Assembly: GCF_032062105.1 (NCBI RefSeq)
Contig: NW_026929514.1
Coordinates: forward strand, 1-64,000
Source of the DNA: Saccostrea cucullata
Taxonomy: Eukaryota
Length of the DNA: 64,000 nt
Direction: 5' to 3'
Part shown: in pieces, positions 1-64,000 of the stretch
Numbering within the stretch: the stretch's first letter is position 1
How the letters are laid out: each line of letters opens with the position of its first letter
Made by a program: the position numbers and the translations under genes
Notes under the pieces: model-generated
Database searches by the model: none
The model's input: the letters and a program-made list of their open reading frames with translations, nothing else
Told to the model about the DNA's origin: nothing

Positions 1-3000
1 TAGGTATCTTTCTTGCATCTCCTCCCTCAGTTTGATTTCCTTGGACAGGAGTTTTTTGTTGACGTCTTCTACTGTATCGGCCACTTTAGATGTCAGACTC
101 AGTTTTTCTGCCTGGTTGACGTGGTCTTTTTCTCTCAGTAAAATGTCCATTGCATGAATGCCCTCTTCCCTTCTTCTATTGGCGTCACTCAGTGATTGTT
201 GCAATTCATAAATTCTATAAAATGGAAAATAGATCTGTCAAGGGGAAGTACTCTTAATGAACTAAAGCCCATCTATACAATTGTTAACTTATTAATAATA
301 TTTTTTACTGACTGAAGAAAACGACAATTCAACCTAAAACTTTTATTTAACTTAATGTGATGACCTACTTTTTTGACATTTGTTGCTCCAGATTCCTCCT
401 TTCTGTGATTTCAGACTCCTGCTTTGCCCTCACGTCCACCAAGACATCTCGGAGTTCTGATAATCTACAAAAACAATTCACACAGTAATGATATAGCTGT
501 TGTATTAATTGCGGTGTGTTCCCATTTCGCCTTAACTGTGAAATTCGGGTAAGAAAAAGTTTAAAAGTACTAAGGCGAAATGGGAATTTTAGTATTTGTA
601 GATATTATCACTGGGTTGAAATAAAAATTTAAATGATAAAAAATTTTAGATTGAATTTACCAGTTAACAGGAATTCATGAATACAGTGAATGAAATAATA
701 GATGTAATACCAAGTATTTTTAAAAAAAATACTTTATACTAAATATATTAAATCTTCATCACCTTAATTCACCTGAGAGCTTACTAAGGCGAAATGGGAA
801 TGCTAAATTTTACAGTTAAGGCAAGATGGGAACAAACCTTAATTGCCACTTCTACTCTACTTTCTCAATTAAGTGGTAAAAAATTGTTCTTAATTAAGTG
901 AAACTTAAAGATTTTCACGAAATCTTTCTCATGCTTTGTTCAGAATGAAGAGGACATTATGTGTACCTGGTTTCCACCTGGCCTTTGAGTTGCGTTGTCT
1001 GTTGGTCTGTCTGTGACTGTATCGTGGATGTCTTCCTGAGAGCCTCCAGCTAAAACAGCAAACAAATAATTACCTGTTGTTTCTATTTTATCTTAGCTTT
1101 TAATTAAAATCTGAACAACAAAGAAAACAAAAAAACAGCTGAGTTAACAAATAAGAATTTTCACAAATGCAAGAAATCTTGGTCAGTTAGTACTGATTGA
1201 TAGATTCTTTTTTACTGATTGATACAAATATTGAGAAATTACTAGTACTGTCCAAACAATAAGCACAAAAGAAAATGCCCCCCTTATCCAAGCATCTCTG
1301 ATGTGCAGGATAAGGGTCATTCTATAAGGAAGCCTGACGGCTTCGAGAGTTGACATTGAATTTCTATTCTTAGTTTATCACGACAGAGCCTACTTCACAG
1401 CCGAGTGATTTTCTAAAGAAAATTCACCCGGCTATTGTCTCCTTCCATATAAAAGCCCCTGTGCCTTTCGAACGCGTTCTCTTTTTACAGTTAAGCAGAA
1501 TATTTGACATTTATTGAGAGATAATCAGGGTCGGGATCAAATACACTGCCATTAAATTATTGTAGATATATATATTAAATAGTAGACATGAGATAGGGAT
1601 GGGAAGGTCAACTCTCGAAGCCGTCAGGCTTCCTTATAGAATGACCCTTATCCTGCACATCAGAGATGCTTGGATAAGGGGGGCATTCTATTTCGTATGC
1701 CTTCTGGCATTCTCAAGTTGACATTGAATTCTTTAAAGCCTCTCAATAAATGTTAAAAATTCAGACCTTGTAAATTTATGCATAAGGAAAATTATTATCT
1801 TCTTAATCATTTGTGATTCCTCAGGTAATACCAATAGGATATAGAATCAGAACTAAAGAACACATGTTTATGAAAAACAGAAAAAAGAAAAACATAATCA
1901 ATATTTATTTTAGAAAATTAAACAATTGAAGTGTTATCATGTACATTGTTATACTTTCTTTCACAAAAATAACGTTCATAACAGTAACACTGAAAAAATC
2001 AAATCCTAGACTATTCATGTATTATGTCCATGATCACACAGTCACAGTTTCTCCTTCCTGGAAAGCACAGCGGAAGAAAATGAATTTTCATCCTGAATAT
2101 CTTTATTGTAAAATCGGTGGAAAGTGGTAGCTGAGGACCAATTCGCTGTAGAAAGTATGTCGTTTAGGGTGACCCCCGACAGGTATGCTGTTGAACATGA
2201 TGCCCCTCTGAAAGAATGTGCTTGAAATAAGGAAATATCTATACCAGAAAGTTGTAATACTCTTTTTAGCCATCTTGCTATTGAACTCGATGTTACTTGT
2301 TGGAATGTCTTAAAAGAAATCAAAAGTTGAGGAGATTTCCTTTTTTCTTTTGTTCTCTCTAAATAATGTTTTAATGTAAACACAGGACAAATGGATTTGT
2401 CGTGAAATGCATTTATTTTTATCAATGAATTCAAATTTCCCAATTTTGAGGTTTTCTGCAAGTCCTGAATAGAAAAACTTATAAAATTTTCTGTAATATT
2501 CATATTATCAACATTCATTAAACTCAGAGTCTGAGATCTTTGCGCTGAAGTCAAAGCTAATAATGCAGTAGTCTTATACGTCAGCATTTCCAATTTTAAT
2601 TCTTTTAATGGGAATTGTTTTGCTAAAAAACTCAAAACTTTTTGCACATCCCAAAATGATCTGTATTTTGGAATGGGTGGTCTGAGATTAAATATTCCTT
2701 TCATGAATCTATAGCAATGAAAGCATTATCTACAAATTTAGAATTTCCCAGGGATGCTAAAGTTTGTGAAATAGCACATTTATGTGTATTGATGCAACTG
2801 TAAGATTTATTTTCTAGACAAAGAGTTGTCAAATAATTAACAATGTTTACTTCATTTGGTGCAATGGGATCAACATTTTGTTTACTACACCAATGCATCC
2901 AAGCTTTCCATGGATATTGGTACTGTTTAGCAGTGGAGTTTCTCCACGATTTTGCCATGATTTTTGAAGCTTCTTTTGAAACTCCTTTCTTTTGGAGATA

Positions 3001-6000
3001 TCTCCGGATACACAACAACCTATCAGAAATAACTTTCTCTTGTTCATTGGGTGTAGAGCATTGTTGTGTGCTAGAGTTAACAGATCTTTCTGAAAAGGTA
3101 GCTTGACTGGAAAATCTATTAAAGCGGCTAGTAATCGGGGGAACCATGTTTGAGTCGTCCATAATGGACATACTAACAACACTCTTTTTACCTGTTCGTC
3201 CTCTATTTTCTGCAACACTTTTGCCATCTGACTGAAAGGTGAGAAAATATATGGATCAATTAGATTATTCCATGATAAAGAAAATGCATCAAATTCAATT
3301 GCATTTGGATCTGGAAACCATGACACATAATTATTAGGTAATTGTGTATTCAATCTAGATGCAAAAAGATCGATCTTAGGTTTAAAAAATCTTTTACACA
3401 GTTTTCTAAATACACCTTCATTTAACATCCACTCAGTACAATCATTAAACTCTCGTGACAAATAGTCAGGGATTTTATTATCTTTCCCTGGAATATGCAC
3501 TGCTGATATAAATATGTTTTTTCTGAAACACCAATTCCAAATATTCTTTGTCTCTTCTAAAAGTGACAAAACAGATCCCCCAATTCTATTTATATAGGCC
3601 ACTGCTGTTGCACTATCTGATTTCACACAGATATGACAATTATTGTAAAATTTACAAAGGGCAAGCAGGGAAAAATAAATTGCTCTCAACTCAAGTTTAT
3701 TTATATGCAACAAACTCTCCAAAACATCCCATCTGCCTTGTGTAGAATTTTTTGTAAAATTCCCTTCTTTAAGTATTGCTCCCCAGCCAATTAATGATGC
3801 ATCAGACTCAATGTATATCTGAGGAGCAGTTGGTCTAATTGTTTTACCATTGTAATGTTTTAAATTTTCAATCCACCAATTTATCTCACTTTTTGATTCT
3901 TGAGAAATAATCATTTTTCTATCGTAATTCTGAAAATTCTTTTCTAATGCTGTACATTTGTCCCTGTCTAAATATCTATGATACAATGGACCCAATTGTA
4001 TTGCTGTACTTGCCGAATTATATAAACCAATCAAAGCAGTAACTTCCCTAATTGAAACTTGATCTTTTCTCAGAATATCAGAAGATAGATGTAAAATCTT
4101 CTCAACTTTCTCATCAGGTAATAAAAACTTAAAACTCACAGAATTTACAATAAATCCCAAATACTGAATTTGTTGGGAAGGAAAAACCATTGATTTTTCA
4201 GAATTTATATGAAATCCTAAATCTCTGAGGGTTTTTATTAAAAATTCTGCATTTGATCTACAATTTTTTATATCCAAATCTTGATTCAATGAATCATCTA
4301 TATAATAAAAGCAACAAATTCCCATACTCCTCAAGTACGAAAACACAGGTTTCATAATTTTTGTAAAACCCTTGGAGCACTAGACAAACCAAACGGAAGA
4401 CAAGTAAATTCATATAATGTATCTCTCCAAATAAACTTGAGATATTTTCTTGAAGTATGATGAATTGGGATTGAAAAATATGCATTTTCTAAATCAACCG
4501 AAGTAAAATATGCATCTTGTTTTAGCAGTTCTGCAACATGATGTAAAGTTTCCATCTTAAAATGATGGTATTCAACAAACTCATTTAATTTCTTCAGATT
4601 AATAACAGGTCTAAATTTTCCATTCTTTTTCTTGACAAGAAAAATGTTTGAAATAAACTCATTTTCCTCATGTTGAGATTTTTCAATTGCTCCCATGCTC
4701 AGCATTTTTTCAACCTCATCATCAATCAAAGCACACTCTGTATTGTTAAAATTTGGAGTATTTGGAATACAGTTTTGAATAGGTTCTTGTTCAAATTCTA
4801 TTTTATACCCAGAAATAGTCTCTAAAATCCAATCATCATCTGTAATAAGTTTCCATATATCTACAAAATATTTTAGGCTGCCTGCCTTAAAATTAGTTAC
4901 CTCTAATTGTAGTAACTTCTGCGCAGATTTCTCCTGCCTCTTGCTCCCCGTACAAAGCTCTTGTTCTGGTCTGTACTGTAGCTGAACTGTCCTGTTCTGT
5001 ATCTCCCTCTCTGACTGTAACTCGACTGAGGGTTTGTCATCATTCTGTTGCCTCGACTTCCTCGAAAGTTTTTTGAGAAATAATTCCTATTTATTTTTTG
5101 TGCATCGTTTATGTCTTTCAATCTCTTTCCGACATCTTCAAATAACTTGTTATCCCCTATTTTTTCATTTCTATTGCAAAGCTGATGATACCTTTTGTCA
5201 ATGAACGGTTTCATTAATAATCGTCTATTTACAGAAATTTCAAAAAAGGCATTCAAAAGTACTGTTAGTGAGTCTGATATGCATTTTTTCAACTTTTTTG
5301 AATCTGGTGATTTACTTTTTAATTCCTCAGCCATTCTAATAATAGGGACAATGCCATGGCCCAACAGTTTCTGTACTGTTTGTAAACCTAAATCTTTAGA
5401 TTTTATGTTTCTATCTAAGAAATGCCAAATTTCAGAATTAACTGCAGGAGGTGACAAATCTTTACAGTTTGATGGAATTTTTAATTCTTTGACAATAGAC
5501 TTAACATCTGACTTTTTCTTCACAATTGATTGCACCATTTTAGAAATATTTTCGTTGGTTTCCTCACCAAACTTTTCATCGTCTTCAAATATTTTTGGCA
5601 TTTCGCTCAAAAAATCGTCTATCTCGTTATCATTTTCAAGGTCTTGCTGTTCATTGTCTGAAAAAATATCATGGTGAGACTCTATCTCATTTGACATGCT
5701 TTGGTCATTTTGGTCATTTTGATTTGTACATGTGGTACTAGACTTGCTTTGGTCATTACATGTATTTACAGGTGGGTTTACACTTCTATTGGTAATAGCT
5801 TCTTGAGAACTCTCATTAATTTTTCTAATAGCAAAATTTGCAGTTTCCAACACTTGGTTTAAAACTTCATCCATTTTATTTTGCCAAATAGTTTCTTTAT
5901 TTACTTTTTGTTTTTTGGGGTTTTTTCCGGTTTTAGACTGACCCGGTTTGCGTTTTCTTGTGCCTCTTGCACTTCCGGTTTGTTTATTTGTAGAATTTAC

Positions 6001-9000
6001 AGATTGAGGCAATGTCGCCAAATCATGAGATTCTGACGCCTGCTCTATAATTTCGTCAGCCAAATTTTTATCAAGTTCGAACCCCGAGAAACTGCCCTCA
6101 TCTTCAGAGGCAAATAATTGCATGATATCGTCGGCATGAGCCTGACGTGTATGTCGACCCTTCGAAGTCGAAGGTTCATCGTCTGACATGATTATCGCCA
6201 AAATAAAACGTTTCAATTAGAAACTAAACGTAAGAGCAGCAGAAATATCTGGAAAAAAACGAAAGGATGAAGTAAATTTACTTTTAATGTAAGTAGAAAC
6301 CCGAAATACAACCCGTGTCGGGTACAACTCAAGATAAAAAATCCCACCACGTGCGTGGCAAGAAAAAATAATGGTCATTCGAGTCGGATGACCACCTACC
6401 GGTTCTGTCGCCTAAGAATAAAAAGAGAACGCGTTCGAAAGGCACAGGGGCTTTTATATGGAAGGAGACAATAGCCGGGTGAATTTTCTTTAGAAAATCA
6501 CTCGGCTGTGAAGTAGGCTCTGTCGTGATAAACTAAGAATAGAAATTCAATGTCAACTTGAGAATGCCAGAAGGCATACGAAATAGAATGTGATGGCAGT
6601 ACAATATTTAATATAGTCTATGTTGTTAACTTAATCCAGTAACCTGAAAGTTAAGGAATAAAACAACACACTGCATCAGAATCCTGAAGGCTATGGTGTC
6701 ACAAAGAGATACGGGTATACAATGAAAGCTGTGAATATTGCCTTATCACATCAATACTCGATAAAACTTAAAATAAAAACACATACCCCTGCATAGATTC
6801 CTAAAAGCCCTTAAATTCTTCAAAGTGAAAGCATTATGTGCATGCATTCTCATAAATAATATTGGCAAAATTGAAGTATTAATTATACCAAAGTTGAACT
6901 CACTTTCTGTTAAAAAGAAATGAAGATTAAACTAACTTCTGCATAACTGGATGTTTACTAGGTATCTTTGATGGTTCAGATATCCATTATTAAATTTAAA
7001 AAATCACAATTTAAGCTAAAAAAAAAGGTAAACAGATAAAAAAAGAAGCTTTAAAAGCAATATAATTAAGCTTTATTTCTGCATTGCTGTTCTACAAATC
7101 TTAATCAAAATTGAGAAATCTAGAGTTATAAGTATACATTTTTTTTGGCTTATTTCATTGCTGAATATAAAAAATGTACTGCTGCAGTAATGAATTGATC
7201 TATTATTATGAATAATCAAAATATGAAAGAAAATATAGAAAGAAGGCTTGAAGAAAAATAGACTCTTTTCAAAATTGCCACTAAATCTAAAGACCTGGTA
7301 ATAAAAAAATGAAAACTCTATACAAGCTCTAGCTATTTCATTGCAAAAAGATACTCAGATTTAATACAAGTTCTTTAGTCTATCACTGGAATTATCTGTA
7401 CAGCAATTAAGTTAACAAAGATTTGATCCAACAATTTTTTTAAAAAAAGGTGAAGCATAAGGGAGACAACTTGTGTCCGACTCTCTTTTACTACAATATA
7501 ATGAGTTACCTCCTCTGCCTGTGTGCATTCAATTTTATCAAATACAAAAATTAAGTCAAGAAAACACATTAAATTTAAATCTCTTGCTGTCAACATATTA
7601 AGCTAAATAATATAATGACAAAAGCTAAGGCTTTTCACTTTTTAATAGGCACCCTTCAAACTATTGCAGTGATCAAATCTTATTTTCTTTCAATTTGGCT
7701 TCATAAGGAACAATTAAAGTACATGTACTGAAATATTTATTTCATATTTTTTGTGACTGCAGAATCCACGACAACTTGGGTGTTAAATTTAAAAGAAGAT
7801 TTAGATTTACTAGCCATTTTTATGGTGTAAAATGTGTAGAAAATTCAAAATAAAATAATTAACCCTAAAACTTATTATTACTCAGTGTATTAAAGGGAAA
7901 CTACAATAATAATGCCATATTACACATGGGTCTTATATATCCATTGCAAAGTTACTTTAAAAGTAAAAAATAATAATGAGTACATAATTTGGGAGGAAAG
8001 TCTCTAACTCAAATAATCATATACATTTGATTGAAGTACAATGTATAATGCCTAGATTATAAGACATACCCTAGATTTCAACTTTGCCTGCATAAATGCA
8101 ATTGATTGTGACTTGAATGTGCAAATAAAAATTTCATTAAAACTGTAAATATTACAGGATGGTGCAGTTATGTGCATTGAGTAATATTTTCCTCTCATTT
8201 TCTTAAAATAGAATTGTCATTTGGGGGTGAACAGAATCAGTATTATGTTTCCCTCAAAAATGAATGTCCAGTTTATATGTCAACATTAAACACAGCTAAA
8301 TAAAATGCTTTTTGATGACAACATTATCACATCTAATGAAAACTAACAAAAGAAAACAAAATTATAGACATTTTATATTTGATTTGAGTTTTTGGACTCA
8401 TTTATCAAACATTAATTCAAAAATCATTCCAAATCAATCACAATCTATATTCACATTTATGGTTATATAATCACACAATAGTAACTCTAAATACCTTCGG
8501 AACCCCTCTGTTTTTTACCTGATTTCTGTTGTCATCCTCTAGTTTTTTGGACTTGTTTCTGAGGTCTGAGGAGACTGTACCCAGTTCAGCGGACTGCTGT
8601 TCTACTTTCATTTTCAGGTTTCTGATGTCATCAGCCATGGAGAAACAAATTCGCTCAAGCTGATTCTTAGCACTTTGCAAGTCCTCCATCTCTGCTCGCA
8701 TCTCTACGAGTCTGAAAATTCACAACTTTTATAATAAATTTCACAATATACATACAATAAATATAAAATAATACTTATTATTTTGACTTTAGATCATTAT
8801 ACTTATAATAATTGCACTCTCATAAAGAAGCTTAAATTATAGGGCCAGCCTCTAAATTACAAATTACATAATTATTATCATTAAGGATTGAATATCAAAA
8901 TTTACATATTAGAAAGTCAAACTATACATTATTTTGAGCTAGATGGGATTACAAAAAAAACCTTTGAAAGAATTCGAGATATCATGGGTAAAGTAGTTAA

Positions 9001-12000
9001 AGAATAATTTAAAGTTGTTCAGACCTCAAAATCACTTTGAACAATCCATGGTATTTGATATACATGTATCAGTGTTCAAGATAAAGAAGTTCAAATGTAT
9101 CAATTACATGTATGTCTAAAATAAAAAAATACGTAAAAATAACTTCTTTTTCATAAATCTAAGAGACCCTTTTGCTCACTTTTGAGACTGCACATCTTTT
9201 TTGGCAATCAGTTCATTTTGACTGCTTTTGACAGCTTGCTCCACCCCTTTTGTGTGATTGACAAGTGTTGACAGGGATGATTTCTCTTCTGCCAGCTTTT
9301 CTTCTGCATCTTTGATTCTAGCACTTAACTGGGAGATAAGTTCGTTGTTTATTTTCATGGCGGATTCCAGGTTATGCCTAGAGCCCTTTTCCTCTCGCAG
9401 AACCTCCTCATTTCTACGATTTGAGGATTTTACATCACTCTGTAGTCTAAGCACCTCCTCTAAGAGGGCTCGATTTGATTTTTCCGCTACATTCAGTCGG
9501 ACTTCTAACTGGCGAATACGTTCATCTGCATCAAAGTCAAAAGTTGGATTGATTCCACCTGGACTAGCTTTCCGTCCATTTATAGGAACGAGACTTTTAT
9601 CTGGTCTGGGGGAATTTATTTCAGGAAGATAGGCGTACTTGGAGGGGAACTGGGTGGCGACAGGTGGCCTGAAAAAAAAATCAACAGTTTTTACAACAAA
9701 TCAATATGACTTGTATATGTGTAATTGAACTTTCCCATTATTTTAATATTGTACAGTTATGTTACTTAATGTCTAATCAGATAATTGAATTATATTTTCG
9801 ACCCTTTCGATCCTTTCATTTGGGCGAATGTTAAAATGATTATTGGGCTAATAAAATGCACAAATATAATACAGTATAATTTCTTTAATAAAACTATGAT
9901 TGGGCTAATTTAAAACGGGGCAAAATTGTTTGCAAGTGTGAAAGGGCGAAAATAACCCTGTATACATATCATTTTAATATCGTGCAATTGTGTTATTTAA
10001 TGTCTAATCAGACTTAATTGAATTAAATCAAAATATGAAAAAAATAAATTCTGATCAATTTCACTTAAGAAATATACAACTTATGTCTACAAATGATTAT
10101 TGGTTCTAATAAAACTCTTTCAATATGCATATGCATGCAAATATATACTTTTTTAAAAGCTGCACCAATTGTTAATATGTTAAGTAATAATAAGAGCAAC
10201 ATTTCTTTAGTACATATAGACTACTATTTGAAAAACAATAATGTTAAATTCTTAATCTAGAATTATAATTTCAAAAGTACTGCATGGGTATATTGATGAA
10301 AACTTCAAGCAGTTTATATTTCTGTGACTGTTCATTACAAGCATTAAAAAGAGCTATCTCCTCTTTCAAAGGACTAAAAAAGGAATTGATTAAACACAAA
10401 TTACTGGCAATGAATGTCCTCCAATATGATTATAAATTTCAAAAAATCCTTAATCATATAACCCTTCAGATTCTGTAGCATTTTAATTATATTCAAAGCT
10501 GTTCAGTGAGTACTCCGATTAGTAGATCAAAGTACTTTTTAGAGTACATGTATATACTCATCCATCAACCCTGAGGGACAGTGAGGTTGTTCATCCAATA
10601 ACCTCAATTTTATTTCTGAGAGTTTTACTTTTCTTTTCTGGCCTAGGCCATTCCAAGTTTTTTCTCTGTTTAGCGTCCACCCATCTTTCAAAAACCTAGC
10701 TACCTATTCGCAAAAAACACACAAGTCAAAAAAAAGAACCCCACATATTTTATATTTAATAAAAATGACGTACTGTAGATCACTTAATTTTCGCGACACC
10801 TTATTTTCGCGAGATAGTCATTGACTTTTTATTAGCGAGACAAAATTTTCACAAATTGTAGTCATTGCTTTATATAATCTTAAGGAATTCTATTATACGC
10901 GAGAATGAAATTTTTGCGAGCATACTCACTCGCGTCATTACGCGAAAATGAAGTTCTCGCGAATAAAAAGTGATATACAGTAATTCAAAACATATGATTT
11001 CATTTATCTATTTTTCATAAAGAAAGTTATTTTCTTCAGCAAAATTAAGGTATCAAATACTGAAACTATTCCAAAAATGAAATATTATACAAATATTTAG
11101 AGATATTGCCGGAAATCACAAATTTTTACCTGAATAATTAATTTTCAAACTCCTGATTCTGTTTGTTTTTTCTGACATGGGGTGTCAAAAACCCAAGGCA
11201 CACGCGGACGCTAAACAAAGAAAAAACTTGGAATGGCCCTATAAATCCTATGGCAATATCAACTGTAAAATCAGGTAAAATCCCCCTCACATTTGGATGA
11301 AAGCCACTTCAATTTTTTTTTATTCCTTGAAGGGTACAAAGTTGAGTATTACCCATACATATGGACATTTTATTGAATTACACCCTCTACATGGCATCAT
11401 TCGAGTCTGAGAAGGACTGAGGTGGTTTCAGATTGAAAAAAAAAATGAGCATTACATATTAAACTGAATCCTAGCTTATGCATACTTTTGATTTTCCCAA
11501 AGGTAATAATTTCTAAAATTCTAATGAATTTTTTTCCCTTAACTTTTTGATATTTTTTGCAGAGCCAAACAGAAAATGAAGTCCCATAAACAATACCAGT
11601 AAATATATGTGAATGTAGATAATTTAAAATACTGTATTCACCCCCATTTTATTTTTGCCCCTTTCACCCTTGTCACGAGTTGATGAATTTAAAATGGTGT
11701 GAATTCAAAGAACAAAGTATAAATTCTTAAACAGAACTGGAACTGGGCGAATTTCAGACGAGGCAAATTTGCAAGCAAGTGTAAATTAATGGATGAAAAT
11801 AACATGGGGCAAAAATAACCCTGTATACAGTAAACAGTTTTGCTGGCACATGGGCTGTAAAAAAATTAATAAATTACACCACACTCAATCAATTTAAAAG
11901 GGTAAAAAGAAATGTTTGACTTTTTGACTAATGAAATGCATTCTAGATTTATAGGCACATCCTTTGAACTTAAATTTTAAAATATTCTTTTTTTAAGTAA

Positions 12001-15000
12001 AAAAAAATCACTGTGAACTTTTATTTTAAAAATCTTATCTGTTTTATGTATCAAAATTTCAAATTCCTCTTGAATGGCATTTTGTACTGATGTAGTTATT
12101 TTTTTAAAAGCATTTAAATTAATGTCAGAATTCCATTTGTAATTCAGGCTCATAAAATATGTAAGCTAGAGAACTTGTCAAGGCTACATTTAAATGAAAG
12201 TTAATATATCTAGTTCTGAATATATATTTTTTTAATCTTTAAAAGCCATCCAGTACCAACTGATAATCTATTAATACATATGCTTCAAAATTAAAAAAAA
12301 AAAAACCAAAATTTATCAACAGTTGCATTTTTTGAAGTCCCATGCTAAATATAGAACATTGTCAGACCTGTAAGGGGGTGGGGGAGTCGCGTACTCTGTA
12401 TCCCCCTCACTGAGACTCTCCTCCCTGGGCTGACTAAAGCTCCGTCGACGAATCATTATAAATCAGACAATTAACACAATAATTAAGCTTCATCTCTACC
12501 CGTGTCTACACAGGTTCCATTTGTTAATGTCAGTCTGCAGCGTCTTGCTATGGTGACTGTAATGTTTCAGGGTAGGCTTTTTAATTATTCATGGGAATAT
12601 CGACAGCTTTTAAATTTCAATTCATTATGTCTCCTAAGCAAATTTGAAGTCAATTTCTTAATTGAGGAACAAAAATGAAGTAATCAATGTTTTTACAAGT
12701 CAATATAGGTTGCTTTTGTCTAGTGGAAAAGTATTTGTTTTTTTAAATAGATTCTTTGAGTAGTAAAGAGGAAAAAGAACTGATGATTAAGTTCTACATA
12801 AAAGGGTAGACTCTTGTATTGTTGTCGAGAGCTCAAGAGAGAGAGAATATAAAGGTATATATATTAACAAAATTTAGCCATGCAGCTCCAGTATAATATG
12901 CAAAGCATACATGCGTCAGTAAACATATAATTTAAAAGTATATAGAAACTATTTTACTTTTAAATTGTATTTCAATACACATTCTATGTAGAGAAGGTAA
13001 TTATAAACTGAATGCATGTTATTGTCTAACAAAAAAAAAAACTAATTCCTATTTATCAATACCACAGGCACCTGATAAAAAGATGGTGTAACCCATGCAT
13101 CCATCAGTTTCTGATAACTTTGATTAAGACACATTGTCAAAAACGTTTCAAAAATACACAAATTCCAGGCCTCAAAACCATAAACTGAGATTACAGACTT
13201 ACCACAAAATTTTGATTTTGAATATCTTGTGCCCTGTTCACACGGAGAGTTTAATTCGAATTAAACGTAAAGTTACTGGAAATTAGCTTCGCTTAGCGTT
13301 CACACGGAGAATTTAAAGCGAATTAGTTTAATTTGAATTAGTTTACTGCGCATTAAATTACATGTACTTCGGATTAGCTTCGTGTGAACGCTAAGCGAAG
13401 CTAATTTGAATTAAATTCTGACCCATGCAACAAATTTATAGTCAAAAGCCATTTGTCGGTGGTCAGCTATATAGGTTATGACTTGTGCTATTTTTGAGTG
13501 AAAAACTAAGTGCTGATGCCGGGCTGCAGAAGTAAAATTTTAATTCGCATTAGTTTACTTCGCATTAGCTGTTGTGTTAACGCAATTTAATTTGCATTAG
13601 TTTGATTCGCATTAGTTTACTTCGCATTAATTTACAGTGAATTAAACTCTCCATGTGTTCAGGGCATTAAATTCTTGTATATAACACATGTGCATAAAAA
13701 TTTAGTTTTGGATGATATAATACAAATTCACACACATGTGGAAAATTTTGTTTAAATATCAAAGTTAATTTAAAAATTACAGTGGACCCTCATTTATCCG
13801 GACACTTTGGTTCCCAGTGAATTTGTCTGGATATGTGAAGCGTACGGATACCTGAATCACCAGTTAACAAAACAAAATAACATTTAAAAATTCCGTTCCG
13901 ATGAAAAATCGTCCGGATGCTGAAGCATCCGGATATCTGGCGTCCGGATATCTGAAGGTCCACTGTATATTGATTTAAAAATTTGACTTATTATAGTCTG
14001 TTCTCAGTTTATGGTCTCTGGTTCTGGTCTACCTATCACTCCTGTATTTCGATATCTGCAAATTTTTTGTCTGATAAAAATTCTCAAGATTTGGTGGGGG
14101 GTTGGGGGTGGCAGATGGGGAAGGGTGGCTGTTACCATCCATTTGTCAGCTGCCTGTGATCAATACAAGATCACTTAGATATCGAAAGATTATTCTGTTT
14201 ACATGTTTGAATTGATTCAGACTGTTTGAAACAATGTACAAATACAGAATATAAAACCGTCTTAATTATTTCTTAATTCTGTTTGAAAGAATCTAATCAA
14301 GGACACAGAGCAAATAATTTTTAGAGACTTAAATTTCACAGAAAATTTTATTTAAATTGCAGCTTTGCAAAAAGATAAATATGGAGCATTTAACTGATCA
14401 GAATTTCTAACAAAAATCAATCACTTTGTTTTATAATAATCTATTTGTACAGTTTACTTTTTTTATTTGTGTTACAAAAGTTTCTTTGGGCTTAAAAAAT
14501 CAATTTGACAGTATTCCATTGAATAAATATATTAAAAAATGATTATAATTAAAAATGGAGTTAATACCGAGGTGCTTAGGTGTTGAGACATTGTCTCTGT
14601 GTGTGTGTTATATCCAAACCAAAGATGTAAAATTGTTTCCAGGAAAGGTTCCACAATGTTATCTTTTTGATCATCACCTCAAAAGGTCAAATAAAATGAG
14701 AGGAAGTGAAAGGTTAGTGTAGCTAGCATATGTTTGACCTTCAACTTTGACCCTTACCTGCTGGACGCTACAGGCTGATTTCTGGGTAAGAAATAAATAG
14801 GTTTATCCATCACAAAACACTAGAATCATAGCTAGTACATTGTCCTTAATCTAGCCTTATTTTTCTATAATGTTTTAGGCAGTAACCATGCTTTTCTCAG
14901 TCTGTTTAACTTTTATTAAGCACGCATTAACAATTTATCTCACTTTTTGTTGAAGTTTCTCGCTACGTAACTTGTCACCAATGTAACTCGGACTGTTGTG

Positions 15001-18000
15001 TTTGCAAGTCTAATACAAGGGGCAGAAGGCCAGTGATAATATATAAGGAACCAAAGCACCTCTACTTAGAAAACACCAAAATACTTTTGACAAAAACCCT
15101 ATTCAGTTTTAATTAATTTCATTTATTACAATTCTTATCAGTTTATTTTAGCTAAATGAAGGCTATAAGTTAAAGTTTTCTGTAAATGTTTGGAATTTTG
15201 CGCATGTGAATATCACAAGGCTATTACAATATAACCTCAGGTGATGTTGTAGAAAACCCACTGAATTTTATCTTTTTTATTGCTACAATCAACAGAAAAA
15301 TGCATAAGCCTTGAAATGAACTAGAATGAAAATATTGATCCATCCTGCATGTCTCAATTGTACTCTAGAAAACTTGGTCTCGAGCTTTATTGATGAAAGG
15401 CTTAAGTCTCTCTCATATAATTCAACAATCCTTTGAAAAATGTTTTCATAACCTAGCACAAATCAACGGCATCTTGAAAAGTTAATCTATATAAGTAATC
15501 AATAGCCATCATGTATCTCTGCATGATTTCCACAATATCAACATTTTTATTTACAGAAGTGAAACTTTAAGTCCAAAACTGGATGAAATAAATTCCAAAA
15601 TTTTAGTCTTCAAGTAAAAAAAATAGTTTCAGCACAACATATTAAACCGGACCTACAGAAACTTGCTGAAACTAATAATTAGATATCGTATAAGAAGAAC
15701 TTTTAGCAAGAATTCAAATTTGGCATTTTTAGTAAGGGTTACGTTTCAAGAGAATGCTGAAATTAAATGTTAACAGTTCATTCCTCATAAAAGGTTACTT
15801 TAATCTTTCTTACTAGATTGCTTCTCTCTAAAATAAAATAATGAGTTAAATTTTTAACTTTAGGACAAATGGCTAAATTTGCATCTTGCTAAAAATCTGC
15901 TAACAGTAAGTTTCTGCATTGCAGAAACCCTACAAGAAACACAAAATTTTAGCAAGACATATGTATACATGTTTTCAGTTTGGTGGAAACTCATGGAGTT
16001 TTCATCCACTTGATTCTGACATAAATAAATTCCAAATTAATCTGATTTGTCCTTAATGCTTCAATTTATGCTTATTTTGAATATATTAAATGACTTAATT
16101 TATATTTAACACCAGCTGGAAAATATTATATGTCTTTTTAATTTTTAATTTCACTATACCACAAGTCACACATAGTCATCTTGAAGTACTTCTAAGCATA
16201 TAATTCTTCATAGTTTGATTGAACTTAACTGTAGGAGGCGCAGATCCAGAATTTGGTAAATAGGAGAGGAGGGGGGTTAGATGATGAGAGGACATCTGTC
16301 CTTGGTCCCCAGTGGGTCAAGGACAGTGTTAGGTGGAGCCTGGCATAAAAACCCATTGTAAAGTTCACAGAAATGGTAAAAAGGAACCTTATTAATTGTA
16401 CCATGCTTATACCGACATCACCCAAACAGAGCTTTATGTTTTATCTTCAACTTTAGAGCAATGGTTTATAGGAAAGGAAATAAAGTTAGGTAAATTTCAC
16501 CCAATTTAATTGGTGCAATAAAATGTTTTCTGTGATCAAAGGACCTTAATTAAAGGTTTGAATGGATTTTTTTTTCAGAAAAAATGGGTGTGGAATATTG
16601 TAACTATCAGTAAGATTGTTCTAATAAATTAAAACTACCGGTACACAGGTTTTAATTAGAATTAATTCTGATATATAACAAACAACCCATGCAATTTTCT
16701 GTAAAAATTGTAAGTGTCCATATTCTGAGAGTCCCACTGCACATACAGTTACCTGTCTGTCTTTGAGCCCCTTCTCACGCGATAGTCCTCAGGAGTAACC
16801 TCCCTTGGTATTCGGGCGGACACCACGGCCGCCTCCTTTGGTTTGACATACTGGGAGGGATTGTGATAAAGCTTTTTCCACAACACACTATTTTGCATTC
16901 TTTTTATAAGTTCACACTTTCCTTTTCATATTTTGATACAGAAAATTTACCTTAGTGACAACAGATGTATATCCATAATAGCTTTTTAAAGATGGACTTT
17001 AAATGCATGAATTGTAGACTCCTTGAATGAAAACTTTTGTTTTAATATTCAGTCAATATTATTGTTAAAATATTCATACAGGTAACATAGACCAGGACTG
17101 GTAGACTCCTTATTTTCCTTTGATATGTAAAATGATAAAATCACGAAATAATATCCTACACCTTCCACTAGATGGCACGCCTAATAAGAAATCATGACAC
17201 ACTCTTTACACCAAGTTCTGCCTCAACAAGGAATTCATCCAAAGAGAATTAGAAAAATGCTCACTTAAATTTTGTATCCAACTCACACATGAAAAATTTT
17301 GACAAAATGTGAATATATTTCTCTCAAACAACTAGACCTGATATGTTAACCAGTCTTTGATGCTGTAGAGACCCAACAACCTGCAGCTATGGGCACATTG
17401 ATACAGGAAAATCATCTCAGATACTTTAAAGCACAAAAAAATCTCTGTCAATAAACATTGTTTTCATGATGGGGTTTTCAGGTGTGATTTCAGCCAATCA
17501 ATGATGTTCCGTATCCGTTATCTAGCAAGCCCTCCCCTGGAATATTATAATCACCTAGCTTATTGACTTCATTTCAGCATCAAATGCGGAAACCTCTTAT
17601 CCGCGATCGGAAAGGAATAAAAAGGTTTTGACCAAATAACAAGAAAGATAAGAGTTAACAAATTAATCCCCCACAGCCTAGTCAATATTTCTTTGAGGGT
17701 CCTAACACAAAAAATTTCAAAGGCATTATAGAGTATGTTTAAGGTCGTTGCCACAAATGGATTGATTGATAACAGTGTGTTGTACATCACTACTGAAGTG
17801 TTATTTTAAAATCAATTACTGTCACAGGCAATATTATGCAAAGCTTATTCCTGTGAAAAATGTCATGACAGGAATTGCATTTGGCTTGTTTACTGTTGTT
17901 GTTAGAAACGGAAAAGGGAAAAAAAATCCATACTGGAAATTTATTTGTACATCGACTTATACTGGAAAATGATGTTATTGTTAAAAATATACTAGCCCTG

Positions 18001-21000
18001 GTACCTTCAAGTCAAATGTTTAAAGGTAAAACAGATACTAGATGGTATATTGCTTTCTTTTCTCTTTATTCATACAGTTGGATGACTGTCATTTAATTGT
18101 GACCACTACTATACATGTATCCCTGTGTTAGATACTTTATCCCATTGATTTTTCCAACTTTGTATGATTGTTTATAAATGATTAAATTCAATGTCATTCA
18201 GATTAAAACTTCATTATGTATATCAATGCCCACTGTCCTTTCTTTTGTTCCAGGTGCAGCAAATGAAGCTTTTGATATGAGGTACTATATGTACTACAAA
18301 CACATGAACCCCCCAACCCCCACCTTCAGATATTTTGACATTGTATATTTCAGACAATATGGGTTACTTGCTGGACATACCCCCCCCCCCTTTCCCATCA
18401 GTCTTTTCAGGTCATTTCCTTGTACATGTTTCTATGTCATCAAAATGTAAAATTATGTGATTTAAGGAATGATCTCATATTAATTAAAGACGTTAATGGA
18501 ATAAATCCATTTTGAAATCAAAATTTACAGTAAAGTAATTATATTAAGCATGCATGATATTTGGCGAACATTGAGTTTTGAGCAAGAACTGTATTCGGTA
18601 ATAATCAATATTTGCCCCCCAAATCAAACTTTGAGGGAGAAATATTTATTTATGTTCTTAAACAGGGGGATATATGCTGACTTCAAAGCACTGAATATTT
18701 TCATAAGCAATGACATCATATGTTTGAAATGACGTCACGAACATGACGTAAATTTAAATTTTCCATGATTTCTACAGAAAAATGTATATATTACGTCGAT
18801 AATTTGAGTAAAAGTCACCAAGCGCAGGTCTGATCAGGCTCAAAATTTTGATATAATGTGAAGAATGATAATATCAATGAAATATATAAATATTGTTTCT
18901 GAGCAAACTTGCGCTCTATAATTTTTAAAGCTAAAATTGTTTAAATTTTGTCCATTTAGTCCTCTTTCTAAAAAATGATACAAAAACGAACAAGTTTGTG
19001 ACGTCATAAAAACAAAAATTGTCAATAAACTACTTTGAAACTATAATATGTTCTGTTAATTTATATTTCTCAAAAAATTTATAGAATTCAGCACATTTCA
19101 AGATTTTTTCAAAATTTGACTTTTTGGGGGCAAAGATATGCAATATACCACATACAGTTCTTAGTGTGGATTTGATTAAGCACATTTCTTAATGTTCTTA
19201 TTGAATGTCTATTTGTGCAAGACATTTAGCTGTACTTGAATTAGCAGATCTTGCTTTTTACTAAAGGCACTAAAAAGAATGCACAGTCAAATGTAATATG
19301 TTTACAGTATTTAAACTTACACTTTTTCCCATGGTTTACATCTTAATTAATTGAATTATGTAAAAAATATGTAGCATGTTTTTTTTTCCCAAATTTTTCA
19401 TACTTTTTTTTCAATTTGTAAGAGTGATTTCAAATTTATACTGTACGTATTTCACATTCAATTCAACTTAAAGAAGCACAGACCCTGGATCAATCATCAT
19501 ATAATGGAGATCAATCAACATTCTGGATTTCATGGGTCATATAAATTCTTAGCCATAAACTGTCTTCCAAAAAAAACTACATTTTTTATCTGTCTCATCT
19601 GATTGTATCATTTTATTGAATCTCCTTAACATAATTAAATGACTGACACACAAAATTTCTATCCAACTATTAAAAACTGGTTGCCTTATAATGAACATTT
19701 ATTATATATTTATACAGATGTTTTCCCTATCCCAAATTAAAAATCATAATTTCTACAGTATTTTAAGTGCAATCTCTTGAATTTTTGAAATCTAAGGTTT
19801 ATTTTCAATAACTTTATTGATCAAATATAAATAAAGGGCCAATGAAGTACACTGTATTTGTAGAAATATTTTGTATATTTAGTCAAGAGAGAAAACTCTT
19901 TGACAGCTTAATATGATTTTTTTAAAATTATAGATAAATGCAATTTTATATCATTTCATGATGATATAACAATGGCCATCCTATTAATTATAATATCAAA
20001 TGCAGTATAAAAATCATTTTGCAGAATCTGCACATGTATCATCATTATGACATTATTTTCTTAAAATTCAATCAACATCAGACAAAAACAAGATCAAAAC
20101 ACTCCCTGCTTCCTATTTGCAGATACAAGCTCTCTGGTTTAAAATAAAATGTTTGATGAGAAGTAAGCTATAGTGCCACCTAATGAATAAAGTGTATACA
20201 TGTTTATTGCATTAAAAGAACTGCACTCTTTCTTAATTTATATTTCAACATATTACACTACCAACTCCAGATATATTTACTACAGGTTATAAAACCATGT
20301 GTTCCTAATTTAACATATAAATTCATTTGTTTTAACATGTTTAATAGCTATCTTTGACCCAAATTTGAGACCATTGAAAATTTCAACTATTTATACTGCC
20401 ATTTACTGATTTAAGGGTGTATGAATAAATCAATCAATCCAGTGTGCTTCATGCTGAAGCCAACTAGACAAGAATGTAGATAGAGATCTAATCTTTTGTG
20501 CAGTGGAGGTAAATATATTGAGAAGTAAACCCAAAAGCAGGTGCAGCTTTTGTGTACAATAAATATAAAGATTATTTTTATGTCATGGCACTGAATCTCA
20601 TCAGCATGTCAACACTTTAAATCACTTTTATGTTTGGACAGCTACAATTTTACAACTATCTGCAACTTCCTTGCTAAGTTAGTAAGCAATCTGTGCATAC
20701 TACCATTAAAAATCAAATATGTATTAATTCAAACAGATTAAACTGGCTATGACTGCAACTCTACAACTTTAATCTTTATGTTTATTCTCATCTATAAAAC
20801 ATTTGACAATAGTATATCGTCTGAATTAGTGCTAAAGCAAAAAGCAGTCACATAAATCAAATTTTTAAACATGCTATTATGTTTTGATTTCTTAAAGAAT
20901 CAAAGAGGAAAACGCATATTTACTGAACATCTCTCCACAAATATGGATAGAAACTTCCATAAGTACTGTAAACAACACAAAAAATTCCTTCCTTTCATCT

Positions 21001-21154
21001 CATTTTTAGAAAGTATAAAGTAATTGATGTGGTAAACGTTAAATAAAGAATACACATTATATTCATTTTAATTATCCTGCTACAATTATGCTTTGCAAGC
21101 GAAAATAATCGGTGTAAAAACACTTTACCTGTCGTTCCAGACCTGTTCCGCCAT
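1..21154 (-). CDS. CCDC154: Coiled-coil domain protein 154-like gene, 3' part outside window. Exons: 21154-21129 (alternatives 16898-16753, 14810-14758), 9668-9180, 8711-8519, 1049-967, 464-369, 214-<1
   Basis: All exons have GT/AG boundaries and compatible phases, giving a heptad-rich protein. Segments RLSELRDVLVDVRAKQESEITERRNLEQ and VEDVNKKLLSKEIKLREEMQERYL resemble vertebrate CCDC154 as I recall it (not searched). Confidence 0.72.
513..838. mobile_element. MITE with GG..CC termini and 8-bp TSD (Merlin/MULE-like)
   Basis: TIRs ggtgtgttcccatttcgccttaactgt / acagttaaggcaagatgggaacaaacc; TTAATTGC duplicated at 505-512 and 839-846. Confidence 0.75.
1348..1487. repeat. DIRS right ITR (inverted copy of 6419-6558)
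   Basis: 140-nt reverse-complement match, no mismatch seen by eye. Confidence 0.92.
1607..1730. repeat. DIRS internal complementary region (ICR)
   Basis: 1607-1687 is the reverse complement of 1274-1354; 1684-1730 is the reverse complement of 6544-6590; the halves overlap at CATT. Confidence 0.92.
2042..3231 (-). CDS. DIRS tyrosine recombinase (YR), interrupted by a 2-bp insertion near 2710
   Basis: ORFs 2701-3171 and 2042-2704 join. SAM-like N-terminus (SWRNSTAKQY..W..W) and catalytic R (AQRSQ), K (QKTSK), HSFRG, ANW and Y (FHRFY). The 5' part overlaps the pol C-terminus in another frame. Confidence 0.9.
2847..5074 (-). CDS. DIRS pol: RT, RNase H and DAM-like methyltransferase domain; 1-bp deletion near 4365
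   Basis: RT motifs (FRPVINLKKLN, VDLENAYF, LPFGLSSAP, YIDD), RNase H (SDASLIGWG, NKLELRA, SDSATAVAY, DYLSR) and MT-like domain (DLFASRLN, YIFSPF). The frame is open upstream of 4729 to about 5085 with no ATG. Confidence 0.9.
4903..6189 (-). CDS. DIRS ORF1 gag-like protein
   Basis: Long ORF, first ATG at 6189. Acidic/disordered N-terminus, P-x-N..P.VN.EIW core and Arg/Gly-rich C-terminus, lying upstream of pol. Confidence 0.85.
   Translation of the reverse strand: MSDDEPSTSKGRHTRQAHADDIMQLFASEDEGSFSGFELDKNLADEIIEQASESHDLATLPQSVNSTNKQTGSARGTRKRKPGQSKTGKNPKKQKVNKETIWQNKMDEVLNQVLETANFAIRKINESSQEAITNRSVNPPVNTCNDQSKSSTTCTNQNDQNDQSMSNEIESHHDIFSDNEQQDLENDNEIDDFLSEMPKIFEDDEKFGEETNENISKMVQSIVKKKSDVKSIVKELKIPSNCKDLSPPAVNSEIWHFLDRNIKSKDLGLQTVQKLLGHGIVPIIRMAEELKSKSPDSKKLKKCISDSLTVLLNAFFEISVNRRLLMKPFIDKRYHQLCNRNEKIGDNKLFEDVGKRLKDINDAQKINRNYFSKNFRGSRGNRMMTNPQSSYSQRGRYRTGQFSYSTDQNKSFVRGARGRRNLRRSYYN
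6419..6558 (-). promoter_or_regulatory. DIRS left ITR with TATA box (TATAAAAG on - strand, 6451-6458)
   Basis: TATA-like motif about 260 nt upstream of the gag ATG; the inverted copy in the other ITR points antisense. Confidence 0.6.
10646..11238. mobile_element. Harbinger-like MITE (3-bp TSD CTA) containing a nested TA-TSD MITE at 10773-10980
   Basis: Outer TIR ggccattccaagttttttctctgtttagcgtcc / ggacgctaaacaaagaaaaaacttggaatggcc; inner ta|ctgtagatcact ... agtgatatacag|ta. Confidence 0.75.
13231..13665. mobile_element. MITE with TIR gccctgttcacacggagagtttaattc
   Basis: Imperfect terminal inverted repeats and internal short repeats (ttcgcattagttt). Confidence 0.65.
13780..13965. mobile_element. 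Tc1/pogo-type MITE (CAGTGG TIR, TA TSD)
   Basis: ta|cagtggaccctca..tatccgga ... tccggatatctgaaggtccactg|ta. Confidence 0.75.
18584..19162. mobile_element. Non-autonomous TIR element
   Basis: Imperfect TIR of about 50 bp: aagaactgtat..tttgccccccaaa / ttttgggggcaaa..atacagttctt. Confidence 0.6.
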
Positions 21155-21234
21155 GTTGTTTATGGGTAACGAAGGAGCCGTGTTATCTATCGCGCATTTT
21201 GATTGGCCAATAAACCGGAAGCACGTTTTCAGAA
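21155..21234. promoter_or_regulatory. Bidirectional promoter CCDC154-like/GRWD1
   Basis: 80 bp between divergent ATGs; palindromic double CCAAT box ATTGGCCAAT (21202-21211) and ETS-type CCGGAAG (21215-21221). Confidence 0.7.
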
Positions 21235-22778
21235 ATGGCTGACAATAACAAGGTGGACCATGTGGATGATGAAATGTTTGATGAAGACGACGAAATGGAA
21301 GATATCGAAGAGGAAGGGGAGGATGAAGAAGGTGAAGAAATGGGTGAAGAATCAGGGGAACCTAAAGTTTATCTTCCTGGAGACCCGATAGCCGAAGGGG
21401 AGGAGTTGGTGTTCGATGAATCTGCCTATGTTATGTATCATCAAGCTCAAACTGGTAATGTTTATAAATTTTAAAGCGATTATGAAAGTAGAGAGTCTAA
21501 TATATATACAACTAAGTATTGATGTTTAAGTTTTATGCATATGTTTCATGCATACGTATCACGCAATGTGTGTGCATAATCGTTAAAGCCTAACTTAGGA
21601 AAATCACTATATTTAGCTATATAGCTTAATTTACCTATATAGCTTTATTTACCTATATAATATATCTTTATTAAGCTATTTTAGAATAAGATTCTGTTTT
21701 ATTAAAAGCAGACAAAAAGTCGCATGAAAATTATGGCTGATATTTTTTTAAAGGTTTGCAATTGATAAAAAGAACCTAGGGCATAGATAACAAGAGGCCC
21801 GTGGGCCACATCGCTCACCTGAGCACTGTGGCTAGGAAAAAGTAGAAATTGGTTTATTATTGAAAAGTTTAAATCCAAAAGTAAACCTTTGAACTGTTAT
21901 GGTTTTGCTATTCATGAGAAGATGATTTTTAAAGAATTTTCCTATATATTTCTATGTAAAACTTTGGTCAGCCATTGTGGCCCCGCCCTACCCCCGGGGG
22001 TCATGATTTGAACAAGCTTGAATCACAACTACCTGAGGATGCTTCCATATAAATATGATCAATTATGGCTTTGTTATTCTTGAGAAGAAGATTTTTAAGA
22101 ATGTTCCTATATCATGTACATATATTTCTATGTAAAACTTTGGTCGGCCATTGTGGCCCCGCCCTTCCCCCAGGGGTCATGATTTGAAAAAACTTGAATC
22201 GCCACTACCTGAGGATGCTTCCATATAAATATGATCAATTATGGCATTGTTATTCTTGAGAAGAAGATTTTTAAAGAATATTCCTATATAATGTAAAACT
22301 TTTGCCATTGTGGCCCCGTAAATGATTTGAACAAAGAATTGACACTATTATATTCCATATAAATATGATCAATCATGGCTTTGTTATTTTTGAGAAGAAG
22401 ATTTTTAAAGAATTTTCCTATATATTTCTATGTAAAACTTTGGTCGGCCATTGTGGCCCCGCCCTACCCCCGGGGGTCATGATTTGAACAAACTTGAATC
22501 TACACTACCTGAGGATGTGTCCCCATAAGTTTCATCTTTCCTGGCACAGTGGTTCTTGAGAAGAAGATTTTTAAAACATACCACCAAATTTTCATTAATT
22601 CCCAATTATCTCCCCTTGGATGAGGGCATGGCCCTTCATTTGAATAACCTTGAATCCTCTTTACCTAAGGATGCTTTGTGGCAAGTTTGGTTGAAATTGT
22701 TTGATGAAGAAGTCAAAAATGTGAAAAGTTTACAGACAGACGGACAGACAGACAGACAGACGGACGCCGGACAAAATG

Positions 22779-22821
<43 letters not shown>

Positions 22822-34300: not shown

Positions 34301-37300
34301 ACTACACAGAATGGATATCAATGTCATTAAAGAAAAACAAACCCTTTACTTTAGTTTGCATGTCTTTATATGACTTTTTATTATGATCCTATTTTCAATT
34401 TTACATTGTGAGTAAGCTAGCTATCAGAGGCCTGTTCAACAGAATGAGTGCTCTCCAAACATTTCTATTGGAGGTATAAGAAATTTTGGCAAGTGCCCCC
34501 GAACGTTAGCTCTGTTGAACAGGCCTCTGTGTATTATTTTACCTTTACCTGCTGAAGCCTGAGATTTTCCTGTAGAACATCATTTTAGTTTTACATTTTG
34601 AGGAGTAAGCTACCTGTACATATCTTTACTGTCCATACCTGCTGAAGCCTGAGATTTTCCTGTAGAACATTGTACAGTTCCTCTTGACTCTGCTGTGTAA
34701 TGAGGACACTCTCTGCTGATGTGATACACCCACTACAAGCCAGACAATCATTCAGTGTAATCCGCGCTTTCTGCAGCTTCTTCTCTTCTCCACTCTAAAA
34801 GAAATTCTATTTTCAAATTGCAGATCTTGTATAAATATAAGTATTTTACATATATTATGATATGTATGTTACAAGAAATACCGTAATTTCGAGATTATAG
34901 GTCGATGGGGTATATAGGTCGAAAGGCTCATTTTCAGCCTTAATTTTTGAAAAATCCTAAGATAGGACGAACTTACTATATAGGACGAGGCTTTGTTTCC
35001 CGTTTTCTAAAGATTCTTACGCAGATACAACGTATCAGAACAGGTAAACCCCTAAAATTACCGAGGTTATTCGTGACATGAACGTATCAAGAAAATAAAC
35101 ACGTATTTTAATGAGTATAGCATTTAAATAAAGTTTTTTAAAAAAATGTAGTTAAAACTTCTTTTAATTGTGTTACTTCTTATTTTTCTCCAACTTGCCT
35201 GTTCAATGCCGCCATAGTTTCACACTGTTGTTAAATCAGATGCATAAATAACACGTAAATATGTTATTATTTTACAGCTATAGTTCGGGAAATACTCGAG
35301 ACCAAAGAATAGTAATTCCGATTTCAGAACAACTTGGACACATTCCTAATAAATTTTATTTAGACATTATTTACCGGTGGATGACAATTACTTCGATGTC
35401 CGCCATTTTTATTTTTCTTCTCCAGGGATTTGCTAAAACACGCAAATGACCATTGAATGTATATATCAAGCAACAGTAAAGAATTGAAATCATATTAACA
35501 CTCTATAGTTTAATTTATAAATTTAATTGAGAGTACATTCACAATTTGACTGTCAACATGAATTTCATGGCTTTGTTTGTTCAATGATGTGTAACACTAA
35601 TACCCTATAATGGCACGTGGGTTTCTTAATCATGCCCCGCAGGCATTTAAACTATACACAGGGGTTTATGCAAGCTATTCCCACTTTTTGAAAATCAGGT
35701 AGAAAAAGGTGAAATTTCACGTGGGAGTAGGTGGAATTTTTGTGTAAACCAGAAGTCTCTGTCGAGACTGAAGCTCTACTGGTTTGAACTTATAGCAAAG
35801 GAAAAGAAAAGTAAAGAAAAGCAGCTGGGATTTGAAATTTTACAACAGCAATAAATAGAATAATGATCGTTGATAAAGTCTCTTTATGTTCTTAGTGTAG
35901 TCTACTTGTGTGCCAAGTTATGCTGAAATCAGACCAAAACTGTAGGAGGAGTAGCATTTTGAAACAATTTTACAGTCATTTCTATTTTTAGTAACCATGG
36001 CAACACCGTTCATCAAAATTAAAATTAAAATTCGATACACAGAATTATGTATCTTAGTGTATTCTACTTAGTGTGCCAAGTTATACTGAAATCAGACCAA
36101 AACTGTAGGAGGAGTAGCATTTTGAAACAATTTTACAGATATTTCTATTTTTAGTAACCACGGCAACACCGTTCATCGAAATCAAAAACCAATATACAGA
36201 ATTATGTATCTTAGTGTATTCTACTTGTGTGCCAAGTTATACTGAAATCAGACCAAAACTGTAGGAGGAGTAGCATTTTGAAAGAATTTCACAGAAATTT
36301 CTATTTTTAGTAACCACGGCAACACCGTTCATCGAAATCAAAAACCGATAGACAGAATTATGTATCTTAGTGTAGTCTACTTGTGTGCCAAGTTATACTG
36401 AAATCAGACCAAAACTGTAGGAGGAGTAGCATTTTGAAAGAATTTCACAGAAATTTCTATTTTTAGTAACCACGGCAACACCGTTCATCGAAATCAAAAA
36501 CCGATACACAGATTTATGTATCTTAGTGTAGTCTACTTGTGTGCCAAGTTATACTGAAATCAGACCAAAACTGTAGGAGGAGTAGCATTTTGAAAGAATT
36601 TCACAGAAATTTCTATTTTTAGTAACCACGGCAACACCGTTCATCGAAATCAAAAACCGATACACAGATTTATGTATCTTAGTGTAGTCTACTTGTGTGC
36701 CAAGTTATACTGAAATCAGACCAAAACTGTAGGAGGAGTAGCATTTTGAAAGAATTTCACAGAAATTTCTATTTTTAGTAACCACGGCAACACCGTTCAT
36801 CAAAATCAAAAACCGATAAACAGAACTATGTATCTTAGTGTAGTCTACTTGTGTGCCAAGTTATACTGAAATCAGACCAAAACTGTAGGAGGAGTAGCAT
36901 TTTGAAAGAATTTCACAGAAATTTCTATTTTTAGTAACCACGGCAACACCGTTCATCGAAATCAAAAACCAATATACAGAATTATGTATCTTAGTGTAGT
37001 CTACTTGTGTGCCAAGTTATATTGAAATTAGACCAAAACTGTAGGAGGAGTAGCATTTTGAAAAATTGTTTACAGACAGACGGACAGACAGACAGACAGA
37101 CGGACGGACGGACGGACGCCGGACGCATTACTATCGCATAAGCTCTTCTGGTCTCTGACCAGTAGAGCTAACAAAATATTAGCTGAATAAACATGTCATT
37201 ACTGTGAAAACAGTAATTATTTAACCTCTGGGAGTAGAGGACAGGTAAATTTGCTATCTTGAATTATAAAATCTGGCTTTTTACTACTATTTCAATGAGA

Positions 37301-40300
37301 AATTAGACTTTTTCAAATAAAAATAATTTTTTTTTTTTTTTTTTTAATCTGACTTTTTACTTCTATTTCAATGAGAAATAAGACTTTTTCAAATAAAAAT
37401 ATTTTTCATAATAATTTTACACATTCAAAAATTAAAGTATATATTTCAGTGAATTTAAGTATATTTTAAATATTTTCTTGATAAATATATTTATTTTCTG
37501 TCTTAAAATGTACAAAATAGTGGTAAAATAGAGGTAAATCTGAGATGGGATGTAATTAGTCTAATTACTGTAAAAACCAATTAACTAATCAAAACATCTA
37601 TTGTTATTTGCAAGTGGGAATAGGTGGAATTGGGATTTTTAAAAAGTGGGAATAGCTAGAAGACACCTACACAGGTGTTATAACACCTTTGCGTACACAG
37701 TGTAAATCCCTTTACCTGTCAGACAGTTAAAAATTCTGTTAGAAGCCAATCTTTGTATCGGTATATTCAAGATAAGTTCGTTTGACCGGTATTACAATTA
37801 ATTAAAATTAAAAAAACACGGTAATGACTAGCGACTTTTTTTTGGTAATTAAATTTAGGAATTGAATGGCAACAAATTATTTCACTCACTTTACATTTAA
37901 ATAAAGATAAGACAATAAAAAATATTTAATATACTATTTCAATTTATTGCTACTAATAAATAGTAAAAACACTACAGTTGTGATCGTGAAAAATTTCCGT
38001 ATTTTAAATTTTGATACGGTTGCGGTTTTACTTTTAGTACACGATCGCGACTTCCTAACTTCACAAGATGGATACCGCATGATGTTAATGGACAATACGT
38101 TGAGGAATTATTTAATAGATGAAGCAATGTTGTTTTCCTTTGTCATCAACGGATAATTAATGGAATTTATTTTGTAAGAAAGCTATAGAATAAATATTTT
38201 ATTGTTTACCGGGGCATTAATTTTTTTGCGAAAAATAATCAAAAAAGTTACGAAAGTGGCACAAATTTGCTTTGAAATTGACGTAAATTTTACTGATTAG
38301 GGGGCATTTTTCGTAAACTTGAGCCTTAAATAGGTCGAATTCTGTATATTGGGCAACCCCAGCGGTTTTGAGAAAAAAAGTATCGACCTATATTCCGTAA
38401 ATTACGGTATCTACTGGTACAACTTTTACTATATTCTTTTTCTCATATATATGTCTCAAAACCATTTACAGTACTGTCGTTATCTGAATCATATGATTGA
38501 AATTGTGCAATTATAGGTAGAAAGTTTCATTCGTCATGAAAATTAATGGTTGCATATGGGTTTTAAGACTGACAAAAAGTAAAAACTATCAACTAAAAAG
38601 TTTGTTTACCTCCGCTACTTCCATATAAGAACCATCATCCTCTATTCTTATTTTAGCTACTTTTCCTGGCTTTCTGTCAATCTTAACTGGCTTGACACAC
38701 TCCTTCAAAATAAGCAAATTTTAAAACAATATTTAAGCATGCACAGTGAGTTACTGACAGGATAAATTTAAAACAAGTGAAATATGTTTAATTTTTAAGA
38801 TAGCGAAATAGTCTTGCAAGGACATCATTCACAGCTATCATCTTTCCTATCTGGATACAATGAACTAATCTATCAGACAGTTGCAGAATTATTTTTTTTC
38901 ATTGAAACTTGTGATTAATATTAAATACGGGTACCAGAACTACATGTATCAGTGTGACAAAATGAACTAATCTATCAAAAGTTGCAGATTTTTCCTTTCT
39001 TTGAAAATTACAGTAAAACTCGGTTATAGCGAAGTCTTCGGGACCTGTGAATTTAATTCGCTATATCCATAATTCGTTATATCCGTATAACGAATTCGTA
39101 TAACCATTATAGCGAATTTGCAATATGCGTGTTTTCCTTCAGGTTTTACTACCAAATATATTAGGGAAGCAAATATAACAAAACATATCTTTGATAACTA
39201 AGGTTTTATTATGAAATGAACTTTATATACAAATGCTAAAAGGAAATCAAGTCAGTTCAATTTATCAATTTTTTTTATAATCTTGGAAAGTTCGTTATAA
39301 AAGATGTAAATTTCATCATATTTAACCTCAACGGGACTCAAAATCAGTTCGCTATATCCGTAAATTCGTTGTATCAGAGTTCGTTATAACTGTAAATTTT
39401 TACAAAGATTTGTTAACAATTTTGCTGGGGACCCAGGAAAACTTCGCTTTATCCGTGAATTCGCTATATCCGTGTTTGTACTAAACGAGTTTTACTGTAT
39501 CATCTACATTAGTATGAAACTTCTAGTGTTCATGCATTTCTCCATACATATATGTAATCATGAAAAAAGGTGAAAAAGCAGTCTAAGAATGATAAATCAC
39601 AACCAGGCCCCATGACCATAAACTGAGAATAAACTTAAGTCAGAATTTTAAATCAATATAACTTTTGAGAGAAAAAAAAGATAATGAAACTAATTTTGCA
39701 TCATTTGTTGGAATCTGAATATAGACGAATTTCACATTCCTAAGAGTTATCTCCCGTTGTCAGCGTAACGCTCATTTTTCCCACTTTGTCCTTTGTAAGT
39801 TACTTGTTAATATTTTTTATCTTCAAATGTTATCACACAATTTCGATCTGTACCTGTATTGCCAGAATATGGGGCAACATGAAAAACGTAATGAACATAT
39901 TCATACAGATTTTATTTCTGAGATCATACTGACCCATAAAGTTGGTAAGGTTATTGAGGGAAAACAGTGTCTTACGCCGGTTGACCCAGATTGACCCCGC
40001 AAAAGGGAATAACTTTTGTAAATATGAGAGTCGTCTATTATACATAATAGGTTTAGCTAAGTTTTGTAAAACTGTTCTTAAAACATTTAATACCTGAACT
40101 TCCTACGATGTAAACTTTTTTTTTATTTTTGTACAGGGTTAGGGTTAGGGTTAGGGGGTTAGGGTTAGGGTTATCCATCAGTACTGTCCATATCAAAGAT
40201 CTTTTTCTTGTTCATCATGTTAACTGTTCACATTTTTACTTGTTCAATTGTTAAATTCTTGTTGTACTAACATACCCCATGTGGGGGCTTTAGTGAAATA

Positions 40301-40719
40301 AAAAGTTTCAAGTTTCAAAGTTTCATAACTGCAAAATTTTAAGTACATATTTTATATAAAACCAAGTTATTCAGAATCAAAATTTTAACTTAAGTCTTTT
40401 CTCTTTTCTCATTTCATGGTCATGGGGCCAGGCCACGTATTAATTATCGTCTATAACAAACAAGGCCAGCTTATCAACCCTTCCCAATGAGGTCGGGTTC
40501 GGAATTCTCCGAAGTAGCTAGCCTAAAACACTACACCGTGAGAATACTACGTATTTCAAATCCTTGCAAATATGAAAGGGGCTAATTTTGTAATTGTAAA
40601 GTGCATAAACATGTAAGAAATTCATATAGAATACATAGAATTCCCTTAACAACCTGTGAAGGAGTGATAAAGTCATTTAAATCCGTTAACTGCAGTGCCC
40701 CACTGAAGTTGGAAGCCAT
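28324..40719 (-). CDS. CIAO3: Cytosolic Fe-S assembly component 3 (NARFL/IOP1/Nar1). Exons 40719-40654, 38702-38610, 34794-34639, 34216-34084, 33972-33838, 33552-33304, 33108-33036, 29334-29191, 28723-28324
   Basis: [77 protein letters not shown] and C-terminal W; phases consistent. Confidence 0.95.
29038..29227 (-). repeat. 48-bp tandem repeat x4 of CIAO3 exon-8 end plus GTAAGT donor
   Basis: Donor GTs at 29190, 29142, 29094 and 29046. Confidence 0.9.
30066..31373 (-). mobile_element. pearl/CvA-like HINE with about 6 core repeats of 166 bp (Cg170-like length)
   Basis: Same termini as 21790-22822 in reverse; 166-bp period. Confidence 0.85.
32340..32950 (+). mobile_element. Two adjacent HINE fragments (2 x about 158-bp repeat, microsatellite and terminal hairpin; then a short core-less element)
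   Basis: (GACA/GACG)n followed by tagggcacccgcaaatccttgcggggcccta; second GACA tract and A-rich end near 32950. Confidence 0.65.
35663..37667. mobile_element. GG..CC-terminal element with 8-bp TSD TACACAGG
   Basis: TSD at 35655-35662 and 37668-37675; inverted agctattcccacttttt / aaaaagtgggaatagct. Confidence 0.7.
35880..37171 (+). repeat. HINE with about 7.5 copies of a 156-bp satellite unit
   Basis: 156-bp period, (GACA/GACG)n and 3' hairpin agctcttctggtctctgaccagtagagct. Confidence 0.9.
39011..39497. mobile_element. Tc1/pogo-type MITE
   Basis: ta|cagtaaaactcg ... cgagttttactg|ta; internal ttcgctatatccg repeats. Confidence 0.75.
39607..40428. mobile_element. Harbinger-like MITE (CAG TSD)
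   Basis: cag|gccccatgaccat ... atggtcatggggc|cag. Confidence 0.65.
40135..40173 (+). repeat. Interstitial telomere-like (TTAGGG)n tract
   Basis: cagggttagggttagggttagggggttagggttagggtta. Confidence 0.8.
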
Positions 40720-41037
40720 CTTAATTCTTTAGCCAATCAAATTACACTTCGCTAAGAGCTGGGTAAAACTAGGAATAAGTTAAATCAGATCATCGTTGAA
40801 ATAATTATTGACAATACATGAAAAGTCCTATTAATTATTTCGTATAAGCTTTGATTAAATTTAGTTTTGATCTTTGTATTTATCTCATTTTCTTTCCTTC
40901 ATCTGAAAATATTTTACAAACAAGACCGGAACGGTTCAGAAAATACTAACCTGAATCCTACATCCGCTGTAAACATTTGCAAGCATGTCGAAGATGTTCA
41001 TGATGTTGTGACTTTTTTACTGCATTAAACAACGAAA
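40720..41037. promoter_or_regulatory. Bidirectional promoter CIAO3/MLST8
   Basis: 318 bp between divergent ATGs; AGCCAATC at 40731-40738; YY1-like AAGATGGC overlapping the CIAO3 ATG. Confidence 0.6.
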
Positions 41038-44000
41038 ATGAGTGGACAGAAGGGCAACAACGACCCTGTCATACTGGCGACAGCAGGATACGACCACACT
41101 ATACGGTTCTGGCAGGCACACACAGGAATATGTTACAGAACTGTCCAGCACCCTGACTCTGTATCCTGAAAAAAAATATGTAAATTTAGGTTAATCTCTA
41201 AATTATTTTATTGTATTGCTTTATGTTTTGTCAATGTCTCTGGCTTTATCTTTTGAATGAACTTAGTTTAAAAAAAAACTACATAAAGAATTGAATTAAT
41301 TGCCTTAACATGATGCAGCAAGTGAATGCTTTGGAAATCACTCCTGACAAGCAGATGATAGCAGCTGCAGGTAAAACTTGATTTATATGTATTTTTCTTT
41401 TGTATTCTAATTTTGAATTCAGTTTACAATTTGACAAAATAATATTCCCTAGCCTTTATTAATTTAAAGATTTAGTTTCCCAATTAAAAAAATTTTAGTC
41501 AGTCATACATATGTACAGTATGTGTAATATGCAGATGTATTTTTTCTTTTTATCATATTTTATTTTATTCTTTCAGGATATCAACACATACGAATGTACG
41601 ACCTGAACTCTGATAATCCTAACCCTGTTGTAAACTATGACGGTATCCAGAAAAACGTCACCAGTGTCGGCTTCCATGAGGAGGGAAAATGGATGTACAC
41701 TGGCGGAGAGGACAACACGGTCCGCATCTGGGATCTCAGGTTAAAAATAACTTATACAAATGATTTAGATTTAGCAAATTATTCTACGGAATTTTAATAG
41801 TTTTCAACTGTTAATTCAAAGAACATGCATCAGTATTTGATATATGCCTGTGTTTTTCAGAACAAGGAGTTTGCAGTGTCAAAGAATATTTCAGGCCAAT
41901 GCTCCAGTAAATTGTGTGTGTTTACATCCCAACCAGGTTTGTTAAATTCATTTTGTAAGCCTTAAATTTTTATTAAGAATTCGAAGAGAATTTTATTCCT
42001 GGTGATGATTCTGTTCACATCATAATGAGTCTTATGTTTGATAAAGACAAAATTTTCATCACTATGTTTTTCTTTTCGTGTATTTTTTTAAGGGAGAAAT
42101 ATTTGTTGGAGATCAGAATGGCAAAATACACATCTGGGATCTGAAGACAGATAGCAGTGAAAATTTGGTAAATGATGTTTAATAGATATAATTTTATTCA
42201 TAATAATACAAACAAGTTTACAGTGTAGTTGATTTGCTTTGCTTTCTTATCATGCCTTACCTGGCCGTAAATTTCGGTTACAAGGAAGTTATGGGGATAT
42301 TGAATTTTGTGCACTCAATTTTATACAGGTATATAAGATAATTAAGAGACACGGTGAAAAGTCCTTTATGAGATTTCTAAAATATTCCTAATATAAATCA
42401 ACATTTCCTTCTAAAGAGAGTTTTTTAAAACCTAGTTCTACTGGACATGTAGCAGCAGTACCTACTGCTTAAGTATCACTGACTGTCTTGACAATTTTTT
42501 CAGACTCCAGAAAAGGATGCTTCCATTCAATCCATCAGTATAGACCCAATGGGAACAATGATGTCAGCCATTAACAATAAGGTAAGGGAGAGAAATCACT
42601 TATTGCTTAACAAAGACCCCTCAATTATTTTATTCATTTCAGGAGTAAAAAATCTCTTAAAAACATTATTTAAAATTTTAATGTGCACCTTGGCAGTTGG
42701 CACCACAAATTGTTGAATAAATGCACCATTTTTCACTTCAGTGGGACTGGTGCAAGCCATTCTGAGGCAGTTTTGTTTTACAGTGTATGTGTTTGTTAGA
42801 TAATATGTTTAGTTATTAAGACTGTGTCACATTTAACAGGGAATGTGCTATATATGGACTCTGTCTGGAGGAAGGGGGACAGATCCAGTTAAAGTTCACT
42901 TAAAAAATAACTTTGAAGCTCACTCTAAGTATGGAATTAAATGCCTGTTCAGTCCAGATTCAACGTAAGTATATGCACTAGGTTAATTAATGTGGGGAAA
43001 CTCTGAAAAGGGACAAATATTATATATCTGTAACAAAGGCTTGGTATCTGCTGGGAATTTTGTGTTGTGATTTACTGTGACATTATGAACTGTATCACAA
43101 TGTTGAATTGCAATACTTTAAATATTATACATATTAAAATTACTTTTTATTAACATCCATCTATAAGCAGAGTATACTGTAAAAGCACAAATATTCGTGG
43201 GGGATTAAATTTCGTTTATTTCGTTGTTTACAATATTCAACGAAATTAAATCCCACACGAAATTTTATTTGACTATACACTGAATAGGGTTACTTTCAAA
43301 ACAACGAAATTAAATGCCCACAAAACTATTTTTGAAGACAAAACAACGAAATTTTATGCCCACGAAAATTTGTGCTTCTACAGTATTTAACTTTTATAAA
43401 TATCTTTCAACAACAAAAAATTCAGGTTGATTTCACAACAGTTTTGCAAAGAAATGCAATTATACAACAGCAATCTTACTCTTCCCATGGCATGATGAAG
43501 AATATTTACGACAGCTTTAATTTCATATTTTACACTAGAAATCCCAAATCCAAGCATTTTCCTAGTACATTGTACATGGCTAAAAAAACATAGCATTTTT
43601 TGTCAACAAATCACAATATACCAGATTATTGATAATATTTGGCAGCCCTTACTCTGACCCATATTTTGATTATCTCCTTTAAACATATTTTCCAAAATGT
43701 CTAAAAACATAAAATATTTGTGAAAAGTACATGAAAAACCTTTATTGAATGAATAAGAAAATCAATCATTATGGGGAATAGACATCCATTACTACAGCTC
43801 TAAAGAATGCTCTTTTTAAAAAAAAATACACTGGTAAATATTTTACACTGTTTTGTAATGGAGAGATGTGACTTCTGATTGGATAATTTCTAGGCTACTG
43901 GCCACCACATCTGCTGACCAGACCTGTAAGATCTGGAGGACAGCTGACCACACACTAATGACAGAACTCAAGGAGAACACTCAGAGATGGGTGTGGGACT

Positions 44001-47000
44001 GTGCCTTCAGTGGGGACTCACAGTACATCATAACAGGTGAGAACTACAAACTGAGTAACACTCAGAGATGGATGTGGGACTGTGCCTTCAGTGGGGACTC
44101 ACAATATATAATAACAGGTGAGTAATAGAAAATGAATACACTCATAGAGCTAAGAAATACTTAGAGAGCTGAGTAACTTTCAGAGATTGGTGTGGGACTG
44201 TGTTTTTAGCAGGGACTCACAGTACATCATAACAGGTGAGTTCTACAAATTGAGTAACACTCAGAGACTGAGTAACACTTGGAGATGGGTGTGGGACTGT
44301 GACTTTAGCGGGGACTCACAGTACATCATAAGAGGTCAGTTCTACAAACTGATTAGCACTCAGAGCTGAGTAACACTCAGAAAGGTGAGTAACACTCAGA
44401 GAGGTGAGTAACACTCAGACATGGGTTTGGGACTGTGCCTTTAGTGGGGACTCTACATCATAACAGGTGAGTTCTACAAACTGAGTAATGCTCAGAGAGC
44501 TAAGTAACACTCAAAGAGCTGAGTAACACTCAGAGATGGGTGTGGGACTGTGACTTTAGCGGGGACTCACAGTACATCATAACAGGTGAGTTCTACAAAC
44601 TGAGTAACACTCAGAGATGGGTAACACTCAGAGAGCTGAGTAACACTCAGAAAGGTGAGTAACACTCAGAGAGGTGAGTAACACTCACGGAGGGAAGCAA
44701 CACTCGGAGATGGGTGTGGGACTGTGCCTTTAGGGTGGACTCATATCATATCAGATAAATCTTACAAAATGAGTAACAGAGAGATAGTGTGGGATTGGAA
44801 AGTTGGAAAAAGCATGTGATTTTTAGCTCTACTGGTCAGAGACCAGAAGAGCTTATGCGATGCATAATGATGTAAGCGTCCAACTGTATCCGTATTTTTT
44901 TGTCTGTCTGTCTGTCTGTCTGTAAACAATTTTTCAAAATGCTACTCCTATTAGAGTTTTGGTCCGATTTCAATATAACTTGGCACACAAGTAGACTACA
45001 CTAAGATACATAATTTGGTGCATCGGTTTTTGATTTCGATGAACGGCGTTGCCATGGTTACTAAAAATAGAAATTTCTGTGAACTTCTTTCAAAATGCTA
45101 CTCCTCTTACAATTTTGGTCCGATTTCAATATAACTTGCAACACAAGTAGACTACACTAAGATACATAATTCTGTGCATCGGTTTTTGATTTTGATGAAC
45201 GGTGTTGCCATGGTTACTAAAAATAGAAATTTCTGTGAACTTCTTTCAAAATGCTACTCCTCTTGCAGTTTTGGTCCGATTTCAATATAACTTGGCACAC
45301 AAGTACTACACTAAGATACATAATTCTGTGCATCGGTTTTTGATTTCGATGAACGGTGTTGCCATGGTTACTAAAAATAGAAATTTCTGTGAACTTCTTT
45401 CAAAATGCTACTCCTCTTACAATTTTGGTCCGATTTCAATATAACTTGGCACACAAGTAGACTACACTAAGATACATAATTTTGTGCATCGGTTTTTGAT
45501 TTCGATGAACGGTGTTACCATGGTTACTAAAAATAGAAATTTCTGTGAACTTCTTTCAAAATGCTACTCCTCTTACAGTTTTGGTCCGATTTCAATATAA
45601 CTTGGCACACAAGTAGACTACACTAAGATACATAATTCTGTGCATCGGTTTTTGATTTTGATGAACGGTGTTGCCATGGTTACTAAAAATAGAAATTTCT
45701 GTGAACTTCTTTCAAAATGCTACTCCTCAGACAGTTTTGGTCCATTTCAATATAACTTGGCACACAAGTAGACTACACTAAGATACATAATTCTGTGCAT
45801 CGGTTTTTGATTTTGATGAACGGTGTTGCCATGGTTACTAAAAATAGAAATTTCTGTGAACTTCTTTCAAAATGCTACTCCTCTTACAGTTTTGTGTGGG
45901 ATTTCAATATAACTTGGCACACAAGTAGACTACACTAAGATACATAATTCTGTGCATCGGTTTTTGATTTTGATGAACGGTGTTGCCATGGTTACTAAAA
46001 ATAGAAATTTCTGTGAACTTCTTTCAAAATGCTACTCCTCTTACAGTTTTGGTCCGATTTCAATATAACTTGGCACACAAGTAGACTACACTAAGATACA
46101 TAATTCTGTGCATCGGTTTTTGATTTCGATGAACGGTGTTGCCATGGTTACTAATAATAGAAATTTCTGTGAAATTTTATTTTAAATACTACTTGTCCAC
46201 CAGTTTTGTTCTGATTTCAATATAATGTGGCACACAAGTAGACTACACTAAGATACATAATTCTGTGCATCGGTTTTTGATTTCGAGGACCGGTGTTGCC
46301 ATGGTTACTAAAAATAGAAATTTCTGTGAAATTTTATTTTAAATACTACTCGTCCACCAGTTTTGTTCTGATTTCAATATAATGTGGCACACAAGTAGAC
46401 TACACTAAGATACATAATTCTTGGCATCGGTTTTTGATTTTGATGAACGGTGTTGCCATGGTTGCGAAAAATAGAAATTTATGTGAAATTCTTTCAAATG
46501 CTACTCCTCCTTTAGTTTTGGTCCGATTTTAATATAACTTGGCACACAAGTAGTAGGGATGGGTATCGCTAAAAATTTCGTATCGCGATATATCACGATT
46601 TTTTCCCATAATATCATGATAAAATCGTGATATTTTTAAAAGCAGTTTTTACAATGATTTTATATGAAAAGTCATTATTTTTTGAAAAAAAATGTATGAA
46701 AAACAAAATTTTATTTTTTGAAATATTTATGTATATAAAATCCACTATGTTTGGACGATAAGATGCCGTTATTTTCACGTTTTACAACATTTTTATACTT
46801 TCTGCAATTGTAATTTGAAAAGATTAAACAAATAAATGAATAATTTCTGGACTTTATAATATGTACTTAAATAAAATTTAGGTCTCCGTATTGGAAAGAT
46901 CACGCAACAAAAAATCGCGATATACTGGTATACCGATAAAATCGCACATCCCTAACAAGTAGACTACACTAAGATACATAATTCTGTGCATCAGTTTTTA

Positions 47001-47399
47001 TTTTGTTGAGTGTCAAGGATCATTTTTCTATTGATTCCTGTTTAAAATATAATCAACATTAAAACCAAATATTGTTTCTTGTATGGAAGTTATACAATTA
47101 GTTTGCGAACTTTTTGATCACCCCTCGTATATCAGTACTTTTGGCTGAAAAGTGAAATTAAGTGCTTCTACATTAATGTTGATAAACCTGATGTTGCATT
47201 AACTGAACAACTCTTGTAAATATGTTGATTAACCTTCTTAATATATATAACCAGAGTATTTTTTTCTGTTTTATATTAAGCTTCCTCAGACAACATGGCT
47301 CGCCTGTGGTCGGTGGAGTCGGGGGATGTGAAGAAGGAATACAGCGGTCATCAGAAGGCAGTGGTCTGTCTGGCCTTCAGGGACGAGTTCGTACAATAA
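41038..47399 (+). CDS. MLST8: TOR complex subunit LST8. Exons 41038-41160, 41319-41370, 41577-41739, 41861-41936, 42093-42167, 42504-42581, 42840-42964, 43894-44036, 47281-47399
   Basis: [70 protein letters not shown]; phases consistent. Confidence 0.95.
41161..41318 (+). other. U12-type (minor spliceosome) GT-AG intron
   Basis: 5' site GTATCCTG; branch site TGCCTTAAC at 41301-41309 just before the AG; no polypyrimidine tract. Confidence 0.85.
43177..43383. mobile_element. TA-TSD MITE (CTGTA..TACAG)
   Basis: ta|ctgtaaaagcacaaatattcgtggg ... cccacgaaaatttgtgcttctacag|ta. Confidence 0.75.
43975..44790 (+). repeat. Tandem degenerate copies of MLST8 exon-8 3' half plus donor, interleaved with a 17-bp GAGTAACACTCAGA subrepeat
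   Basis: tgggactgtg..ggggactcacagtacatcataacag|gtgag recurs about 7 times; donors follow 44036, 44117, 44235, 44466 and 44585. Confidence 0.9.
44822..46995 (-). repeat. HINE with about 10.5 copies of the 156-bp unit (same family as 35880-37171)
   Basis: Same terminal hairpin and microsatellite, reversed. Confidence 0.9.
46554..46954. mobile_element. hAT (Ac-like) MITE inserted in the satellite array
   Basis: TAGGGATG...CATCCCTA termini; 8-bp TSD ACAAGTAG at 46546-46553 and 46955-46962. Confidence 0.88.
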
Positions 47400-49243
47400 C
47401 AGGGAGAAACTGTTTATGTTACAGGACAGTACCATACTGAAGACTGTGTTGTAAGGAGTGTGTTACCTGGACATATGCAAGGATTTATAGATCCTTTATG
47501 AAGTGTACAAGGACAAGACTTGTGTCAAACTAGTTATTGATTGTTGAATGAATTTTGTTGAAATATTTACATGAAATATTATGGATGGTATATTGTTATA
47601 TGAAATACAAATAAACTTGAAAGTGACTGTTTTTGTTAATAATACTCATTTTAAATTGCGAGTTCTTTACTCCTCCAAGGCACCTGATCCCACCCCTGGA
47701 ATTCAATCAGGATATACCATACTTCACACTTGAAAACAATATATTGCATCGCAGTTTTGTTTAAGAAATTATACTATGTTCTTTGAATGTTTGTATGGGG
47801 GCGAAAATTTCCCTGTATATAGTATTGCATGGTCTCTTCTTATGTTTGTATATTTGTTTGTCAAATTTTCATGTGAACAAACAGAAACAAGAAATCTAAA
47901 CAACAGCAGTGCAAAGGTTACAAGTAATCAGGGGATGCCTTTTGTTTGATAAAGATGAGTCTGCCATTCCATAAATTAGTAATTCAGAAACAGGAATTAT
48001 AGTTCAATTAAAACTTTATTTACAACTGATTTACAAGTTGAACATTTAAAATAATCAATAACAATGAAGATGTGTATAATTATGTAAATTATGAAACAAC
48101 TGCAGATCAAGAAATGAGATGAAAAGCATACTTGTATACATATTTACATACTTTAATTATTATAATACACTGTTGTAATTTCAAATCTGTCTCAAATGCC
48201 ATTAACTTTCACCGATACTCCTTCTTTTAAGTTATAGTCTATCAGACAATTTTTTTTTACAACTGTATTACATTTTCAGGAAATTATGGTTTTTCCATTA
48301 TGTAATTGGAATCTGCATTTTTCAGGTTGTAGGATATATGTAATCAAAGAAATGTATCATACATCATAAATAAGAAAGATTCTACAATTAATACTAAAAC
48401 TTGTAAGGAAAACATGCATGAAAATGTATCTATATGGTATACTTGGTGATTATAACATCACATAGTTTAATTTATTATTATATTTTATATTGCACATCTT
48501 AAAATAAAATTCTTAATATAATTTCTTAAGAATGTATATATACCAAATAGTTTACAATGCATAAAAATCTTCTTAAAATCAGCTAAATAACCAACAAGCA
48601 AAGATGGCATGTATTACATGCATTAAGATTTTGCCACTTGAGAATATGAATTTTTCACACAACCAATACATGTTACATGTAATAAGGGGGAAAATATTCT
48701 TTTTTTCCCCCCTCACAGACCAAATGCTGTTCTCAATAAACTTTTTCCAAATAAAAATCAAAAGTATTGCTTGTAAATACAGATTTCAAACAATATTAAC
48801 ATGTCCAAACATTGATGTTTGTTGCCACTTGTATTTCAAAAAAAATGTTTTTGGGTATGTATAATGTCTGAAAAGTTGTGGGTAAAATAGAATCATCACA
48901 GATACGTGTATAGCAATTATAACAGGTGATGAAATGATCAAAATAGATACATGTGTTGGTCTGACGGTCCTAGGAAAGTCTATTAATACATTTGATGAAC
49001 TATTTTGAAAGATCATGGATCTTTAATTCAACTCAAATGCAAGTTACTAAAGCAACAAAAAATATATATTGTAATTGTAATAGAATTTTAGGAATTGATC
49101 ACTAAATCTAGAAAACATAACAATACATGTACATGTATATACACATACGTGCAGATGATTGACAATACAAAATATTCCATCATGTCCCTGCATCTGTTAG
49201 TGGTCTCTTTCTCCGTTACCTCTTTAAATTTGTAAGACATGGC

Positions 49244-50959
49244 CTAATCAAACACAGCCCCACAGTTTGGACACCGTCGCTGTCTCATGGCTAAACAACA
49301 CAGAATGCCGAGGGGAAAGAACAATATAGCACAGAGCACACCTAAACATGTGTAGTCCTCCTCCAGAACTCCAGACTGTAACAAACATTTAAAAAAATTT
49401 CAAATATTTGTTTTGATTTTTTTTTTAATACATAATGGATTGAGCATATGAAAGTTAGTAAAAGAGACCTCATTTCTAAGAAATTAAATTGCTTTTCAAA
49501 CAGTATAACCTTGGCATAAATTCACAATAATGCAGTGATTCCTAATCTCCAGCAACTTATAGAAATTTGACTTCAGACTATAGGAATGTGTTGAAATTGG
49601 TTGAATATTGCAATGACAGAAATCAAAAATGTTATAATTTTGTTCTATACATAGTACCCATGACAGCTTGTTGTTCATAGTAGACAACTAAGTGTAACAG
49701 TAATTAAACATTTAAATAGCAATTTAAGTAAAATATTTAACATTAAGGCACAATTAGCTATATATTCTAGTTGATAAAATTTAATATGTTTTTGATTAAT
49801 TTACACAGTTAAATCCCTTTACAACAGATTTTTAAAAAAGAGGCCCGTAGGCCACATTGTTCATCTGCACAGCTTGCATATAGAAAAGTAGAAATCAGTT
49901 TACAAGTGAAAAGTTTAAAGACAGACACTAGACATGTTTTGATCAGAAAAGCTTAACTGAGCCTTTGACTCTTGTGAGCTAAAATAAAAAGTCTTTAATG
50001 AATGTAGTAACTTACCCTGCATGCTGGACATCCCCCAACAAGAACTACTTGAGTGGCTGGCTGTTGCTGAACTACGACCCCGTATTGCTGCTGGTACCCT
50101 TGCTGTCCATAACCTGGTTGCCTGCCCTGATATCCTGGCTGGTTGTATCCTTGGTGGGTTTTGGAGGGGTCGTAACCGTGATTGTACGCCCCTGCGGGGG
50201 GATAACCTGCCTGATAGGGTGCAGTTGGAACTGCTCCATAACCTCCACCTGATAGAAAAAAAATCAGTCTAAATCTGCATTGGGTCTGGGTCATAGTTTT
50301 AAACCAAAGAAAGGACATTATTAACTAGTTTGAACTTTTTTTACTTTATAATATTGAATTTGATTTTTCTACATGTCCCTGACAGGCACAATATTTACAG
50401 AAAAAATGCTTCATTGGCAAGTGTACATTGTGAATGTATGAACAGGATCTCCAAAGATCTGTAGTTGGTTATGATTTTTTATCAGAGTTGTGTTTTTTTT
50501 AAACCCACAAGTCTTGGCGAGGGGATAGGAAAAAAAAAACACTGGGTAGGATAAAAACTATACCCAGTCACAAATCATTGTAATTCTTTTAATCATGTTC
50601 CATACAATGTATGACATTGTTTATAAAATTATGTTAATGACATGTATCACTATGAATCTACAAGTATTTACTTTATCATTTTCATGAAATACCATTTGTG
50701 GACTCCCAGAAATGGGATATGAATAAAAATATTCAATTTGTGAAATCCATGGGATAATGGATAAACGTGACTAGTAAAGGGATATAATTTTTTTCTAATG
50801 TATAACTTGTCTAAAAGGACAAAAAGATATCTAATTAGAACTAGCATATACCCCTTGTTGTTTTCACACTGTTCCCTATTTTGAGTTGCTTGACTTACCC
50901 CCTTGCTGCCCCGCCACTTCTTGATAAGCAGGGGGCGCCCCATTATTCTGAGATGCCAT
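49244..50959 (-). CDS. BRI3: Brain protein I3. Exons 50959-50899, 50248-50016, 49375-49244
   Basis: PPAY motif, Pro/Tyr/Gln/Gly-rich N-terminus, [53 protein letters not shown]. Confidence 0.93.
49838..49985 (+). mobile_element. Core-less degenerate copy of the pearl-like HINE
   Basis: aagaggcccgtaggccacat 5' end lies close to the gatcagaaaagc..gtgagctaaaa 3' end. Confidence 0.65.
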
Positions 50960-51660
50960 GCTTTACTTATTTCTCTGTAACATATAGATAGGTTTTACAT
51001 TCAAGGTAGAGAGAGAATGAATTAAAAAATCCAAGGTAAACAGTGATCAATGTAAATAGATTTTATGGTAAAGTTCAACATCAATCCATATATAAATGCT
51101 GCTATTAATAATAGATTCATAGTTCCAACTGATGAGAGAGTCTGTAACTCATTTTACTCTAACTTGCATTCTTATCTTCAAACTGCGTACTTGACAACAT
51201 CCGACTGCAAGTCATCAGTTCGAATTCAATATTTGACAAATGGAAAGTAGAGATCTCGAAAATTCAAGACTTTCGAGCATGTTGAGTGCGTTCAATCATT
51301 CTAAACGATTTTTGTTCTAGCTATAAAAATACTAAAGCTTTAAAGTTTCAACTTTAACTTTTTTTTGAGCATTTGACTACTGACAAGTTATAAAAAATAC
51401 CAACCGTTCGTTTTACAATAACAAATCGCTGTCACAAGACTAATATCACGGAACGGTGTAAACTAAGTTCTCAGCAGAGGAAAACATATTTCCGGAACAA
51501 CTCGGTTTATAGAGATTATTTCTAGAAAAAAACAAGGACACGAGGACACGATCACTAAAAGTTTAGATTTTCATGCCATCTTTATTTGTCTGCCTCGATA
51601 CGTCGTCTGTGATTGCCACGCCTTTGTATTTTGGAGCGTAAATTTACAACCGATTTTGGC

Positions 51661-51960
51661 CACAGGCACCTGACGAATGGATGCCCCCCCTCCCCCTCCC
51701 CCAACTTCTGATTTTTTTTTTATAAGAAACAAAACCTTATCAAAATACATGATTTCTTAATCTAATAGTATATTATTCTTATATTTCGATATCTGATATC
51801 GATTTCCTCTTTTGTTAAGATTTAGATATTGGCACTTATAAGGTATATAATTACTTTTTTTTGTATACCGTATAGGTCCAATTCCAGAAATTTAAACTCA
51901 AAATTTTCAGAAGCTGGAAGGGGGAGGGAGGTTACACCATCCATTCGTCAGGTGCCTGTT
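51661..51960. mobile_element. hAT-like MITE
   Basis: TIR acaggcacctgacgaatggatg; 8-bp TSD ATTTTGGC (51653-51660, 51961-51968). Confidence 0.8.
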
Positions 51961-52390
51961 ATTTTGGCATGTAATTATAATTGATGAAAAATTAAATTAC
52001 GAATTTCATTTTCCTGCCCCTGCCTTCGGGAGCTAAGGGGTGGGGCTAACACTTAAAAATTTATGCGATCTTCATAAATCTTCTTTACTCCTGGACGTGA
52101 TTTTTTTTTGCCCAGGGCTATCAAACGCTCTTATGATAGGGGGGGGGGTTCTATTGATGTAACACTCAAATATACATGTAGTAAATGCCTTTAAAAAATT
52201 ATTATTCCCAGTTCCTGGATATTTTGCAAAAATACATGTTGTATTAAATGTATTCATGACTAAGATTTATAAGCAAAAAGTGCGTCTTCCTAAATTATGA
52301 GATTGTTGACTTCTGGGCACATTCTTTGATGAAACATGTTTTAAATATATTGATTCTTATTTAATATACATGTAGGTATAGGCATCAACT

Positions 52391-52476
52391 TAGCTGCAAT
52401 AATGTAGCCCTCTCCTTTTTTTTTCCAGAAAAATATCAGATTAAAAACATCGGAGAGGGCTACATTATTGCAGCTA
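52391..52476. mobile_element. 86-bp Mutator-like MITE
   Basis: Perfect 25-bp TIR tagctgcaataatgtagccctctcc; 9-bp TSD GCATCAACT. Confidence 0.8.
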
Positions 52477-52849
52477 GCATCAACTAGTCTCAGGGGGATT
52501 ATATTTCTAAAAATATGGTTACCTCAATATTTATAAATCTAATGTGAAATTTCTGAATTACCAAATATTTTCTCTCGAATGATTATAATTACTAGTATGT
52601 GAATTTGTTTTATGTGATGGTATGATACCAAATAAATGATTATGATGGGTCAGTGGCTCTGGTGATCATGCACTTAAAAGCATACATGTAAGAATATAGA
52701 TGCAAGAAAATGAAGGATACGTCAGAGCAATGGAAAAGGACATCAATATTGCAAAAGAAAAAAAAACTGATGAAGTTTTATAGAATATATTGCAAAAGAA
52801 AAAAAAACTGATCAAGTTTTAAAGAATGTAACAATAGTTTCCATTGTGT

Positions 52850-55800
52850 CAAAGGGCAAGATAGCCAATGTTTTGTCAAACAAGCCACTGAAACAATTAA
52901 GTACAGATATTTTAATAGCAGATGGTACACCATTGAAAGTGTATGGTACTCAAGAAATAAAGTTTTCCACACAGGGTATGCTCTTTGAAGTTTGAACATG
53001 TTATGGTAGTTGCCGACTTAAGAGTTGGCGGAATATTAGGTTTAGATTTCCTAAGAGCTCATAAATGTTCATTAGACCTGGAGGGTTCTTCGCTGACTTT
53101 TGGTCAAGTTGGAAAGTCAGTTGCTTGTAAATACAAGGAAAAAATTGGTTGCTTCCGAGTAACACTGCGTGAAGATCTTGGGATACCACCAAAAAGTGAA
53201 GTTTTGACTTATTGTAAAGTCCATAACCTGGATAACCAAAGTGCTTCCAGTTTCTCTAAAGTAGGCTTAGTAGAACCTTGTAAGCAATTTGATGATTCTG
53301 ATAGAGCATTAGTAGCAAGAACACTTGTGACATACAACAAAGAGATCAAAGTTCCAGTGCGTCTTATAAACCTACAGAATGAGGTAATGCATTTAAGGAA
53401 AAGCACATTCATTGCTGGACTGAACTCATTCAAAATGTTTTGACAGCGACCGTGGGCAGACGGACGCCAGATTGCAAAGAATTTTTTATAATTATATATG
53501 AATTTATAAAGCGCTAAATATTAATAAATTAACTCTAAAGCGCTGTACAATAAAACGTTAGTAAACATAATTAAGAGCTATGACTACGTAAATAAAATAT
53601 TAACACATAGGCCTACTCATATATGTGTTAGAAATTATAACATTAAAATACTAATATTACATACAAAATACAATTACGCCATTAATAAAACTGTCAATAA
53701 AGGAACATCTTTTGTTATTAGCTGATTAAAGTTGTGCACCAGATAATTAAAAAGCTATTCTATAAAAATGCGTCTTTAATTGTCTTTTGAAAATGTCAAG
53801 GGACTGGGCCTATTTTATGTCATTAGGAAGGTCGTTCCACAAGAATGCTGCTGCCCAACCAAGTCGTCGTTCGCCATATGTCTTTGTCCTGATTTTAGGA
53901 ACAACTAGCCGTGATGTTGACTCAGATCGCAGTGATCTGATGGGCTTGTATTCCATTATAAGATCTTTGATATAAGATGGAGCTAACCCGTGTAAGTATT
54001 GGTAGACATATGTCAAGATTTTATATTGTGGACGAAAAAAGGGGTAGCCAATGAAGATCAGCTAGGATAGATGTAATATGCTCCCGTTTCGATGATCTTG
54101 TAACTAAACGAGCTGCTATGTTCTGGACTTTTTGAATCCGTTCTAGTATGGCCTTTGACACGCCATATAGAAGGCAGTTCCCATAGTCCAATCTGGCAGT
54201 GATAGCGGCGTTCACATTGGTCTTGCAGGCTTCTTTTTGTAAGAAAGCGCCATATATGTCCAATATTGCTTATTTGGAAATAGCATGACTTGACGACCGA
54301 GGATACCTGTTTTTTCATAGTAAGGTGTTGATCGAAAAAAAAAACACCTAGATTTTTCACACATGGCACGCTTTCAATGATATTATCACCAACTTTTAGT
54401 TGTAATTTTGGCAGATACTTCTGGTGTTGCTTTGTGGTGAAGATTAAGAACTCGGTCTTTTCTTGGTTTAGTTTGAGTAGGTTCGATGTCATCCATGAAC
54501 CAATTTCGCTAAGGCACGCTTCAAGTCGAGAGAAATAATTGTTCCAATTTTCCAGTGGTCTTATAAGTATGTAGATTTGTGTATCATCTGCATAGCAGTA
54601 ATATATCATTCCATGTCGATGGTATATAATTCCAATGGCTTTTGAGAAGAGGCAATACAATTTCGGTCCGAGTACAGATCCTTGGGGGACACCGAAAGGC
54701 AGCTGTCTAGACTCTGATCGGACGGATCCAATTGTGACACATTGTTTTCTGTTCTTGAAGTAAGACTTGATCCACTCAAGAGCACCATCACAGAATCCAT
54801 AAGACACAGTTAGGCGTTGGAACACTATTTTATGATCAATAACATCAGAAGCAGCGGATAAATCCAGAAGGACAAGGACTGCTGAAGATTGTTGGTCCAG
54901 AGCTGTCACAGTATCATTGTGGACCTTGATGAGGGCCGTTTCCGTGGAGTGCCTGGGACGATATGCCGACTGAAGTAGATCGCGAAGAGAATTCGCATCC
55001 AAGTGGGCATCAATCCTACGACCACAACTTTCTCCAATATTTTTTAGATAACCTCAAGTTTGATACGGGTCGATAGTTTTTCAACACTTCTTTTTCTAGT
55101 CCAGGTTTCTTAAGAAGTGGACGAACTATGGCCTCCTTCCAAGCGGACGGGAAAATTCCCTGATCGAGAGATGCACTTACCATGTCTGTGACAAGCGGTA
55201 TTATTGGATTCAGACACTTTTTCAGTAGCTTTGTTGGAATTGGATCCAGTTCGCATGATTTACTGGGTGCCTTCATCATTAGCGATCGTACTTCATCTTA
55301 GTGGTACGTTCAAAAGCAGCTAATAGAGGCCCATTATAGTGTATGTCTGTGTCTAAATAGCTGTCTCCTTTTTCTGTTTTTTGTTTAAGTGTCTCTCTTA
55401 AGTGTCTTTTTAGAACTGCCAGATCATTTGCAAGATTAATATGCAAGGCCAAGTACAGGTATGTCAATGGAGAACAAGCGAGCTGTACTTCAGTTACTAA
55501 TACGTTACCAGTCATCTTTTGCAAGGTCTGACCGAGATTTAGGGAAAAGCCAACATCATTAAACACAAGATTAGTACTGGAGACAACTCACCTATCAAGC
55601 AATCTCCAAGGAGAATACCCGTGCATATGCAAAAAAAGGTGGACATGCATGATGATGATATGCTACAACGGAATATCACCGAGCCTTCAAATAGTCCATG
55701 GGCGTCCAATATTCTAGTAGTGTTAGTAAAGAAGAAAGACGGCACCACCAGATTTTGTATAGATACTAGTAACAGAAAGCTCAATAAAATTACGAAGCAT

Positions 55801-57000
55801 AATGCATATCCTTTGCCAAGGATATATGATTCTCTTGATCAGCTTAGAGGTGCTACCTGGTTTTCTATGTTAGATTTACGGTATGTTCAGGGTATTGGCA
55901 GGTGGCCGTTGACTCTAAAAACAAGCAGAAAACAGCTTTCTTAACATGTATGAGTTTTCAGGGATGCCATTTGGCATGTGCAACGCACCTGCAACATTTG
56001 AACGTCTTATGGAAACAGTGCTGCGCGGTTTGCAATATGAAATCTGTCTTATTTATCTTTAATTATAGTCTTTGGAAAGAATTTTGAAGATATGATAGAA
56101 AATCTTTCAAGAGTTTTTGACCGTCTGGAAGAAGCAGGATTAAAACTAAACCCGGAAAAGTGTACCTTTTTTGCCAGACATGTTGAGTTTTTGGGCCATG
56201 ATAAGACCAAAGCAATTCAGGATTGGAATACGTCTTCCAACATTACAGAAGTAAGATCCTTTATTTGTCTATGTAGTTATTATAGGAAGTTTGTCAAGGA
56301 TTTTGCCTCTTTTGCAAAACCTTTGCATGACGACGTCAAAAGAGAAACCTTTAAATGCATGGACAGAGGAATTTCAGATTTCATTTGACAAGCTAAAACA
56401 TATTCTGAATTTAGAATCAATTCTTGCACATCCAGATTTTGAAAAGGAATTCATCTTAGATACTGATGCGAGCTTTTTTAAGCCATTGGTGCTGTACCTT
56501 CGCAGGTAATTGACGACAAGGAGAGAGTTTGTGCATATACTAGTAGGTGCTTGTCAAAATCTGAATGTCTTGTGTTACCAGAAAGGAACTCATAGCAGTG
56601 ACACATTTTGTCAAGTACTTCAAACATTACTTGTATGGCAGAGAATTCCTTGTTAGAACAGATCGCAGTTCTCTCAGGTGGTTAATGCAATTTAAAAACC
56701 CAGAGGGGCAGTTTGCACGTTGGATTGATATACATGTACTATCAACTTTTAATTTCAGAATTGAACATCGTCCAGGGCGTTTACATTCAAATGCTGATGC
56801 ACTGAGCAGGCCTCCATGTAAGCAATATGGTTATCACAGTAAACTTGAGAAAGAGGATTTCGATGTAAAATTTTGTAACCAGGTTGGACAATGTCAGTCA
56901 CTACAGTTAGTTCAGAAACATGACAATGATCTGCAGAAGATACATGAATAGATTGAGGAAGGCTCCTCTCCAAGTTCTAAGATAGTGGCACCAGAAAACA
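52850..57000 (+). pseudogene. Decayed Ty3/Gypsy pol: protease region 52985-53443, then RT/RNase H 55413-56950, split by a LINE
   Basis: [69 protein letters not shown]; many frameshifts; no LTR or integrase core recognised. Confidence 0.85.
53481..55352 (-). mobile_element. 5'-truncated, decayed L2/Crack (CR1-group) LINE: RT plus 3' UTR
   Basis: [49 protein letters not shown]; 3' tgtacagcgcttt...agcgctttataaat end with AT-rich tail. Confidence 0.88.
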
Positions 57001-58034
57001 TCTACGATACTTCCAGGGAAACGTCCATCAAATGATGCAAAACAACTGACTGAGAGTAAGAAATCTATCATTTACATTGGCACACAAACTGAGTTTCGTA
57101 AAGGAATTTCGGTAAAACCGTAAAGAAATTTGGAGAGGGTACCGTTGATATTGAAGAAACCACGGTTGAGAAATTTATTTTATGTTAAAGAGTATATAGC
57201 CATGTCCAACACAGAAAGTGTTAACCTAAGTATGGTTCTTTTGGTTACTTGTTTATTGCAAAGGATCATTCTCTATAAGGCCGTTTTGCGGCCTACAGTG
57301 ACTTCAAATTTTCTGATAGTATTTTTTCCCTTAAAAATTGCATGAATCACTAGGCTTATGTTCCAATTTAATGATAAATATTGGTTGGTTAATGATACAA
57401 TAGTATTTTTTAATGATATAGGGTCACAAAGTAAGGTACTCTCGGTCCGTATTAGCATTAGAGTAATTGGAAAACTCAAGAGGGTGGCTGTGTTAGATAA
57501 CTCTTACGCATGTCATAACCACCTTTAACCAACACCAAAATTCATGTAAATTTCCTATACACATATAAAGTGACTACCAAATTATGAATTTGGTAAAAGG
57601 TGCATGGTTATGACATCTAAATAAAAACTTTTCACTTCATTTTTTACGAAAGTTGCAGAAAAAGCTAACTACTCACAATGAAGGATATCAGCTTATGTAG
57701 ATTATTTCTTTTTATAAACTTTTGGTTAGAGTACAATTTTCTGTTGATTTACTAAGATTTATATCAGCCATGGATATTTACTAAAAAAAGTGACCTTTCT
57801 TTGAAATGTCTGATAAAAATTAAGAATAAAAACTTTTTATTTGCTATAAGGTGTGAATATGAGTTATCTTTTATATTTATAATGATAGTTTAGTTTATAT
57901 ATGCTACCTCTTTGAATTCCGTTATGAGTACATGTACTACATATATTCTTTGTATTTCCTTATGAGTACTGTATATGTTCTAGAAATGATAAAAGCCATC
58001 TTTGTTGAAGCGGTAACATGCATTTATTAGTATT

Positions 58035-58156
58035 ATTTAGAGAACTCGACTGGTTCTTTATCGTAGATACAAATTTGGGGGCAGACGAGTGCGAAAGCAC
58101 GAGTCTCCGCCCCCAAATTTGTATCTACGATACAGAACCTGTCGAGTTCTCTAAAT
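58035..58156. repeat. 122-bp near-perfect palindrome with GAAA-capped apex
   Basis: Arms of about 50 bp with two mismatches. Confidence 0.9.
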
Positions 58157-58774
58157 GATTTGTGACACGATCAATCAAAAATAGCTCCGCCCACTTTATA
58201 ACTTTGCAGCATCCAAACTTCCGCCAGAGTTCTGTAGATGAGGCCCCGACGGGGAGTACGCATCCGCAGTATATATATTTCCACGGAAAACGTAAAATTC
58301 GGTCAGATTTGTTTTGACAATTTAACGGGGTAGACGTAATCGAGTGATAGTCAGTCTTGATGGATAAATTGGAGGATTTAACCGTAATTGTTGTGATCTA
58401 TTGTTATAATTGTAGATGGAGATTTATCATAATTTATTTCAGGGGTCTTAATCCCGGTTTAACTAGATTTACAAAAACAGGATTTACAGAAATTTCTTCG
58501 ATGGACTTTGATGTCAGGGATTTTTATTTTCAAACTGAATTGCGACATTAAAAACGAAGTGAAAGAGACGTGTGACTGTCGTCAGCGAGAAGGATTTTTT
58601 CCGTGATAGCGAATTTTCTGTTTCGTGTGGATTGTTGAAAATTAGGTACAGAGGATGTTTTCCGTTATTGCGATTTTTTTTTACTTTCGATCGAAATTAC
58701 GTGTAGATTCTGTGTGGAATAAGTTTTTAGAAAGTGATTGAGAAATTTTGACATTCTACATTCTCAGGAAAATA

Positions 58775-58992
58775 CTGTATAGGGGAAAAATAACTCGCGG
58801 TGTTAATATTCGCTATATTCACGGTGTTAATGAATCTGTGAATTTAAGAAACAGTGAATAAGTTATCAATAGGTATAGATAAGGGTGGAAACTTTTAATA
58901 TATACCAATTCCGCGAATTCAAGAAACCGTGATTGTGCCAAAGAAGAGGAAAACGTGAAAATTACAACCCGTGAAATTAATCCCCTGTACAG
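58775..58992. mobile_element. TA-TSD MITE
   Basis: ta|ctgtatagggg ... cccctgtacag|ta. Confidence 0.65.
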
Positions 58993-61900
58993 TACCGGGT
59001 ATTTCTTAAAAATTAATAATAGGAAAACATCAGTATTTATTATGTGTACGTGCTAGCATTGCTAAATTGAATCAGATTTATTTTTAGACCGTGCTGTATT
59101 TTAGATACAGAATAGTTGGCAAATACAATACTGTATACAAGGCTAATGCAGAACGGAAAGTAGCTCCGCCCACCACAGTCCCGTTCTGTATTGCTAATAC
59201 AGAACAGTAAACTTCAAAGAAAAACACCGCTATCGTGTCACAATTTGTGTTATAGACTTCTTATGGGTACACACATATTTTTTGTATGGACACTTCCGTA
59301 CGAGTACCATGTGATCCATATTTTGTTAACTGCATGGGTCTTAATTGAGAGGACTCAATCTATTCATCACGCTTCTTTGATAGCATCGATACAAGTTACG
59401 AGAACAGTAGTCCTGTCTCAGAAAATAAACTGGTAAAGAGGAGAGGGATTTCTAAATGTAATATGTGATTGATAATTGAATGTTGCTTTACCCCATTTAA
59501 GGATTTTTCAACCAGATAAAAAGATCATCCACTTAAGGTCAAATGTTTATGCATAGTTGCATTACTGACCAACGCCTAACGCGGGACGGGACCTTTTTTT
59601 TTTTAAAGATAATATCCAAAAGACCCATGAATTTAACCTACAGGTTTCAAGAGTGCAAAAGGAGCATCAAACCATTAGGGTCCATTTTGTACCTGGGATG
59701 TTGTAAAACTCTTAAGCCCGTATACTAGTATATATGAAATACGAAAACCTCTGATATGCATAGTTGAAGGAACTGTTAAAATTCTACTCAATTTTGATGT
59801 TGTGCCGTTCGACACGGGGGGGGGGGGTCTCAACTTTTATAAATGTAAATACATAAAGTTTAGATGGCATTTTTAATTGAATATATCGTGCAACACTAGT
59901 ACTCCAGTAATTAAATACAACCGCTCTGAGTTATACATGTGTATGTATTGACTACTTACATGTATATGGATAGTCAACATGTACTTGCATTGCTATTTTT
60001 ATGCTATTAATTCTTTATTTTTTGCAATTGTTGAATTTCTTTTCTTAATTACTAATTCAGTTTTATTTAATCACAATCAAAATCCATTCAGTGCTTTCAA
60101 CATTTGATACATAACCTTTAGAGTTCAATAGAAACTTAGACACCTCATTTCAAACATAGTTATTTTATGCGTAAAATAAGTACCACATCTACAGAAATAA
60201 TATATAATTACAATATAATCATATATGATAGAGATAATACTTATTAATAAATTGCAAATCAAACTTTTTCATTATCATACAGTGTGAATTTCGTAAAGAT
60301 TTACGTTTAAAATATGCAAAATGTGGATGCATCGGAATTCTTGTTATAAAAAATATCTTGAACCTTAAATTAAAAAAATCTTCGAATTTATTACTTAGGT
60401 CTGATGTATTTCCGACATAAATAAACAACTTTTCATCATTTACATTCAGAAACATATATGGAAACTTAATTAAAATAGACCTACCCTCAATTTTTCTTTA
60501 ACTGACGGCCATTTTTTATCTCTAAATCACGTGACTTAGATGATCGATGCTGAAAAACAAACATCAAAATCATGAACTAGAATGATTATAGTTATATAAA
60601 ATCACATTTTAAAGTGATTTTATCGTAGGCCGGAAAATAGCCTTATAGAGAATGAACTTTTGTCTAGCTGTAAATAAAAAAACATAGACAAAAAGATTTT
60701 TTTATTCGGGACGAATGTACCTAGAGGTGTGATGTTTTTGATCGTTTTAGTGACCTCAATTAAAATCTTAATGGAATAACCTGAAACCCCTTTCTAATAG
60801 AATGTCTCACTAGTATATAAGTAACAAACACTGAAAGGCTGTGTCATTCCTGTTACAGCGGAGAAGAAATTAGGTAATATTTATTTGTTATGTTTAAACT
60901 TCTTGACTGATACAGTTGATCTGTGGCCCGAACAGAGCCGAAGCTGTTCAATTGTTTGAGATAGTTTGCCATTTTATTATTTTTAAACAAAGTAAGCGTT
61001 AAGAACTCAATTATACATTGCACAAGTTTATTTTTACAGAATTTATGAATTTCTGGACCACTTCGTCAAGTATTACGGTGCTGGAAAGGGCTCTTTGAAT
61101 GTGTAATCTTCTGATAGATGCTATTCCCCTTTTGTCATTTACCTACAATGATCATACTGAAAAAAGTATACTGCTAAAGTGCATGACGATCAAAGATTTG
61201 TTTTTAACAGAGGAAGTACACTTTTGAATTACAAACTTTGCAACCAATCGTTTGGGTATCTTGAGAAAGATACCGATTAAGATTATCATATACATGTATT
61301 AAGCTTATTAAAAATAAAATCACGCATTAATGAGCATGATTAAGGCTAGGAATTAGCTTTTTAAAAAAAGTAGTCCCGACGCTGGGATGGTTTTATTTGA
61401 TAAAAGGGTTCAATAGTCTAGTATCAGGTGGTTGGACCATATGATGTTCACTTTTTATAAAATCAATTTGTTTGTTTTGCCATCGGGCCTTCATGAATTC
61501 AATCGGTGCTTTCAGAACTTTTCCTTTCCTGCGTCCGTCCAGTGAGGATTAAGGTCAATAGCCATGAAGCATAATCGTATCCTCCCATCATTTGAGCCTA
61601 CTGAGGTTGAAATGTTTCCCAGCGGCCTCTTTGGTTTTCTTGGTCTTGAGATGGTGAAACTGCTCTTATTGATATTCCACGGAGGTCAAAAGCCACTCAG
61701 GTCAAATGCCATGAACAAACAAAATAAATTGATTTTACTAGAATAAAAACTCTTCAGTCCAATCACCTGATATTCGCCCAGAAGCTCGTTCTATGAGGTA
61801 CATATACAGCTTAGTATATCTGAGGTATCTCTACCTATCTTAATGTGGTTAATTATATGGAATTCCATTTAAGACAGTCAGCTGCACATTGCAACAACAT

Positions 61901-62634
61901 GTACATGTATAAATGGGTTATGTACTTTTTTATGCAATAGAAGCAACATTAATTCCCATACTAACAAATAATTGGTTATTGTTGATATTTAAACATCTAA
62001 AGTAGGATTAAGTTGACTAAATGATGTATTAATAATTGGCATGTTGGTCATTGTACATTTAATTGATAGAGGAGTCACCGGTAAAGAAATCTGTGCAGGT
62101 GCGTAAATTGTGTTACTACAGCCATGTCAATTATGCGTATATCATAATTTTGTTATTATGTAAATCTGATGTATCTGCTGATACAAAGAATAAAAGAACT
62201 ACTTATAACACTTGCTTTGGGCTTTTGCAGTTGGACACCGTACTATCAACTGTTACCTCCATTCGAATGTTGACTCGATATATCCTAGTGAAATAATCAC
62301 AGAGTCTGTCAAATCTGTTTCAGTCATTTGAGTCAAATTTAAGTCAAATGCTGACTGATGATTTCTATACTAATTGTTGGACTGTTATTAACCGTCTGAA
62401 CTGTTGACGGATTTTCCCATTATTTCCCGGTCATGGCAAGAAGCACACGAGCAGTGGGTTTGACCGATCGACCGGGGACGCTCTCTCCTCCATGTCACCC
62501 GATCCTATCTCATGTTTTAGAGGTCTATGTTTGCTCTGCTCCTGATTTGTTTTGTCTGATTGAACTTTTGAGCTTGAATATTGTTAACTTTGTTATAATT
62601 ACTAGTATGCATGTATTTCATATGGATGTTTGTC

Positions 62635-62930
62635 GCTCGCGTGGCGCACTGTTTCTGCTCTAGAGTCGCGAAGTGAGGAGTTGATCCTTACGTCGCAGGC
62701 TCGAATCCCACTGTGGGAAGTGGAGATCGGTCCTTCGGATGAGACCGTATAAACCGTGGTCCCGTGTCGCAGTAGGTGCTGGCACGAAAAAAGATCCCTC
62801 CCTGCTCAATGGACCTACAGTAAGTGACGAGTATAGGACAAAAATTTGCAGCTCTCCACCGGCAAGTGGCGGCGTGTCCATATGAGTGAAAAATTCTCGA
62901 GAGGGACATTCAACAATATACAATCAATCA
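62635..62930 (+). mobile_element. tRNA-derived SINE with Deu/Nin-like central domain and (CAAT)n tail
   Basis: Box B-like ggctcgaatccc; cttcggatgagaccgtataaaccgtggtcccgtgt matches the Deu/Nin core as I recall it; tail caatcaatcaa. Confidence 0.75.
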
Positions 62931-63351
62931 AACGAAAGCGAAACAGGTAGTAAAGTCTCTGGAATAATTTGAATTCACTCTTCTGAGAAAAAAGACTGAA
63001 CATGTCAAACCCAGAATAATATATATGTACTATGTAGACAAAAATGCTATAAATCCCTTGTTTGAAACAATAAATAATATTGGCAACTTCGTTGATAAAC
63101 ATGCTATAAGTTTAATATTCAGGAAAATGAAAGTAAGCATAAAATCTCAAAATTGCAACGGACCAAAATTTCTCAGCTTATGAAATAATCAACTATTACT
63201 AATTTGAAATCTAGACAACACTGAATTACTTGTCATGCTAAGTAAAGCTATAATATAGAATATCATGAATATGTCGAATTTTCAAAATACTTAAATGCTT
63301 ACTTCCGGTAAAGGGAGAAGTCATTAAAAACGAAATTTAAATAAAAATAAT

Positions 63352-63570
63352 GAAGAGAGATGTCTCTTATCAATAAAGAGATATCTCTTTTTGCTTGAGA
63401 TATCTCTTTTGGACACTTTTGAAAGATTTCTCTTTCATTTTGAGAGATATCTCTTAAGATAAACTAAGAGAGATATCTCTGTTACTTTGAGATATATCTC
63501 TTAAACTTGGAAAGATATCTCCCTTAGTGAAAGAGATATCTCTTAAACGTTCAGAGATTTCTCTCAAGGG
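63352..63570. repeat. Cluster of palindromic AGAGATATCTCT repeats (probable TE subterminal region)
   Basis: About 10 variants of agagatatctct. Confidence 0.7.
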
Positions 63571-64000
63571 ATTTTTAATGTTGACATTCTACATTTGACT
63601 TTAATTATTGCATGCCAAGGGTATATTATTTGACATGGGGTCTTTTGTAAATAATTTGATTGCAAATGGAATTTCATTTCTCGAAGAGGAAATCAATAGA
63701 TTAGAATTTGAATTGACAAGGGATAGGCACACAACACCTTTAGTTGAACGTCATACAAGTCATAGACATTTGGCAGACCATACGCCTCGAAAAAATGTGA
63801 TGGCCGGACTGAATATCAGACGGCAATATAAAGGGAGTGGCTAGCCGTTTGTCGGAACATCCGAATTTGGATGGTCGTTTGGCAGGTCAGAGAGGTATGG
63901 CACGCCAAGTGGAAGGTCAGAACAGTATGACATGCTATCACTATGACATCGAATAACACAGGACATAGCTATTAGTCCTTTGGCACACAACGGTGACAAT

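Follow-up and report, generated by a model that had tools for sequence, protein, structure and literature searches.

Dictyostelium DIRS-1 and the short-overlap elements of mollusks are the closest described relatives of the retrotransposon analyzed here, with which they share gag, RT/RNase H and tyrosine recombinase (YR) ORFs, ITRs and an ICR (PMC3266345). DIRS1-like elements are also alike in their ATT termini, the absence of a target duplication and the short pol/YR overlap reported for Mollusca (PMC3266345). The literature searched gives no explanation of how pol, and the YR ORF that overlaps it and often has no usable start codon, are translated in DIRS1 elements. The DIRS papers PMC3266345, PMC9210276, PMC3783388 and PMC4157794, and likewise the accessible part of PMC7192593, describe neither a natural intron or splicing nor a route of YR expression, unlike what is found at the present locus. 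A sequence-only reading of this locus, which proposed a splice within the element, was aware of no such description for animal DIRS1; the DIRS literature searched, major reviews aside, indeed contains no description of natural splicing in DIRS1 elements, and an earlier remark in the Poulter and Goodwin reviews is possible. Outside this group, the plant Ty1/Copia element EVD uses splicing and early polyadenylation to make a subgenomic, Gag-only shGAG mRNA (PMC5580714).

Here we analyze a stretch of 64,000 nucleotides from Saccostrea cucullata (the window) that contains such an element, and compare its splice sites with those of related families.

The element and its surroundings

The window carries a 5.3 kb retrotransposon on its minus strand that is DIRS1-like by its RT, YR, ITR/ICR and termini (Table 1). 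The RT was confirmed by PF00078 (E 5e-11 here, 5.6e-24 in an element of a sister family). Over the YR domain PF00589 scores above the cut-off and similarity to the phrog_1 integrase covers residues 94-380; the catalytic R, K, HxxR, W and Y motifs could all be located. A search by sequence found no PDB relative of YR, and the viral contigs searched yielded nothing. The gag-like ORF1 is without a Pfam match; in other DIRS elements its homologues precede pol. In pol, RNase H matches stay below the cut-off in a Pfam search that included the sister element. The C-terminal domain of pol matches neither Pfam nor PHROG entries; its D-L-F-A and F-P-P-F motifs are conserved, and its name, putative methyltransferase, is taken from the literature.

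The ITRs, together with an ICR complementary to both ends, are those that define DIRS1 elements; at the left end, 6544-6590 is complementary to the ICR stretch 1684-1730. The ATT termini match the circle junction and lack a target duplication, in line with the NTT definition of PMC3266345. Split direct repeats, a trait of Ngaro and PAT elements, were sought as long direct repeats within the element and not found; inverted repeats are present instead. One contig of run X4 joins the two flanks directly, as expected of an empty site, and the insertion therefore looks polymorphic.

Table 1. Features of the DIRS1-like element, in window positions
Feature	Position	Strand	Basis or remark
DIRS1-like element, entire	1273..6586	-	ATT at each end; ends +/-2 nt; empty-site joint 1272|6587; terminal repeats
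Left terminus and left ITR	6410..6590	-	149 nt, 97% complementary to 1348-1496
Candidate leader intron, 151 nt	6249..6399	-	donor ranks first and acceptor second in the element; evidence weak
gag ORF, 428 aa	4903..6189	-	sister families and Mytilus have homologues
Pol frame, from the linker through RT and an RNase H-like part to a putative methyltransferase-like end	2847..5086	-	broken near 4355-4364 in the assembly
Candidate -1 slippery heptamer A_AAA_AAC, gag frame (S-K-N)	5065..5071	-	12 nt past the pol-frame opening
Intron 1, 1669 nt, GT-AG	3232..4900	-	X4 contig, 3 raw X21 reads; sister L051, L054, L055, L058
Middle exon, 40 nt	3192..3231	-	X4 record 16, X21; sister L054, L055
YR frame from the intron-1 acceptor	2042..3231	-	PF00589; broken near 2704-2711
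Intron 2, 984 nt, GT-AG	2208..3191	-	joint 2207|3192 in X4 and X21
Internal poly(A) signal AATAAA (1909-1904) and cleavage near 1891	1891..1909	-	upstream of the ICR
ICR with circle junction	1604..1730	-	repeat analysis
Right ITR and right extension	1273..1496	-	repeat analysis

Two frame breaks in the assembled copy, one in RT and one in YR, had escaped the sequence-only reading. RNA contigs carry indel differences at both (4364 in RT, 2710 in YR), and the breaks are therefore assembly errors or belong to a broken allele. In the unbroken sister element the YR frame, counted from the acceptor of intron 1, comprises 394 aa. The candidate leader intron has its donor/acceptor pair kept in the sister family. 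One X2 contig ends in a loose end of 6-7 nt that matches the upstream exon; an X1 contig retains the intron, as do those contigs of the sister family that span it.

Short host-exon-like stretches follow an AG at about 1049-968, 456-372 and 213-1 on the minus strand, the first of which also ends at GT; the element may therefore lie inside an intron of a host gene, in the sense direction. Elsewhere in the window, an exon with PF02906 (iron-only hydrogenase-like) at 33206-33607 on the minus strand probably belongs to a NARF/CIAO3-type host gene. A stretch at 25019-25477 on the plus strand, which has no Pfam match, resembles a WD40 exon of the GRWD1 type. There are also a LINE-type RT fragment (54058-55002, minus strand, PF00078), a possible LTR-element fragment (52985-53443, plus strand) and a tandemly repetitive ORF (23544-24137, plus strand).

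Further copies related to the element were seen in the genome (G000). Two short elements, C12350:539-1051 and C1538:14753-15264, consist mostly of the termini of the window's DIRS family and are possible non-autonomous derivatives. Degenerate relatives (76-90%) on C5014, C8159, C1518 and C22107 are split by insertions of 0.8-1.4 kb, and the insertion in the C5014 relative adjoins the gag stop and donor. A Logan contig of 995 nt encodes a protein of 278 aa (P0049), the first 142 residues of which are the catalytic part of the sister YR, followed by an unrelated tail (PF20719); it is a possible chimera with host sequence.

Two introns in the RNA

The sequence-only reading had proposed an intron of 1669 nt inside pol, with a donor GAG|GTAACT starting at 4900 in phase 0 of the pol frame and an acceptor ...TTTTCTCACCTTTCAG| ending at 3232. 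From the next base, 3231, which is in phase 0 of the YR frame, 20 open codons were said to lead into the YR ORF, the ATG of which is at 3171. Coordinates and phases proved correct at both sites. The gag stop TAG occupies 4905-4903 and is followed by AG, so that the donor begins 2 nt after the stop; the acceptor sits within the F-S-P-F-S codons. Scored with rough home-made weight matrices, whose ranks are by themselves no proof of use, the donor is second of the 243 GT sites in the element and the acceptor sixth of 343 AG sites. A CTAAT branch-like site had been pointed out as well. Its A does lie 29 nt upstream of the acceptor, but the motif is missing from the sister family, where a TTGAT at about -24 is kept.

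Intron 1 is real and confirmed by RNA; its excision takes most of the RT gene out of some transcripts of the element. The predicted joint, 3231|4901 (CT..AC on the plus strand), occurs in two separate studies: in a contig of depth 8 from X4, a run that we guess to be RNA, and in three raw reads with three different starts from the poly(A) run X21. Four runs were mapped to 1150-6850, among which X21 gave only 28 reads, and the shorter side of either joint measures at most 40 nt in X21. Contigs from X1 and X2 run through the splice sites unspliced. The sister family (80-86% nucleotide identity; Logan contigs, with library types taken as they come) has intron 1 removed at the same bases in contigs of four runs, two of which (L054, L055) have both introns removed, and seven of its contigs are unspliced. 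The junction reads that the sequence-only reading had named as a check thus exist in the element's own family and in its sister.

A second intron, absent from that reading, lies within the YR frame. It has the donor CAG|GTAAAA and an acceptor within the H-S-F-R codons, and its excision deletes most of YR, out of frame. The joint that marks its removal occurs in the same X4 contig as 3231|4901. In another X4 contig, 3191 runs back to 2231 with 3 letters between, which is consistent with a lariat of intron 2 branched at A2228 in CTTAT; no lariat of intron 1 was seen. The lariat-like piece (2228-3191, minus strand) reaches depth 11 in X4, compared with depth 8 for the spliced mRNA contig, and the excised intron-2 RNA is possibly stable.

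A non-templated T8 tail closes the doubly spliced X4 contig at 1891, 13 nt past AATAAA and upstream of the ICR, and in the sister family contigs L055 and L076 stop at the corresponding position. Genomic copies with the intron precisely deleted were not found among the best 40 candidates in each of three families, the spliced model being searched exon by exon; this fits polyadenylation before the ICR. All RNA pieces that extend beyond the middle exon are doubly spliced and code for Gag only. No read or contig lacks intron 1 while keeping intron 2, either in the four runs, where read depth was very low (28 reads in X21), or among the sister-family contigs. Look-ups with the YR and gag proteins, made to find a singly spliced contig, returned contigs that were unspliced, doubly spliced or ended too early.

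Taken by themselves, these RNAs and the early poly(A) site speak for a splice whose sole purpose is a short and abundant gag mRNA comparable to shGAG in Ty1/Copia, with the join to YR incidental and YR made otherwise. The position of the junctions points the same way. Junction-triggered mRNA decay follows an established rule of 50-55 nt, and the doubly spliced mRNA has its junctions 2 and 42 nt past the gag stop. Such distances, which recur in the donors of 43 of 46 families (within about 50 nt past the gag stop), would fit a Gag mRNA that escapes this decay. What such a purpose leaves unaccounted for becomes apparent from the comparison of families.

Conservation across DIRS families

We compared 105 elements in 71 families, defined at <80% nucleotide identity: 21 from the S. 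cucullata genome, the sister element, one element of Mytilus californianus, two copies with a YR that groups with an Acropora protein, and 80 loci of animal hosts taken from metagenomes. The families, arranged in a FastTree phylogeny, share ancestry, and the counts that follow are not independent of each other. RNA confirmation covers the window's family and its sister. The Mytilus element has the same layout as the one studied here.

Across families, a phase-0 donor is found about 2-50 nt past the gag stop. The best donor near this stop is in phase 0 in 44 of 46 families, a phase partly forced by the open pol frame. It is strong in 36/46, compared with 36/1040 background windows, in which phase 1 dominates; when 400 nt are scanned, 43/46 families have it from -4 to +50 relative to the gag stop. 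As an observation in its own right, the donors within 50 nt past the stop in the set of 46 families match the distance rule for escape from junction-triggered decay.

At the acceptor, the serine of FPPF-X is encoded by AGY in 43 of 47 cases, against 23.5% elsewhere in pol. YR coding gives AGY no advantage at this place, because the YR frame reads T-AG as a stop; 8 families have a YR frame that starts directly after that TAG. Of the 44 families that have the acceptor AG, 42 show an open YR frame at the acceptor. Where the AG is lost or bypassed, candidate phase-0 acceptors appear in separate clades at +9/12, +129, +135/138, +165 and +210/213, at or shortly past the last YR-frame stop. The top acceptors are in phase 0 in 39/46 families (11/48 in the background); one family, L132, has no phase-0 acceptor, and three (L036, L037, L085) have weak scores. 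The donor is thus kept, the serine is AGY and not TCN, and the phases are compatible, all of which the sequence-only reading had asked of related families. Judged by its sites, intron 1 is conserved family-wide.

The second intron is distributed differently. A strong second donor is present in only 8 of 42 families, and removal of intron 1 alone would therefore leave YR whole in most of them. The second donor at +40 is common to the window's family, L038 and the Mytilus element, which form one clade.

Families with a long overlap, in which the YR frame reaches back to gag, have the acceptor AG in 0/8 and a strong donor in 0/6 testable cases, a group that amounts to only 2 changes on the tree. 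Of the five that have a heptamer, four (L039, L096, L113, L129) show a YR frame without a stop for 748-967 codons, counted from the slip site. This suggests a splice-free route to Gag-YR in these families, by a -2 or +1 shift at that same site.

A splice made for Gag alone would predict no constraint on phase, yet acceptors are in phase 0 at five offsets, with the YR frame becoming open at them or just upstream. Nor would it explain why long-overlap families lost both sites, and families with a late AUG would be left without a route to the full YR. In 19 families the first YR AUG lies at least 200 nt downstream of the acceptor and in 11 more than 300 nt, the latter AUGs lying past the start of integrase similarity. 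We therefore regard a purpose limited to Gag mRNA as improbable.

The distance to the AUG also bears on how a singly spliced RNA would be read. Such an RNA could be bicistronic, with reinitiation at the YR AUG at 3171, 62 nt past the gag stop, giving free YR with no frameshift. In this element the AUG follows 20 codons past the acceptor, and it lies within 120 nt in 21 of 42 families; the spacing from gag stop to YR AUG resembles that between ORF1 and ORF2 of L1. But in 19 of the 42 families the first 200 nt contain no AUG, many of the early AUGs appear on inspection of the sequence to be by-products of pol P-x-W codons, and here a pol-frame AUG is closer, 6 nt past the stop. Reinitiation, moreover, requires neither phase 0 nor a frame that is open from the acceptor, and we give it little credence.

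Probable frameshifting and the proposed route to YR

The reading that we prefer over both combines the splice with a frameshift. The first ATG of the pol frame is at 4705 and the frame is open from 5086, so that Pol most likely needs a -1 slip at the heptamer at 5071-5065, a site that the sequence-only reading had not noted. A slippery heptamer precedes the gag stop in 42 of 46 families, compared with 38 of 397 background windows (~10%), and it is from this conservation that we infer the -1 frameshift. Downstream of the slip site of this element no stable RNA structure is predicted (z = 0.06, simple structures only), a weak point of the model; over 47 families the structure signal is modest (mean z -1.25). 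With the junction only 2 nt past the gag stop, a Gag-YR fusion needs a prior -1 slip.

YR might instead be reached by another path: an env-like splice from the leader donor at 6399 to the YR acceptor, or a second -1 slip from pol into YR. The leader donor is the strongest of the element, and YR does lie in the -1 frame of pol, the arrangement for which Poulter and Butler proposed a frameshift in Ngaro, as quoted in PMC13003380. However, no 6399-3232 joint occurs in the four runs, and the pol/YR overlap contains no slippery heptamer here, nor in 17 of the 21 elements checked. Either path seems to us very improbable.

We consider it probable that frameshifting and splicing act together, the unspliced RNA giving Gag and Gag-Pol, one splice giving Gag and Gag-YR, and the doubly spliced RNA of this clade being a Gag-only mRNA. 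Starting from a single promoter, the element would combine -1 ribosomal frameshifting with alternative splicing. On unspliced RNA, most ribosomes would end at the gag stop and make Gag (428 aa), and a minority would slip -1 at A_AAA_AAC and continue through a 55-codon linker into RT/RNase H. Once intron 1 is removed, the same slip would take ribosomes along the linker, beyond the gag stop and over the junction in frame into YR, for a fusion of about 375+55+394 = 824 aa. As part of Gag-YR, the recombinase would be packaged together with particle and cDNA. Intron 2 can be removed as well in this clade, which leaves a short gag-only mRNA with its poly(A) before the ICR, unfit as a replication template.

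A switch between Gag, Gag-Pol and Gag-YR had already been put forward by the sequence-only reading. Its splice stands, through the junction reads, the conserved donor, the AGY serine and the phases; its products are less directly attested, as neither the singly spliced RNA nor the Gag-YR protein was seen, and we call the fusion likely on the grounds of sequence conservation.

Extended to the short-overlap animal DIRS1 elements (about 60 of the 71 families), the proposal becomes that Gag-YR, made by frameshift and splicing, keeps the FPPFS acceptor in place over deep time, and that long-overlap elements reach the same fusion without splicing, with the YR frame extended to the slip site (-2 or +1). 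This wider form we favour cautiously. If it is true, long versus short ORF overlaps in DIRS, a long-known puzzle, would be accounted for.

The exact sites, the RNA proof of the intron and the family-wide rule offer a testable answer to the question of how YR is produced. The model predicts that the true YR protein is fused to Gag, which bears on attempts to reconstitute DIRS integration, and annotations of DIRS elements that show YR as a free ORF would need revision if Gag-YR is true. For the protein motif FPPFS, it means that the codons are constrained by splicing.

Comparison with known systems

Ngaro elements are like the present one in that YR lies in the -1 frame and overlaps the end of pol. 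They differ in their split direct repeats, in contrast to the ITRs and ICR found here. The pol-to-YR frameshift proposed for Ngaro YR, as quoted in PMC13003380, has no corresponding slippery site in this element.

The doubly spliced DIRS RNA works like the shGAG RNA of Ty1/Copia, in which splicing of the gag-pol RNA centres on the protease domain and yields only Gag (PMC5580714). In the DIRS element, by contrast, gag is closed by a stop codon of its own, and an in-frame connection to YR, dependent on the frameshift, is preserved by the first splice.

Retroviruses make Gag-Pol by -1 frameshifting and use spliced subgenomic mRNAs for env and, in foamy viruses, for pol. They resemble this element in the slippery heptamer near the end of gag and in splicing to a downstream ORF. 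In retroviruses, however, splicing and frameshifting serve separate mRNAs, whereas in this element a single frameshift would lead into two alternative enzyme tails, the choice between them being made by splicing, and the acceptor is placed in the codons of a conserved motif.
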